In this document: in pieces, positions 1 to 64,000 of the stretch
How positions within the stretch are numbered: the stretch's first letter is position 1
How the letters are laid out: every line of letters starts with the position of its first letter
From: an uncultured Chthonomonadaceae bacterium
GTDB lineage: Bacteria; Armatimonadota; Chthonomonadetes; Chthonomonadales; Chthonomonadaceae
Length of the DNA stretch: 64,000 nt
Direction of reading: 5' to 3'
NCBI GenBank assembly: GCA_963835065.1
Contig: CAWIEK010000011.1
Coordinates: 64,001-128,000, forward strand
Program-made: the position numbers and the translations under genes
The notes under the pieces: generated by a model
What the model was told of the DNA's origin: nothing
What the model saw: the letters and a program-made list of their open reading frames with translations, nothing else
The model's database searches: none

Positions 1-103
1 GTCGTGACCTCAGCAACGTCAGGGTGGGCGGGTGTGGACAGGCATCTTCTTGCGCCTCCCTTCCTGTGGGTGTAACATCTGTGTAGTAGACGTATGTGCA
101 TGT

Positions 104-132
104 TTAGACAGGCTGAGTGAGGCAAAGGTTTC
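104..132 (-). promoter_or_regulatory. possible ECF-sigma promoter
   Basis: Minus strand reads GAAACC-N17-GTCTAA, similar to the AAC/GTC ECF consensus, upstream of a GGGAGG RBS near position 55-60. Confidence 0.3.
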
Positions 133-199
133 GTTTGTTTCGCGTTATTTTTAATTTTTTTGGATTGATTTTGCGGCAGGTTTGCTGTTGGCGTCGCCA

Positions 200-314
200 G
201 CAAAACACGCAGATGCTGAGCGAGAGGGATGCGGAAATCGCTTAGGATATTCACCAACAGCACACCCAGGAGCGCCACGCCTCGTAGGATGTCCAGTGCG
301 GTGTAGCGTTCCAT
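200..314 (-). pseudogene. N-terminal fragment of a DUF418/YeiB-like membrane protein
   Basis: Manual translation from ATG 314 gives MERYTALDILRGVALLGVLLVNILSDF, resembling the DxLRGxAxLGILxxNI start of DUF418 proteins. It then runs into A/T-rich, non-coding-looking sequence. Confidence 0.5.
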
Positions 315-381
315 TGCGCTGACAGGCTGCTAATGACTTAGATTTGCGCCAGTTGTCGTAATGCGCAGATGCTCCCTAGAA

Positions 382-443
382 CGCCATTCACAAACGCAAA
401 ATCAGCCCTCTTGAGAGGGCTGATTTTGCGTTTGTGAATGGCG
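382..443. terminator. perfect 30-bp inverted repeat (terminator-like hairpin)
   Basis: cgccattcacaaacgcaaaatcagccctct (382-411) pairs with 414-443. It lies just downstream of the PEP-CTERM gene stop at 467. Confidence 0.7.
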
Positions 444-466
444 CAGAATGCCGCCACCAGAACGCT

Positions 467-1369
467 TTAGTCTGCCCCACGTTTCCGTCTAAGCCTCAGC
501 AAACCCATTCCACTCATGCCCAGGCCGACGAGTAAGGCGATGTTGCCGGGTTCCGGTACAGCGTTGATGAGATGGAACGAGGAGTGGCCGTAGGTTACTC
601 CATCGTTTCTGACACGAAAGTTATTGACGTTCAATGCCGTTCCATCTTCCAGTGTGCCGGCGAGTGAGTAAAGGCTGTATCCGTTGATGTAGTTCGGATT
701 GATCAGGGACGCGACAAGGCCACTGCCGTAAATGTTGATTGTGCCGCCTTCCGCCGCGCGCAAGCCCCCAGCAAACAGGCCGCCATAGATGTTGAGAATG
801 CCCTGATTAAAAGCATCCACCTCTCCGGTGATATTGCCGCCGGTGACGTTGACGATGCAACTGCCCAGGGAATTGCCCAGATAGTCCGTGCTGCCGTTGG
901 CAACCAGCGCTCCGACCGTGCCGCCACTGACGTTGATCTGCTTGCCCTGCCCCTCCAGATCATCCACATTGCCGCCACTCACATTGATGATGGCCGCATC
1001 ATCGCTGAGGACAAAACCGCTGCTGCCACCAGAGATGTTGACAGTGCTGTTGTCATAGGGGAAAAGGCCGGCAACATTTCCCCCGGAGATACTGACCACG
1101 CTGGAATTGAAAATGTCCATCTCATTGGGAATGTCGGCTCCCACCACGACCTGAACTGTGGGCGAAGACGGGCCGGTGAAGTGGCGGCTGAAATCATTGT
1201 CATCGTAGTAGCCGCCCGCATAGCCGACAATGGCAAAGTCGGTGTTGACCGCGTTGTTGAGGGTGGCATTGTTAGGGTAGTAGGTGTAGGAGAAGGCAAA
1301 TTGGGCGCGCGCCTGCGTTGCGCTCAGCAGCGTTAGCCCGACAAGGGCGAGAGAGAATTTCAGGTTCAT
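467..1369 (-). CDS. PEP-CTERM sorting domain protein
   Basis: Signal peptide (ARA-Q) and C-terminal VPEPGNIALLVGLGMSGMGLLRLRRKR. Confidence 0.9.
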   Translation of the reverse strand: MNLKFSLALVGLTLLSATQARAQFAFSYTYYPNNATLNNAVNTDFAIVGYAGGYYDDNDFSRHFTGPSSPTVQVVVGADIPNEMDIFNSSVVSISGGNVAGLFPYDNSTVNISGGSSGFVLSDDAAIINVSGGNVDDLEGQGKQINVSGGTVGALVANGSTDYLGNSLGSCIVNVTGGNITGEVDAFNQGILNIYGGLFAGGLRAAEGGTINIYGSGLVASLINPNYINGYSLYSLAGTLEDGTALNVNNFRVRNDGVTYGHSSFHLINAVPEPGNIALLVGLGMSGMGLLRLRRKRGAD

Positions 1370-1402
1370 AGATGGTGTTTTCCTTTTCAGAGTACGGCTC
1401 GT

Positions 1403-2107
1403 TTACTTGCGGGCGCGACAGCGGCGAATGGCGAAGACGCCTCCGCTTACGCTCAGTCCAAGGAGAATCGCAACGCTGCCGGGTTCGGGGACTGCGGCGG
1501 GAGCGACCGTAAAGCGCACATTATCATAGCCGGCCCAGAGATCGTAACTGAAAGTGTCGGTGTCGCCGGTCACGACGAGATAGCGGATTGGATCGTTGCT
1601 GTCCAGCGTAACGCGCGCCGAGGCAAAGGTCGGGCTGAAGGCATACACCTCCCCGCTCACATAGTTCAAGTCGGCGTCCAGACCATAAAACAGAGCGCTT
1701 CCAAACCCCCAGTAGGTATCGAGGCTGACATCCATCACCGGTTGATCGAAGGCGATCCAGAAGTTGGGATCGCCGTTAGCATTGACATAGTCGGTGAGAC
1801 TGTGCAGCACATTGCCGGAAGGCAGCTCGGACGGATCGGCGGAGGCCGGGAAAGAGGGATCGAAGTCTGTTGCGGTGGCCGTCATTCCCGTATTGGTGGC
1901 GAAGGGAGTCCCGCTGAAATTGTTGCCACCCAGCACATTCGGGACGAAGTGTGCGCCCCAGGCGGCATACTGCTCCGAGATAGTCGTCCCTTCCAAAATC
2001 GCATTGCCGGAAGCGTCCGTGTCGAAATCAATCGTGTGGGTTTGTGCCTGCGCGCCTCCTGCCCACAACATCAGGGCAAGCACGACAAGCGCTATTCGCG
2101 TTTGCAT
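1403..2107 (-). CDS. PEP-CTERM sorting domain protein
   Basis: Signal peptide MQTRIALVVLALMLWAGGAQA and C-terminal VPEPGSVAILLGLSVSGGVFAIRRCRARK. Confidence 0.9.
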   Translation of the reverse strand: MQTRIALVVLALMLWAGGAQAQTHTIDFDTDASGNAILEGTTISEQYAAWGAHFVPNVLGGNNFSGTPFATNTGMTATATDFDPSFPASADPSELPSGNVLHSLTDYVNANGDPNFWIAFDQPVMDVSLDTYWGFGSALFYGLDADLNYVSGEVYAFSPTFASARVTLDSNDPIRYLVVTGDTDTFSYDLWAGYDNVRFTVAPAAVPEPGSVAILLGLSVSGGVFAIRRCRARK

Positions 2108-2141
2108 CGTAAGTTTTCCTTTCAAGCTGTTCATTCACTTT

Positions 2142-3660
2142 TTAGAGGCGACCGGCGCCGGAATACACATGAGAAACCGTGATGTCTGTGCCGACGCGCA
2201 GGGCGGGCAGGGAGAAACTGAACACAACATCGAGCGACGCGCCGGGGGCGAGGGAGCCGTTGGGGACACCCAACGCATAATAACTGCTGCCTAGCGGCTC
2301 GGCCACCTGCGTCTTTCCACTCACCTGCGGGCTGGCAAGAAAGGCGGCTCCGGGCGTGGTGAGCGTGACCTTGAGCAGGCCGGCCATCGGTGTGCCGGAC
2401 AAATTTTTCAGCGTCACAACGCGCTCCCATAGCTTGGAAACGGGATTGTAGCGCGGTTTGGCGGAGACGGTGATGCCCAGTTGGTTCGTGACTTCCTGTG
2501 GCGTTGGCAGGACGACATCCGAGGGCGTCAGCAAAACCGCTTCCGCCGAACGAATGGCAAATTGGCCCGGATAATACTCGAAGGCGACAAATCCCTCTGC
2601 CGCGATCTGCCCTTTGCTGTTGATGGCGTAAGGGAGCAGATGGGTGTAGGGCAACGCCTCGTCGGTCATGGCAATGAGGTTTTTTGTCCTGCTGCCGTCG
2701 TAGTAGAAGCCGGAATAGGGATGGAACGAATCGGAATACAGGCCCTCATCGCCGCTGCCGAACGCGCCTACGGCTTGTCCGGCGTCGTTGATGTCTACGG
2801 CAATGGACTTGGCTCCGAAGTGGTGAATATCAGTGAGAGTTCCGCCCGACCAGAGGGCGGCATGGTCCTGTCCATGTCCAAGCTGCAGTTCCACGTAGCC
2901 TGCCACGTTGCCATTGCCGTTGATGGCCCGCGCCCCGCCGCCTACTCCCAGGAAGGGAAGCGCTCTGCCTCCGTTGACGCTGTCCCAGAGGAAGGGCAGG
3001 CTTGGCGCGGTGGAGTTGACATTGCCTTCGCCCACGACCTGCCCCGCGTCGTTGAGGCCATACGCGGTTGCGCCCGTACCCGGAACGTTCAAGGCCGTTG
3101 GAACGCCATTCGCATCCCAGAGAACCGGCGTCGTCAGCCTTGCGCCTGGTGAAAACGACTGCCCTGCGATCTGGTTCGCGTTGTTTATTTTGCGCGGGAA
3201 CACGGAAGCGCCCGCTTGCAGCGGCAATAGAGGCGTTGCCGCGCCGCCGGCGAACAGGAAGTACCCGTTACCGGAGCCGTTCAGCGCGCTGTAAAAGCCG
3301 ATAAGACTGCCGCTGTCGTTGATGCCGGACCGTATAACTCAGAAAGGTAGAATTGGGATATACGGAATCGAACGCGTACTGCATTCCATTCACGGCATCC
3401 CATTCAAAGCCGAACAGGAAACCGCCGACCTTGCCGCCATTCGGCGAAGTTACCTGTCTTCCCGACGAGCCGCCCACCACCTGCGCAGTGGCATTAAGGC
3501 TGACACCGCGACTGAGCTTTAAGTTGTCATCGCCAGGCAGCCAGCCCAGCCGTGTCACCGTGAAACTGTTTTGCCCCAAAGCGGGTCTGGTCGTTGTGAC
3601 TGCCGTGACGGTTCCCGTAGTGAGAGCCAGAGCGAGAATACTGCGGAAGAGTGGTTTCAT
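2142..3660 (-). CDS. secreted HAF-family extracellular repeat protein (frameshift near 3330)
   Basis: Starts MKPLFRSILALAL (signal peptide). Repeats AxxIN(D/N)xGQ(V/I)VG and HAALW. The frame switches near 3330 into SGINDSGSLIGFY, joining ORFs 3268-3846 and 2142-3227. Confidence 0.75.
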
Positions 3661-3864
3661 GCATGTGTTACCTTTCAAGAAAGCAAACGTTGTGAGAGAA
3701 CTGCCTGCGGAACAGTTACTTGCAGGCGCAGTATTTTCGGGGGGCGCATAAAGAGGAGAAGTTTCCGGCTGCCCTTCTGAGAAGAAAGGATGGCAGGCCA
3801 GCGTGTCAAAAAGTGTTACAAAGCAGCAGGATTTTTCGCCGTTCACAGTAAATCTAGTTCTGAA

Positions 3865-6800
3865 ATGAAAGACAGCCCGAAATCAACTGTTTTCGCATCG
3901 CCGGAAGAGGATCCCCCCGCTCCTTGCCTCTGCCTGTTCGGCGTTTTTTCCCTCAGCGTTCAGGGACGCGCCGCGCAGTCTCTCTCCCGCGCCGCAAAAG
4001 AACTGCTGGCCCTGCTTGTGCTGCGCGGCGAAACCCAGACCACACGCTCCTGGCTTGTGGGTGTTCTCTGGCCCGATGCCGCGCCCGACCGCGTTCTTTA
4101 CTACCTGCGCCGCACCCTGAGCGAACTCCGCGCCGCGCTCGGTCCCGACCGCAACCGGCTTGTCTCGCCGGATACGACAACCCTGCGCTTCGACACAAAG
4201 GGAATAAGTTGTGATGTTCTCGACTTCGACTGCCTGGTAAAGCAGAACACCGAGGCGGCCTTATCGCAGGCGGTAGCGCTGTATCACGGCGCGCTGCTTG
4301 AAAATCACGACGCGGAATGGATTGGACCGGAACGCTTCGCCCGCGCGGAACGCTATCTCGCCGCGTTGGAAACGCTTGCCGGGTTGCGGGAGCAGGGGGG
4401 AAATTTACCGGAAGCGGCGCGTTTGTGGCAGCGCTCTCTCGCCGCCGACCGCCTGCGCGAACCGGCGTATCGCCGTCTTATGGGGATTTATGGGCGGTTG
4501 GGCGATGGGGTAGGCATGGAGCGGCTGTACCGCGAGTTACGACGTCACCTGTGGGACGAACTGCACGTCGAGCCGACCGCAGAAACCACCGCGCTGTACC
4601 AGGCTCTTCGCGCTCGAATGCAGACGCGTTCCACAGAGCGTATTGAAGAAAACAGACTGGCCGCGTCTCTTGCCGCCGCACCCGCTTTACCCTGCCCGCT
4701 GACCCTGCTCGTGGGGCGGGTAGCGGAACAGGAGAAGAGTCATGCCGCGCTGCAAACCGCTCGCCTGGTGACGCTGGTTGGGCCGGGAGGCGTGGGAAAG
4801 ACCCGGCTGGCGCTGGCCGTCGGGGAACGGGAACGCCAGAACTATGCAGATGGCGCGCGCTTCGCCGACCTGACGCCTGCCAAAACCGACAAGGATGTGC
4901 CGCAGGCCGTCATAGCCGCGCTCGGCCTGGTCTCCGAGGCAGGCGTGACCATGCAGGAGGCGCTGCGCGGCTTTTTTCAGCCCCGGCAGTTGCTGCTGAT
5001 TCTGGACAACGCCGAGCATCTTGCTGACGCCTGTGCCGCGCTTGCAGGCGAGTTGCTGCGCGCCTGTCCCCACCTGACGATTCTCTGCACCAGCCGCCAG
5101 CCGCTGTATGTTCCCGGTGAGATTGTGCTGCCGATTGCGCCGCTTGCCGTGCCGGACGCGACCAGGCCCCATGCTTCGCCCGCCGTGTATGCAGAGAGCC
5201 TGTCACAGTATGATTCGGTCTCCCTGCTGCTGGACAGGGTTCGCCAGGCCGCGCCCGCCTTTCGCCTGACGCCGCGCAACGCCCCTGCGGTCGCCCACAT
5301 CTGCCGCCGCCTTGACGGACTTCCGCTGGCGCTGGAACTCGCTGCTGCCCGGTTCCGCAGCCTGTCTGCCTCGGAGATTGCCGCCAGGCTGGATACCCGA
5401 TTTCGCCTGCTGGGAAGCGGCAATCCCGCCCTGCCGCGCCATCGCACCCTGCACGCCGCTCTCGATTGGAGTTACGATCTGCTGACGGGAGCGGAGCGGC
5501 GCTTGCTGCGGCATCTCTGCGTGTTTCGGGGTGGCTGGACACTGGAAGCGGCGGAAGCGGTCTGCCCCGTTGAAGAATCGGAAACAGTGTCGCTTTTGAC
5601 CTCCCTGGTAGACAAATCGCTGGTGGTGTACGAAACGCCGGACGAGCAGGCGCGGTATCGCCTGCTGGAGATGACCCGGCAGTATGCGGCGGAACGCCTG
5701 GAGGCGGAGGAGCAATCGGCATTGGAAGCGCGTCATGCCGCCTTCTTTTATGACATGGCCCGCTCGGCGGATGCGGAGGCGCAGGCGACTTATCTGCCCC
5801 AGCGCACGCTTGCGCTCTGGCAGGAACGTGACAACTTCCGCTCTGTCCATGCCTGGTATCAGGAGCGGGATGCGGACAGGGCGTTGTGGCTGGAGTTCTT
5901 CCTGTATGCCGCTAGCATTTGGTCCCTACAGAACGCAGACGAGTGGATTTCCCGCTTGCAGCAGCCCATGCCTCCCACGCAAACCAGCATCTTCATCATG
6001 CTAATAGTGGGATCTTGGACACTCTGGAACGGACATTCCGCCTGCGAAGTTTTGTTACAAAACACACTGGCGTTGGCTCGCGCTTGCGACGAGCGCGTAC
6101 TTCAAATGCACGCGCTGGATCTGCTCAGTACCCTGGAAGAAGAGCGCGGCAACTCGCGCCGCGCATGGGAATATGCGGAACAGGCCATTGCCATCGCGCC
6201 GGATAATGTGAGTGCCTTTATTCTGGCGAGAATGGTGGGAAGGGCCGCGCTGTATATGGCGCAGTCGGGGGAAGCTGAGGCGGCCGTGGCGCGAATGCGG
6301 ACGCAACTTCAGGAAGGCCGACGAAGCAGCGACTGGCGCGTTGTTCATCCGACTTTGGATATTCTGGGACAAATTTTGCTGCAACAGGGCGAGTACGCGG
6401 AAGCCTGGGCGTACTGGAACGAGTGCGTTCCGCTTGCCGAGCAGTTCCAGCCCCAATCGCTGCCCAACCTGTGGCGGCAACTCGCGCAGACGGCTCGCAG
6501 GCAGAACAACAATGCGGAAACGTGGCGCTGTCTGGAGCAGGCGCTTGCCGTCAGTCAGCAGTTAAAGGCTCTGGATCGGGAAGGCTGGACGCGCTGGGAC
6601 ATGGCGGAACTGGCTTTTCAGCAGGGCGACCGGGCAGGAGCGCAGGCCCATTTGCGGGAGTGCTTTACTGTGTTCGAGGCCAATTTCGAGCCGCGCAGCC
6701 TGACCCTGTGCCTGATCAAAATGGCAAAGTTCTGCGCCGCCTGGGAACAGTACGCCCGGGCCGCCACTCTGCTGGGCAGTGTGGAACGGGCTTTTGAAGA

Positions 6801-6969
6801 AAAGAACTTTGCCACGAGTTCGCATCACCAGGAGCTTCGCGTCTCCCTTGCTGAGGACGTTTGCCGCGCCATCGGAGCCGAAGCGTGGCAGGCCGCTTGG
6901 GAGCGCGGCAGGCAAATGCCTCTGGCGCAAGCCGTGGCTTATGCCGCAGACCACGAGCGTTCCTCCTGA
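3865..6969 (+). CDS. AfsR/SARP-family regulator (winged HTH-BTAD-NTPase-TPR)
   Basis: BTAD motifs (LY.G.LL, REPAYRRLM), Walker A GPGGVGKT, LLLILDNAEH, LDGLPLALELAA and C-terminal TPR helices. Confidence 0.9.
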   Translation: MKDSPKSTVFASPEEDPPAPCLCLFGVFSLSVQGRAAQSLSRAAKELLALLVLRGETQTTRSWLVGVLWPDAAPDRVLYYLRRTLSELRAALGPDRNRLVSPDTTTLRFDTKGISCDVLDFDCLVKQNTEAALSQAVALYHGALLENHDAEWIGPERFARAERYLAALETLAGLREQGGNLPEAARLWQRSLAADRLREPAYRRLMGIYGRLGDGVGMERLYRELRRHLWDELHVEPTAETTALYQALRARMQTRSTERIEENRLAASLAAAPALPCPLTLLVGRVAEQEKSHAALQTARLVTLVGPGGVGKTRLALAVGERERQNYADGARFADLTPAKTDKDVPQAVIAALGLVSEAGVTMQEALRGFFQPRQLLLILDNAEHLADACAALAGELLRACPHLTILCTSRQPLYVPGEIVLPIAPLAVPDATRPHASPAVYAESLSQYDSVSLLLDRVRQAAPAFRLTPRNAPAVAHICRRLDGLPLALELAAARFRSLSASEIAARLDTRFRLLGSGNPALPRHRTLHAALDWSYDLLTGAERRLLRHLCVFRGGWTLEAAEAVCPVEESETVSLLTSLVDKSLVVYETPDEQARYRLLEMTRQYAAERLEAEEQSALEARHAAFFYDMARSADAEAQATYLPQRTLALWQERDNFRSVHAWYQERDADRALWLEFFLYAASIWSLQNADEWISRLQQPMPPTQTSIFIMLIVGSWTLWNGHSACEVLLQNTLALARACDERVLQMHALDLLSTLEEERGNSRRAWEYAEQAIAIAPDNVSAFILARMVGRAALYMAQSGEAEAAVARMRTQLQEGRRSSDWRVVHPTLDILGQILLQQGEYAEAWAYWNECVPLAEQFQPQSLPNLWRQLAQTARRQNNNAETWRCLEQALAVSQQLKALDREGWTRWDMAELAFQQGDRAGAQAHLRECFTVFEANFEPRSLTLCLIKMAKFCAAWEQYARAATLLGSVERAFEEKNFATSSHHQELRVSLAEDVCRAIGAEAWQAAWERGRQMPLAQAVAYAADHERSS

Positions 6970-7363
6970 CTGAAAAACGCTTCCGATGGCGTAACATTCA
7001 GGGAGTAAGCCGATTTTCGGCATACAGTGGCAGCACAATCTGGTGCAAAGAGATCGCTTGAACTAGCAATCATTGCCAGCGAGGAAGGATGGTCATCTTC
7101 TGAACCCAAATAATTTCCAAAGTGTGAAAACGGGCTTTTCAAGACCCTGCTCATCCAGGTACACTTATGCCCCATAACGCGTTTTATGCAGCACAACAAC
7201 ATTTCAAAGAGCGGCCAAGCAACCGCTCTTTCCATTCCCTCGATAGGCAGACATAACCCCTATTCTGTCAGTTCATTCTTCCAACCGCCATTTTAAACCA
7301 GAAATCCTCTCAATTGCTCGCTCGCTATTTTGTACGTGATAATCCCTTTTATCACGAAAAGCG

Positions 7364-7533
7364 GCGTTCAGCGCACTTTGAGAAGGGGCAGGTCGCCGGC
7401 GGAGTCGAGGGGTTCCTAGAGCTTGGGGCTTTGCTTGCCGGGGGCGACGAGTTCACGGACGCGGTTGAAGATGTAGCTGAAGGCGTTGCGGAACACGATT
7501 ACGCCGTCCGCGTCCACGTAGGCTTTGTTTTGC
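7364..7533 (-). repeat. orphan copy of the 3' end of the WD40-caspase gene (direct repeat of 10369-10538)
   Basis: 170 bp ungapped with 10 mismatches by manual alignment: 9 synonymous and 1 TAC>TAG. Confidence 0.95.
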
Positions 7534-7610
7534 TGTTGGGAATGTTCGCTTTCTCTCTACAGGCAGGGATAGGGTATAATCAAAAAGGTAGATAGAAAGG
7601 AAGCACGACG

Positions 7611-7854
7611 ATGGCAGAAGTCACAACTTTCGTCCGAAGCCAGACGCCAGATTGCCGCCCTGGAAGCGACAAACGAACGATTGCTTACGGAAGGCATGAA
7701 CCTCGACGCGCGTACCAAAGCCCTTGAAGAACTCACGCGCCGCAAGGAAAACATGGTTCGCCGCTATCAGGAATTTCTCGCTGAAATCCAGGCCGAACGC
7801 CAGGCCATTGAAGCCGAGTACCAGCGTATCAACAGCGTGAGCAAGTCAAGCTGA
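7611..7854 (+). CDS. small coiled-coil protein (apparent frameshift near 7625)
   Basis: RBS plus ATG at 7611. The shifted frame reads LSSEARRQIAALEATNERLLTEG...AEYQRINSVSKSS, and its stop overlaps the HNH start (TGATG). Confidence 0.5.
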
Positions 7855-8351
7855 TGCGGAACGCTCTGCGGCAATCGGTTCGCTCCCGTGATGACTTTCG
7901 CTGTCGTTATTGCAGCGTGACGGAAACTGATGTTGGTTCTGAACTGACTAATGATCACTTTCAGCCCCGCGCTCAGGGTGGAAATGATGCCCCTGATAAT
8001 CTTGTCTACTGCTGCCACCCTTGCAACGAATTCAAACATGATTACTGGCAGACGGAACAGGATTGACGTCTGCTTCACCCGCTTTTCGATACGCCGGCAG
8101 AACACATCCACGAACAAGACGACGGCACTCTGCTTGCTATGATAGAGCGCGGGGGCAATCATCTGCGCGTCCTGCGCCTTAATCGTCCCGAACTCATTGC
8201 TCACCGAATATGCAAGCGATTTTTAGAGACACGCGAAGTTCAGCACAAGGCAGCGGAAGAGCGGTTTGCCCGGATAGAAGCAGAACTCCGCGACCTCAAA
8301 TGTAATGTTGCAGTTCGTGACATTTTGCGCCCCGCGCCTGCGCCAATATAG
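7854..8351 (+). pseudogene. HNH endonuclease with in-frame stop
   Basis: CRYC...DHFQPRAQGG.D..DNLVYCCHPCNEFK. TGA at 8064-8066, then the same frame continues RLLHP...LRLNRPEL. Confidence 0.8.
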
Positions 8352-8493
8352 CCAGGCGCGATTGTTGTTCGTGCCAAATCCCGCTGCCAGCATATTTATG
8401 ATTTATTGCAGGAACGGCAGGGAATTTCCTGTTCCAAGGAGAACTACACGGGCAGTACGTACATAAACTTCCTCAAAGAGAGAGCAGGCAATC

Positions 8494-9672
8494 GTGAGAA
8501 TTGAAGCCATCCATATACAGAACTATAAGATGTTTCAGGACGTTAACCTCAAAAACCTTCCTAACATGTGCGTGTTTTTAGGAGCAAATGGTTCTGGAAA
8601 GTCCACACTCTTTGATGTATTCACGTTTTTGCAGGATGCGCTTACGCATAATGTACGGCAGGCATTGGCACGAAGGGGAGGCTTTCGAGAGGTTGTTTCC
8701 CGCAATAAACAAGGGCCTATTTCTATAGAACTGAAATTTCGTGACACCGCCGATGGCCCACTTATTACCTATAGTGTGCAAATCGGGCAGGAACAGGGGC
8801 AGCCCATCGTAGAAAGTGAACTGTTGCAGTATAGGCGTGGGCAGCGCGGACAACCTTGGCGTTTCCTGGACTTCAAACATGGAGTAGGTAATGCCATCAC
8901 AAACGAAGAAGATTATGACAAACCGGATGCGGAAATGAAACGCGAACCTCAGAAGTTGGATGCGCCTGATATTTTGGCGATCAAAGGATTGGGGCAGTTT
9001 CAACGGTTTCCTGCCGCGACGCAGTTTCGTCGCCTCATTGAAAATTGGTACATCTCTGATTTTCATATCAGCGACGCGCGTGACAGTCCTGAAGCCGGTT
9101 ATGCAGAGCATCTTTCTGCGCGAGGTGAAAACCTTCCACTCGTAGCGCAGTATTTATACGAAAATCACCGGGATCGTTTTAATGCGGTGCTGGACAAGAT
9201 GAAACAGAGTATTCCGGGCGTGTCTCAGGTGCAGGCGGCGCTGACGGAAGACGGGCGCGTGGTGTTGAAATTCCAGGATGGCGCTTTCAAAGACCCCTTT
9301 ATAGCCAGGCATGTCTCGGATGGAACCATTAAGATGTTCGCCTACCTCCTGTTGCTGCACGACCCCAACCCGCACCCGCTCCTGGCAATAGAAGAACCTG
9401 AAAACCAATTGCATCCAGAGCTTCTGCTGGAGTTGGCAGAGGAGTTTCGTGGCTATGCGCGGCGCGGAGGGCAAGTTTTTGTTTCCACACACTCGCCTGA
9501 CTTTGTAAACGGTGTGCGCCTTGATGAACTTTTCTGGCTGACCAAGAAGGAGGGCTACACTCAGATTACCCGCGCATCCAACGACGATACACTGAGAAAT
9601 TTGGTGCGAGAAGGTGACTTGCCGGGCTATTTATGGAAGCAGAAATTCTTTGTGGGAGCCGGTCCAAAGTGA
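8494..9672 (+). CDS. AAA_21/ABC-type ATPase
   Basis: Walker A GANGSGKST, signature-like SDGT, Walker B IEEPENQLHP and H-loop STHS. Confidence 0.9.
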   Translation: MRIEAIHIQNYKMFQDVNLKNLPNMCVFLGANGSGKSTLFDVFTFLQDALTHNVRQALARRGGFREVVSRNKQGPISIELKFRDTADGPLITYSVQIGQEQGQPIVESELLQYRRGQRGQPWRFLDFKHGVGNAITNEEDYDKPDAEMKREPQKLDAPDILAIKGLGQFQRFPAATQFRRLIENWYISDFHISDARDSPEAGYAEHLSARGENLPLVAQYLYENHRDRFNAVLDKMKQSIPGVSQVQAALTEDGRVVLKFQDGAFKDPFIARHVSDGTIKMFAYLLLLHDPNPHPLLAIEEPENQLHPELLLELAEEFRGYARRGGQVFVSTHSPDFVNGVRLDELFWLTKKEGYTQITRASNDDTLRNLVREGDLPGYLWKQKFFVGAGPK

Positions 9673-10298
9673 CAAAACTTGTGTTTCTGGTCGAAGAACC
9701 TTCCATAAGTGAGGTCCTGGAGGTGCTGCTTCCACGTCTTTTACCACAGAACATCCTTTTTCAAGTCGTGCCGCACGAAGGCAAGAACGATCTTGAAAAA
9801 TCTATTCCACGTAAACTTAAGGGTTGGCGGGAACCAGGCGTTCGCTTTGTGGTTATGCGGGACAATGATAATGGCGATTGTAAACAGCTAAAAGCGAGAC
9901 TGATGGAAATGTGTGCAGAGAACCAACGCGCTGACACGTTGGTTCGCATTGTCTGTCAGGAATTAGAAGCGTGGTATCTGGGGGATTTAGCTGCCGTTGC
10001 TAACGCTTATAACAAGCCTTCCCTCGCTCTACAGCAGAACACGCGAAAGTTTCGTGATCCAGACAAATTAACACGCCCCTCCGAACACATCCAGCGTCTT
10101 GTGCCGGAATTTGAAAAATTCGCTGGCGCTCGCAACATAGCCCCGTATCTTACGATAGAAAACGCGCGTTCCCATAGTTTCCGTGCCTTTGTCAACGGCG
10201 TTCGCCGCCTCGTTGTCGAAGCAACACAGAACGCTTCCAACCATCAAAATACTTTAGATGCGGCACAATCTACTAAACAGACCGCTCCAACAGACTGA
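9669..10298 (+). CDS. DUF4276-family (TOPRIM-like) protein
   Basis: LVFLVEEPS, VMRDND and QELEAWYLGD motifs. The GTG start overlaps the ATPase stop. Confidence 0.8.
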   Translation: MTKLVFLVEEPSISEVLEVLLPRLLPQNILFQVVPHEGKNDLEKSIPRKLKGWREPGVRFVVMRDNDNGDCKQLKARLMEMCAENQRADTLVRIVCQELEAWYLGDLAAVANAYNKPSLALQQNTRKFRDPDKLTRPSEHIQRLVPEFEKFAGARNIAPYLTIENARSHSFRAFVNGVRRLVVEATQNASNHQNTLDAAQSTKQTAPTD

Positions 10299-10372
10299 GC
10301 CGAGGCTGCATGCGCCCTATTGTTCGCGCATTGTTGTTTTGGTAGTTACTGACGCATAACAAATTTTCGCGT

Positions 10373-13300
10373 TCAGCGTACTTTCAGTAACGGAAGGTCG
10401 CCGGCGGAGTCGAGGGGTTCGTAGAGCTTGGGGCTTTGCTTGCCGGGGGCGACGAGTTCGCGGACGCGGTTGAAGATGTAACTGAAGGCGTTGCGGAACA
10501 CGATTACGCCGTCCGCGTCCACATAGGCTTTGTTTTGCGCTTGCCCCATTTCCAGAAACGCTTTGGTGAACGCGCCGTGCATCCATGTCTCGTTTTCCAA
10601 ACTTTGCTCCGTCGGGCGGCAAGCCGAGAGGACGTACAGGCCGCTTTCCGTGGCTTCGCGGATGGTTTCGCGGCGCGGGTCGAAGCCCCGGCCTTTTACC
10701 GGGTCGAAGGTGCGGAACAGTTCGATGCCGACGCCCCCGGCATGGCAGGTGTCAATCAGGAGCAGAACCGGGCAGGGCAACTGCTTCAAGCGGTCAATGA
10801 TTTTGCTCCACGCCACGCCGGTTTCTTCCATGCGCGCCTGGCTGGAAGCGTCCAGATTGGAGGGCGCGAAGAACAGCGAGGTTTTGTCCGGGCCGCCCGG
10901 AAAGCCGTGCGAGGCGACAAACACCACCACGCAGTCGCGCCGGTTTTTGCCCACGCGCTTGCTCAGGTCTTCGATGGCCTGCGTAATGCCCTCCCCCGTT
11001 GCGGCCTCGTTCAGCAGGGATTTCGCTTCGATGTGCTTGAACAGCTTGTCCTGCTGCGCGCGGTACAGGCTTTCCATCGCTTTGGCATCCTCGACGGTGT
11101 ACCCTAGCTGCCAGCGGGCGTCCAGTTTGGGGAATTTGCCGACCCCGATAGACAGCAGGTGCAGCGTTTCAAAGTGCGTTTCGTCCTCCTGCGCGTTGGC
11201 GGCTTTGTACGTGACGTGCAGTTCCGAGGCCAGTCCGCGCACCCCCTGCGCATTAACGGCAAAAACGCGGATCGTGTTGGGTCCAGGCGTGAGCGCAACC
11301 GTGAACTGCGGCTGCTTGTTGTCCGGCCCGGCATCCACTTCCACGATGTTGCGGGCGGCGGGCGATTCCAGAACAACGGCGCGCATTTTGGAATCCGGGC
11401 GCGCGTTGCCCTCGTAGCCAGCGGTCACGGTCACTTCCGGGGTATCTACCACGCTGTTGTCGCGTGGCGATTGTATCACGATGGCCGGAGGAGCGAGTTT
11501 GGGCAAGTCCTGAAGGATGTCAACGGCTGCCGTCGGCTTGCCGCGCTCCTGATCGGCCTGCTGCAAGGCGAGTGTCAGGCTGCCGGTCTTGAACTGGTAG
11601 AAAATCACGTCTGGGCGGTACAGCAGGGGCGCGAACCGGTCGGCGGAGTAGTAATCGGGCGCTTTGTCCAGGCCGTGATTGACGTGCCAGCCGATCAAGC
11701 GATCTCCGGTTGCCGAAGCGTTGTAATAGCCCTGCGGCGTCCACGCGACCCAATCGTCCTCATTGGCCTGAAAAATGGAAAGCAGGGGGCGCGTAATCCG
11801 CCGCCCAAGCGCGACGATTTCGTCTTTGGGATCGAGACTCCAGATGCGAATGGTCTGATCCATCGAAGCGGACGCGAGGTATTTGCCGTTGGGCGATACG
11901 GCAACCGCAGTGACGGGGCCTTCATGCCCTTCAAACAGGCGCGTTGGCGGGCCATCCGGTTTGGCGTACAGGGCAAGATACTGATCCGAGCCGACAATCA
12001 CGCTCCCGTCCTGCGTGTACGTGGCGCACCGAAACAGATCGCCCGTTTGCGCGGAAATGCGCCTGGGGTTGCCGCCCTTGCCGCCCGGTTTGTCGCCCAT
12101 TGTCAGGCTCGCATTGTCGAAAGCGATGTCTAATTGTCCGTTTGCGCCCCGCGTTTCGCCGCTCACCCAGGGGCTTGTCGGATCAAACGTATCGGCGGGA
12201 ACGGCGCGGGACAGATCGAACGCGGCTTCCAGTTTCGCGCTTTTGTAGGCGGTGTTCCACGCGACCTGCGTATTGTCCGGCGACCACGCGACGGCGAAAT
12301 TGGGCTTGCCGGTTCCCTGCAGGGCGCGAACTTCGTCCCCCGTCGCGGCTTTCCAGACGTGAATGGTTCCGAACAAATCTCCCGTTGCGGCCTGCGTTCC
12401 ATCCGGCGCAAGGGCGCAGGCGAAAATCGGCGCGGCGTGGGTGTTGAACGTTCGGGTGACGTGGAAATCCGGGCCGGTCCACACGCTTGCCGACAAGTCC
12501 TGCCCGCCCTCTCCTCCGGCACTGAGCATTTCGCGCCCGTCCGCACTGAACGCGAGGCAAACAACCGTATCCTTCTGGCGCGGCAGGGCTTCCGGCTTGG
12601 AATTGGCCTGCCCGTTCCAGAGGTGAATGGTTCCGTCCCGGCTGCCGAACGCAAGCGCGTTCTGCGACGACCACGCGACGCAGTTGACCAGATCGCGCCA
12701 CGCCCATTTTTGGTTTTGCTTGTAGCTGCGCGTATCCCACACAAGCACTTCGCCACTGAAAGCGTTTTTCGTGGTTTCATGGCTGCTGGCAACCGCAAGC
12801 TGCGAACCGTCCGGCGACAGCGCGACCCCGGCAAGGTAGGGGCGGGACTGCCGATCTTTCAGCGACCATTCGTGCAGCGATTTTTGATCCGCCACATCCC
12901 ACAGCCGTACGGAGCCATCCGCATCGCACGACGCCAGCCGCTTCCCATCTCCCGAAAACGCAAGCCCCGTCACCGTGTTCAGCAAATCGCCATGCGCTGT
13001 TTGTATGCGACTGGCATGTCCCGCCAATTTGCCGACAATCTTGCCCGTTGTGTAATCCAGCAGCAGGATATTGCCATGCCCACTGGTCAGGCCGAGCGCA
13101 AGCAGATGGGATGCCGGGTCAGGCGAAATCACCGCGGACTTCACAGCCCCATCCAAATCCGCCCCAATCTGGAAGCGAAGCGCGCGCTGCCGCCCCGTTT
13201 TCAAATCCCAGACCCGCGCCACTTTGTCAAACCCGGCGGAAATCAGCGTTTGTCCGTCCGGCGTAAACTGCACTGCCCGCACCTGTGAGGTATGCCCGCC

Positions 13301-13402
13301 CGGATTGACCCGCAAAATCGGCGCGTCCTCGCCCCACGCCGCGCCCCCCAGCAGGCACAACACAAACGCGAAGAGAAACTGCTTAATGGTACTGTCTTTC
13401 AT
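10373..13402 (-). CDS. secreted WD40-repeat protein with C-terminal caspase (peptidase C14) domain
   Basis: Signal peptide, many GH...WD repeats, and catalytic SHG and DTCH motifs. Confidence 0.9.
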   Translation of the reverse strand: MKDSTIKQFLFAFVLCLLGGAAWGEDAPILRVNPGGHTSQVRAVQFTPDGQTLISAGFDKVARVWDLKTGRQRALRFQIGADLDGAVKSAVISPDPASHLLALGLTSGHGNILLLDYTTGKIVGKLAGHASRIQTAHGDLLNTVTGLAFSGDGKRLASCDADGSVRLWDVADQKSLHEWSLKDRQSRPYLAGVALSPDGSQLAVASSHETTKNAFSGEVLVWDTRSYKQNQKWAWRDLVNCVAWSSQNALAFGSRDGTIHLWNGQANSKPEALPRQKDTVVCLAFSADGREMLSAGGEGGQDLSASVWTGPDFHVTRTFNTHAAPIFACALAPDGTQAATGDLFGTIHVWKAATGDEVRALQGTGKPNFAVAWSPDNTQVAWNTAYKSAKLEAAFDLSRAVPADTFDPTSPWVSGETRGANGQLDIAFDNASLTMGDKPGGKGGNPRRISAQTGDLFRCATYTQDGSVIVGSDQYLALYAKPDGPPTRLFEGHEGPVTAVAVSPNGKYLASASMDQTIRIWSLDPKDEIVALGRRITRPLLSIFQANEDDWVAWTPQGYYNASATGDRLIGWHVNHGLDKAPDYYSADRFAPLLYRPDVIFYQFKTGSLTLALQQADQERGKPTAAVDILQDLPKLAPPAIVIQSPRDNSVVDTPEVTVTAGYEGNARPDSKMRAVVLESPAARNIVEVDAGPDNKQPQFTVALTPGPNTIRVFAVNAQGVRGLASELHVTYKAANAQEDETHFETLHLLSIGVGKFPKLDARWQLGYTVEDAKAMESLYRAQQDKLFKHIEAKSLLNEAATGEGITQAIEDLSKRVGKNRRDCVVVFVASHGFPGGPDKTSLFFAPSNLDASSQARMEETGVAWSKIIDRLKQLPCPVLLLIDTCHAGGVGIELFRTFDPVKGRGFDPRRETIREATESGLYVLSACRPTEQSLENETWMHGAFTKAFLEMGQAQNKAYVDADGVIVFRNAFSYIFNRVRELVAPGKQSPKLYEPLDSAGDLPLLKVR

Positions 13403-13488
13403 GGTCGTACTTCAATCCAGGAAAAAGGAAAAAGGAGAAAGGAAAAAGCCTGACACCTAAAACCTTAAAACGCCAAAACCCTAAAACC

Positions 13489-14157
13489 CTAGAAATTATA
13501 GCCCAATCCGACGGTAAAGCGGTTCAGGTCGTCGGAGCGGTCGCGCAGATACCAGATGCCGGCGTTGGCGTTGAGGTTGCCATATAACTGGTAGCTGCCC
13601 TGCACATACGCGGTTATTGAGGACGTGCTGCGGCCTGATGCCAGATCGAAGAAACCGCCCAATCCGCCTTCAATAGACCAGCGGCGCGTGGACTGCGGAT
13701 TGACGCGCTGCGAAAGCAGATCGTAAACAAAAAACGCCGTGTACGCCGCGCCCGGAACTCGCGAGGATTGCAGGTAGCTGAACTGGATGCCGAATTCCGG
13801 CGTGATAAAGCCGCGCGCATGGTATTCGCTCAGAGAGGCGTTGCCTTTAGTCCAGTACCAGCCGCCCAATTCCAATGCGCCCCGCGATTTCGCGGGTTTG
13901 ATGCCGATGTTGGTGGCGAGCAGCAGGCCAAAGTCCGTTTGCGTACCCGATGCGCCGTTGGCGAAGTTGCCCCCGGCGGTAAACGGCGCAAGCGGATAAA
14001 TGTCGAAGTTGCCATACGCTCGCGTTTGCTGCTGGCGCGAAGCGTCAAAGCGTACCAGGGCGCTGCCGCCGGGAAACTGCGCGCGGGCGGGCGGCATCAG
14101 TCCTACGCCGAGCATCAGCATTGCCAAAAGGGTTCTCAAACCGTGTGTGCGCTGCAA
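13489..14157 (-). CDS. putative outer-membrane beta-barrel protein
   Basis: Signal peptide (ARA-Q), alternating aromatic strands and terminal GLGYNF. Confidence 0.65.
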   Translation of the reverse strand: MQRTHGLRTLLAMLMLGVGLMPPARAQFPGGSALVRFDASRQQQTRAYGNFDIYPLAPFTAGGNFANGASGTQTDFGLLLATNIGIKPAKSRGALELGGWYWTKGNASLSEYHARGFITPEFGIQFSYLQSSRVPGAAYTAFFVYDLLSQRVNPQSTRRWSIEGGLGGFFDLASGRSTSSITAYVQGSYQLYGNLNANAGIWYLRDRSDDLNRFTVGLGYNF

Positions 14158-14172
14158 GGCATGTCTCCTTGG

Positions 14173-14272
14173 TAGGCATCAGGCATTAGGCATTAGGCAT
14201 TAGTTTTGGGTGGCAGGTGCGCGCTGACCTTTCCTCTTATATCTAATGCCTAATGCCTAATGCCTAATGCCT
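14173..14272. repeat. heptamer-tandem palindrome (TAGGCAT)n ... (ATGCCTA)n
   Basis: About 4 units at 14173-14203 and the reverse complement at 14243-14272. Confidence 0.9.
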
Positions 14273-14277
14273 GCTTT

Positions 14278-15961
14278 CTAAAATCGCCGGGGAAGCGGCT
14301 GGTCTACCGCAACGGCGTAGGGCGCGTTCAGGGCGGAACCGCCGCCAGGGGCATACGTGCCTGAAGAGCCGAAAATCAGGCCAAGTCCGAACGTGACATC
14401 CGCTTGAACTATACGCTGGTTGCCCGTGTCGGCGATATACAGGTGGTTGTAGCCGTCGAACGCGAGGCCGCGCGGCGCGTTGAGCGCGACATTGCTGGCG
14501 GCGTTGATGCGCGAAGAAACCGTAATTGTGTCGAAGTTGAGGATGTTAAGACTGTTCGTTTCCCCATTGAGTTGAAGCACCTGATTGGAGTCAACGTCAG
14601 AAACATATAAATTGCCATTGTTGGCAACGATGCCGAAGGGATTGCGCAATCCAACCACGCCCTGCCCGGTGAAACTGCTATAAAACATCCCCTCGAACTC
14701 CATAATGGCAGGGAGTGGCGTCGTGGCGGGACTGACGGGAACCTGCGTGTATGTAAACACCTCCGTGTTGTTCAACATATTAAGAGTCAGGCCATTGTGG
14801 AAGAGTTGTGGAATCAATGGCAAATTGCTGCACAAAGTTGATCGTGTTGTTAGTTTGATTGAAGGTACACTGCACGATCCGCCCATTGCCGTTGTCAAGC
14901 ACATAGATGTTGTCGCTGTTATCTACGGCAACGGCGGTGACATTGGAAAAGTTGGTTCCATTGGCCGAGGATAGAACTGTCAGATCGGAGCCATTCGGGT
15001 TGTTGACCCGCACGATGCGGTTCGCGCCTGTATCCGCCACGTACACGCCGCCGACAGAGTTGACGGCAACTCCCTGCGGGTGCGTGAAACTGTAACTCGC
15101 GCCCGAAGGTGGCAGAGTGGCGCGGTTGTCGCCGTTGATGTTGTCTACTTCGACGATGTTGTTGTTGGCCTGGTCGCAGATGTAGATGATGGGCAGGATT
15201 TGCAGATTATTGAAATCAGTTTGGCGATTGGGATTACCGGGAAACTGCGCCGCTTCGCCCGGCTCCTGATAAATAGCATGGAGATTGGTTTGCCGCGCCG
15301 TCACGCCGGAAACGGTTGCAATTAGATGCGTAGGGTCCAGAGTGGTGACAACGGCTATCGAAGGGTCATCCGTGTTCCAACTGACAGTAGACGGGTCCAC
15401 AAGAACCGTTTCGCCATTTGCGTCCTCAAACGTCACAGTGTAGTCGGACGCGCGCGTCCGCGTCAATTGCTGCGAACCGGAAATGAAGGTGTGGCCGAGG
15501 TCAATGGTGGTATCCATTGTCAAGGTCAGGCTGGCCGTTTGGTTCGCCTGAATGGTGACGTTGGGATTGGTCGCGCTGGCCTGCGCGGTTCCGGTTCCAT
15601 CGGGATTGGGAAACGCAACGGACGTGACCGCAATGGTTCCGGTGGGAACGGTATTAAAAGTGTACGTGCTTGTCGCGTTCGCGCCGCTGCCGGTTGGGGT
15701 AAGGGGCGGGGAGGTGGCTGTAAAGCCGGTTGGCGCTTTTACGGTGACAACCACGCTCATGGAGGCAAGCGGAATAAAGCGATGCCGTTTTGCCGCTTTT
15801 GCAGGCGTGGGCCATTTGAAGGTTACGGTCAGCTTGCCTTTGCCGCCCGTGCGCCCCGCGTTCGCAGCGGAATTCCGCCCCGCCCCGCCGCCACAGCCGC
15901 AAAGCGACACCGCAAGCAGTATTCCCAACACCGCACAAGGAAAATTCGATAAGCCGCGCAT
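14278..15961 (-). CDS. lipoprotein with Ig-like and NHL repeats (frameshift near 14810)
   Basis: Lipobox-like SLCGC. NHL repeats (PQGVAV..GGVYVADTGANRI; PRGLAFD..LYIADTGNQRI) are split over ORFs 14780-15994 and 14278-14904. Confidence 0.75.
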
Positions 15962-16093
15962 GGCGTATTGCTCCTGAAAACCCGCATCAAACAATCATAA
16001 TTACATCTGCCAACAACGTTCTCACCACAATCCCGATGAAAACACCGCCCCACCTGAACACCTGAACACCCGAGTACCTGAACACCCAACCCC

Positions 16094-18196
16094 CTAATTC
16101 ACCGACACATTCAGCCCGCCCGATTGTACCGTGATGGTGGCGGTTGCCTGAAGGGTTCCGTTTGCCTGACTGGTGGCGATTAGATGGTAGGTTCCGGGCG
16201 TGGTGGGAGCCGTGTAATTGGTCGTGTTGCCGGTCTGCCCGGATAGGCTGCCGCCGGACGCGCCCTCTTGAATGCTCCACGTCACCGTATTGTTGAGCAG
16301 GCCGGCAGTGACGCCGAAGAACGTGGTCGTTTGCTGCAAGGTCAGCGTCGCGCTGCCCGGAATGATGACAACGGACGAGGATGCCGTTCCGACAACGGTG
16401 ATGGGAATCAAAGCCGTCAGGGTATTGTCGCCCTGGCTGACGACGCGAAGATGGTACGTGCCGGGCGTGTTGGGCGCGGCGTAAGTTTCGGTTCCGTCCT
16501 GGTTCGCCGTCAGGGTTCCGCCGCCGCCTTCCTGAAGGCTGTAAGTAACGCCCGTGTTGGCTAACCCCGTCACGATGCCGCGCACGGTCAGGGTACTGGA
16601 AGGGAACACAAGCGCGGCAGTCAGATTGGTGTACAAAGCCGGAGCCGCCCGCGCGGAAACCGTAACCGTCGAAACCGCGACAAGCGAGGAATTGGCCTGA
16701 CTGGTAGCGACAATGTGATAAGTTCCCGCAGTGGCGGGAGCCGTGTAGGTTTCGGTTCCGTCCGAATTGGCGGTCAGGGTTCCCCCGCTCGCGCCTTCCT
16801 GAATGCCGTAGTTGACGCCTGTATTCGTCTGGTTGGTGACGATAGCCCGCAGGGTCACGCTGGTTTGCTGCGCCAATGTGACCGCGCTCAGGGTGGAGTA
16901 GATGGCGGAAGGCGCGAACTGCACGACAACGGTAGAAACGGCTTTCTGCGTGGTATCCGCCTGGCTGGTGGCAACGACGTGGTAAATTCCGGGCGTACCC
17001 GACGCGGTATACGTTTCGGTTGCGTCCGCGTTCGCGGTCAGGGTTCCGCCACTCGCGCCTTCCTGAATACTCCACGTAACGCCCGTGTTGGTTTTGCCCT
17101 GCACACTTGCCGACAGCGTAAGGACGGCTTGCGGCGTAACCGTTGCCGAAGTCAGGCTGGACGTGATGAGGGCATGGACGGCTTCCTGCACAACAACTGT
17201 TGCGGCCACGCTCTGACTCGGATCGGCCTGACTGGTGGCGACGATGTGGTACGTTCCCGCCCGGTTCGGCGCGGTGTACGCGCCTGTAGAAGAATTAATC
17301 GTGCCGCCCGCCGCGCCTTCCTGAATGCTGTAGGTCACGCCCCCGCTTCCCGATGGCGTCGTGGCAGCGGTAAAGGTCAGGCTTTGATTGATGGTCATCA
17401 CCACCGCAGCCGGACTGAAGGCGATGTTGACATGGACGACGACGGGAAAGGCGGGGGATGCAATTCCGGGATCGGTAGCAGACACTTTTACGGTTGCAAT
17501 GATGTTGGCGGAACCGGGCTGTTTGGCGGTAATCTGGCCGGAAGCCGGGTCAACGCTGACAGCCGGATTGTCGGACGCCCATGTCAGGTTGCCGGGAGCA
17601 ATGAGAACCACGTTGTTACTGCTGTCGCGGGGGGTGGCAACGAGGGGAGCCGTTTGCCCGACGGTAAGAGACAGGGGATTGCCCGCCGAAATCGCCACGC
17701 TTTGCCCCGCGCCGAGCAATGTACCCGGCGTCACATCCACATGGTCAACGGTGCTGTTGAGCGTAATGGTCGGAGCCTGCGTGTTCTGGCCGGCGGCAAT
17801 GGTGATGGGAATAGCCGCCTCCGCGACGGGAACGCCGGTTCCTGCCGTGTTGGGAAAAGCGTAAACGGTAGCTGTCAGGGGAACACCCGCCGGCAGGCCG
17901 CTGATGGCGGCGGCGGTCTGCCCGCCCTGATCGGGGCGGGGAAACAGCTTACTGCCTACATCCACGCCGCCGTTCGTGACGGTGATGCGGATGCTGCCGA
18001 CAATATCGGGAATTATGCGGGAAGGCCGCGAAGCGTGTTTGTTGGACGCGGGCCACGCGATGGTAAACGTCGCCTGCCCGGTCTGCCGCGCCGTCGTGCC
18101 GGTCTGCGTCCCAACTGACGACGACTTGCCTCCGCCGCACCCGCTCAACAGGAGCGCCACCACAACCACAAGCATACCGCCAACTAAGCGCTTCAT
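16094..18196 (-). CDS. lipoprotein with tandem Ig-like repeats
   Basis: Lipobox LLSGC and five repeats of GVT(Y/W)SIQEG..GG...YTAP..GTYHIVATSQ. Confidence 0.85.
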   Translation of the reverse strand: MKRLVGGMLVVVVALLLSGCGGGKSSSVGTQTGTTARQTGQATFTIAWPASNKHASRPSRIIPDIVGSIRITVTNGGVDVGSKLFPRPDQGGQTAAAISGLPAGVPLTATVYAFPNTAGTGVPVAEAAIPITIAAGQNTQAPTITLNSTVDHVDVTPGTLLGAGQSVAISAGNPLSLTVGQTAPLVATPRDSSNNVVLIAPGNLTWASDNPAVSVDPASGQITAKQPGSANIIATVKVSATDPGIASPAFPVVVHVNIAFSPAAVVMTINQSLTFTAATTPSGSGGVTYSIQEGAAGGTINSSTGAYTAPNRAGTYHIVATSQADPSQSVAATVVVQEAVHALITSSLTSATVTPQAVLTLSASVQGKTNTGVTWSIQEGASGGTLTANADATETYTASGTPGIYHVVATSQADTTQKAVSTVVVQFAPSAIYSTLSAVTLAQQTSVTLRAIVTNQTNTGVNYGIQEGASGGTLTANSDGTETYTAPATAGTYHIVATSQANSSLVAVSTVTVSARAAPALYTNLTAALVFPSSTLTVRGIVTGLANTGVTYSLQEGGGGTLTANQDGTETYAAPNTPGTYHLRVVSQGDNTLTALIPITVVGTASSSVVIIPGSATLTLQQTTTFFGVTAGLLNNTVTWSIQEGASGGSLSGQTGNTTNYTAPTTPGTYHLIATSQANGTLQATATITVQSGGLNVSVN

Positions 18197-18268
18197 ATCT
18201 GTAGGTTCCTTGCTTCGCTTGCCTTCTTTGCTGTCTTTGCTTCTTTGCGGTTCAACAATCCCTGGCGG

Positions 18269-19214
18269 CTACTGCACGATAAAGCCGCCCGTGCCGGACT
18301 GCACCGTGACCGTTGCGGTTGCCGATTGCGTGGAATCGGACTGGCTGACCGCAATAATGTGGAACGTTCCGGCTCCGGGAGGGCGCGGTATAGGTGGCCG
18401 AACCGTCGCTGTTGGTAACAAGGGTTCCGCCTGACGCGCCTTCCTGAATACTCCACGTGACGGGCTGGCTGGCCGTAAATGTCTGCTGCGCGCCGGGCGC
18501 GACAGTTGCGCTGGTAGGATTGACAAACACACCGGCCACAACCTGCACCTGCGCGGGCATACTGGTCAAGCCCTGCGCGGAAATCGTGACGGTTGCCGTG
18601 CCGAGTTTCAAGCCTTTGAGCTGCGTGTTGTTGTTCACGGCTTGTACGACATCCTGCCCATCGGTTACGGCGAAACTGATCTGACTGGCGGGAACCGCCA
18701 CATAGTTGCCGTCCTTGTCGCGCAGAATGGCGTCAAGGGCGCGGGTCTGCCCGATAATAAGGGACTGGTTAGGGACAAGGGCAATGGAAGCAACGGGCGT
18801 ATTGGAAGCAAGGCCGAACTGGTTGTTGCCGGCCTTCAGCGTCACGGGCACATTGGAACTGGAAATCACATCGCCGCTGGCGTCCGGACCGGAGTAAAAG
18901 CGCGAACTCAGTGTAGTCACGATGGGGCGCAGGGGGCCGAGCGGGTGTCCGTCCGCGGGAACAGGAAACATGCCGCCATTGGTGGGGTTGATGTTCTGCG
19001 TATACGTAAAATCGGAACCGTTCAGGTTCGCTTTGGCAATTGCAAGTTGAACCGATTTGGGCTGCGGCGCGGGCATGGGCGCAACCGTCGCCGTAAAGGT
19101 GACAGTGGCGGCAACCAACCCGGTCGGCGGTCCCAAATCCCCTCCGCAGCCGGAAAGCAGCAACCCGGAAAACAGAACCATTATAAGCAGCAAAACACCG
19201 GCAAGGCAGCGCAT
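18269..19214 (-). CDS. lipoprotein with Ig-like domains (frameshift near 18385)
   Basis: Lipobox LLSGC and the same VTWSIQEGASGG repeat. The C-terminus GTFHIIAVSQ..TVTVQSG lies in a shifted frame ending at 18269. Confidence 0.75.
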
Positions 19215-19555
19215 GTCTTCCTCTTCTTGTGTGTAGAATACAGCCAAAAACGGCAATGCGGAATCTTGCAAATGGCGACAAAGACGGCAGTTATGTGGAG
19301 GGGGAACGCGCCAACGGCTTATTTTAACAAGCAGGCGCATCATCAAGCAAACGCTAAATCCAACGGAATAAACCATCCGGCGGTAAAAAGCGTCTTGGAA
19401 AAATACTAATCTACTTTTTCATCTTACCTTATCAACGCATGGAAAAAGCAATAGCCGACGGGAATTAGACTGGACTTTGTTCAAAATCAGGTATTTCGCC
19501 AAAACCAGCGAGTTATTTAACATCAGAACGGTCGCGCTACGCGAAGTTCCGTTTG

Positions 19556-20363
19556 TCAAATTCGAAGGCCATGTTCGCGCAGCAAGGCATCGGCCCAAAC
19601 CGCGTCTTCTTCAGAAAGCGCTTCAACCGGCTCAGTCGTGTAATCTATGTCGCGGTCGTAGGCCATATCCACATAATGGCGATCAACAACCGCCTGTAAA
19701 TCAAGCGCAACATCCTGTTCACCGGCACGGAGGGGAACGGCGATACGCGGCAGACGGTCACGCAGGGTCATCAGCCAAACCTCGAAGCGGCCCGGATGAT
19801 AGCCGCGATGCAGGCAAACAGCGTAATGATAATCATAAGTGGACAGCAGTGACTCCGGCACAGCGATGGTATGCAGGCCGCGCCGCAGCAAATCTATTTC
19901 CAACAGGCTTGTTTCGCTGGCTAGCGTTTGTTCCTGCTTGCGCCGATACAAAGCGTGTCCCGGATTTTGCGCGGTTTTGTTGGTCGGACTGAGCAGTTCA
20001 ATGGCGGTGATAACTTCACGGCTACGGGTGTCCACAACATTGACATACGCCTCCCGAACTTCCAGTGACGAAATCTGAAAAATCAGCGCGGGATCAACCG
20101 CAGAAGCCACTTGCAATTCGGCGACGGCGACACTGCCCGTTGGCATGTGGGGAACGCGGCGATTGCAGACGAACCGCAATATCGGGGCGCGTCCGGTTTG
20201 TCGGCTGTTCGATGTAGCAGCGCACTCCCACGCGGGCGATATAGCCCGGCGGCAGGGAAGCGTTGAGAGCCGTCGCAAGGTAGGTAACAAGGCTGTTATG
20301 GCAGCCTTCCCATTCTGCCGGGTCTTCCAAATAAGGATTCATGCCGGAAAAGGGATTGGGCAT
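19556..20363 (-). CDS. DUF4058-family protein (frameshift near 20150-20190)
   Basis: MPNPFSGMNPYLE start, plus ITAIELLSPTNK and LLEIDLLRRG in the second frame. Confidence 0.8.
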
Positions 20364-20411
20364 GATTTCTGTTCCTTTTTTCTTCTTTTAGTTTGCGCAG
20401 CAGGTTGAATG

Positions 20412-20789
20412 TTAAGGATGCGGGATGCGGCGCAGTATAAACGTTGCTCCATCAAGAACCGGCAACACCAATTCGTAGCCATACATCAGCGACATTCCTA
20501 CCAGCGAATCGGCTTCCAGTTCGTCTATGCGAATAGTCATCGGCTGACCATCCCATAAAACGACGCCCTTGTAGATATTGAACGTGGTTTCACTGCCGTC
20601 CGCGAGAATAGCTCGCCCAAACCTGTGCCAGCGTAAGCCGAGTATGGCAATCACATCCGGCGGCAGCGTCAAAGTACCATTGTAGCCGGTATCTATAAGC
20701 GAGTTGTACGTATGTTCCTGACCATTCGCATCATGTAAGGTGAGGCTCAAAATAGCCTCGCGCTGTGCCGTAACAACCCCTGTCATCAT
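20412..20789 (-). CDS. clan AA aspartic protease
   Basis: IDTGYNG catalytic motif, LADGS and LVGMSL. Confidence 0.8.
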   Translation of the reverse strand: MMTGVVTAQREAILSLTLHDANGQEHTYNSLIDTGYNGTLTLPPDVIAILGLRWHRFGRAILADGSETTFNIYKGVVLWDGQPMTIRIDELEADSLVGMSLMYGYELVLPVLDGATFILRRIPHP

Positions 20790-21061
20790 GCGCTTTGCTC
20801 GCTCCGTCCTGCGCCAAACCGACGCACATAGCGTGAGCCAACACGCAGCACCATGATCTGCGCGTCGGGCAATCGCGCTTGCAGGCGGTCTGCGGCAATG
20901 TCTTCATCAGCATCTATTTCCCACGCGCCGGTATCCAAGTCAACGGCGACAATTTCATTGTTGTGCGCCGGTTCCACCTGAGCGCGAATATCGCGGTCAT
21001 ATATCTCGTCGCCGCGTCGGGCGGCTTCTTCTTTACTGTAGCGTGGCTGGTGTACGAGCAT
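20786..21061 (-). CDS. small hypothetical protein, partner of the aspartic protease
   Basis: PRYSKEEAARRGDEIY...IVAVDLDTG. Overlaps the protease start (ATGA). Confidence 0.75.
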   Translation of the reverse strand: MLVHQPRYSKEEAARRGDEIYDRDIRAQVEPAHNNEIVAVDLDTGAWEIDADEDIAADRLQARLPDAQIMVLRVGSRYVRRFGAGRSEQSA

Positions 21062-21152
21062 AATGTTCTCCCGTCAGGTAGCTGTCGGCGTATAGCAGAC
21101 ATTCTTGCCTATCTTCTCTGACATGGTTTGCAACCTTTCAGTTGCGCAAACT

Positions 21153-21488
21153 TTACGCGACGGCGAAATCGGTGTAGTGGCGCAAGTCTGCTGGATGGAA
21201 GGCGAGTACGATATTTTGTTTCGGAACCCCTTCCCGCATCAGCATTTCCGCCAGGCGCAGATTGGTTCCGTCGTGCTGAATCCAGACTTTATCGTCCTGC
21301 ACGTCCACATGCAGGTAGACATCATCCACGCGGCGCTTGCCTTCCCATCCGACCTGCCCCAACTGATAGTGTCCGGTTGTCTCGTCACAAATCAGTTCGG
21401 TTTTCAATTCGGCTTCAGAAGGCATCATTGCGGCAACCTCCTCAAAAACGCGCCGGACAATCACACGAAACTCGTAAGTTCGATCCAT
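21153..21488 (-). CDS. xisI: XisI-family protein
   Basis: HYQL..VGW...LHVDV.DDKVWIQHDGT...IVLAFH. Confidence 0.85.
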   Translation of the reverse strand: MDRTYEFRVIVRRVFEEVAAMMPSEAELKTELICDETTGHYQLGQVGWEGKRRVDDVYLHVDVQDDKVWIQHDGTNLRLAEMLMREGVPKQNIVLAFHPADLRHYTDFAVA

Positions 21489-21787
21489 TCCAGTGCTTCC
21501 TTCTCGCGTGAAAAGTATCTTTAACAGGCATAGGGGAAGTATACCACACAGCAAATGCTGTATCGGTACACTTGCGCCCCGCAAACATTCCGAAATAGAG
21601 GGAAAATAAAATCTCATTTCCGCCCCCAACTTTCCCCTGAGCAACGGCCTCCAAACTGCCACAATTACCAGTGTAAGCAGTCACCATCCGACTGACCAGA
21701 CTTTTGTAACTCACCTGACCCATGCGCTGCAACGCTGCGTTGCGCCGGGTTGAACCTCCGTTATTTCCCGCCTTTGGAGATTTTTCT

Positions 21788-24700
21788 ATGCGAAGCCCCT
21801 TTCTGTTGCTTGGCTGCGCCTTATCGGTTGCCATACTTCCCTCCGCGAACAGGGCGACTGCACTGCCGGTGTTGCCGTCCGCTCACATTTTGCCGCAACA
21901 TGCGTCAGGGAGCGCGGATGGACAAACCGACGCGCCCGATGATGAAACGCCGGAGGAGCGAACCGCGCGGCTGAAAGCGGAGGCGAAGCGGCGACAGCAG
22001 GAACGCGCTAAAAAGGCACTGCCGAACGAGCAGCCGGAAACAACGCCGGACGAGGCTTCCGATTCGGGCGACGCTTCCCATTCCGGCAAAACGTCCGATG
22101 GCCGCGTTCGGGGTAAATCCACTTCCGGCAAAAACGGCAAAAACGGCAAGGCCGATACGACCGACAGCGCGGAAGAGGCCGACAGCGAAGAAGATATGCC
22201 CCTGCGCAACGCGCCCCGAACCACGCGCAAGTTCTCGCAGCCGCTGGAATTGTTCGGTTATTCCTATTTCGCTCATGCCCGCGAGTCCCTCGAAGCCCGC
22301 CGCAACGCCCTGCGCCATTATTCTCCGAATTCTGCCAATGCTTCCAATCGTGAATCAGACGCTTCGGAAACGCGGCGCGATGGCGTGAAAACAGAGGGAG
22401 ACTTCCGCTCTGAGCGGGGCAAATGGTAAGTCCAAAACGGCCCGCACACGCGGCAATAGCGATCAGGATGATACGGAGAACGGATCGAACGGACGTTTGG
22501 GAACCCGTCAGGCAAATGCGGAGGATGCGCGGAACGGACGCAATTCGAGCCGGGACAATAATGGACAGGAAGACAACGGGCATGAAGACAACGGGCAGGC
22601 GAGGGAAAACGAGGCCGCGTCCAATCGCAAGCGTTCCACATCAGCGGATGCGCGGCAAAGCATCCTCGGCCCCGATGACATGCAGGCGCTCAATGTGTTC
22701 GCGCCCGCTCCCGAACGCTACCAACTCGGACCCGGCGACACCCTGACCGTTCGCTATTGGAGCCGGACGCTGGAAGCGACGGAAGCCACCCTGACGGTAG
22801 ACGCGGGCGGTACGCTGGCTTTGCCCTCCGGGGATCGCATGGTCGTGCGCGGACAAACAACCGCGCAGGCGCAGGAAGCCATTCGCGCCCAACTTGCCCG
22901 CAAATTTCGCCAGATACAAGTGACATTGGCCTTAAAAGAACTGCGAACGATTATGGTTCTGGTGACGGGGGAAGCGTATGCCGCCGGCTCGTACCAGATG
23001 CCCGCAACCGTGACCCTGTTCAACATGCTGTACGCCTGTGGCGGCGCGAGTGAGCGGGGAACCCTGCGCAACATTCAGGTGCGCCGTACGGACGGAACCA
23101 CGCGCAAGTTCGACTTTTACCATTTTCTGCTGCGCGGCGACAGCAGCCAGGACACGCCGCTTCAGCCCGGTGACGTGATCTTTATTCCCCCGGCGGAAAC
23201 CCGCGTTTCGGTCAAGGGCGAAGTGTTCCGCCCCGCCATTTTTGAATTGAAGCAGGACGAGAAACTGCGCGACGCGGTTGGCTTTGCGGGCGGCGTGAAA
23301 CCGTCCGGCATTTCGCAGCGCGTGTCTATCCAATCGGTGCAGCCCGGCACGGAGCATCGGCTGGTAGACGCCAACCTGAACGCGACGGACGCCGCGAATA
23401 ATCCCGCGCTGTACGACGGCGATGTGGTGGAACTGCTCAGTATCCGCTCACAGATCGCCAATCTGGTCAGCGTGGAGGGCGCGGTAGATCAGCCGAGCCG
23501 GTACGCGATTGCCCCCGGCATGACGGTTGCCGATTTGATAGACCGGGCGCGCGGTCTGCGCGATGATGTGTACATGATGCGGGCTGACCTGTTCCGCGCC
23601 AATCCCGACAACACGCAAAAACTGGTGTCCGTTGATTTAACCCACGCCCTGAAACGCGAACCCGGCGCGAACCCCGTTTTGCAGCCCCGCGACCGGCTGG
23701 TGGTGTACAGCGCAAGCGACGTGCAGTTCATGGGTTTCCGGCGCGTGAATGTCAAGGGCGCTGTGCGCAAGCCGGGCGCGTATTATCGTCCCGACAACAT
23801 GCGCGTCGCCGATTTGCTCCTGCAGGCGGGCGGAACGCAGCCCGACGCTTCGCTCCGGCAGGCATTTGTCCAGCGCCGCAACGACGACGGCACGTATGGC
23901 CCACTTGTCAAAGTGAACATCGGCAAGGCGCTTGCAGGGGACGTAGGGGAAAACATCGAGGTACAGGATCGGGACACGCTCACGGTCTTCAATCTCAAGG
24001 ACGCGCAGTTTACGCCCGACCCAACCGTAGAAATCTCCGGGCCTGTGCAGCGCGAAGGCAAGTACACCCTTGCGGCAGGCATGAAACTAAGCGACCTGCT
24101 GCAGCTTTCAGGCGGAGCCTTGCCCAAAGCCGGGGAACAAATTGAAATCGCCCACGCCCATGCCGAGTCCGGCGACAAGCCGTTGCTGGTTGCAATGGAC
24201 GTTCGCAGCCGGCAATGCAGCGACGACCCGGTTTTGATGCCCGGTGACATTGTAATTTTGAAAGCGCGGGGCGAGTACGAAGACAAGCCCCGAGTTGTGC
24301 GGGTGTACGGCGCGGTAGATCGCCCCGGCCCGGTGATTTTGCGCACCCGGACAACGCGCCTGAGCGATGTTATCAAGGAAGCGGGCGGCCTGACCGGGGA
24401 AGCGTATGCCCCCGGCAGTGAATTCACGCGGGACTCCAAAGTGCTGGAAACGGGTACGCAGAAAGAATACGCCCTGCTCATCAGCCACTTTATGGACGGC
24501 TTGAATCAGGCGCAGTACAAGCGCGAAATGGCGAAGGCGGACCTGGAACGCTTGAAATCCGTCAACAGCGCGACCAAAAACGACCTGCCCATCAGCATTC
24601 CGGGGCTGACACCGGGTGGCGACAGCCCGACCGGTACGGCAGCCGGTTCCAAAACGCTGGACAAGTTGCTATCGCAGGATTTGGTTTCCGCGCCCCGCGT

Positions 24701-25154
24701 CCTATCCTCGCAGGATTTGGAGCCGAAGGGCAACGTGTTTGTCAACCTGTCCGGCGCATTGCAAAAGCCGGGAAGCGCGGACGATCTGGTGATGATGGAC
24801 GGGGATGTGATTACGGTTCCGACCAAGCCCTCGACCATTCAGGTTGTCGGCGGCGTCACGCAGTCCCGCGCGGTTCCGTTCCAACAGGGCGCGGGCGCAG
24901 AGTATTACGTCGCATCCGCAGGCGGGTTCGCGCCCGACGCCGCGCAGGATCGCATCATCGTCATCCGTCTGGGCGGCGGCCTGATGCCCCTCAACAAGGT
25001 ACACGCGCTCCAACCGGGTGACGTGATCATGGTTCCCACCCGCGTACAGGCCGAGCAACTAAGCAAGCGCTCCAACGGCGTAGACAGCTTCTTCAAGTCG
25101 CTCACGTCCTCGTCGCTGCTGTTCTTCGGCGCGAAGAAGCTGTTAGGGTTTTAG
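21788..25154 (+). CDS. polysaccharide export protein with multiple SLBB domains (Wza/KpsD-like; frameshift near 22415)
   Basis: Signal peptide, LELFGY, YQLGPGD and repeated V.GAV..PG.Y / L.PGD SLBB units. An extra G in the GGGG near 22415 joins the two ORFs. Confidence 0.85.
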
Positions 25155-25284
25155 TAGGTTTCAGGTTTCAGGTGTCAGGTGTCAGGTTGGAGTGTACCCT
25201 GCTCTAGTCTGATGCTGATACGAGTAGAAAGAAGGGCAGAGAAGTGGATTTCCTGACACCTGACACCTGACACCTGAAACCTAC
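25154..25284. repeat. heptamer-tandem palindrome (TCAGGTG/T)n ... (CACCTGA)n
   Basis: Arms at 25154-25186 and 25252-25284. Confidence 0.9.
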
Positions 25285-25298
25285 AAAGGAAGACGCAA

Positions 25299-26996
25299 TT
25301 GGATCAGGAAGAACCGATAGTGGATGGGCGGCGGATCGGGCAGATTGTTCGGCGGCGCTGGAAAGCGTGGACGCTGCTGGGCGTGGGGCTGTTGGGCGCG
25401 GGCGTGGGAGGCGGCCTGTATTTGCTGCCGCAAACGTTTACATCTACGGTTTCCATTTCGGTGCAGCGTCCGGGCGGGGCAAGTTCGCCGCTTGGCGGGC
25501 TGATAGGGCTGAACGGCGGGCAGAAAAGCTACGGCGGCGTCGTGAAAAGCCTGCGCATGGCGGAAGAAGTCAACGCGGAAGTGGGTTTGCAGAACGTGTA
25601 TCGCCTGCCTTCCAAAGACGAGGCTTCGCGCCGACTGTCGAAAAGCGTTGCTTTAGATGACAATGCGGCGGAAGGCTTGATGTACATTACGGTTTCGCTG
25701 CCCGCGCCGCCGCGTTATGCCCGTCATGCGGATGGCTTGCGAATGGGGGCGCAGCAGGCGTCCGCGCAGGCGGCTAACGCCTATGCCGAAGCCCTGCGCC
25801 GCTACACGGTAGAAACGGACAACGACAAGGAAGCCGTGATGCTGCGCATGGCCGAAAACCAGATTCGGGAAGCGCGGGCGGGTTATGACAGCGCGATTGA
25901 CCGCTTGCAGGCGTTCGTCCATCAGCATCGAAGCGGCGCAGGTGGGGCGCAAGCGGCGCAAGCGGCGGCAGCGGGTGACAGCGGCGCATCCTCCGGGACC
26001 GACAAGGGTTCAGGAGCAGGCGGGGACAAGAATTCAGCGTCCGCGGCGGCAGCCGGAGGCGAGTTGGGCGGCTTGTACCGCGAACGGGCGTCACTGGAAC
26101 AGGATATTCAAACGCGGGAAGCGACCCGAACCGCGCGAACCGCCATGCTGGACAATCAGCTTCAATCGCTGTCCACCCTGCCCGGCGAAGATCCACTGTT
26201 GACGGGAGCGCGGGCTGAAGAGCGCCGAGCGGATGAAGAACTGCAATCTCTGAAAATCCAGTTTGAAGCCGAGCATCCGCAGGTGATCGCCGCGCAGGAA
26301 CGCTTGCGGATCGCGCAGGCGCGGGTTCGCAAGGAAGTGGACGGCCTGAAAAACGGCCTGACCAGTGACCGCGCCGCATATATGGCGGAATTGACCGGCC
26401 TGCGCAGCCGACTGGACAAGGTACAGTCGCAGATTGCACTCGCGGAAGGGCAGGCGCAAACAGGGCGCGAGCAGACCGCCCAACTGGAAAAACTGCGCAA
26501 CGAAGCGCAGTTACGCTTGGAAGTGCTGAAAGCCACGTCCACGCAGGTCGCTACCCTCCGGGTACAAACCGCGTCGAGCCAGAGCCGAATTCTGGTGATT
26601 GACCGGGCGCGAGTGGCGGAGTTCAGCCAGCCGGGATTGACGCTGATAACCCTGTTCAGCCTGTTCGCAAGCCTGGCGGCGCTGCTGTTCTGGCTGATTG
26701 TGGAGTATGCGTTCGGCAAGCGCGAACCCGTGTTGGTAGTGACGCCGCTTGCCCGGACGCCCAACGACTACGCCGCCACTGCCGTTATCAACATCCACTC
26801 CAACGGCGCTTACGGAAGCGGAGTGCATGTCAACGCGGTTCACGGCAAAGATACGCACAGGGAAACCGTCAACGCCGCGTCTGCGAATGGTACGAATTAT
26901 GCTTACGCAAACGGCACAAATGGCAACGGCGCGCATTACGAACCGATTATGATTATTTCCGACATTGACGAAGACGCGGAAGGAACGAGCGAATGA
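25299..26996 (+). CDS. polysaccharide co-polymerase / chain-length determinant (GumC/Wzz-like)
   Basis: Two TM helices flank a long coiled coil with an EHPQV motif. Position follows the export gene. Confidence 0.75.
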   Translation: MDQEEPIVDGRRIGQIVRRRWKAWTLLGVGLLGAGVGGGLYLLPQTFTSTVSISVQRPGGASSPLGGLIGLNGGQKSYGGVVKSLRMAEEVNAEVGLQNVYRLPSKDEASRRLSKSVALDDNAAEGLMYITVSLPAPPRYARHADGLRMGAQQASAQAANAYAEALRRYTVETDNDKEAVMLRMAENQIREARAGYDSAIDRLQAFVHQHRSGAGGAQAAQAAAAGDSGASSGTDKGSGAGGDKNSASAAAAGGELGGLYRERASLEQDIQTREATRTARTAMLDNQLQSLSTLPGEDPLLTGARAEERRADEELQSLKIQFEAEHPQVIAAQERLRIAQARVRKEVDGLKNGLTSDRAAYMAELTGLRSRLDKVQSQIALAEGQAQTGREQTAQLEKLRNEAQLRLEVLKATSTQVATLRVQTASSQSRILVIDRARVAEFSQPGLTLITLFSLFASLAALLFWLIVEYAFGKREPVLVVTPLARTPNDYAATAVINIHSNGAYGSGVHVNAVHGKDTHRETVNAASANGTNYAYANGTNGNGAHYEPIMIISDIDEDAEGTSE

Positions 26997-27925
26997 AAGT
27001 TCTGGTAACGGGCGCTGCCGGGTATATCGGCAGTATTTTATGCGAGCATTTGCTGGCGCAGGGACATTCGGTGATTGCATTGGACAGCCTCTTGTATGGT
27101 CAGGCGAGTCTGTTCCACCTGTGCGCCGATCCCCGCTTTGATTTTGTGCGCGGCGATGCGCGGGACGAAACCCTGCTGCGCCAACTGGTACGCAAAGCCG
27201 ATGTGCTGATTCCCCTCGCGGCCATCGTGGGCGCTCCCGCCTGCAAGCAGGACCCCATACTCACCACGTCCATCAATCTTGACGCGGTGCGCCTGCTCAA
27301 CCGCCTGCGCTGCCCCGACCAACTGATGATCTATCCCACGACCAACAGCGGGTACGGGACGCAATCCGGCGACGAGTATTGCACTGAAGAAACGCCTTTG
27401 CAGCCCATATCGCTATACGGGCAGACCAAATCCGACGCCGAAGCCGACGTGCTTGCTTCCGAAAACGCGATTACCCTCCGGCTGGCAACCGTGTTCGGCA
27501 CATCCCCCCGGATGCGCCTGGATTTGCTCGTCAACCATTTCGTGTACGCGGCGGTAACGGACGGCTACCTTGTCCTGTTCGAGAAAGATTTCAAGCGCAA
27601 CTTCGTGCATGTCCGCGACGTAGCCGACTGCTTCCTGCACTGTATGGGACACGCCGATTCGATGGTAGGCAGGCCGTTCAATCTCGGATTAGATGCGGCC
27701 AACCTGTCCAAAGAGCAGCTTGCCTTAAAGGTGCAGGAACACATTCCGCACTTCTATCTCCACTATTCCGAAGTGGGCAGCGACCCCGATAAGCGCAACT
27801 ACATCGTGTCCAACCAGCGCCTGCGCGAAGCCGGCTTTGAAGCGCGGCACTCCCTCGATGACGGCATCCGCGAACTGCTCCAGGGCTACGCCATGCTCGG
27901 ACGCGGGCTGTTTAAGAACATTTAG
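26993..27925 (+). CDS. NAD-dependent epimerase/dehydratase
   Basis: GAAGYIG and YGQTK (YxxxK). Confidence 0.9.
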   Translation: MKVLVTGAAGYIGSILCEHLLAQGHSVIALDSLLYGQASLFHLCADPRFDFVRGDARDETLLRQLVRKADVLIPLAAIVGAPACKQDPILTTSINLDAVRLLNRLRCPDQLMIYPTTNSGYGTQSGDEYCTEETPLQPISLYGQTKSDAEADVLASENAITLRLATVFGTSPRMRLDLLVNHFVYAAVTDGYLVLFEKDFKRNFVHVRDVADCFLHCMGHADSMVGRPFNLGLDAANLSKEQLALKVQEHIPHFYLHYSEVGSDPDKRNYIVSNQRLREAGFEARHSLDDGIRELLQGYAMLGRGLFKNI

Positions 27926-27926
27926 G

Positions 27927-28048
27927 AAGGCATTAGGCATTAGGCATTAGGCATTAGTTTCCAGCGGCAAGGCATAGTCGCTATAGCGTTAAACGTACAT
28001 TGACTGTGCTGTGACCACTAATGCCTAATGCCTAATGCCTAATGCCTT
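27927..28048. repeat. heptamer-tandem palindrome (AGGCATT)4 ... (AATGCCT)4
   Basis: Arms at 27927-27958 and 28017-28048. Same unit as at 14173. Confidence 0.9.
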
Positions 28049-28059
28049 TAGGATCAACC

Positions 28060-29097
28060 ATGATTATCACCAGAACGCCGCTGCGCATCAGCTTCTTTGG
28101 CGGGGGCACGGACTATCCTGACCATTTCCGCGAACATGGCGGGCAGACGTTGGGCGTTGCCATCAACTACTACTCTTATATTACCGTGAAGTCGCTGGCT
28201 CCCCTGTTCGATTACGCGATTCGGGTGGGGTATCGGCGCACGGAACTCGCGCAAAACGTGAATGAGATCGAGCATCCTTCGGTGCGGGAGTGCCTGCGGT
28301 TTATGGGCGTACCGGGAAATGTCGAAGTGGACTACATCGGCGATTTGCCCGCGCGCAGTGGTCTGGGTTCGTCGTCGTCGTTTACGGTCGGTTTGCTCCA
28401 CGCGCTTCATGCGTACAAGGGCGAACTGACCACGCGGGAACAACTTGCCGCCGAAGCCGTTTATGTGGAACAGCAAATGATTGGCGAGCGCGTGGGGGTG
28501 CAGGATCAATACCTGTGCGCGCATGGCGGCCTGACTCATCTGACCATGAAGCGAAACGGGCAGATCAAGGCACAGGCCGTACCCCTGCGAACCAGCCGAT
28601 TGGAAGATTTACATTCGCGCCTGATGCTGTTTTACACGGGCTTGCAGCGCAACGCGCACGATGTGCTGGATGAGCAGCTTGCCAACACGCGGCAGGGAAC
28701 CGTCACCCCTGACCTGCATCAAATGTCCGGGCTGGTGGATCAGGGCATTGAGGTTTTGACAAGCGAGCGTCCGATGGGTATTTTCGGCGAACTGCTGCAT
28801 ACGGCCTGGGAACTCAAGCGCGGGCTGTCGAGCAAAATCAGCAATGCGGGCATAGATGGGCATTACGCCGATGCGCGGCGGGCGGGCGCGGTGGGCGGCA
28901 AACTGCTGGGCGCGGGTGGGGGCGGGTTTCTGCTGTTCGTGGCTCCCCCGGAGCGTCACGCCGACATTACGCGCGCCCTGTGGCCGCTCAAGCAAGTGCC
29001 GTTCCAATTCGACTTTACGGGTTCGGACATCGCGTTCTATCATCCCGAAGGCCAACTCGTAACACCCGATGCCGTGACGCTGGCGCGGGCGGCATAG
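28060..29097 (+). CDS. GHMP kinase, HddA-like (heptose-7-phosphate kinase)
   Basis: PLRISFFGGGTD, PARSGLGSSS and GGKLLGAGGGGF. Confidence 0.85.
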   Translation: MIITRTPLRISFFGGGTDYPDHFREHGGQTLGVAINYYSYITVKSLAPLFDYAIRVGYRRTELAQNVNEIEHPSVRECLRFMGVPGNVEVDYIGDLPARSGLGSSSSFTVGLLHALHAYKGELTTREQLAAEAVYVEQQMIGERVGVQDQYLCAHGGLTHLTMKRNGQIKAQAVPLRTSRLEDLHSRLMLFYTGLQRNAHDVLDEQLANTRQGTVTPDLHQMSGLVDQGIEVLTSERPMGIFGELLHTAWELKRGLSSKISNAGIDGHYADARRAGAVGGKLLGAGGGGFLLFVAPPERHADITRALWPLKQVPFQFDFTGSDIAFYHPEGQLVTPDAVTLARAA

Positions 29098-29127
29098 ATT
29101 ATATTTATTAAGCAAAGGCAGGCAGAT

Positions 29128-30027
29128 ATGAAAATGCAGGTTGCTTCTCTGGTGGGGAAAGCGCCGCGCCGCATGGCGGGCGTGGCGAAACGGAAACTAT
29201 ATACCTCCCTGTGGCAGGTAGAACATTCCATGACAAGGCGGCGGGAAGGTACGCAAGTGGACGAGCGACAAGCCTCGTGGGTGGCGTCCCTGCAAAACCG
29301 GCTGCCCAACAGCGGGCCGATTCCGATTGACATGGATGCGATGGACCCCGATTCGGTCATTGAGGCCGCGCAGGACGTGCGCAAACGGCAGACATTGGTG
29401 GAAGGTTTTGAGGGACTGGCGCTGGACGACGCGCTGGTTTATACCAACGCTTACAAAGATATGAGCTTCTTTCCGCTCACGCAGGCCATTGCGCAGATTT
29501 GCCGCACCGCCCGTAACGCGCCCCTGACATCCGTGCTGGAGTTGGGCTGCGGCAGCGGGCACATGCGCCGCTTCTTCGAGTCGTTCGGCGCAAGCGATTA
29601 TCTGGGCGTGGACGCCAATCCGATTGCCTTTCGCCATAGCTGCCATATCGTCGGGTATGAGGAATACTATCGCCTGCTGAACCTGCAGGAAGAGATCAAC
29701 TTTGCCGCCGAATTCGATCTGGTCTGCACGTTCGAGGTGCTGGAACACATTCACACAGACCGGCTGGACGGGATGCTGGCGACGATCCGCAACCACATGC
29801 GCCCCGACTCGCTGTTCATCGGCACGGCGTCTCTGGTAGCGGATTTCGACGTGCATATCACCGTTCATTCCCGCGAGTGGTGGCTGCAGCGGTTCGCCAA
29901 GCACGGGCTTGTGCCGCATCCCGATCAGGAGGGCGCGATCCGCCTGCTGGCGCGTAACCATCCTTTCAATTGGAACGGGCAGAACACCAATCTGTTTGTG
30001 CTGCAAATGGGGGAGGATGCAAGCTGA
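29128..30027 (+). CDS. class I SAM-dependent methyltransferase
   Basis: VLELGCGSG and FDLV..FEVLEH. Confidence 0.85.
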   Translation: MKMQVASLVGKAPRRMAGVAKRKLYTSLWQVEHSMTRRREGTQVDERQASWVASLQNRLPNSGPIPIDMDAMDPDSVIEAAQDVRKRQTLVEGFEGLALDDALVYTNAYKDMSFFPLTQAIAQICRTARNAPLTSVLELGCGSGHMRRFFESFGASDYLGVDANPIAFRHSCHIVGYEEYYRLLNLQEEINFAAEFDLVCTFEVLEHIHTDRLDGMLATIRNHMRPDSLFIGTASLVADFDVHITVHSREWWLQRFAKHGLVPHPDQEGAIRLLARNHPFNWNGQNTNLFVLQMGEDAS

Positions 30028-30028
30028 C

Positions 30029-30998
30029 ATGCGGGAAACACGCGAGTTTTTTACGGGCAAGCGCGTTCTGGTGACGGGCGCATCCGGCTTTGTCGGGCGC
30101 AATCTGGTTCCCATGCTGGAGCGGATTGACTGCGAGTTGATAACCCCCTCCCGACGGGATTACGACCTGCTGGAGCAGTATCAGGTACGCGCCATGCTTG
30201 CCGACACGCGCCCCGATGTGGTTCTGCACCTGGCCGGGCTTGATCGGCGGCATCATGGCGAACAAGCAGCGCCCCGCCGACTTTTGCACGCAAAACCTGC
30301 TGATGGGCACGATGATGCTGCACGAGTCATGGCAGGCGGGCGTATCGAAATACATCACGCTGATGGGCGGATGCAGTTACCCGGCTCACGCCCCCTCTCC
30401 CATCCGCGAGTCCGAATTGTGGAACGGGTATCCGCAGCCGGAAAGCGCCCCGTACTCGCTGGCAAAGGCCATGAGCGCGGTGCAGGCGGAAGCGTACCGG
30501 CGTCAGTATGGGTTTAATGCGGTTGTCTTAGTTCCGGGTAATCTGTACGGCCCCTATGATAACTTCGACCTGACCAACTCGCATGTCATACCCGCGCTCA
30601 TTCGCAAGTTTTCGGAAGCGCGGCGGGATGGACTGCGCGAAATCGTTTCGTGGGGAACCGGACGGGCAACCCGTGACTTCATTTATGCGCAGGACGCCTG
30701 CGAAGCCATTCTGCTCGGCGCGGCTCTTGTCAACAGCAGTGAAATCATCAATCTGTCGTCCGGCAACCCGATCACGATCCGAACGCTGGTGGAAACCATT
30801 GCCGACCTGACCGGCTACCGGGGCGAAATCGTGTGGGACACGAGCAAGCCGGAAGGCCAACTGGAAAAAGGCTTCGATGTCAGCCGGATGCGCGCCATTT
30901 TAGGTTATGACTGCCCAACTCCCTTACGCGCTGGCTTGAAACGCACGATTGAATGGTACGAATGTAATCACGCGACGGCGCGTTTGCTTGCCGCGTAG
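30029..30998 (+). CDS. fcl: GDP-L-fucose synthase-like (frameshift near 30237)
   Basis: GASGFVG, HLA-(shift)-GGI.AN, YSLAK, NLYGPYDNF..SHVIPALIRKF. Confidence 0.85.
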
Positions 30999-31023
30999 TT
31001 CACCTGTCCCGGAAAATAACCAC

Positions 31024-32151
31024 ATGCCTCCAACTTCTACCCAAACACAACCCATCTCCTTCTTCCAAAGCCACATCGCGCCCGAAGCCATCGAACTGGT
31101 GAATGAAGTGCTGCGCTCCGGTTGGGTGAATGAAGGCGAGATGGTCAAGCGTTTTGAGCGTTCCCTGTCTTCTACGCTTGGGATGCGCCATCCCGTAACC
31201 GTGAACAGTGGAACCGCTTCGCTGCATCTCGCGCTGGCACTGGCGAATGTCGGGCCGGGAGATGAAGTGATTTTGCCCGCGCAAACGTTCATGGCGACCG
31301 GGCTGGCGATTCTGATGCAGCGCGCCACGCCCATTTTTGCCGATATTGATCCGTACACGGGCAACATCGCGCCCGATTCGATTGAGTCCAAAATCACCTC
31401 CCGCACACGCGCCGTTATGCCGGTGCATTGGGGCGGCTATACGTGCGACCTTGATGAAATCAACACAATTGCGGAACAGCACAATCTGACCGTGATTGAG
31501 GACGCCGCCCATGCGCTGGGCGCGACGTATCGGGGGCAAGTCGTCGGCAACATTTCGCGGTTTACGGCCTTTTCGTTTCAGGCGATCAAGCACCTGACGA
31601 CAGGGGATGGCGGCATGTTGTGCTGCGCGTCGGAAGAGGACGCGAAGCAGGCGGTTATCGGCAGATGGTTCGGCATTGACCGCGCCAACATGCAGAAAAC
31701 CCTGGAAGGCGCGCGGGGCTGCGACGTGTCCACCTTGGGCTACAAGTACCACATGAACAACATCGCGGCAGCCGTAGGCCTGGGCAATTTAATAGATTTT
31801 CCGTCACGCCTGGCGCGTCGGCGTGAAATAGGGGCGTTTTACCGCGCGCAATTGAACAACATAGCGGGCATAGAATTGCTTCAATCTGCACCCGACCGCG
31901 AACACGCCTACTGGCTGTTTACGCTGCTTGTGGAGCGTCGGGAAGATTTCGCGCGCAAACTGGCGGCTCAGGGCATCCCGTGTTCCGTCGTGGACTTCGG
32001 CATTGACCGCAATTCCGTTTTCGGCGTCACGCGCCACAATCTGCCCGGCCAGGACGAATTCGACGCCCGCCAAATTTCCCTGCCCGTCCATGAAGGCTTG
32101 AGCGACGCGGATATCCACCACATTGTAGAAACGATTCGTTCAGGCTGGTAG
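31024..32151 (+). CDS. DegT/DnrJ/EryC1/StrS aminotransferase
   Basis: NSGTASLH, IEDAAHALG and FSFQAIKHLTTGDGG. Confidence 0.9.
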   Translation: MPPTSTQTQPISFFQSHIAPEAIELVNEVLRSGWVNEGEMVKRFERSLSSTLGMRHPVTVNSGTASLHLALALANVGPGDEVILPAQTFMATGLAILMQRATPIFADIDPYTGNIAPDSIESKITSRTRAVMPVHWGGYTCDLDEINTIAEQHNLTVIEDAAHALGATYRGQVVGNISRFTAFSFQAIKHLTTGDGGMLCCASEEDAKQAVIGRWFGIDRANMQKTLEGARGCDVSTLGYKYHMNNIAAAVGLGNLIDFPSRLARRREIGAFYRAQLNNIAGIELLQSAPDREHAYWLFTLLVERREDFARKLAAQGIPCSVVDFGIDRNSVFGVTRHNLPGQDEFDARQISLPVHEGLSDADIHHIVETIRSGW

Positions 32152-32158
32152 AAGAGGA

Positions 32159-32261
32159 TTGTCTTGAACCATGATTTCACATGATTAGGATGATTATCAT
32201 GATTGAGTACCCGTCTCATCATGTAATCATTGTAATCATGTGAAATCATGGTTCAAGACAA
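32159..32261. repeat. palindromic element with ATGATT-rich arms (MITE/REP-like)
   Basis: 29-bp terminal inverted repeats ttgtcttgaaccatgatttcacatgatta. Confidence 0.85.
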
Positions 32262-32282
32262 AGACGCGAGGGAGTCTTAATT

Positions 32283-33290
32283 ATGACCGCGACAGAAATC
32301 ATACGGGCAACGAACTCCGAAGAGTTTACATTACGGTGCGCCCGCAACAATCAGACGGACGGCGAGCGTTTTTGCGCCCTGTCCAATTCGCTGTACGCGC
32401 GCAAAGTGGATTTGGCCTATTACTGCTGGCAGTTCTTCGGCGGGCCTTTTCCGAGTGTGTTGAGTATGGCGTATGCGTCCAATGGCGATCTGGCGGGGTG
32501 TTACGGGTTTCAGTTGCGTTCTGTTGCAGGGAACAGCATCAAGATTGGGTCGGCAATAGATATTATGATTGCGCCCGCCTTTCAGGGCAAAGGATTATTT
32601 CGCCGACTTGCCCATCATGCGTTAGGGCAGTTGTGTGTTTATAACCCGGCTGCCGTGTTCGTGATGGCAAATGCGCGCGCCGGGCAGGTACATGCGCGCG
32701 GGCTTGGATGGCAGGAGGTGACAACACTACAGGATTGGATAATTAGTTCTATGGCGCTGCCTGCGGTTGATTCCAATGTTCGCCTGCTGCCGCTTGCGAA
32801 ATTAGGAACCAACGAAGACGCTTATTTGCGCGCGGCTGCCGCGCGGCGGGGCAAAGTGAGCATAGGGTTGGCACGCGATGCCGCGTTATGGCAGTGGCGG
32901 TTTCTGGACAACCCGCGCTATCGCTACGAACTGTTCCGGGCGGAGCATCAGGGCGAGTTAATTGGATTGTTGGCGCTGAAATTGTTTACAGACCCGGTGA
33001 CGGGTGAGCGTTTTGGCGATATTGTAGACATCGCCTGGCGCGAAGAAGACGCCGCAACGCTTCCCGCGTTGCTGACGGGCGCGGCAAACCATTTACGCAA
33101 TCAGGGCGCGCAGCAAATCTCCACCTGGCTGCAAACCAACACGGAACTCGATGAAGCGGGGCGGCAAATGGGATTTCAGCCTACCACGCGGCAGCGGCAT
33201 CTGGTGTGCAAAGTTCTGAACGCTGATTGCGCCTGGCTGGAAGACCCTACGCGCTGGCGCGCGACAATGGCAGATACGGAAATGTACTGA
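32283..33290 (+). CDS. GNAT-family acyltransferase
   Basis: DIMIAPAFQGKGLF acetyl-CoA motif; RDAALWQWRF in the second half. Confidence 0.75.
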   Translation: MTATEIIRATNSEEFTLRCARNNQTDGERFCALSNSLYARKVDLAYYCWQFFGGPFPSVLSMAYASNGDLAGCYGFQLRSVAGNSIKIGSAIDIMIAPAFQGKGLFRRLAHHALGQLCVYNPAAVFVMANARAGQVHARGLGWQEVTTLQDWIISSMALPAVDSNVRLLPLAKLGTNEDAYLRAAAARRGKVSIGLARDAALWQWRFLDNPRYRYELFRAEHQGELIGLLALKLFTDPVTGERFGDIVDIAWREEDAATLPALLTGAANHLRNQGAQQISTWLQTNTELDEAGRQMGFQPTTRQRHLVCKVLNADCAWLEDPTRWRATMADTEMY

Positions 33291-33409
33291 GTTCGGCGTT
33301 GGGTATTCGGTGTTCAGGTATTCGGGTGTTCAGGTGTTCGGGCATACGGATTATTGCCTGTGTGGTTGTGAATGTGGGTTTGCAAGCCCATTGCAAGGTG
33401 AGGTGAGCG

Positions 33410-34837
33410 TTGTCAGTTGTTGCTGCGAAACAGGCCGGTAGCGTAAGTCGGGGTAGGGCGCGCGCTCCCGGTCTGGTCACGAATCTGCTGGCGGTGGGTG
33501 GTACAACCGTCTTGATACGCCTGCTGAATTTGGTGATTCTCAGTTATGCGGGGCGTGTGCTTGGGCCGGACAGCTTTGGAAAATGGGGTTTTGCCGTTGC
33601 GGTTGTGGCGTATGCGTCCATGCTGCTGTCGCCGGGAATGGCGCAGTGGGGAACGCGGGCGGTGGCGCAGGATCATGGCCGCGCCAGCCGCACCCTCGTG
33701 GAAATTAACGGCATTCAGTTTGTTCTCGCCTGCCTTGCGTATGCCGGGCTGGTGGGCGCAGCCGCGTGTTTCTGGCAGGATGCGATTTTGCGCCCGTTGA
33801 TTCTGGTGCAGGGCGCGTCGCTGTTTGTGGTGGCGGTTTCGGTAGATTGGGTGTTCAACGGGTTCGAGCAGATGCGCGTTCCCGCCCTGCTCAATCTGCT
33901 GAATTATGCGCTGCAAGTGGCGGGCTATCTGCTGTGGGTGCGGCGTCCCGAACACCTGCTGCGTTTTGCCCTCATCGGCCTGGTATGCAGCCTGTTAACA
34001 ACGCTGATGGGCTATGTCGCCCTGCGCAAACTGGTTCGCCTGGCGTTTGTGGTTCCCGAATGGAAAAGCGTGACAAGTACGCTGCGCCAGTCCCTGCCCC
34101 TGGGCGCGACAATGGCGCTTGCTCTTGCCCTGCGCCACGCCAATACGCTCAGTGTGGAGCATGTCTGCGCGCCCGCGATGTTGGGCTGTTTCCTGGCCGC
34201 GTTTCGCATTTTTGAATTGACGACCACGCTGCCCAATACGCTTGTAGCCGTGTTCCTGCCGCGCCTGGCCCGCCTGGTGACGCATGACCGCGAAGGCGCG
34301 AAGACGCAGGCGCAATTTTTCGCCCGCATCAACATGACGCTCGGCTTCGGCATGGCCGCGCTGGTTGCGGCGGAAGCGCCTGCAATCATTCAACTGATCT
34401 ACGGGACGCGCTACGCCGATGCCGCGCTGCTGCTGCGCGTGATGTCGGTTGGCATTGTTTTCAACCACGCCGTCTTTGGTTACACCAATTGCCTGATTCC
34501 GTTCGGCAAAGACCGCGCCCTATTGCGCTGCGTGGCGGCTTCCGCCTGCCTGTCTTTTGCCGGCAGCCTGCTGCTGGTTCCGCGCATGGGCGCAGTGGGC
34601 GCGGCCCTGACGATTGCGGGATTGGACCTGCTGGCATGGGCGTCCACCCTGCGCGATTACCGCCGCGCCATCGGCGGCCTGCAAATGCAAAATTGGCTCG
34701 CGCCCCTGTGCGGAAGCGTCCTGCTGCTGTGCGCATCCCTGGCATTGCAGCATACGAACATGCCCCTGTTTGCCCGCCTGCCCGTCTGTGTGTTACTGTA
34801 TCTGCCCTGCGCCCTTCCCCTGCTGCGTAAGTCGTAA
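33410..34837 (+). CDS. wzx: oligosaccharide flippase (Wzx)
   Basis: About 12 TM helices, RVLGPDSFG, WVFNGFEQM and GAVGAAL. Lies in a polysaccharide locus. Confidence 0.8.
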   Translation: MSVVAAKQAGSVSRGRARAPGLVTNLLAVGGTTVLIRLLNLVILSYAGRVLGPDSFGKWGFAVAVVAYASMLLSPGMAQWGTRAVAQDHGRASRTLVEINGIQFVLACLAYAGLVGAAACFWQDAILRPLILVQGASLFVVAVSVDWVFNGFEQMRVPALLNLLNYALQVAGYLLWVRRPEHLLRFALIGLVCSLLTTLMGYVALRKLVRLAFVVPEWKSVTSTLRQSLPLGATMALALALRHANTLSVEHVCAPAMLGCFLAAFRIFELTTTLPNTLVAVFLPRLARLVTHDREGAKTQAQFFARINMTLGFGMAALVAAEAPAIIQLIYGTRYADAALLLRVMSVGIVFNHAVFGYTNCLIPFGKDRALLRCVAASACLSFAGSLLLVPRMGAVGAALTIAGLDLLAWASTLRDYRRAIGGLQMQNWLAPLCGSVLLLCASLALQHTNMPLFARLPVCVLLYLPCALPLLRKS

Positions 34838-35036
34838 CTGTCTTGAACCATGATTTATGTGATTTTGATGATTACCATGATTAGGACTGGTACGCCTGGT
34901 CGTCTCTCATTTTAGGCGAGTCAGCATGAAAACGCTGCCAGAACCATGATTTTCAGGATTTATGTGATTATCATGATTGAGGAGGCGCGTTCCTCATGGT
35001 AATCATCAAAATCACATAAATCATGGTTCAAGACAG
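34838..35036. repeat. palindromic element, same family as 32159
   Basis: Perfect 43-bp inverted repeat (34838-34880 / 34994-35036) with an internal extra left arm near 34941. Sits between convergent stops. Confidence 0.9.
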
Positions 35037-35040
35037 CGTT

Positions 35041-36441
35041 TTATGCCGCGAGAACAAGGGCGTAATCGTCCGTTGCGTTCGGCTGTGTATGAGAGGAAGA
35101 AAGCGTTAAGAGGGATTGCATGGGGGTTGGCGTGTGCCAGAGAGTAAGCGGGTCAATCAGTATCTTGGAACGCAGTTGCTCCGAGGGAATCTGGTGAAAG
35201 ACCTCATGGCCTACCAGACCAACGACAATAGCGCTTCTTTCCAGCGCGTGTTCCAGCGTGACGAAATGGAGGTTCGGGTATGCGGCTAAAGCGAGGGGCA
35301 GGCGGCACAGGTGCGGCTCCACAACGTACAACGGCGTGGAGGTAACTGAAGCGAGATGCTCTATGATTTCCATGGCGGGGGACTCGCGTATATCGTCCAC
35401 ATCCGGCTTGTAACTCAGGCCGAGCAGCGCGACGGGTTTGCCGGGATGCTGCCGCATCGTTTGCAGTATCTCGTCGACCACCTGTTGCGGGCGGGCGTTG
35501 TTGATAGCGCGGGCGGCGCGCAGTAAGGGCGCGTGATCGGGCGCGGCGTGGACAATGAACCAGGGGTCAATGGGGATGCAATGCCCGCCGACGCCGATAC
35601 CGGGCGCGTGGATGTTGACGCGGGGATGGTGGTTCGCCAGGCGTATCGCGGCCTGGCTGTCAATGCCCAATTGGGCGCAAATGGCGGCAAGTTCGTTGGC
35701 AAGGGCGATATTTACGTCACGGAACGTGTTTTCCATCAGTTTGCACATTTCCGCGGTGGTGGCGTCAGTGAGAAGCAGTTCGCCGCTTGCAAAGCGGGCG
35801 TACAGGCGGGCCGCGCGCTGCGTTGCCTGGGGCGTTGTGCCGCCGATAACGCGGTCGTTGGCGACAATCTCCTGTAAAATGCGCCCCGGAATCACGCGCT
35901 CCGGGCAATGCGCCAGGTCGTAATCCCGGCCATGCTGCAAGCCTGTCAAACCATAAAGCAGGGGCGCGATCACATTCAGGCAAGTCTTTGGCGGCACGGT
36001 GGATTCCAGCACGATGAGATCGCCGCGTTTCAAAACCGTGGCAACCGTCCGCGTGGCCGCTTCCACATAACTTAAATCTGGCGCAATGGTTCCGTCCGCT
36101 TCCTCAGTAAACGGCGTAGGAACGGCCAGAATATGTACGTCCGCCGGTTCCGGCTGGATGGCGGCGCGAAGCGCGCCGCGCGCAATCGCGGCGTCTACCA
36201 GATGGTTCAGGCCGGGTTCCTGAATATGGACATCGCCCCGATTGATTTTGGCAACCACGTCAGGGCAGATGTCCACTCCTAATACATTACACCCAACCGT
36301 AGCGAACGTGGCCGCTGTGGGCAGCCCGATGTAGCCCAAGCCATAAACATTGATAACCGTTGGCTTGACGCCCACTTCAGTAACCGCTTCAACGATTGGT
36401 TCCAGAATTGATTCCCTGTTGGATGTTCCGCCTCGCTTCAA
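35041..36441 (-). CDS. wecC: nucleotide-sugar dehydrogenase (WecC-like)
   Basis: GLGYIGLP, LAVPTP, HCPERV.PG, KLMENTFRDVNIA and GVGGHCI. Start uncertain. Confidence 0.85.
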   Translation of the reverse strand: MKRGGTSNRESILEPIVEAVTEVGVKPTVINVYGLGYIGLPTAATFATVGCNVLGVDICPDVVAKINRGDVHIQEPGLNHLVDAAIARGALRAAIQPEPADVHILAVPTPFTEEADGTIAPDLSYVEAATRTVATVLKRGDLIVLESTVPPKTCLNVIAPLLYGLTGLQHGRDYDLAHCPERVIPGRILQEIVANDRVIGGTTPQATQRAARLYARFASGELLLTDATTAEMCKLMENTFRDVNIALANELAAICAQLGIDSQAAIRLANHHPRVNIHAPGIGVGGHCIPIDPWFIVHAAPDHAPLLRAARAINNARPQQVVDEILQTMRQHPGKPVALLGLSYKPDVDDIRESPAMEIIEHLASVTSTPLYVVEPHLCRLPLALAAYPNLHFVTLEHALERSAIVVGLVGHEVFHQIPSEQLRSKILIDPLTLWHTPTPMQSLLTLSSSHTQPNATDDYALVLAA

Positions 36442-36750
36442 CGGCGGCTGCGTCCGACCTTCGATGACAGCTTCGATGACTTTGCTCCTCCCGGCTTACG
36501 CGCCGAATGATTCCCTGTAATTATTGGTAAATTCTATCGGGTTTTGAAGCAGGAATGTGTTCCCGCTTGCCTGCATTGCCTTGCAAAGCGTTTTCTGCTG
36601 CCCCGCAGACTTACCGGCCTCTTGGCCTGCATAATTCCCCTTGAATTTGGCGGGCAAGTTGCCAATACTACACTTGGGACGTGTTTGCGCACCTTTCCCC
36701 TGACTGTTGTTACTTTTGCATTTGGTTTCTCCCCACTTCGGAGTTGCATT

Positions 36751-37572
36751 ATGTCCACTGACCCCAAAATATCTGTCGTGATCGCCACCTGGAACCGCGC
36801 GCCATACCTAAAACGGATGCTGGATCGCTTGTTCGAGGACGATTACTCCAATCTGGAAGTGATTGTCGCCGATGGCGGCTCCAATGACGGAACCGTTGAC
36901 GTGTTGAAATCCTATGGCAGCCGCATCGCTTTCTGGCTGTCGGAGCCGGATGAGGGCGAATTTAACGCTTACAACAAAGTGATTCCGCGCGCATCGGGGG
37001 AAATCGTCAAGATCATGACCGACGATGATACCCTGCGTCCCGGAGCCATGCGCCTGGCGGCAGATTTCTTCGCAAAGAACCCCGACATAGACATCATGTT
37101 CGCGCAGGCGGCATTGTGGGAGGAGCGCGACGGCGCATCGCGGTTTCTGTACGAAACCCACATTACCGACCCTGACTGCTTATCCCTGCGCAGTTGGCTG
37201 CGCGGCACGGAGGGAGTTTCCAGTCCCACCGCGTTTGTGCGGCGGCAAGTCTTCGACAAAATCGGCCTGCTGCCGGAAGACTGCGCGTGTGGCGACGTGG
37301 AGTTTTGGACGCGGGCGGCATACAGCGGCCTGCGCATGGGACTGATTCCTAACGTGATTTTCGATTACTACTTTACGGGGCAAAACGGCACGTTTACGCG
37401 AGGCCGCGCCCTGATTAAAGACCGCCTGACGTTCGTGCGCCGCTACGGCAGCCGCAAGGACGTGCTGTGCGTCCGCGCCACCCACGCGGTCGGCAGCCTG
37501 GGCAAAAAAGTTGGCTTTCGCCCCCTGCGCTGGCTGCGGATGTGGAGGTCGAGAAAGTGGCAGGTGGTATGA
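36751..37572 (+). CDS. GT2 glycosyltransferase
   Basis: ISVVIATWN, ADGGSNDGT and a DDD motif. Confidence 0.9.
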   Translation: MSTDPKISVVIATWNRAPYLKRMLDRLFEDDYSNLEVIVADGGSNDGTVDVLKSYGSRIAFWLSEPDEGEFNAYNKVIPRASGEIVKIMTDDDTLRPGAMRLAADFFAKNPDIDIMFAQAALWEERDGASRFLYETHITDPDCLSLRSWLRGTEGVSSPTAFVRRQVFDKIGLLPEDCACGDVEFWTRAAYSGLRMGLIPNVIFDYYFTGQNGTFTRGRALIKDRLTFVRRYGSRKDVLCVRATHAVGSLGKKVGFRPLRWLRMWRSRKWQVV

Positions 37573-38843
37573 ACAAGCGCATTGTATTCCTGCGCGCCAA
37601 CGCGATTGCGCCGTGTCCGCGCGTGGAAAAGCCCGCATTGGCATTGCAGCAGATGGGGTTTGGGGCGCAGATTGTGGGCTGGGATCGGCAGGGCGTGGGG
37701 AGTGAAGCCGCGCGTAATGCGGTTCCTGTCACGCGCCTGGCGATACCTTCGGCGTTTGGCAGCGGCATCCGCAATCTGGTTCCCCTGCTGCGCTGGCATG
37801 GCGCATTAACGCGCTGGCTGTTCGCCAATCGCCGCGAGTATGACGGCATACAGGCGTGTGACCTGGACACGGTTGTCCCCGCGCTGCTGGCAAAAACGCT
37901 GTTAGGCAAGCGCGTGGTCTACGACATTGCCGACTTTTACGTGGAATCGCGCTACATCCCGCGCCCCCTGCAAGCCTTTGTACGCCGCCTGGAATGGTGG
38001 GCCATGCGCCGCGCCGACGCCGTAATCCTCGCCGACGAGAGCCGCCGCGCCCAATTGGGAGCCGTGCAACCCCGCCGGTTGGAGTTTATTTATAACACGC
38101 CGCCCGCGTTAGGAAGAGGGGGAGAAAAGGAGAAGAGGAGAAGAGGAGAAGAGGATTCACAATCGCCAATCGGCAGTCGTCAATCGGTAATGGATTCATC
38201 ACTCATCACTCATCACTCATCACTGTCTTCTCCCTCAACCCTCAACCCTCAACCCTCAACGCTTCGAATCGGCTTCGTCGGCATCCTGTCGGTTGTGCGG
38301 GGACTGGAACAACTGATTGAGGTGGTGGGTCGGAATTGTGGCTGGCATCTTACGCTGGGGGGCTTTGGTGAGGATGAGGCGCGGTTGAAGGCGCGGGCCG
38401 AAGGCGTTGCCAACATTGATTTTCTGGGGCGCGTGGAGTATGCGCGTTGCCTGGAAATCTATGAGGGCGTGGACGCGATTGTGATTACTTACGACCCCGC
38501 TATTCCCAACCATCGCTGTTCCAGTCCTAATAAATTGTTTGAGGCCATGATGCTCGGCAAGCCGGTTGTCGTGGCGGAAAATACGGGCATGGACGCGCTG
38601 GTAAGGCAATACGATCTCGGTCTGGTGGTTCCCTATGGGGATGTGGCTGCATTGGAGCGCGCGCTGGCGGAAATCGCCGGTTGGGATGAGGCGCAAAAAC
38701 AGGCGTTCGCCGAACGCGCCCGCGACACGTACCGACAGCATTTCAGTTGGGAGTTGATGGAGTCCCGGCTGCTTTCCCTCTACGCTTCCGTGTTTAACGC
38801 CCATGATACTTCTGTTCGCTCTGCTATCGCTGCTGCTCGCTAA
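37569..38843 (+). CDS. GT4 glycosyltransferase with in-frame repeat insertion
   Basis: SSPNKLFEAMMLGKPVV; low-complexity insert at 38111-38260. Confidence 0.85.
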   Translation: MNKRIVFLRANAIAPCPRVEKPALALQQMGFGAQIVGWDRQGVGSEAARNAVPVTRLAIPSAFGSGIRNLVPLLRWHGALTRWLFANRREYDGIQACDLDTVVPALLAKTLLGKRVVYDIADFYVESRYIPRPLQAFVRRLEWWAMRRADAVILADESRRAQLGAVQPRRLEFIYNTPPALGRGGEKEKRRRGEEDSQSPIGSRQSVMDSSLITHHSSLSSPSTLNPQPSTLRIGFVGILSVVRGLEQLIEVVGRNCGWHLTLGGFGEDEARLKARAEGVANIDFLGRVEYARCLEIYEGVDAIVITYDPAIPNHRCSSPNKLFEAMMLGKPVVVAENTGMDALVRQYDLGLVVPYGDVAALERALAEIAGWDEAQKQAFAERARDTYRQHFSWELMESRLLSLYASVFNAHDTSVRSAIAAAR

Positions 38844-40098
38844 CGGCTTGCGGTTTGCATCGTTGGCCCGCCCCGCGCTTGGCGCGGCATTGCTGCTGCT
38901 CGGCTATTACGCGGGCTGGCTGTGGCTGCTGCAAACCAATCTGAGCGCGTACAGTCCCGACGGCACGTATGGCAGCGATGCGCGCTACTACTGGCAGTGC
39001 ATGCAAAGCGTGGCGCACGGTTTTACCCGCGCTTCCAACCACGACGGCAGGGTATACGTCTGGTGGGGCGCGCAGATTTTGCAAACCGCGCCCGAAGCCG
39101 TGATCTGGGTGAAAATCGGCAATCTGCTGCTGACGTGCAATGCGTTTTTGTTCGTGTTCGGGCTGATTGCGCGGCGGTTTCCCGACGCCACGCCCCGTAC
39201 AATGCGCCTGCTGTTGTGGACAACCTGGATTGCGTTCGCCAACGGCGTTGTGGTCTGGATGGTGATTCGCAACATCAAGGAAAACCTGCTGCTGGCATTG
39301 CTGACGGGCTATATTGCCGCCGTTGTCAGCATTACGGATAGCGCGCGCCTGAGCCGAACCGCAAAAACGCTATTGATAACGCTGCTGACGGTCAGCGCCG
39401 TGTGGCCTTTGGAAAACATACGTCCGTTCGGGGGCGCGTTCGCTTCCATTTTCCTGGCCGCGCACCTGCTGCGCCTGTGCCTGCTGCAATCGCGCAGCCG
39501 CAAGCGCCGTTTTGTCGGCAAAATGATCCTCGCCGCCGCGGGATTGGGCATAGGACTGCTGACCGTAAAGCCGGATTTGTTTGAAGCGCTTGCGGGCGCG
39601 GAGCGCGTGAAAACCCTGGAAGCGTTCGGAGCCTTGCAGCAAACCACGTCAGGCACGGCGGTGGAAAGCGCGACGCAGGCGTTCGGCAGAACGGGCGCGT
39701 TTCCCTTTTACGTGGTTCGTTTCGTGACGGGGCCGGGACCGATACGCGCCGCGCAGCAATTGGCGACAGGGGATATGTTTGTCGTGTCGGCGCGGGTGGG
39801 GGATGCCGCCGTATTGGAAGGGTGTCTCCAATGGTGGCTTACGCTGGCTATTTGCGGCATGGTCTGGTTTCAGCGCCCGCGCGCCCTGCGCGATACCCTG
39901 CGCCGCACCTACGATATGGCCGCGCCCTCGCTGGCCGTAATCGTCGCGTATTCCTTTATTTATCAGGGCACGGGCGACACGCGGCACAGAGCGTTTTTGT
40001 ACTGCCTGTTAGCCTGCGTCCTCGTTCCCGCGCAAGTGCTGGCCTTGCAGCGCCGTATTGTCACTGCGCCGCAGCGTGAATTGGCGTTCAGCGTTTAA
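38803..40098 (+). CDS. multi-pass membrane protein, probable Wzy polymerase
   Basis: About 10 TM helices and SDARYY/KE motifs. Position in a Wzx locus. Confidence 0.6.
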   Translation: MILLFALLSLLLANGLRFASLARPALGAALLLLGYYAGWLWLLQTNLSAYSPDGTYGSDARYYWQCMQSVAHGFTRASNHDGRVYVWWGAQILQTAPEAVIWVKIGNLLLTCNAFLFVFGLIARRFPDATPRTMRLLLWTTWIAFANGVVVWMVIRNIKENLLLALLTGYIAAVVSITDSARLSRTAKTLLITLLTVSAVWPLENIRPFGGAFASIFLAAHLLRLCLLQSRSRKRRFVGKMILAAAGLGIGLLTVKPDLFEALAGAERVKTLEAFGALQQTTSGTAVESATQAFGRTGAFPFYVVRFVTGPGPIRAAQQLATGDMFVVSARVGDAAVLEGCLQWWLTLAICGMVWFQRPRALRDTLRRTYDMAAPSLAVIVAYSFIYQGTGDTRHRAFLYCLLACVLVPAQVLALQRRIVTAPQRELAFSV

Positions 40099-40169
40099 CG
40101 CCCGAATATATTTGCGTCCATTCGCGTGTATTTGCGGCTAAATTCGTCCCGATGAGAAGGGGTTCTTTG

Positions 40170-41426
40170 ATGAAAACATTACAGATTGTTGGCGATTCCA
40201 AGTTCGGCGGGGCGACGATTTTGCTGCTGGAATGGTGTCGGTTTCTGCGTGAGCAGGGCTGCGAAGTGGATGTGCTGACGACGGACGCGACCACGCGCGA
40301 GCGCCTGCTGGCAATCCCCGGCGTGAAGGTTATTGACGACATTCTGATTCCGCGCGATGTGTCGCCGGGGCAAGACTTACGCGCCTTGACGCAGTTGGTA
40401 GCGCGCCTGCGCCGCAATCGCTATGACGTGGCGCATACGTATACGGCTGTGCCCGGTTTCTTGGGACGGCTGGCCGCGCGCCTGGCGGGCGTACCTGTCA
40501 TTTTGCACCATCAGGCCGGCTGGACAGTCAACGAATTCTCCTCCGGCATCAAGCGCCTTGTGTTTTCGCGCCTGGAATACCTGGCAACCGCCCTGTCCAC
40601 CCGCGCCATCTGCGTCAGCCACGCGACTATGCAGCAGGCGCAAACGGAACGCCTTGCTCCCCTGAGCAAACTCGTCACCATCTGCAACGGCATTGACGCG
40701 GAACCGTTCATTAGGGAACAGGGAACAGGGAACAGGGAACAGGGAACAGAAGACAATGCTGAACGCGGAATGATGAATGATGAATACTATGCAGCATCCC
40801 ACTCATCACTCATCACTCAGCACTCATCACTCCCCAACACCCTCCTCATCGGCAACAGCGGGCGGTTGGCGGCGCAGAAGGACAATGTGACGCTGCTGCG
40901 CGCCCTGCCGATCTTGCAAACCTTGCTGCCCGATACGAACATTCGGCTGCGGTTGGCGGGGGATGGGCCGGAAATGGCGAACTTGCGAACGCTTGCTGAC
41001 GAGTTGGGCTTGACAGAGAGTGTGGAGTTTTTGGGGTTTACCCGCGACATTCCCGCGTTTTTGCAATCGCTGGATGTGTTTGTCAGTCCGTCATTGCGGG
41101 AAGGCTTGTCTATCGCCCTGCTGGAAGCGATGGCTGCCGGATTGCCGATTGTCACCACGTCCATTGCGCCCAACGCGGAATTGATCCAACACGATGTCAC
41201 GGGGCAGATCGTGCCCCTTCGCTCACCGCAGGCGGTTGCGCAGGCGATAGCGCGTTTTGTTGAGAGTACCTCCTTAGCCGAACGCTGTGGGGCTAATGCG
41301 CGCGAACGCGCGGTGAAACGCTACACGATTTCGCGCATGTGCCGCGAAACCTGGGACTTGTACCAAACGCTGTCGGCAGAAAAGCAAACCTACAGCCCAC
41401 CCGCTCACGCCACGCTGCCGGTCTGA
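40170..41426 (+). CDS. GT4 glycosyltransferase with in-frame repeat insertion
   Basis: ICNGID, GRLAAQKD and SLREGLSIALLEAMAAG; insert at 40713-40832. Confidence 0.9.
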   Translation: MKTLQIVGDSKFGGATILLLEWCRFLREQGCEVDVLTTDATTRERLLAIPGVKVIDDILIPRDVSPGQDLRALTQLVARLRRNRYDVAHTYTAVPGFLGRLAARLAGVPVILHHQAGWTVNEFSSGIKRLVFSRLEYLATALSTRAICVSHATMQQAQTERLAPLSKLVTICNGIDAEPFIREQGTGNREQGTEDNAERGMMNDEYYAASHSSLITQHSSLPNTLLIGNSGRLAAQKDNVTLLRALPILQTLLPDTNIRLRLAGDGPEMANLRTLADELGLTESVEFLGFTRDIPAFLQSLDVFVSPSLREGLSIALLEAMAAGLPIVTTSIAPNAELIQHDVTGQIVPLRSPQAVAQAIARFVESTSLAERCGANARERAVKRYTISRMCRETWDLYQTLSAEKQTYSPPAHATLPV

Positions 41427-41448
41427 TTCCGTGGAGGATTGTATTGTA

Positions 41449-42150
41449 ATGGATAGTTCTCATTTGATGGACGAGGTGAATGTCGCAGACGTCGCGCGCA
41501 ACGGCGTCGGGTTGACGGGTTCACCGGAAAGTTCAAGCGAAAAGGGCTTGCGTGTCGCCGGGTGGCAGGCGGGAATGAAGCGCGGGCTGGATATTTCGGT
41601 TTCGCTGCTGCTGCTTGCCGCGCTCAGTCCGCTTCTGCTGCTGATCGGGCTGGCGGTGCGCCTGACTTCCCCCGGCCCCGTTTTGTTTCGCCAGAAGCGG
41701 TTGGGGCGCAAGGGCGCGATCTTTGCGATCTGCAAGTTTCGCACCATGCGCAATGATGCGCCGGACATTCGCAACGCGGACGGCTCGGCGTTCAGCAGCG
41801 AACACGATCCGCGCGTCACGCCGATTGGCAAATGGCTGCGCAAAACCAGCCTGGACGAACTGCCGCAGTTTCTAAATGTGCTGGCGGGCAGTATGAGTCT
41901 GGTCGGCCCGCGTCCCGATCAGGCGGATCAACTGGCGTATTATACGGAAGCGGAAAAACAGCGGTTGGCGGTCAAGCCGGGAATTACGGGATTGGCGCAG
42001 ATCAGCGGGCGCAATCTGCTGTCCTGGGAAGCGCGGAAGCAGTTGGACATTACGTATGTGCGGCAATGGTCGCTGCGTCTCGATCTCATAATTTTGGCGC
42101 GAACTCTGCCGTACGTCCTGCTTCAGCGCGGCGTTAATGCGCAGGGGTAG
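41449..42150 (+). CDS. bacterial sugar transferase (priming phosphoglycosyltransferase)
   Basis: KRGLDI, KFRTM, SLDELPQFLNVL.GSMSLVGPRP and KPGITGLAQ. Confidence 0.92.
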   Translation: MDSSHLMDEVNVADVARNGVGLTGSPESSSEKGLRVAGWQAGMKRGLDISVSLLLLAALSPLLLLIGLAVRLTSPGPVLFRQKRLGRKGAIFAICKFRTMRNDAPDIRNADGSAFSSEHDPRVTPIGKWLRKTSLDELPQFLNVLAGSMSLVGPRPDQADQLAYYTEAEKQRLAVKPGITGLAQISGRNLLSWEARKQLDITYVRQWSLRLDLIILARTLPYVLLQRGVNAQG

Positions 42151-42234
42151 CCGTCGCCCTTCGGCTGTAGAAACGCATTGTTACCCATGAGCATTGCCCG
42201 TCGTGCCAATGCAGAAACAGAAAAGAGCAGAGTT

Positions 42235-43233
42235 ATGCTAAATATGGAGCCTTACGAAGTAGATATGTGGCCTTGCGTGGCGAAATTGTTGGCGCAATGG
42301 AAATACATGCCGTATGCGCAAAGTCGCTATGGAGTGGCGGCAGCGACATCGTTATGGTTGGAGCGGACGGAGAAGGTTCTTGGTAATTCATCCGCACAAG
42401 CGCTGGTGGCGATGGACGCGGACGCGCCCATTGGTTTGGGCGTCCTGACGCCGCTGCCCTGGGATGGCGAGCAGATCGGCATGGCGGCGGCGCGGCTGGA
42501 CTGCTTAATCGCAAGCGGCGATTATACGCGGCGGCATGACATTCTTGATATGCTGATTGCGCGACTGGTGACGGAAGCGGAGCGGCAGAACATTCGTCAT
42601 CTGAGCGCGCGCATTGACGCCGGCAACCTTGCCGCCACTCATGCTTTGGAACAAGCGGGTTTGCAGATGATGGACGGCTTGCTCACGTTTGCGCTGGATT
42701 TAACGACTGCGCCCCTACCGGAAAATGCCAACGCGCAGCCCGCACAGGAACGCTCATTCCACTTGCGGCTGGCGACGGCGGAAGATGCGGAACGGGCGGG
42801 GCAATTGGCCTACGGCGCGTATCAGCATGACCGCTTTCATGCCGACCCCGCTATTGCGCCGGAAAAGGCGGACGCGCTTCATGCCTGCTGGGTGCGCAAT
42901 GCGTGTCGCGGGCATGCGGCGGATGGGGTTATTCTGGCCGAAGAAGGAAACGAACTGCTCGGTTTTGTCACCTGCAAACTGCATCGGGACGCGCAGGCGC
43001 ATTTCGGCGCGGCAACGGGAACCATCGCGCTTGTCGCTGTCGCAGAAGCGGCGCGTGGCTTCGGCATAGGGCGGGCAATGACAATGGAAGCCCTGCGCTG
43101 GATGCGGGGGCAGGGCGTGGAACTGGCGGAAGTCGGCACACAGATAAGCAACATCAGCGCAAGCCGCCTGTATGAGCAATGCGGGTTTCGGCTGGCCGGC
43201 AGCAGCCTGACGTTTCACAAGCTGCTGATTTGA
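42235..43233 (+). CDS. GNAT acetyltransferase, WecD/RffC-like
   Basis: LPWD..., DRFHADP, ARGFGIGR and VGTQISN..A.RLYEQCGF. Confidence 0.8.
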   Translation: MLNMEPYEVDMWPCVAKLLAQWKYMPYAQSRYGVAAATSLWLERTEKVLGNSSAQALVAMDADAPIGLGVLTPLPWDGEQIGMAAARLDCLIASGDYTRRHDILDMLIARLVTEAERQNIRHLSARIDAGNLAATHALEQAGLQMMDGLLTFALDLTTAPLPENANAQPAQERSFHLRLATAEDAERAGQLAYGAYQHDRFHADPAIAPEKADALHACWVRNACRGHAADGVILAEEGNELLGFVTCKLHRDAQAHFGAATGTIALVAVAEAARGFGIGRAMTMEALRWMRGQGVELAEVGTQISNISASRLYEQCGFRLAGSSLTFHKLLI

Positions 43234-43388
43234 AAATAGCCGCGAATGAACACGAATAGGCGGTATGATTTTAGCCATAGTTGTGTCCTGCATAGTAAAG
43301 AACATTCCTGCAATATCTCTATGCGCGTTTTCTTAGCGTTCCTGGCGCGTATGCAGGAGAGCATGGGATGAATGGCTAATAGGCAGTC

Positions 43389-44015
43389 ATGCCATACGTG
43401 CCATTTAGAAAAAAGGATCAGGCGGCTTCTCCCTATGGCCGCGCCACCGATCAGGGCTTGATTGCCGCCTGCGTGGGGGGAGAGGCTGCCGCGTGGGACG
43501 AACTTATCCGTCGCTACGCCGCCCTGATTTACTCCACTTGCCTGCGTATGGGCGTTTCGCAGGCGGACACTGAAGACGTCTTCCAAAATGTCTGCCTGAT
43601 TCTGCTGAACCATCTGGCGGATTTACGCGATACGGCCAAACTTTCCGGCTGGTTGATTTCCACGACAAAGCGCGAGGCATGGCGCGTCCTGCGGCGGCAG
43701 GGCGCGACTCTGGCAACGGATATGGGCGAGGGCGCATGGGAAATGGAAAGCGCGGAAAGCGTTTACCAGACCCATGCAGGCGCGAACCCGGAGGCCGATG
43801 TAATAGCCCTGACAGAGCAGCAATTGATGCGCGAAGCCCTGAGCCGCCTGCCTGACCGCTGCCGCGATCTCCTCACCCTGCTGTACGTTACTGAAAATCC
43901 GCTCAGTTATCAGGAACTTTCCGCAAAGTTCTCCCTTCCGATTGGAAGCATCGGCCCGACCCGCGCCCGCTGCCTGCAAAATCTCCGCAAACTCCTTCAG
44001 GAACTTGGCTATTGA
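43389..44015 (+). CDS. ECF RNA polymerase sigma factor
   Basis: Region 2 (AAWDELIRRY, DTEDVFQ, GWL) and region 4 (LPDRCRDLL...SYQELS...GSIGPTRARCL). Confidence 0.92.
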   Translation: MPYVPFRKKDQAASPYGRATDQGLIAACVGGEAAAWDELIRRYAALIYSTCLRMGVSQADTEDVFQNVCLILLNHLADLRDTAKLSGWLISTTKREAWRVLRRQGATLATDMGEGAWEMESAESVYQTHAGANPEADVIALTEQQLMREALSRLPDRCRDLLTLLYVTENPLSYQELSAKFSLPIGSIGPTRARCLQNLRKLLQELGY

Positions 44016-44232
44016 TCCTCTTGTCGCTTTTCCTCCCAATCTCCGCTTGCATTTGTTCTCCTGTTCCCTTTATTCCGGCAGCGAAAAACTTTCTGCAAAA
44101 TTTTTGACAACATGTATTTTTCTGGATTTACTCGCCTCTATGGTATGTGCCGTATGTGCCGCAGAACGTGGAGCAAACAAGGAAACCCTTGTGGCAATGT
44201 CGTATTGAGGATTTGTTGGGCGGTGGAAGTTT

Positions 44233-44919
44233 TTGCTCAAGTTTTTACTACAGAAGTCAGGTGCGGATACAGACGAGGGGAGCGAACCGGTGAAGCGTTG
44301 CGGAATAGCCTTTGAAACGTTGGCGGACTACCACGAGGGAAAAGCGGAAGCAGGCGCAACAGCGCAAATCCGCGAACACCTCGACCGGGATTGCCCGCAT
44401 TGTCGGCAAAACCTCGCCTGGCTGGAGCGCGCGGAAGTTACGTTGCGGCAGGCGCAGCCCGTACAGGTTCCCGAAGCCGCGATGGAAAAGGCGCGCGCCC
44501 TGTTCCGCGAACAGTTCCGCCCCGCTGTTACGGCTTCCGCTCCCAATCCTGTTTTTGCCTGGCTGGCGAGTTTGCAGTTCGACAGCCGCAGCAGTACGCT
44601 TGCGCTGGCCGGGGCGCGCGGCGGGAAACGCGAAGGCGTTCAGCTTGTGTACAGCACCGAGGTTCACGACATTGATTTGTTTCAGGAGCCGAACGCGCAG
44701 GGAAGTTGGTATCTCATCGGGCAGGTGATGCCGCGCAATGGGGAAACGTCTATCGTGCCGAGCGAGATTGTTTTGACGGAGCAAAACGGCAGTCGGCTGA
44801 CGTTTACGCCCGAAGGCGAGGAGTTTCATCTGCCTGCCGTTCCCGAAGGAATTTATGAGATCGCGCTGCGCCTGGCTGAAGGACAAATCACGCTTCCGAA
44901 CGTCGGGGTCGGCCAATGA
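44233..44919 (+). CDS. zinc-binding anti-sigma-like protein with C-terminal beta-sandwich
   Basis: EHLDRDCPHC (ZAS-like HxxxxCxxC), FDS...AGARG, no TM. Directly follows the sigma gene. Confidence 0.7.
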   Translation: MLKFLLQKSGADTDEGSEPVKRCGIAFETLADYHEGKAEAGATAQIREHLDRDCPHCRQNLAWLERAEVTLRQAQPVQVPEAAMEKARALFREQFRPAVTASAPNPVFAWLASLQFDSRSSTLALAGARGGKREGVQLVYSTEVHDIDLFQEPNAQGSWYLIGQVMPRNGETSIVPSEIVLTEQNGSRLTFTPEGEEFHLPAVPEGIYEIALRLAEGQITLPNVGVGQ

Positions 44920-47844
44920 GCGATGTCATGCCCTTAGAGGATTCGATGAATGGCGGCGTTTCGGTGGAATCGTTATGCGAACGCCTGCTTAATCTGCCTG
45001 AATCGGCAGAGCGCGACGCGCTGCTGCAAGAAGCCGCCGGACTGCCGGATTGCCTGCCGTATCTGCTGCAATCAGCGCGCGAGCGGATGAATGGCGACAC
45101 GACGGGAACGCTGCTGCGGGCGCGTCTTGCCGCCGCGCTTGCGGAACGGAGCGAGGATGGGACAGGCGGGGCGCAGGCATGGCGCGTAATTGGACAGGCT
45201 TTGCGCGTTCAGGGCGACCATACGAATGCGGTGACGGCGCTGGAAACGGCTGCTTCCTGTGCCATGCAGTCGGGTGACGCTCGGCTGGCCGCGCAGGTGC
45301 AGATTGGGCGTATTGACTCGCTGAACTGGCTTGGGCGCTACGACGACGCGGTTCTGCTGGCTCGGCGTCTGGAAACCGAACTGCGCGCGCATGGCGAGGA
45401 AACGGATGCCGCCAAAGTCCTCGTGAATTTAGGCGCGCTGCACTATCGGCGCGATCAGTACGCGCTTGCCCTGTCCTGCTACGAGCGCGCCCTGCAAACG
45501 CTGGAGCAAAGCGGCGAAGTGGTGGCTTGCGCCACCGTGCAGACCAACATCGCTGCCGCGCTGATGGAACTGCATCGCGTGGACGAGGCGATTGCGCTTT
45601 TTGAGCAGGCGCGCGCCACGTTCGCCGCGCATGAATTGCTCACGCCCGCCGCCAAAGTGGATGCCAATGTCGGCTTTCTGCACTATCTTTCGGGACGCTA
45701 CGCGCAGGCGATTGCCGCCCTGCTGCGGGCGCGCGAGGAGTTTACGGCGCGGGGGCAAACGCTGGAAGCGGCCAAGTGCGACGCGGATGTGGCCGAATCC
45801 TACCGGGAACTAAATCTGTATCCCGAAGCCAGCGAAGCGTATGCCCGCGCTTCCCGCGAACTGGAATCCTTCGGCGTCGGCTACGAGCGCGCCCGCGTTG
45901 AATTGGGCCGCGCCGCCGTATCCATCGCGCAGGAACAGTTTGCGGACGCGCTGGCAAGTCTGGAAACGGCGGATTCGCTGTTTGCCGCGCACCGCAACGT
46001 GACCCAACAGGCGCGCGTCCGCCTGCTCCGCGCCCGCCTGCTGCGACAGGAAGGACGCCATGACGAAGCCATACAGGAGGCAAAGCGCGCGGCGCGAACC
46101 CTGACGCGCAGCGGCCTGCGCGGTTGGGCGGCGGAAGCGCGCCTGCTGCTGGCGGAAATGGCGGGCGAGGAGGGGAACGACGCAGTTCGCTCCCTGCATA
46201 CGGTTCGGAACACGGCGCGGACAACGGCGCGCGGCTGGCTGGAAGCACAGGCGGAGCGCGCGCTTGGACGCCATTACCTGCGCAAAGGCAATGTGGGGCG
46301 CGGCCTGCGCCATTTGAAAGACAGCGTACAGGCGTTGGAGCAGGCGCGTACCCTGATTGCTCCCGAAGAGATGCACGTCTCGTTTTTGCGGGACAAACTG
46401 GCGATTTATGAGGAAACAGTGGGCGCGTTGCTGGCGCGCGGACGCAGGCAGGACATTGCGGATGCGCTGGAATACGTGGAGCGAGCAAAATCCCGTCTGC
46501 TCTTGGAACGGGTACAGGCCGCGCTGGACAGCCGCGCTCCTGCCGAGACCTACGCTGCCATCCCCAGCCCGCGAGCGATTGGCGACCCTACGCTCCGAAC
46601 TGAGCCGAAGTTATCAAAAGCTGAATGTTGTGGATGAAAGCGAAGCGCGGCGTATCGGCGCGGCAGGGATTGCGGAAACGTCTGCCCTCAACGCGCTGGA
46701 ACAGGAATATGCGGATGTGCTGCGCAAAGCAGAACGGACGTCTCACGCTGCTTCCGGCCTGTTCAGCCTGCCCGACGTGGTTCCCACACAAGATTTGTCC
46801 GACCGGCTGCAAAGTAACGAAGCCTTGTTGGTATACTACACCGTTGGCGGGATGGTTTGCGCGTGGATTGTCACGCGGCAGGAAGTGCATTTCCGCGCCA
46901 ACATCGCCGATCTGGAAGACGTCAGCCACGCCGCCCGCCGCCTGCGCTATCAATTGCAGCGCGTCGGGTGGGACGGTGAACTTTCGCAGCGACACGCGCT
47001 TCGGTTTCAGGCGGACGCGCAGGAAGTTCTCGCGCGGCTGTACGACCTGCTGCTGCGCCCTATCACCGATTTGCTCACGAGGGAACACCTGGTTGTCGTT
47101 CCCCATGCCGAATTGCACGGCCTGCCGTTTCATGCGTTTTTTGACGGCGCGCAGCCGGCGCTGGATCGCTGGGAAATCAGCTATGCGCCGAGCGCGGCTT
47201 TGTGGCACCGGGGCGCAATCCGGCAGCAGGCGGGCGGGGAAAGCGTCGCAAATTGGGCAGATGCGGAAGCTTTGCTTGTCAGCGTGCCGTCGCCCGGTAT
47301 CGCGCAGGTAACGCGGGAAGTGGCGGCGTTGGCGCATTTATTGCCCCATGCCTGCGTTCTGCATGGCGAAGCGGCCACGCTCCGGGCGGTGCAGGCGCGC
47401 GCCGGGAATTGCCGCCTGCTGCACCTGGCGACCCACGCTTTGTACCGCGCCGACAACCCTTTATTCTCCGGCTTGCAGTTGGCGGATGGCTGGCTGCTTG
47501 CGCGCGACCTGTACGCGATGCGCCTGCCCTGCGACCTGGCAACGCTGTCCGCCTGCCAAACCGGGGCGGCGCAGGTGGAATGTGGAGACGAGTTATTCGG
47601 ACTGGTGCGCGGGTTTCTGGCGGCGGGCGTCCGATCCGTAGCCGCGAGTTTATGGCCCGCCGACGATCAGGCGACGGCGGCCTTGATGCAGGAATTTTAT
47701 CCGCGTCTGTTGCAGGGGCAATCGAAAGCGGCGGCTTTGCGGGGCGCGCAGCAGGCGATGCGCCTTCGGTTCCCACACCCTTACCATTGGGCGGCCTTCG
47801 CGCTCATTGGCGAACGCGGCAACAGCGTTTCCGCGCCTGCCTGA
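44916..47844 (+). CDS. TPR-CHAT caspase-like protease (frameshift near 46562)
   Basis: N-terminal TPRs, ERAKSR, VPHAELHGLPF, catalytic HLATHA and LSACQTG, SLWPADD, HPYHWAAF. An extra C in CCCC joins the two ORFs. Confidence 0.9.
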
Positions 47845-47970
47845 CTATCGCTCAGGACATACGCAAACCGGCGCAGCAGGAAAACATACAAAAAGATACA
47901 CGGGTTAAAACCGCCGGAACAAAGGCGTCCGGCAGGGAACGCGCAGCAAGGAAAGATAGGAATAGCAATC

Positions 47971-49218
47971 ATGAAACAGGCTTCGATAACACAACATGCG
48001 AAAGGCAAGACTGTCCTGAAACTGCTGACCGCCGTATTTGCTTTGCTCACGATGTTCGGTGTGCGCGCCAAAGCGGACGACATCGTTGCCGGGCACGTTC
48101 TGGTACGGGTTGCGACCGGCGTAGACATTCGCGTTCTGGCGGCAAGTTACAATACCACCGCGCAGGATCAGGTTCCCGGAACCGACCTGTACAGTGTCGC
48201 CACGCCGCGCGGCACGAGTGAAACGCAGTTTGCCCAGAATTTGAGCAAGGACAAGCGCGTTCTGTATGCCGAGCCGGACCGTCTCATTATTTCCCCCGAA
48301 GTCGGCGGCAGTCCGTTTCATCTGGCGTTCGACTTCACGCCACAGCCGACTACGTATGTCAACTCCGTCAGCTATACGCAGGTGAATTTAGGGCAGGTGG
48401 ACGCGCTGCATCAGATCAACGGGAGCCGCCCATTAGCGACGGGCTACGGCGTTGTCGTGGCGGTGCTGGATACGGGCGCGACGTTCACGCACCCGGATTT
48501 GCAGGGGCACTACCTGGTCGGCTACAACGCGCTTGCGCCCGATACGCTTCCCCTGGACATCGCCGATGGCGCGACTAACGCGGAAGTGGGGCACGGCACG
48601 ATGGTTGCGGGCGTGATTGCCCGTCTCGCGCCCCAGGCCGCCATTCTGCCCATTCGCGTTCTCAACGGCGACGGCACCGGAACCCTGCTGAATTTGGTGA
48701 AAGGCATCCACTACGCGAACACGCACGGCGCGCGCATCATCAACATGAGTTTTGGCTGCTCGGTGAAATCCGGCGCGCTCAATGACGCCCTCGACGAGTC
48801 GGAACTGGCGGGCATCGTGCTGGTTGCCGCCGCGGGTAACAACAATCTCAATCAGGCGCTCCCGCCTACGGTCAGCCGGGGAACCATTGCCGTCGCCGCC
48901 GTCGAGGGGGACAACACGAAAAGCCCGTATTCCAATTATGGCTCCTTTGTGCGCGTGGTTGCGCCCGGAAGCAACATTCGCAGCACGTATGCGGATGGCG
49001 GGTACGCAACCTGGTCGGGAACGTCGTTCGCCGCGCCGTTCGTTGCCGCCGAAGCCGCGCTGATTCTGTCCGTATCCCCGTCTCTGACCGCCGATCAAGT
49101 AAAAGACTACATCCGCTCCACCGCCCGCTCGGTAGACAATCAAAACAAAGCCTACAAAGGGCAGCTTGGCAAGGGAATCATTGACATTGAATCCGCCGTG
49201 AAAGCGGCGCATCCCTAA
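47971..49218 (+). CDS. secreted subtilase (S8 serine peptidase)
   Basis: Signal peptide and triad motifs VAVLDTG, GHGTMVAG, SGTSFAAP. Confidence 0.92.
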   Translation: MKQASITQHAKGKTVLKLLTAVFALLTMFGVRAKADDIVAGHVLVRVATGVDIRVLAASYNTTAQDQVPGTDLYSVATPRGTSETQFAQNLSKDKRVLYAEPDRLIISPEVGGSPFHLAFDFTPQPTTYVNSVSYTQVNLGQVDALHQINGSRPLATGYGVVVAVLDTGATFTHPDLQGHYLVGYNALAPDTLPLDIADGATNAEVGHGTMVAGVIARLAPQAAILPIRVLNGDGTGTLLNLVKGIHYANTHGARIINMSFGCSVKSGALNDALDESELAGIVLVAAAGNNNLNQALPPTVSRGTIAVAAVEGDNTKSPYSNYGSFVRVVAPGSNIRSTYADGGYATWSGTSFAAPFVAAEAALILSVSPSLTADQVKDYIRSTARSVDNQNKAYKGQLGKGIIDIESAVKAAHP

Positions 49219-49253
49219 ACGCACTATGATACGGACTTTTCATCCCAATATCG

Positions 49254-49428
49254 TTCAAATAAGAGTTCGTAGGGGCGTGATTCATCACGCCCGCAACGTA
49301 CCGCATTCCGCAAAGGGCGCAACATATTGGAGGATGCAGGCGCAAGCATGGCAGAGGGCGTAAGCATGGCAGAGGGCGCAAGCATGGGAGGGCGCAATAA
49401 ATTGCGCCCCTACGAACTTTTCTTTGAA
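49254..49428. repeat. GTAG-type REP-like element
   Basis: gtaggggcgtgattcatcacgccc ... gggcgcaataaattgcgcccctac, with three internal ~20-bp repeats (ggcgcaagcatggcaga). Confidence 0.8.
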
Positions 49429-49440
49429 CTTGTTTTGAGT

Positions 49441-49471
49441 AAAAGCCGGGCTGGTGAACAGTCCGGCTTTT
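49441..49471 (+). terminator. putative intrinsic terminator
   Basis: aaaagccgggctg-gtgaa-cagtccggctttt followed by a T-rich tract. Confidence 0.55.
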
Positions 49472-49651
49472 GTTTTGCCGAATTTTGGCGCTTTACAGAA
49501 AAATATGTGGAAAAAGACCGCGAAAACTCTGCCTTGATGTATCAAAACCGGTTTGGCGTTCCTCTCCTGTCACGAAGAGCGCGCAGAACAAGATTAAGGT
49601 TCTGCAAGCCACACAGATTACTGTTCATTTCTCAGGAGGATTGATTTCGCT

Positions 49652-50473
49652 ATGAAAGTTGTTACCACCATTTCCGCGCTGATTGCATCCCTGTCTGCGT
49701 TTGCCGCGTTCAACGCCGCGCCCGTCCGCGCCGATGTGACGGATCGCCTGTATGACTTCACCGACGCCTACTACGCGCAGAACGGCATTAATCCCGCCAA
49801 ACTCGCGGGGCGCAAGCAGGCTCCGTCCGCCAACGCCGTGATTGACAAGCCCTTCTTTGCCTCGCAGCGCAATGTGCGCGTGATCGGCCTGGGCGGAACC
49901 TACACGGCCAACGGCTCCGTCGCCTACTTTGCGGTGATGGCGGGTTTCGGACCGGACGGCTTTACCAATGACGCAGCCGGGCAGCGCGCCCACCAGATCG
50001 CGGACACCTACATCGAATACATCTTCCCGCAGCGTAACGCCGATCCGATAGGACTCGCCAATGCGCGGCAGGCTACGGTACAGGATACCGATCACGGGTA
50101 TTTCAGCAACGATCCGCTCGGCCTGTGGCTGCACGTCTGGGTCAACTACACGGATGCCGCCTTCAGCACCAAAGACGGCCAGAAGGCGCTGTCCGATCTG
50201 GCAAAGAAGAACGGGCTGGCGCTGGACGGCACACCGATTATCAAGACGACGAGCGACATTCAGAACTTGAACAGCAAGGGTTTTGTCACCCTGCGCACCC
50301 GCAATGACGGCCTGCGCTACGCCGTCTGCCCCGAAATCCGAGACCCGCGCCGGGGCGGTATTTCCCCCGAGGCCTTCCTCAACACGGCACACAAGCCGGA
50401 CGGCTCGCCGCTCGATTTCGCCTTCACCGTCAACTTCGACAGTCTCAAAAACACAGGCGAATGGGCGCGGTAG
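49652..50473 (+). CDS. secreted hypothetical protein
   Basis: Strong RBS AGGAGG, signal peptide (VRA-D) and strongly biased codons. Confidence 0.8.
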   Translation: MKVVTTISALIASLSAFAAFNAAPVRADVTDRLYDFTDAYYAQNGINPAKLAGRKQAPSANAVIDKPFFASQRNVRVIGLGGTYTANGSVAYFAVMAGFGPDGFTNDAAGQRAHQIADTYIEYIFPQRNADPIGLANARQATVQDTDHGYFSNDPLGLWLHVWVNYTDAAFSTKDGQKALSDLAKKNGLALDGTPIIKTTSDIQNLNSKGFVTLRTRNDGLRYAVCPEIRDPRRGGISPEAFLNTAHKPDGSPLDFAFTVNFDSLKNTGEWAR

Positions 50474-50690
50474 TACACGGCGGCATAAATATGCCTGCAT
50501 AACCGGATTATAAAAATCCCGTTTGCAGGCATGCGACCAATCGTCCTAAAGACGAAAGAACTACCGGCGTATTTACGCCGTGATCTACTAAAAGGCTGGC
50601 GCATCGTCCTATTCAAAGTGCCCTGCGCAGACAGCGAAGGAGTAAAATTGTTGGCGGTTGAGTACAGCGCCTTGTTCGGCGGCGGGTACG

Positions 50691-51047
50691 TTATGCCTGA
50701 GGTTTGCGGATTCGCAAGACTCCGGGAGAAATAACCGTAAAAGCGTTTGGCATTTCTGCGCCATGTTCCTCCAGGACTTTGGATACGGTAGCGGCCTTCG
50801 TTAAAGACGCGAACCCCATAAGCCGGAGCAGAATGACGCCCCTATGCACCAGCCGCTGCCGGTAAACAAGTTCGCCAAAATCTTTATCTTCAGTGACAAG
50901 CAATGCGCTATGCTCGTTGGCTCGCTGCAAAACAACTTCATCGGTGATGCCCGGTTCCATTTCCGCCACGTACAAGACATTGTGACTGTCGCGCCGCAGC
51001 CTTTCCACAACTTGCCTGTCAACACCTTCATCTGCCAGTAAATTCAT
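50691..51047 (-). CDS. DUF5615 PIN-like toxin
   Basis: LLADE...TDEVVL...LVTEDKDFGEL. Confidence 0.85.
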   Translation of the reverse strand: MNLLADEGVDRQVVERLRRDSHNVLYVAEMEPGITDEVVLQRANEHSALLVTEDKDFGELVYRQRLVHRGVILLRLMGFASLTKAATVSKVLEEHGAEMPNAFTVISPGVLRIRKPQA

Positions 51048-51292
51048 GCCGCTTGCTCAACCAGAGGGTAAATAACATCGGCCCGCAACGCTCGAGCGGC
51101 GAAGGCGACGGATGCCAGAACTGCCTGATGCGTGAGGCGCGGATGCGCCGCCACAATTTGTTCGGCTGTTTCGCCCGCGCCTAACCGCTCTAAAATAGAT
51201 TCAACTGTGATGCGCGTACCAACAATGACGGGCTTCCCCATCATAATGTGTGGGTCTGATTGAATCGGTGAAGTGTCCATGTTTGCCTCCAT
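51044..51292 (-). CDS. DUF433 antitoxin-like protein
   Basis: DPHIMMGKPVIVGTRITV. Overlaps the toxin start. Confidence 0.88.
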   Translation of the reverse strand: MEANMDTSPIQSDPHIMMGKPVIVGTRITVESILERLGAGETAEQIVAAHPRLTHQAVLASVAFAARALRADVIYPLVEQAA

Positions 51293-51385
51293 ATCTCATT
51301 ATACCGCCTTTGGCGCTGTCGGTTCTTGCCAAATTGCACACCCTCTGCGAACGAGCCTGACAACGGCGGGCAATATCGCTTGCTT

Positions 51386-52507
51386 CTAAACAGGAGAAGC
51401 CGCGTGCGGCTTCTCTATTGCACCGGAGCGTTCAGCTACAGTCTGTGCGTTCTCTAGCGGTTTGACGATACAACGATCTATAACTCTTGGATCATCGGGG
51501 TTTTTTGGCACACGGACAATCGCGGCAAACTCTCTATCCCCTACAGGTCTGCCGTCCTTATCCTTGATGTTGTAAAGTTCCTCCCAACACTCGGCCAGGT
51601 ATTTCCCCGCTCCTTCTGTTCCATCTGCGCCAACGCCCGCGATGATGACCCAAGTTTTCTCATGAATATCACTCCCCGTCGGATGAAATTTGAGAATTAT
51701 GCCATAATCGTTTATGGTGTCGTCTTTGTACTCCCGCAACTCATTCACTGGCTTATACTTGGGACAGTCCCAATCCGGGTTTTTCAGTGTAAGATGCCCG
51801 CCTACAGGAGCATCATATTCCTTCTCGAAGAACTCTTCTGCTCCTCTTCTTAGACTAGAATCAGTGAAGTAGTTGGAGAATAGCCCGAACATTATCAGGT
51901 TGCTGTCTCGCCCTTTCATTTCTATGAGGTCAGTATCTGTCAGAATTTCAGGTGTTTCTTGTGACATCTCGCCTATTAAAGCAGCTACATAACCTAACGC
52001 CTTCAAATCCTGCAAAGCTGCCGTTTCCGTGTGGTCGAAACTCACATTCTTTAATGCTGAGTTAGGCCGTTCACGAACTTTTTGCGAACGAAAGAAAGGC
52101 AAACAGTTGTGAATCGAAAGCTGAAACAGGCCAGTTTGATGAAGTGGAACGGGTGTCCTACCAGGAGAAGGCATTTGAGACGTAGGGATGGTGGGCACAG
52201 GTACAAACTCCGGGAAGATAAGGCGAACCTTACCCGGCGCGAAACGCCCAAAGAACATCTGCCTGAACATCCGCCGCCTTTTGAACATGGGTACGAAATC
52301 GAGCAACAGAACTACCAACTCAAAGGTGGCAGCGGTGAGCAAAGCTATAAATATACTGTAGAAGGGTTGCTGAATCGGCTTGCAAAGTGACAATCCCACG
52401 CCGCCCAACACTGCCGCGCCAAGCAATGCAAAGAAGCGGCTCTTCCCAAACCGTGAGCGTTTTAAGTCTTCCAACAGTATCCGCAACTTCATTGCCATCC
52501 CTGCCAT
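51386..52507 (-). CDS. hypothetical protein with two N-terminal TM helices
   Basis: 373-aa ORF, visibly more AT-rich than its flanks. C-terminal DYGIILK...IIAGVGADGTEGAGKYL. Confidence 0.7.
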   Translation of the reverse strand: MAGMAMKLRILLEDLKRSRFGKSRFFALLGAAVLGGVGLSLCKPIQQPFYSIFIALLTAATFELVVLLLDFVPMFKRRRMFRQMFFGRFAPGKVRLIFPEFVPVPTIPTSQMPSPGRTPVPLHQTGLFQLSIHNCLPFFRSQKVRERPNSALKNVSFDHTETAALQDLKALGYVAALIGEMSQETPEILTDTDLIEMKGRDSNLIMFGLFSNYFTDSSLRRGAEEFFEKEYDAPVGGHLTLKNPDWDCPKYKPVNELREYKDDTINDYGIILKFHPTGSDIHEKTWVIIAGVGADGTEGAGKYLAECWEELYNIKDKDGRPVGDREFAAIVRVPKNPDDPRVIDRCIVKPLENAQTVAERSGAIEKPHAASPV

Positions 52508-52872
52508 TCACAAAAGTAAGAGTGTGTTCTAATACGCGACATGTTGCATTGTAGCTGAACTAAGAATTTTGCCGCACCTGTGCAGCAAAACCCCAATTCC
52601 GCCTGCAAAAAAGCGCAAAATTGTAGTCTTTACCTGAAATTGCGTCTTGCGACGTAACAGGCCATGTTTTGCGGCAAAAGCCGTATTTTAGACATGTACG
52701 CGCTAATATCTCTCTTATTTTAACATAAAGGTTACGTAGTGTCAATATCTACCCTTGAGACAAATTACGCCTTCGTTCGTGATGTTATGTATTCCCAACT
52801 CCTCTGTTTCGGCATAGAGTAAACGCATTTTGGCATCATTCGCTTTACGTCAAGTTCTACAGGAGTACATGA

Positions 52873-53646
52873 TTAAGAAGGTGTCTTGTGGCGTGTTTCT
52901 TCCGAACTCAGGTTGCGGAAGCGGGGCCAGCGTTTCAGGTGTAAAAACGTCAGTCGGGCAAAGAATATCTTGATGAGGATGTTCTTCGTTTTGTACCACA
53001 GCGTGGCGTAATTGCGGGCAGGAAGGGGTGGCGTCTGCAGCGCGAAATCGAGCGGCGGAAAGTACGCATAGATGTTGACCGCGCCCAGCGCCTCGTACTC
53101 CTCCACGCCCGCATAATCGCATGGGGCTGCTTCCATCCCGGCCAGATTCCGCGCGGATTCGGTCAGCAGCAGGTATTGTTTCGCTTCGAGAGAGTTTTTC
53201 AGCAGACGGTGGATTAAAATCACGTCCGTTCCCGCCAGTTCGGTAAAGCGGTCAATGCGGTGCATCAGGGCGGTTCCGACGTGCAGCAGGATTTTCAGGC
53301 GCAGACATTCCGTATGGCGGCAGGCTTCGCACTGACAGATGTTGGATTGCGACAGTTCCCGCAGTTTGCCATCGAACGCGCGGAAAAAACTGTCCATCTT
53401 CGCCAGCACGTCGCGCATCTGCAAAGCCGCCGAAGCGGGGTCGAGTTCGCAGTACAGAAACACGGCGTCGCCTTCCAGCTTGGCGACCACGAGCGGCATT
53501 TTGGCTTCGCGCAGCACGGTTTGTATCAACTGCGTGATGATGATTTGCCCGTGCGCCAGCGCCTCTTTATGCGACACCATGAACTGCGTATACCCGCTGA
53601 TGTCGCACATAGCCAGCAGCACGGATTTTGCCTCGTTCGCCACCAC
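52873..53646 (-). CDS. DUF2652 / class III nucleotide-cyclase-fold protein
   Basis: DISGYTQF, KLEGDAVF, CQCEAC and LAGTDVILIHRLLKN. Confidence 0.8.
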   Translation of the reverse strand: MVANEAKSVLLAMCDISGYTQFMVSHKEALAHGQIIITQLIQTVLREAKMPLVVAKLEGDAVFLYCELDPASAALQMRDVLAKMDSFFRAFDGKLRELSQSNICQCEACRHTECLRLKILLHVGTALMHRIDRFTELAGTDVILIHRLLKNSLEAKQYLLLTESARNLAGMEAAPCDYAGVEEYEALGAVNIYAYFPPLDFALQTPPLPARNYATLWYKTKNILIKIFFARLTFLHLKRWPRFRNLSSEETRHKTPS

Positions 53647-54001
53647 ATTCTCCCGTCTACAGTTGCCGCAAAGATTTTCTTCTTACTTTTCATTGTTCAA
53701 AGTTGGTCGTTGCTAAATTGTTCATGGCTGCGCGACTTTCCTGTTTAAGCGTCCTGTGCAGACGACTTTCCGTGCCAATAATCTGTTTTGCGCCGTTTTC
53801 TGTGGCTGTGAAGTCGCTTTTCACGTTCTGCGCGCAGCCTGGCGTACATTCGGGCACAAGTTGGCATGTTGGCTCGTCTGGAAGGTACGGCGTGTCCCAT
53901 GCGCCGGTTCGTGACGTTCTGCTCGCGCGGTCAGGGGAGGCCATTCCTGTGGGAACTCGCCGGAACCCGCCGCAGGGCAGAAATCGGAAGAGAGGCTGAC
54001 A

Positions 54002-54184
54002 ATGCAGATACGCAAACGTCTGAAACAAGCAATGCCTGTGGATACCACTCGTTTAACGGACGCTTACCGTCAGGTAGTTTCCAGTCTACGCGAAGCGCGG
54101 AGCGTACAACCCGCGCAGGAGAAAGAACGCCAGATGCAGCGTTTGATGCGCTATATGTGTCCTGCCGATCCAATGAAACCGTAA
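54002..54184 (+). CDS. small hypothetical protein
   Basis: 60 aa with a GAGAGG RBS. No recognisable motif. Confidence 0.3.
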   Translation: MQIRKRLKQAMPVDTTRLTDAYRQVVSSLREARSVQPAQEKERQMQRLMRYMCPADPMKP

Positions 54185-54536
54185 ACTCTCGAAAACATAG
54201 CGCGACAGTTCGATATACCGGGCGGTACACAATCCTTTGGATTGTGTACCGCCTACTTTATTTCAGGGCTTCTTAACACAATATACGTTACCCTGAGCGC
54301 GTCGTGAACGCCCCGTCTAAAAGCTTATCCCAATTGGCCGGATATTGAAAATACCCGGCAGGAAAGTGCAAGCGTCCTACGGACGCAAGGACAAGCCCTA
54401 TCGGGAGAGGCTCTAAAGGGCGTTCCGCCAGCCGGTCTGTGAACGGAACACTTCTTTGCTTGGAAAGCCCATATCACCTTCTTTCCTGCCTTATTTTCTC
54501 TCCCGCTTATTTCAACTCAGAATTTTTTCAGGTTAC

Positions 54537-54566
54537 TTGACAAGTTGACGAACAATGTTGTATCCT
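54537..54566 (+). promoter_or_regulatory. sigma70-type promoter for groES-groEL
   Basis: TTGACA (54537-42), an 18-nt spacer, then TATCCT (54561-66). Confidence 0.6.
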
Positions 54567-54569
54567 TTT

Positions 54570-54596
54570 TTAGCACTCGCATGGTTAGAGCGCTAA
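54570..54596 (+). promoter_or_regulatory. CIRCE operator (HrcA site)
   Basis: TTAGCACTC-N9-GAGCGCTAA, one mismatch from consensus, upstream of groES. Confidence 0.92.
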
Positions 54597-54645
54597 TTTC
54601 AGCGCAAAGCACACTTTACGAGTTATTCTGACAGGAGGAACGCGA

Positions 54646-54927
54646 ATGGCATTGCGACCGCTGCGCGACAAAGTTGTTGTCAAGCCCAGTGACGCGGACG
54701 AAAAGAGCACGGGCGGCATTTTCCTGCCCGATGCGGCGAAGAAGAAACCGCAAGAGGGCACGGTAATTGCTGTCGGTTCAGGACGCCTGCTCGACGACGG
54801 CACGGTGAAAGCGCTTTCCGTCGCCGTTGGCGACAAAGTGGTGTATTCCAAGTACGGCGGCACGGACGTCAAGATGGACGGTTCCGACTACGTGCTTTTG
54901 GACGAAGATCAGATTTTTGCGATTCTT

Positions 54928-54933
<6 letters not shown>
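54646..54933 (+). CDS. groES: co-chaperonin GroES
   Basis: LRPLRDKVVV, GGIFLPD, VGDKVVYSKYGGT. Confidence 0.98.
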
Positions 54934-56701
<1,768 letters not shown>

Positions 56702-56769
56702 GCGCAAAGGATGAAGGCGGAAGGAGGAAGGATGAAAATCAATTCCTTCTTCCGCTTCCTGTCCCAAAA

Positions 56770-56807
56770 AAACGCCCCGCTTTCCTTATATGGAAGGCGG
56801 GGCGTTG
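56770..56807 (+). terminator. hairpin downstream of groEL
   Basis: aacgccccgctttcc-ttatat-ggaaggcggggcgtt. Confidence 0.6.
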
Positions 56808-56896
56808 TGCTTGACGCGCCATAGAAAATTCGTTGCAATGAAACAGGAGCGATGAAAATTTGTCTTGTTTGATGCGGTTGCGGAGGCTGTTGAGCG

Positions 56897-57232
56897 ATGG
56901 ATAAAATAAATGAGTATGTGCAGATCGTGAAGCGCGTGATACAGGATGTGGCGGACTATGTGCCCGAAGAAGAAGGCGTTCGCAAGGAAGTTATCTTTGA
57001 TGACGCTTCCGGGCATTACCAACTGCTGCAAACCGGCTGGAAGAACCGCCGCCGGGTTCACGGCACACTGGTTCACATTGACGTGCGCGATGACAAAGTA
57101 TGGGTAGAACACGACGGCACGAACTTAGAGATAGTGCAGGATTTACTGGACGCGGGCATTCCGCAAGAACAAATCGTGCTTGGCTTTCACGCCCCCGAAC
57201 TGCGGCAGTTTACCGAGTTCGCTCCCGCTTGA
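56897..57232 (+). CDS. xisI: XisI-family protein
   Basis: HYQLLQTGW...VHIDVRDDKVWVEHDGT...IVLGFH. Confidence 0.88.
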   Translation: MDKINEYVQIVKRVIQDVADYVPEEEGVRKEVIFDDASGHYQLLQTGWKNRRRVHGTLVHIDVRDDKVWVEHDGTNLEIVQDLLDAGIPQEQIVLGFHAPELRQFTEFAPA

Positions 57233-57466
57233 ACGCGCCTGGGGTCAGGCTTTGAAACCGAACAGGAACTCTGTTGCCCGCAGCCGCTTCCGTTAGCCGG
57301 TAAGGCAAAAACAGCGTATTGTACCGCGTTTTCAACACAGTGAGCAGGAGAAAAGTTGCGCGGCGTGGAAACAATCCGCACAAGCAAGCGCGAACTAATC
57401 CTGACGCTCACTTGTTTCTTGAACCGGGCGTCCGTTGATTTTGTCTGTAAAGGTTAGCCGCATCCT

Positions 57467-58846
57467 ATGAGCCACGATTCTGAGCGTTTTCCATCCGAAC
57501 TTGCCCACATTTTGTTCATGGACATTGTAGGCTATTCCCTGCTGCTCATAAACGACCAGAGGCGTGTGGTCGCCATGCTGCAAAGCCTTGTGCGCAATGC
57601 CCCGGAGTTCCAGCACGCGCAAGCAGCGGGCAGAGTAATCTCCTCAGATACAGGAGATGGATTGGCGCTGGTGTTCTTCGGCGACCCGACCTCACCGGTG
57701 TATTGCGCGGTGGAGATCGCCCGCGCGTTGCGTGAAAAGCCTGAACTACAGTTGCGCATGGGCATCAACAGCGGTCTGGTGTCGCGCACAACCGACTTTA
57801 ACGGCCATGATAAAGTCACCGGCAGTGGTATCAATATGGCGCAGCGGGTGATGGATTGTGGAAACGCGGGGCATATCTTGCTGTCGCACGATTGCGCAAA
57901 AATCATGCGTCAATTCAGCGAGTGGGCCAACGCGCTTCACGACCTGGGCGAGTATCAAATCAAACATGACCTCACCCTGCGCCTGTACAATCTGTGCATG
58001 GAGCAGGTTGGCAATCCCGCCCCGTCGCAAGCCACACCAAAAAGCGCGCCCCCTGCAAACGCGCCAAAGAACGGCAATCCGCCCGGGACAGGCGGTGCAG
58101 CGAAGCAAAATGCCGGTATGGAAAGCGGCACAGAAAGCAAGACAAAAACCAACTCGGCGGATGGCGCGGAAATGGCGTGGATACCAGCGGGAACCTTCCA
58201 GATGGGCGGGAACGGTGAATACGACGGCAAGCCGGTTCATTCGGTGACATTGTCAGGTTTCTGGATGTACAAAACGCCGGTGACAGTGGCGCAGTTCCGC
58301 ACGTACGATGCAGCGAACGGAAGCAAGTACGACTGGACGAAGAACAAACCGGATTGGGGTTGGCTGGACGAGCATCCGATGGTAAATGTCTCCTGGACAG
58401 AGGCCTCGGCGTATGCGCAGTGGGCGGGCGTCGTGCTGCCGACAGAGGCGCAATGGGAATATGCGGCGCGGGGCGGTTTTGCGGGGAAGAACTATCCCTG
58501 GGGCGATGATTGGGACGGGAGCAAATGCGCCAATTCCGTCAAGCCGAATGACTTGAAGGGCACAAAAGCAGTCAAGAGTTACGCAGAGAATGGCTGGGGC
58601 CTGTATGATATGGCGGGCAACGTGTGGCAGTGGTGCGCGGACTGGTACGACAAAGCCTACTACCAGACAGCGGCGGCCAGCCAGACCGACCCAAGAGGGG
58701 CGAGTTCGGGCACATTCCGCGTCCTGCGGGGCGGTTCTTGGGGCGGCGATTCCGAGACCTACTTCCGCTGCGCGGACCGCGACTACTACATTCCCGACGA
58801 CTGGAACGGCATTATCGGGTTTCGTTGCTGTTCTCCAGGACTGTAA
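57467..58846 (+). CDS. class III adenylate/guanylate cyclase fused to an FGE-sulfatase (C-type lectin fold) domain; probable DGR target
   Basis: LFMDIVGYS, TGDG, RMGINSG, GINMAQRV, then F.MGG, LPTEAQWEYAARG, GLYDMAGNVWQW and RVLRGGSW...GFRC. Confidence 0.9.
   Translation: MSHDSERFPSELAHILFMDIVGYSLLLINDQRRVVAMLQSLVRNAPEFQHAQAAGRVISSDTGDGLALVFFGDPTSPVYCAVEIARALREKPELQLRMGINSGLVSRTTDFNGHDKVTGSGINMAQRVMDCGNAGHILLSHDCAKIMRQFSEWANALHDLGEYQIKHDLTLRLYNLCMEQVGNPAPSQATPKSAPPANAPKNGNPPGTGGAAKQNAGMESGTESKTKTNSADGAEMAWIPAGTFQMGGNGEYDGKPVHSVTLSGFWMYKTPVTVAQFRTYDAANGSKYDWTKNKPDWGWLDEHPMVNVSWTEASAYAQWAGVVLPTEAQWEYAARGGFAGKNYPWGDDWDGSKCANSVKPNDLKGTKAVKSYAENGWGLYDMAGNVWQWCADWYDKAYYQTAAASQTDPRGASSGTFRVLRGGSWGGDSETYFRCADRDYYIPDDWNGIIGFRCCSPGL
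58718..58846 (+). other. putative DGR variable region (VR)
   Basis: Codons between GGSW and GFR are almost all NNC/NNT, consistent with AAC/AAT template codons. Confidence 0.7.
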
Positions 58847-58886
58847 TGCTAACCATTTAACCTTTTACTCTTTTACTCTTTATTCT

Positions 58887-58911
58887 TTCAAGCCGGCAAA
58901 GCCGACTTGAA
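58887..58911 (+). other. GC-rich hairpin downstream of the VR (DGR homing cruciform-like)
   Basis: ttcaagccggc-aaa-gccgacttgaa (1 mismatch), preceded by (cttttact)n. Confidence 0.6.
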
Positions 58912-58997
58912 GAATCGAATTTTGAAAATTTGACGTTGTTTCAGAGTAAAGCCGAATTTTCTTTTCGCGCCGCTATGGGAAGGCAGGAATCAACGCT

Positions 58998-59123
58998 GTG
59001 GCTGGCGAAGTAAGCGCTGTTACGAAAACGTATGAGTTTTTGCTCTGGCTCCTCCCGCAAATCGCCCGCTTTCCCCGCGATCATCGCTTCACGTTGCAAC
59101 GGCGGCGTATTCGGCGGTTGTAA
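58998..59123 (+). pseudogene. avd: truncated DGR accessory protein Avd (four-helix bundle) N-terminus
   Basis: Manual translation from GTG gives MAGEVSAVTKTYEFLLWLLPQIARFPRDHRFTL, then unrelated residues and a stop. Not in the ORF track. Confidence 0.75.
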
Positions 59124-59168
59124 CCCTCGTTCCCGGATGCTCTCGCTCTTGCCGGACTTCGATACTGT

Positions 59169-59399
59169 TTAGGTTGCGCTTGCAGCGAGTTCGCAAGCAG
59201 TCTTTGGTAACAGTTCAACATCCGAGGCGTAAACGATGCTATGATCTTCGTGCCACTCTGTTACAACCGTGATTTTGATCTCATCACCGTTGTTCGCTTC
59301 GTGGCAGAGACGCTGAAACAAAGTTTCGTCCGGCACGTTCACCTTCTGCGTGAACAATCGGTTTCCACCTTTGTAGCGTGTTTTCTTCTCATACAGCAA
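59169..59399 (-). CDS. hypothetical protein
   Basis: The open frame extends upstream toward ~59490 without a clear start. Co-oriented with the TPR genes. Confidence 0.45.
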   Translation of the reverse strand: MLYEKKTRYKGGNRLFTQKVNVPDETLFQRLCHEANNGDEIKITVVTEWHEDHSIVYASDVELLPKTACELAASAT

Positions 59400-59503
59400 T
59401 GCAGGCAGATTGCCGGGTAACAGACCAAGAAGCGCTGCCTGTATCGTTGCTTTCGTCGTTTCCGTCAGTCCAAAATACTGTATTCCTGTTATTTTGTCTT
59501 CCC

Positions 59504-59988
59504 TTAATAGACACCAACGAGTTTAAAAAACAGCGTATCCGCTTCGCCGCATCTATTTTCGGCGCAAAGCAAGGCCGCATAAGCCTCTCGCGCTTGCATG
59601 GTCAGGGCATGTTGTAAGCCGAACGTTTGTTCTCGCAGGGTCAGGGCGCGGGCATACAGCGGTTCCGCCGCCGGATTGCCGCTTGCCTGATACTGCTTTG
59701 CAAGGCTGTAGAGAATTTGCGCCAGCATGGGATCGTTGGCGGGCAGGGCGCGTTCCGCAATGGCAAGCAGGCGCAGATACAATTCCGTCACATTGCCGTA
59801 CTCGGCAGCTCCAAGCCGCGCGAACAATCTCCGGCGCATAGCCTGAACCCGTCAAGCGGTCGAATATATCCGTCATTCGTCACATGGTCCAACTCTTCCT
59901 GGCTTACACCTGCATCAAGCCACTCCTGATCCATCATTTCTTTTGCGCGTTGATATACCTGATCGGAACGGAGTTCTGTGGTTGTCAT
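59504..59988 (-). pseudogene. TPR protein, paralogue of 60016-60546 (two frameshifts)
   Basis: Three frames give WLDAGVSQEELD / DIFDRLTGSGYAPE / IAERAL..NDPMLA..LY, each matching the neighbouring gene. Confidence 0.75.
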
Positions 59989-60015
59989 AGTAATGGTTCC
60001 TTTTTGTCATCCCTG

Positions 60016-60546
60016 TCATACGGGCTGTAAAGCGCGGGTTTTCAGAAGCGCATTTGCTTCGCTGCTGCGGCCTTCCGCGTGGAACTTTTCGATTTGATGG
60101 TCATAAGACTGGTATAGCCGGTTCCGAGCCTCAATAGTGCGGGGATGTTCCAGGCCAAGTGTTTGGCTCCAGAGTTTTAGAACGCGCGTAAAGAGCGGAA
60201 TGGCGGATTGGTAGGCTTGATTGGCGTCGTATCCTATCGCCAGCCGATACCAGATCAGTGCCAGCATGGGATCGTCCGGCGCGAAGGCGCTTTCCGCAAT
60301 CGGCCACAGGGCATGGTAGAACGGCATTTTGTCCGATGTGGCAGGGTACTCGGTTTCCCACACGGCGCGTATGCCTTCTTCGGGGTAGCCGGAACCCATC
60401 AGTCGGTCGAGAATATCCGCGAGTTCATCCCCCTCGTCAAGTTCTTCCTGACTCACGCCTGCTTCCAGCCAGCTTGTATTGATGATTTCTCTTGCGCGTC
60501 GGTAAGCGTCTTCGCTGCGGTTCAATTGGACTTGCTGCACTGCCAT
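60016..60546 (-). CDS. small kinesin-light-chain-type TPR protein
   Basis: LALIWYRLAIGY...AIPLFTRVL...LGLEHPRT. Confidence 0.8.
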   Translation of the reverse strand: MAVQQVQLNRSEDAYRRAREIINTSWLEAGVSQEELDEGDELADILDRLMGSGYPEEGIRAVWETEYPATSDKMPFYHALWPIAESAFAPDDPMLALIWYRLAIGYDANQAYQSAIPLFTRVLKLWSQTLGLEHPRTIEARNRLYQSYDHQIEKFHAEGRSSEANALLKTRALQPV

Positions 60547-60585
60547 AATCACTCTTCTCTTTTCGACATAACAACATCAGCGCGG

Positions 60586-61149
60586 CTAAGGAACGGCATG
60601 AACGCTTTGCAGCAGTTGCCGCGCTTCTGCCTGGTACAATTTGAGTTGCTTTGCGCCGTAAGGCAAACCGCTGAAGCCTAATCTGCGGTAAAAACCTTCC
60701 GCCTCGCGCCGCGTTTCCACGAGAACGCGCCCCTGCGCTCCTTGCCGATAGCTTTCTACAACCAGGCGAGCGACAAGTACGCGCCCAACTCCCCGATAGC
60801 GCGGCGTTCCGATATCATGCCGATTGTGGGGCGCAGTTTCCAGAAGACTTTTCCGCAAGAAATTACCTGCAAAGGTTGCATTTCCTAACCGAACAAGACC
60901 TTGTATGGCTGTGTCTACTTGATTCGCGCACACCAGTTTCAAGGCTTGCCCCTCGGCGGCATGAACCGGCCAAACATCCCTAAATACAGCCTCGTTCCAG
61001 TTTTCTCCGTGTAGTTCGGCAATATCACTTGCACCCAAAATTGCAAACTGAACAGAAATTTTGTCACCCGTTGCTGCTTCTGTAACGAAGTAAGGCAACA
61101 TGTTCGGATCGGCGGTGAGCAAAACATCAAGTTCCAGGTCGGCATCCAT
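60586..61149 (-). CDS. GNAT-family acetyltransferase
   Basis: LETAPHNR...YRGVGRVL...EGFYRRLGF. Confidence 0.8.
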   Translation of the reverse strand: MDADLELDVLLTADPNMLPYFVTEAATGDKISVQFAILGASDIAELHGENWNEAVFRDVWPVHAAEGQALKLVCANQVDTAIQGLVRLGNATFAGNFLRKSLLETAPHNRHDIGTPRYRGVGRVLVARLVVESYRQGAQGRVLVETRREAEGFYRRLGFSGLPYGAKQLKLYQAEARQLLQSVHAVP

Positions 61150-61219
61150 ATTGTAGTGTAGCAAGTTCCGTCGCTTTCGTCAAGAGGCTTAACACCGCAA
61201 GAAACATATTATGGATGCC

Positions 61220-62305
61220 CTAATCCCTGAAAGCGTTTGTTGCCGCCCGCAAATGATCGAGCAGGATTTGCATTGCGGAGGGCAGGGGAACCTGAAAGTC
61301 GAGGCGGACGCCGGTACGCGGCTGGCTGAAACTCAGGGCGTAAGCGTGAAGCGCCTGCCCGCCTAAATTGGCAATATCGGCTTCGAGTTGGGCGCGAACG
61401 CTTGAGGGAAATACGTCTGCCCCCAATTTGCGTAAGCCGCCGTACAAAGGGTCGCCTACGATGGGATGGTGGATGTACGCGCAATGGACGCGAATCTGGT
61501 GGGTGCGGCCCGTGCGCAGCGTGGCTTCCAGAAACGCAAACGCGGTGGCGAAGGTTTCCAGACGCTGAAGTTCTGTTTGCGCGGTTCGGGCTGTGTGGCG
61601 GGCATCCGTCAGCACAGCCATTTTTTTGCGGTCGGAAGGGTGACGCCCGATGGGAGCGTCTATCGTCGCCCGCTCAAACGCGGGAACGCCCCACACAAGC
61701 GCCTGATAGCGGCGCTTCGCCGTCCGCGCCTGTATCTGCGCTTGCAGGTCGCGGTGCGCAAGGTCGTTTTTCGCCACCATGATCAGCCCGCCCGTATCTT
61801 TGTCCAGGCGATGCACAATGCCCGGACGCTGCTCCCCACCAATCCCCGACAAGTCCGTCGCATAGCCGAGTACGGCGTTTACAAGCGTTCCCTGCGTCGC
61901 GCCGGGAGCCGGATGCACCACCATTCCCCGCGCCTTGTTGATCACCAGCACATCGGAATCTTCATAAACGATTTCCAGCGGGATGGACTCCGCCTCGATG
62001 CGCGCGGTTTTCGGCTGCGGCTGCTCAATAGTAATTACATCCCCGACGCGCAGGCGGTAATTGGATTTTTCCGGCTTGCCGTTGACCCGAACGCCCTCCG
62101 CCTCCGTTCCTGCCATTTCGATAAGCCGCTGCGCTTCCGCCCGCGAAGCGGAACCAAGCGCGGCAGTCACAAAAACATCCAATCGCTGTCCTGTATTCTG
62201 TGGAGAGACATGATGCGTAACAACGGCTTTGCTGCTTATCAGAGCAGGCGAGGCTTCCACTTCACTAAGCTCCTCGTCTTCATCGTAGGTATCGCGCATC
62301 TGCAT
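61220..62305 (-). CDS. rluD: RluA-family pseudouridine synthase (RluD-like, S4 domain)
   Basis: NKARGMVVHP, GIVHRLDKDTGG and TGRTHQIRVH. Confidence 0.92.
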   Translation of the reverse strand: MQMRDTYDEDEELSEVEASPALISSKAVVTHHVSPQNTGQRLDVFVTAALGSASRAEAQRLIEMAGTEAEGVRVNGKPEKSNYRLRVGDVITIEQPQPKTARIEAESIPLEIVYEDSDVLVINKARGMVVHPAPGATQGTLVNAVLGYATDLSGIGGEQRPGIVHRLDKDTGGLIMVAKNDLAHRDLQAQIQARTAKRRYQALVWGVPAFERATIDAPIGRHPSDRKKMAVLTDARHTARTAQTELQRLETFATAFAFLEATLRTGRTHQIRVHCAYIHHPIVGDPLYGGLRKLGADVFPSSVRAQLEADIANLGGQALHAYALSFSQPRTGVRLDFQVPLPSAMQILLDHLRAATNAFRD

Positions 62306-62683
62306 TGAGTATTCCTGTTGGCTGGCGTAGACTAAGCAAGCATGTTCGGCGTCAGAAATCATAAGAGCGACTGGTGAATGTTATCGTTGAAACCCGGTGA
62401 ATATAAGCCGAAAGAATGATTGTATGGGCGAATAATGTTTTCTGGAGCAATTTTAACATTCTGATGCAACTTTTTGACAGCCCAACCGTCTGAATACCTG
62501 TAAGTGTATGCAAAGGACGCGGAAGTCCAAACGCCATTTGTCTTTGACAGTATTGCGTCTTGTTCCGCGTCCTTGTTGCGTCTGCCGCCGAAAACATATT
62601 CACGACAAGATACGAACGGCCTGCTGTTCTATTCCAACATTCCTCAAGCGGGGAAGGTTCACGCCAACCAGGGAGATACATCA

Positions 62684-63367
62684 TTGACCGCCATTGCAAA
62701 CCATATACAAACGAGCCGCCGCCTGAAAAAAAGCACGGCCTACCTCGCGGCGTTCGCCTGTACCGGGCTTGTCGGGTGGAGCGGCTATCAGAAGTTCCAC
62801 AACCCGGAACATCCGCAGGGAACCCGCTATTCGCGGACGCAAATCGCAAGCCGCGCCACAGAAATTGGGCTTGCGCTGAACGGTTCAATCCAAGTTCTGT
62901 GCGAACCCGTACTGCACCAGGAACAGCAATTTTCCGGCGAAACGAGGTTCGCTAACCGCAAGCTGTGGATCGTGCTGTGTGAAAGCGGTAATCGGCAGAT
63001 GAATCTTACTTTCGATGATGCCACCGGGCGGCTGCTGTGCCTGATTATGGATGCCAGGCCGATGAACGCGAAAGCATTGGACACGAAAGCGCAAATCGCG
63101 CAAAAACGGCGAATCGGGCTGCGCGTCACGTCGGAACGGGAAGCGGTTCAGATAGCGGCGGCGCGTCTGCGCGTCCTGCAAACGCTGCCCCCCACCGCGC
63201 AAATCGCCCTGAGCGACGAACCCCGCGAGGATTTAAAACAAAACCTGTGGCGAATCTCGTGGCTGGCCCGCAACACGCCGACCTCCAAACCCTACGCCAT
63301 TAAAATGGCGGTGGAGCGCACATCGGGTCTGCCAACCTATATGATGAATCTGGAGAAGAAAGGGTAG
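62684..63367 (+). CDS. hypothetical exported or membrane-anchored protein
   Basis: Single N-terminal hydrophobic segment. Start uncertain. Confidence 0.6.
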   Translation: MTAIANHIQTSRRLKKSTAYLAAFACTGLVGWSGYQKFHNPEHPQGTRYSRTQIASRATEIGLALNGSIQVLCEPVLHQEQQFSGETRFANRKLWIVLCESGNRQMNLTFDDATGRLLCLIMDARPMNAKALDTKAQIAQKRRIGLRVTSEREAVQIAAARLRVLQTLPPTAQIALSDEPREDLKQNLWRISWLARNTPTSKPYAIKMAVERTSGLPTYMMNLEKKG

Positions 63368-63378
63368 GGGAGGATGGT

Positions 63379-63491
63379 AGGTATTCAGGTGTTCGGTGTT
63401 CAGGTGTTCAGGAGATACAAAAGTACCGAAGTCTACTGTAGCGTGACAAGGTTATCAGCCAAATTCCTGAACACCGAACACCTGAATACCT
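63379..63491. repeat. octamer-tandem palindrome (GTTCAGGT)n ... (ACCTGAAC)n
   Basis: Arms at 63379-63412 and 63466-63491. Single arms of the same unit occur near 16051-16088 and 33302-33342. Confidence 0.85.
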
Positions 63492-63508
63492 GATTGTTGG
63501 GAAGGAAA

Positions 63509-63595
63509 CGGAGAGGGTGGGATTCGAACCCACGGAGACATTACTGCCTCACGGCTTTTCGAGAGCCGCACCATCGACCACTCGGACACCTCTCC
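63509..63595 (-). tRNA. tRNA-Ser(CGA)
   Basis: GGAGAGG acceptor stem, CGGCT-CTCGAAA-AGCCG anticodon arm, long variable arm and GTTCGAATC T-loop. CCA not encoded. Confidence 0.95.
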
Positions 63596-63650
63596 GCAGA
63601 GGAACGCGCGAAAGACACAGCAACTTGACATTTAAGCCACGCCTGAAGTT

Positions 63651-64000
63651 TCAATCCACAACGGCGGCATGGGCGGGAACTTCAATCATACCGGCGTGGA
63701 TTTCGCGGTGACACCGACAGCAAACCAGAAGGCACTTGTCTAATTCGATCTTGATACGCTCAAAAGAACGGCTTTTCATGCCCGATATATGTAGTTCCTT
63801 CAAGTCCGATTCAAGATGATGAAACTCTAAAGCCTGCATACATCGATTGTAGCCACAAACCAGACAACTGCCGCCTTTATACTCTACGCACTGGCGTTTA
63901 ATATTCTTCTGACGCTCATGCGTGAGTTTGTTGAAGCAGTTCTTGCACCAGGGTTGAAAAGTAAAACTTGTCGGCTTTTTATAGCAGTTCGCTTCCGTGA
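63651..64000 (-). CDS. HNH endonuclease (5' end outside the window)
   Basis: YKGGSCLVCGYNRC..ALEFHH...ELDKCLLVCCRCHREIH. Confidence 0.8.
   Translation of the reverse strand, partial: TEANCYKKPTSFTFQPWCKNCFNKLTHERQKNIKRQCVEYKGGSCLVCGYNRCMQALEFHHLESDLKELHISGMKSRSFERIKIELDKCLLVCCRCHREIHAGMIEVPAHAAVVD

Follow-up and report, generated by a model that had tools for sequence, protein, structure and literature searches.

On balance, we consider it probable that the gene analysed here, which joins a nucleotide cyclase to a domain of C-type-lectin (CLec) kind, is a former DGR target whose RT and template (TR) are absent from the genome assembly, and that its product is a frozen cytoplasmic sensor, bearing one variant of its variable region (VR) and predicted to give a cyclic-nucleotide signal. 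The gene lies in a 64,000-nucleotide stretch of DNA, hereafter the window, corresponding to positions 64001-128000 of contig C11 in a source genome of 8.0 Mb (71 contigs, 91.9% complete). Positions are those of the window unless another contig is named.

Architecture of the fusion protein

The fusion gene (57467..58846, + strand) is an open frame encoding 459 amino acids. Its product comprises a class III nucleotide cyclase domain (approximately residues 9-180; 57491..58006, +), a Pro/Ala/Gly-rich linker evident from its sequence (approximately residues 183-230; approximate limits 58007..58165, +), and an FGE-type CLec domain assigned by profile match and related to TvpA (58166..58843, +). The Guanylate_cyc profile matched the frame weakly and over the cut-off (E 2.8e-5), and the FGE-sulfatase profile matched residues 234-455 with an E of 8e-56. 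The structure model of the cyclase (pLDDT 92.8) matched the class III cyclases Ma1120, Rv1900c and CyaB (PDB 5d0e, 1ybu and 3r5g) with Z scores of 19-21, the best being Ma1120 (Z 21.1, rmsd 1.8 over 158 residues). Together with the retained catalytic residues described below, these matches confirm the three-part organization proposed in the original prediction. The cytoplasmic location that it assigned to the protein is in keeping with the sequence, as no hydrophobic segment was found outside strand 1 of the cyclase: the KD19 value peaks (1.56) at residue 10, which the structure model shows as beta strand, and there is consequently no sign of export. A promoter scan upstream of the gene found nothing.

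Active site and relatives of the cyclase domain

The metal-binding Asp pair (D19 and D64) and the transition-state Asn and Arg (N123 and R127) are all present and near-invariant in the family (D19, N123 and R127 in 110/110 homologues, D64 in 109/110), which argues for catalysis. In these residues and in its fold the domain resembles Ma1120, Rv1900c and CyaB; unlike them, it carries Ser60 and Lys116 in place of the adenine-selecting Lys/Asp pair. The base-selecting positions were placed by sequence alignment to CyaB/Ma1120 and to the cyclase family, in which position 60 is Leu or Ile in 104/110 homologues and position 116 is Asn in 105/110, Lys being among none of the top residues there. Typical adenylyl cyclases select adenine by Lys and Asp (PMC4886424); the canonical Lys and Asp/Thr pair is not present here, and with the non-canonical Ser60/Lys116 combination cAMP cannot be assumed to be the product. 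Lys116 may reflect decay or a change in specificity, and we count the departure of both residues from the family, which may be decay, against the sensor reading.

A quick tree, built from 80 analyst-selected rows, makes the domain the sister (SH-aLRT 100) of the cyclase of paralogue P0004, a cyclase-TIR-AAA_35 protein encoded on contig C54, to which it is 70% identical (76% at the DNA level). The two differ with a dN of 0.19 against a dS of 0.81, indicating purifying selection, and dN is well below dS in both domains of the fusion; the end branch of the fusion cyclase is 0.31 vs 0.17 for the paralogue. The subfamily, with 7,298 matches among 7,997 scored candidates, is found joined to TIR/AAA_35, kinase, TPR and Lrp partners and in clusters of several copies. 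Six further loci of the same subfamily occur in the source genome (contigs C54, C7, C57, C58, C60 and C68), with AAA_35 matches in all and TIR in most. Several of the six are frame-broken, and those on C57 and C58 look like duplicates.

With such relatives, the cyclase might instead be mainly a homotypic coupling module, through which the CLec sensor pairs with and triggers the cyclase-TIR-AAA_35 proteins in the manner proposed for EAD adaptors. This would suit the recurrence of AAA_35 and TIR at the six other loci, the variety of fusion partners and multi-copy clusters, and base-selecting residues that are non-canonical across the whole family; EAD logic of this kind is set out in sections of PMC8195603 and PMC10907252. 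Four near-invariant catalytic residues are hard to reconcile with a purely coupling role, however, and the paralogue lies on another contig, so that we regard this reading as unlikely. For a catalytic sensor, candidate receivers of the signal are the 11 cNMP-binding domain matches in the genome; no cNMP-sensing effector gene adjoins the fusion, a point that weighs against such a sensor, and PADLOC gave no match for the locus.

Two other genes in the window deserve mention. A DUF2652 gene (52873-53646, -), of a family proposed as class III cyclase-like, lies upstream of groES and is syntenic in a congener (G002) with 81% DNA identity. The gene at 51386-52507 (-) encodes 373 residues with a hydrophobic stretch at the N terminus; the protein matches nothing in Pfam and scores 0.95 in the Atlas against clusters that are unnamed. 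By eye, its C-terminal part resembles that of a cyclase-like ORF (C50:50024-51313) near the retron-like RT of the genome, a resemblance for which tblastn gave no confirmation.

The lectin domain and its variable region

The best PDB sequence matches of the C-terminal domain are FGEs (E 4e-41), and it also matches the DGR protein TvpA (2y3c, E 2e-19). The former would be expected if the domain were a formylglycine-generating enzyme with incidental VR-like codons. Yet the two cysteines of the FGE active-site loop, after the RGGS motif, fall in alignment gaps and are absent, whereas a paralogue on contig C52 keeps both; the avd stub and codon signature described below also count against an enzyme, a reading already largely refuted and to which we give almost no credence.

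The VR core, set by the register of TR/VR pairs of relatives, comprises 25 codons (58742..58816, +), and the codons quoted in the original prediction were located exactly at 58742-58813. Set beside the closest homologue (63% identical, from genome G020), these 25 codons show the mark of a DGR: codon positions 1 and 2 diverge and position 3 is kept, with identities of 9/25, 11/25 and 18/25, compared with 0.79, 0.78 and 0.51 in the scaffold. Among changed codons, a pyrimidine third base is found in both sequences in 16/17 cases in the VR vs 15/62 elsewhere (Fisher p 1.8e-7). Three other homologues gave p values from 2e-5 to 6e-4 in the same test, a fifth homologue being left out for a frame error. 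Of 14 codons at which the TRs of relatives mostly read AAY, 14/14 end in C or T against a background of 0.43-0.50 (binomial p 8e-6 to 7e-5, with positions chosen by the analyst from those TRs and the rest of the gene as background), but the score alone is not specific, because 23/25 other FGE/TR ends of the clade, compared after removal of one spurious row, reach 11-14 of 14 in the same register. VR codon 21 is TGG, and the codon is AGG in three TRs.

Judged from these codons, one lineage or both underwent hypermutation after the split from the G020 homologue; the divergence does not show present activity, and it gives no date for that hypermutation relative to the fusion. Among relatives, intact DGRs with FGE-type targets have A-biased TR/VR pairs in 7/14 loci examined (mismatches at template A are, for example, 15/17, 17/20 and 8/8), and their TRs have the 25-codon register in common with 58742-58816. 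The VR core is followed by a constant 3' end (58817..58846, +), likely the IMH, in which 28/30 bases equal those of the G020 homologue and whose last bases match the VR, not the TR, version in an intact DGR (L201); the IMH was placed from homologues, the assembly holding no cognate TR. Four contig sets from sequencing runs were sparse and contained short pieces only, none bridging both domains and none near-identical over the VR, and no conclusion is drawn from them.

Remnants downstream of the gene

The pyrimidine repeat, hairpin and avd stub of the original prediction were all found. The pyrimidine tract (58861..58889, +) occupies the same place as in intact DGRs of relatives and runs into a DNA hairpin of 10 bp with one mismatch and a 3-nt loop (58887..58911, +). 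The hairpin fold has a z of -3.3 for a 37-nt stretch picked by eye; taken over all 155 nt of the spacer, folding is unremarkable (z -0.77). Just beyond the predicted interval (57467..58911) lies the 5' stub of an avd gene (58998..59096, +; 33 codons, the frame continuing to a stop at 59121-59123), which matched NCBIfam DivGenRetAVD over profile positions 3-30 of 104 (E 5e-6). The order of stop, tract, hairpin and avd was seen again in DGR loci of relatives (L054-L058, L149, L245 and L246). Of ten intact Avds compared, the five closest have 19-22/31 residues in common with the stub and 21-25/31 among themselves; the two degrees of likeness being about equal, truncation of avd is likely to have been recent.

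Deletion in place would have been indicated if the sequence behind the stub were the 3' end of the DGR RNA spacer, but we rejected this idea, since nhmmer gave no match and 0/14 shuffle tests reached p <0.05. As this end is not recognised, the insertion of an already truncated cassette is not distinguishable from deletion of a full DGR in place.

Similar 5' stubs recur behind orphan targets: FGE targets are followed by avd stubs of ~36 codons in L059 (G051:C170) and ~10 codons in L023 (G020:C53). An internal deletion in the DGR L055 (G008:C115) leaves ~90 codons of the RT, which continue into the TR's 3' half. A cluster of trypsin/VMAP-MoxR-vWA type in L058 (G012:C469; domain labels by eye) has an FGE-ended last gene and then avd at the contig end.

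Search for a DGR in the source genome

Diversification in trans had been proposed for the VR, and the searches of the source genome turned up nothing to sustain it. No cognate TR was found by blastn, and the best non-self match in an A-capped adenine-wildcard scan had 33 non-A mismatches/121, compared with 3 for the true TR recovered in a positive control; an earlier adenine-wildcard scan, swamped by A-rich tracts, found no TR either. A motif scan of the genome for TR-like Asn codons returned 27 3'-type matches and 1 5'-type match, none TR-like on inspection, and none of the TRs fetched from relatives is closer to the VR than 26 non-A mismatches/121.

The genome has two RT matches, one CRISPR-linked, which scores as group II type, and one retron-like, which scores as a retron RT. 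The former (C49:678900-685100, L001) lies beside a CRISPR array, between what we take, labelling the genes by eye, to be Cas6-like and Cas1-like genes. Four DGR RT queries found in the genome only this CRISPR-linked RT (27-32% identity) and a 50-residue fragment (E 0.08). A DGR RT query matched 15/121 related genomes, among them neither the source genome nor its two congeners (97% and 80% complete). An intact Avd query matched only the stub in the genome. Full-length weak matches to the Avd profile on contigs C8, C25 and C33 (27-33 bits, cut-off 80) were set aside, as intact Avd did not match them; they are presumably stand-alone four-helix-bundle proteins.

A second DGR relic is present on contig C54 (126575-128167; L060:4576-6168), where an FGE target, its frame broken twice, is accompanied by dispersed short repeats. 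It ends with the 3' motif of a DGR RNA spacer, the only match genome-wide (E 0.0085), has no avd, RT or TR, and differs from the fusion gene in its constant bases. The closest FGE homologue, from G020, is likewise orphaned, with a short avd remnant behind it. Two further stretches there are, by eye, what we take to be transposase-like.

Neither a TR nor a DGR RT nor an intact avd is present in the assembly; for this genome, that is the outcome which the original prediction named as its main refutation, and diversification in trans has no support. DGRs do exist in relatives. The DGR-diversified lectin of the original prediction thus stands as history, on the codon signature and the avd stub, but not as present diversification. 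Since the assembly is 92% complete and divided into 71 contigs, a DGR may be unassembled, and a target still diversified in trans from the ~8% of the genome that is missing would agree with the intact frame, the intact cis spacer and hairpin and the barely decayed stub; trans activity at degenerate loci has indeed been reported (in the text of PMC10907252). The empty searches of 8.0 Mb, the lack of a DGR RT match in both congeners, a C54 relic that is also engine-less and has different constant bases, and the distance of the closest relative's TR nevertheless make it improbable. A bolder version, which we hold to be quite improbable, would have an unassembled DGR still rewriting the lectin tip of a hypervariable receptor whose class III cyclase, in the same polypeptide and non-standard in its base specificity, signals to, or pairs with, the cyclase-TIR-AAA_35 proteins; if true, it would represent an adaptive-type sensor with second-messenger output.

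Origin of the fusion

A segment of 1,934 bp (57233..59166, strand not applicable) that includes the fusion gene and the stub is missing in congener G002, in which XisI is followed by ~37 bp and then by the convergent gene that ends at 59167 in the source genome; the segment is therefore extra relative to that congener. The other congener (G001) has no match to the 1.9-kb unit at the same site. No convincing target-site repeat was found around the segment, the longest being 9 bp and inside the flanking genes. Only the last codons of XisH precede XisI (56856-57232, +), where in G002 a full XisH-like gene is present; between the two genomes identity is 58% for the XisI proteins and 98% for groEL. 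On the other side, short TPR-repeat ORFs (59504-60552, -) are apparent pieces of a longer gene. The neighbourhood, with its XisH remnant and TPR fragments, is a decaying island, which we count against the sensor reading.

The sister relation to the in-genome cyclase-TIR-AAA_35 paralogue suggests local domain shuffling; in the simplest reading of the sequences, it would be through such shuffling in this lineage that a DGR target acquired the cyclase. Full-length fusion matches were absent from 400 sampled genomes of the phylum (best 4 candidates scored in each). Both domains occur in 11 other proteins of the 237 fetched, and the tree, in which 11 rows are fusions, requires at least two origins for these. 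One of them, a kinase-cyclase-FGE fusion, was traced to a single genome (G422, 1/351 genomes), where neither avd nor RT lies within 19 kb, the genome as a whole lacks an RT and the end of the fusion gene is not found a second time; with this one traced of the 11 others, no cyclase-CLec fusion has been seen in a live DGR. Neither FGE, avd nor RT was found near 78 cyclase-matched GTDB loci (of 79, one being the FGE match), nor, within short flanks, near 29 cyclase loci of relatives.

The same surroundings could have produced a non-functional recombination by-product, with the cyclase added after the death of the DGR and the gene now drifting. Its absence from the sampled phylum genomes, the flanking remnants, the departure of Lys116 and Ser60 from the family and the longer end branch are all compatible with drift, but a 459-codon frame that is still open, a dN much lower than dS in each domain and the existence of 11 further cyclase-CLec fusions that arose separately are not what it predicts, and we consider it rather unlikely.

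Proposed mechanism and significance

For the frozen sensor that we favour, the mechanism would be as follows. Domain shuffling in the lineage would have grafted the cyclase onto the DGR target, and with the DGR engine gone the VR would be fixed at one variant. Because class III cyclases work as dimers, with a dimeric active site, we propose that ligand binding by the CLec domain would bring together or reorient two cyclase domains; the dimerised cyclase would make a cyclic nucleotide, and the signal could be read by one of the cNMP-binding proteins of the genome.

For this strain the biology is modest, with hypermutation apparently at an end. Sensors with a DGR-diversified CLec domain have been proposed as immune receptors, but the partners they usually have (STAND, vWA-MoxR, caspase) are difficult to assay. 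The output of a two-domain CLec-cyclase protein is directly measurable, and would thus make it easy to test whether a fused enzyme is switched on when a DGR VR binds its ligand; this value as a test case holds even for a frozen relic. The analysis also brings to attention a large, widespread cyclase subfamily with non-canonical base-selecting residues.

Comparison with known systems

Orphan or degenerate targets with signalling N-termini have already been described (PMC7517822, PMC10907252, PMC7159879). The clade-5 DGR targets of multicellular bacteria include 'degenerate' loci (Doré et al. 2024, PMC10907252) and resemble our gene in having a C-terminal FGE-type CLec domain with a VR behind a signalling domain, in loci from which RT or TR has been lost, and in their shuffled N-termini. 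They differ in the effectors named in that text, which are TIR, CHAT, kinase, STAND and vWA; 'cyclase' has no match in the main text and nine supplementary files of PMC10907252. The genome it describes keeps a complete DGR of each class, and none was found in ours. Comparable too are the remote or orphan variable proteins of cyanobacteria, such as Nostoc all3226, for which loss of the machinery after selection has been proposed (Vallota-Eastman et al. 2020, PMC7517822). These likewise combine a cytosolic signalling domain, a CLec domain and a remnant VR with no nearby RT, but as presented there their N-termini are kinases or orthocaspases and their genomes keep a DGR elsewhere.

Among proteins with a cyclase, the closest parallel is a Gemmata massiliana protein with cyclase, FGS, TRADD-N and caspase domains (Kaur et al. 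2021, PMC8195603), which unites a nucleotide cyclase and an FGS (FGE/CLec) domain in one polypeptide and for which counter-invader signalling has been proposed. In contrast to the protein as given in that source, the fusion here has two domains, a C-terminal CLec with a VR followed by an avd stub, and no adaptor or caspase. Pycsar PycC, as described in PMC11224242, is also a class III cyclase, with non-purine-type pocket residues, and a defence role is possible for both; unlike Pycsar, our locus has no PADLOC match and no adjacent cNMP-binding TIR or TM effector. The best fold-search matches listed include no PycC chains.

A DGR target composed of just a cyclase and a CLec domain was described in none of the literature searched, although such proteins may be listed in subscription papers, in figures or in supplements, those of preprints included, beyond the nine of PMC10907252. 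Orphan targets and a cyclase-FGS fusion are thus already published, and what is distinctive here is the uncommon output domain.
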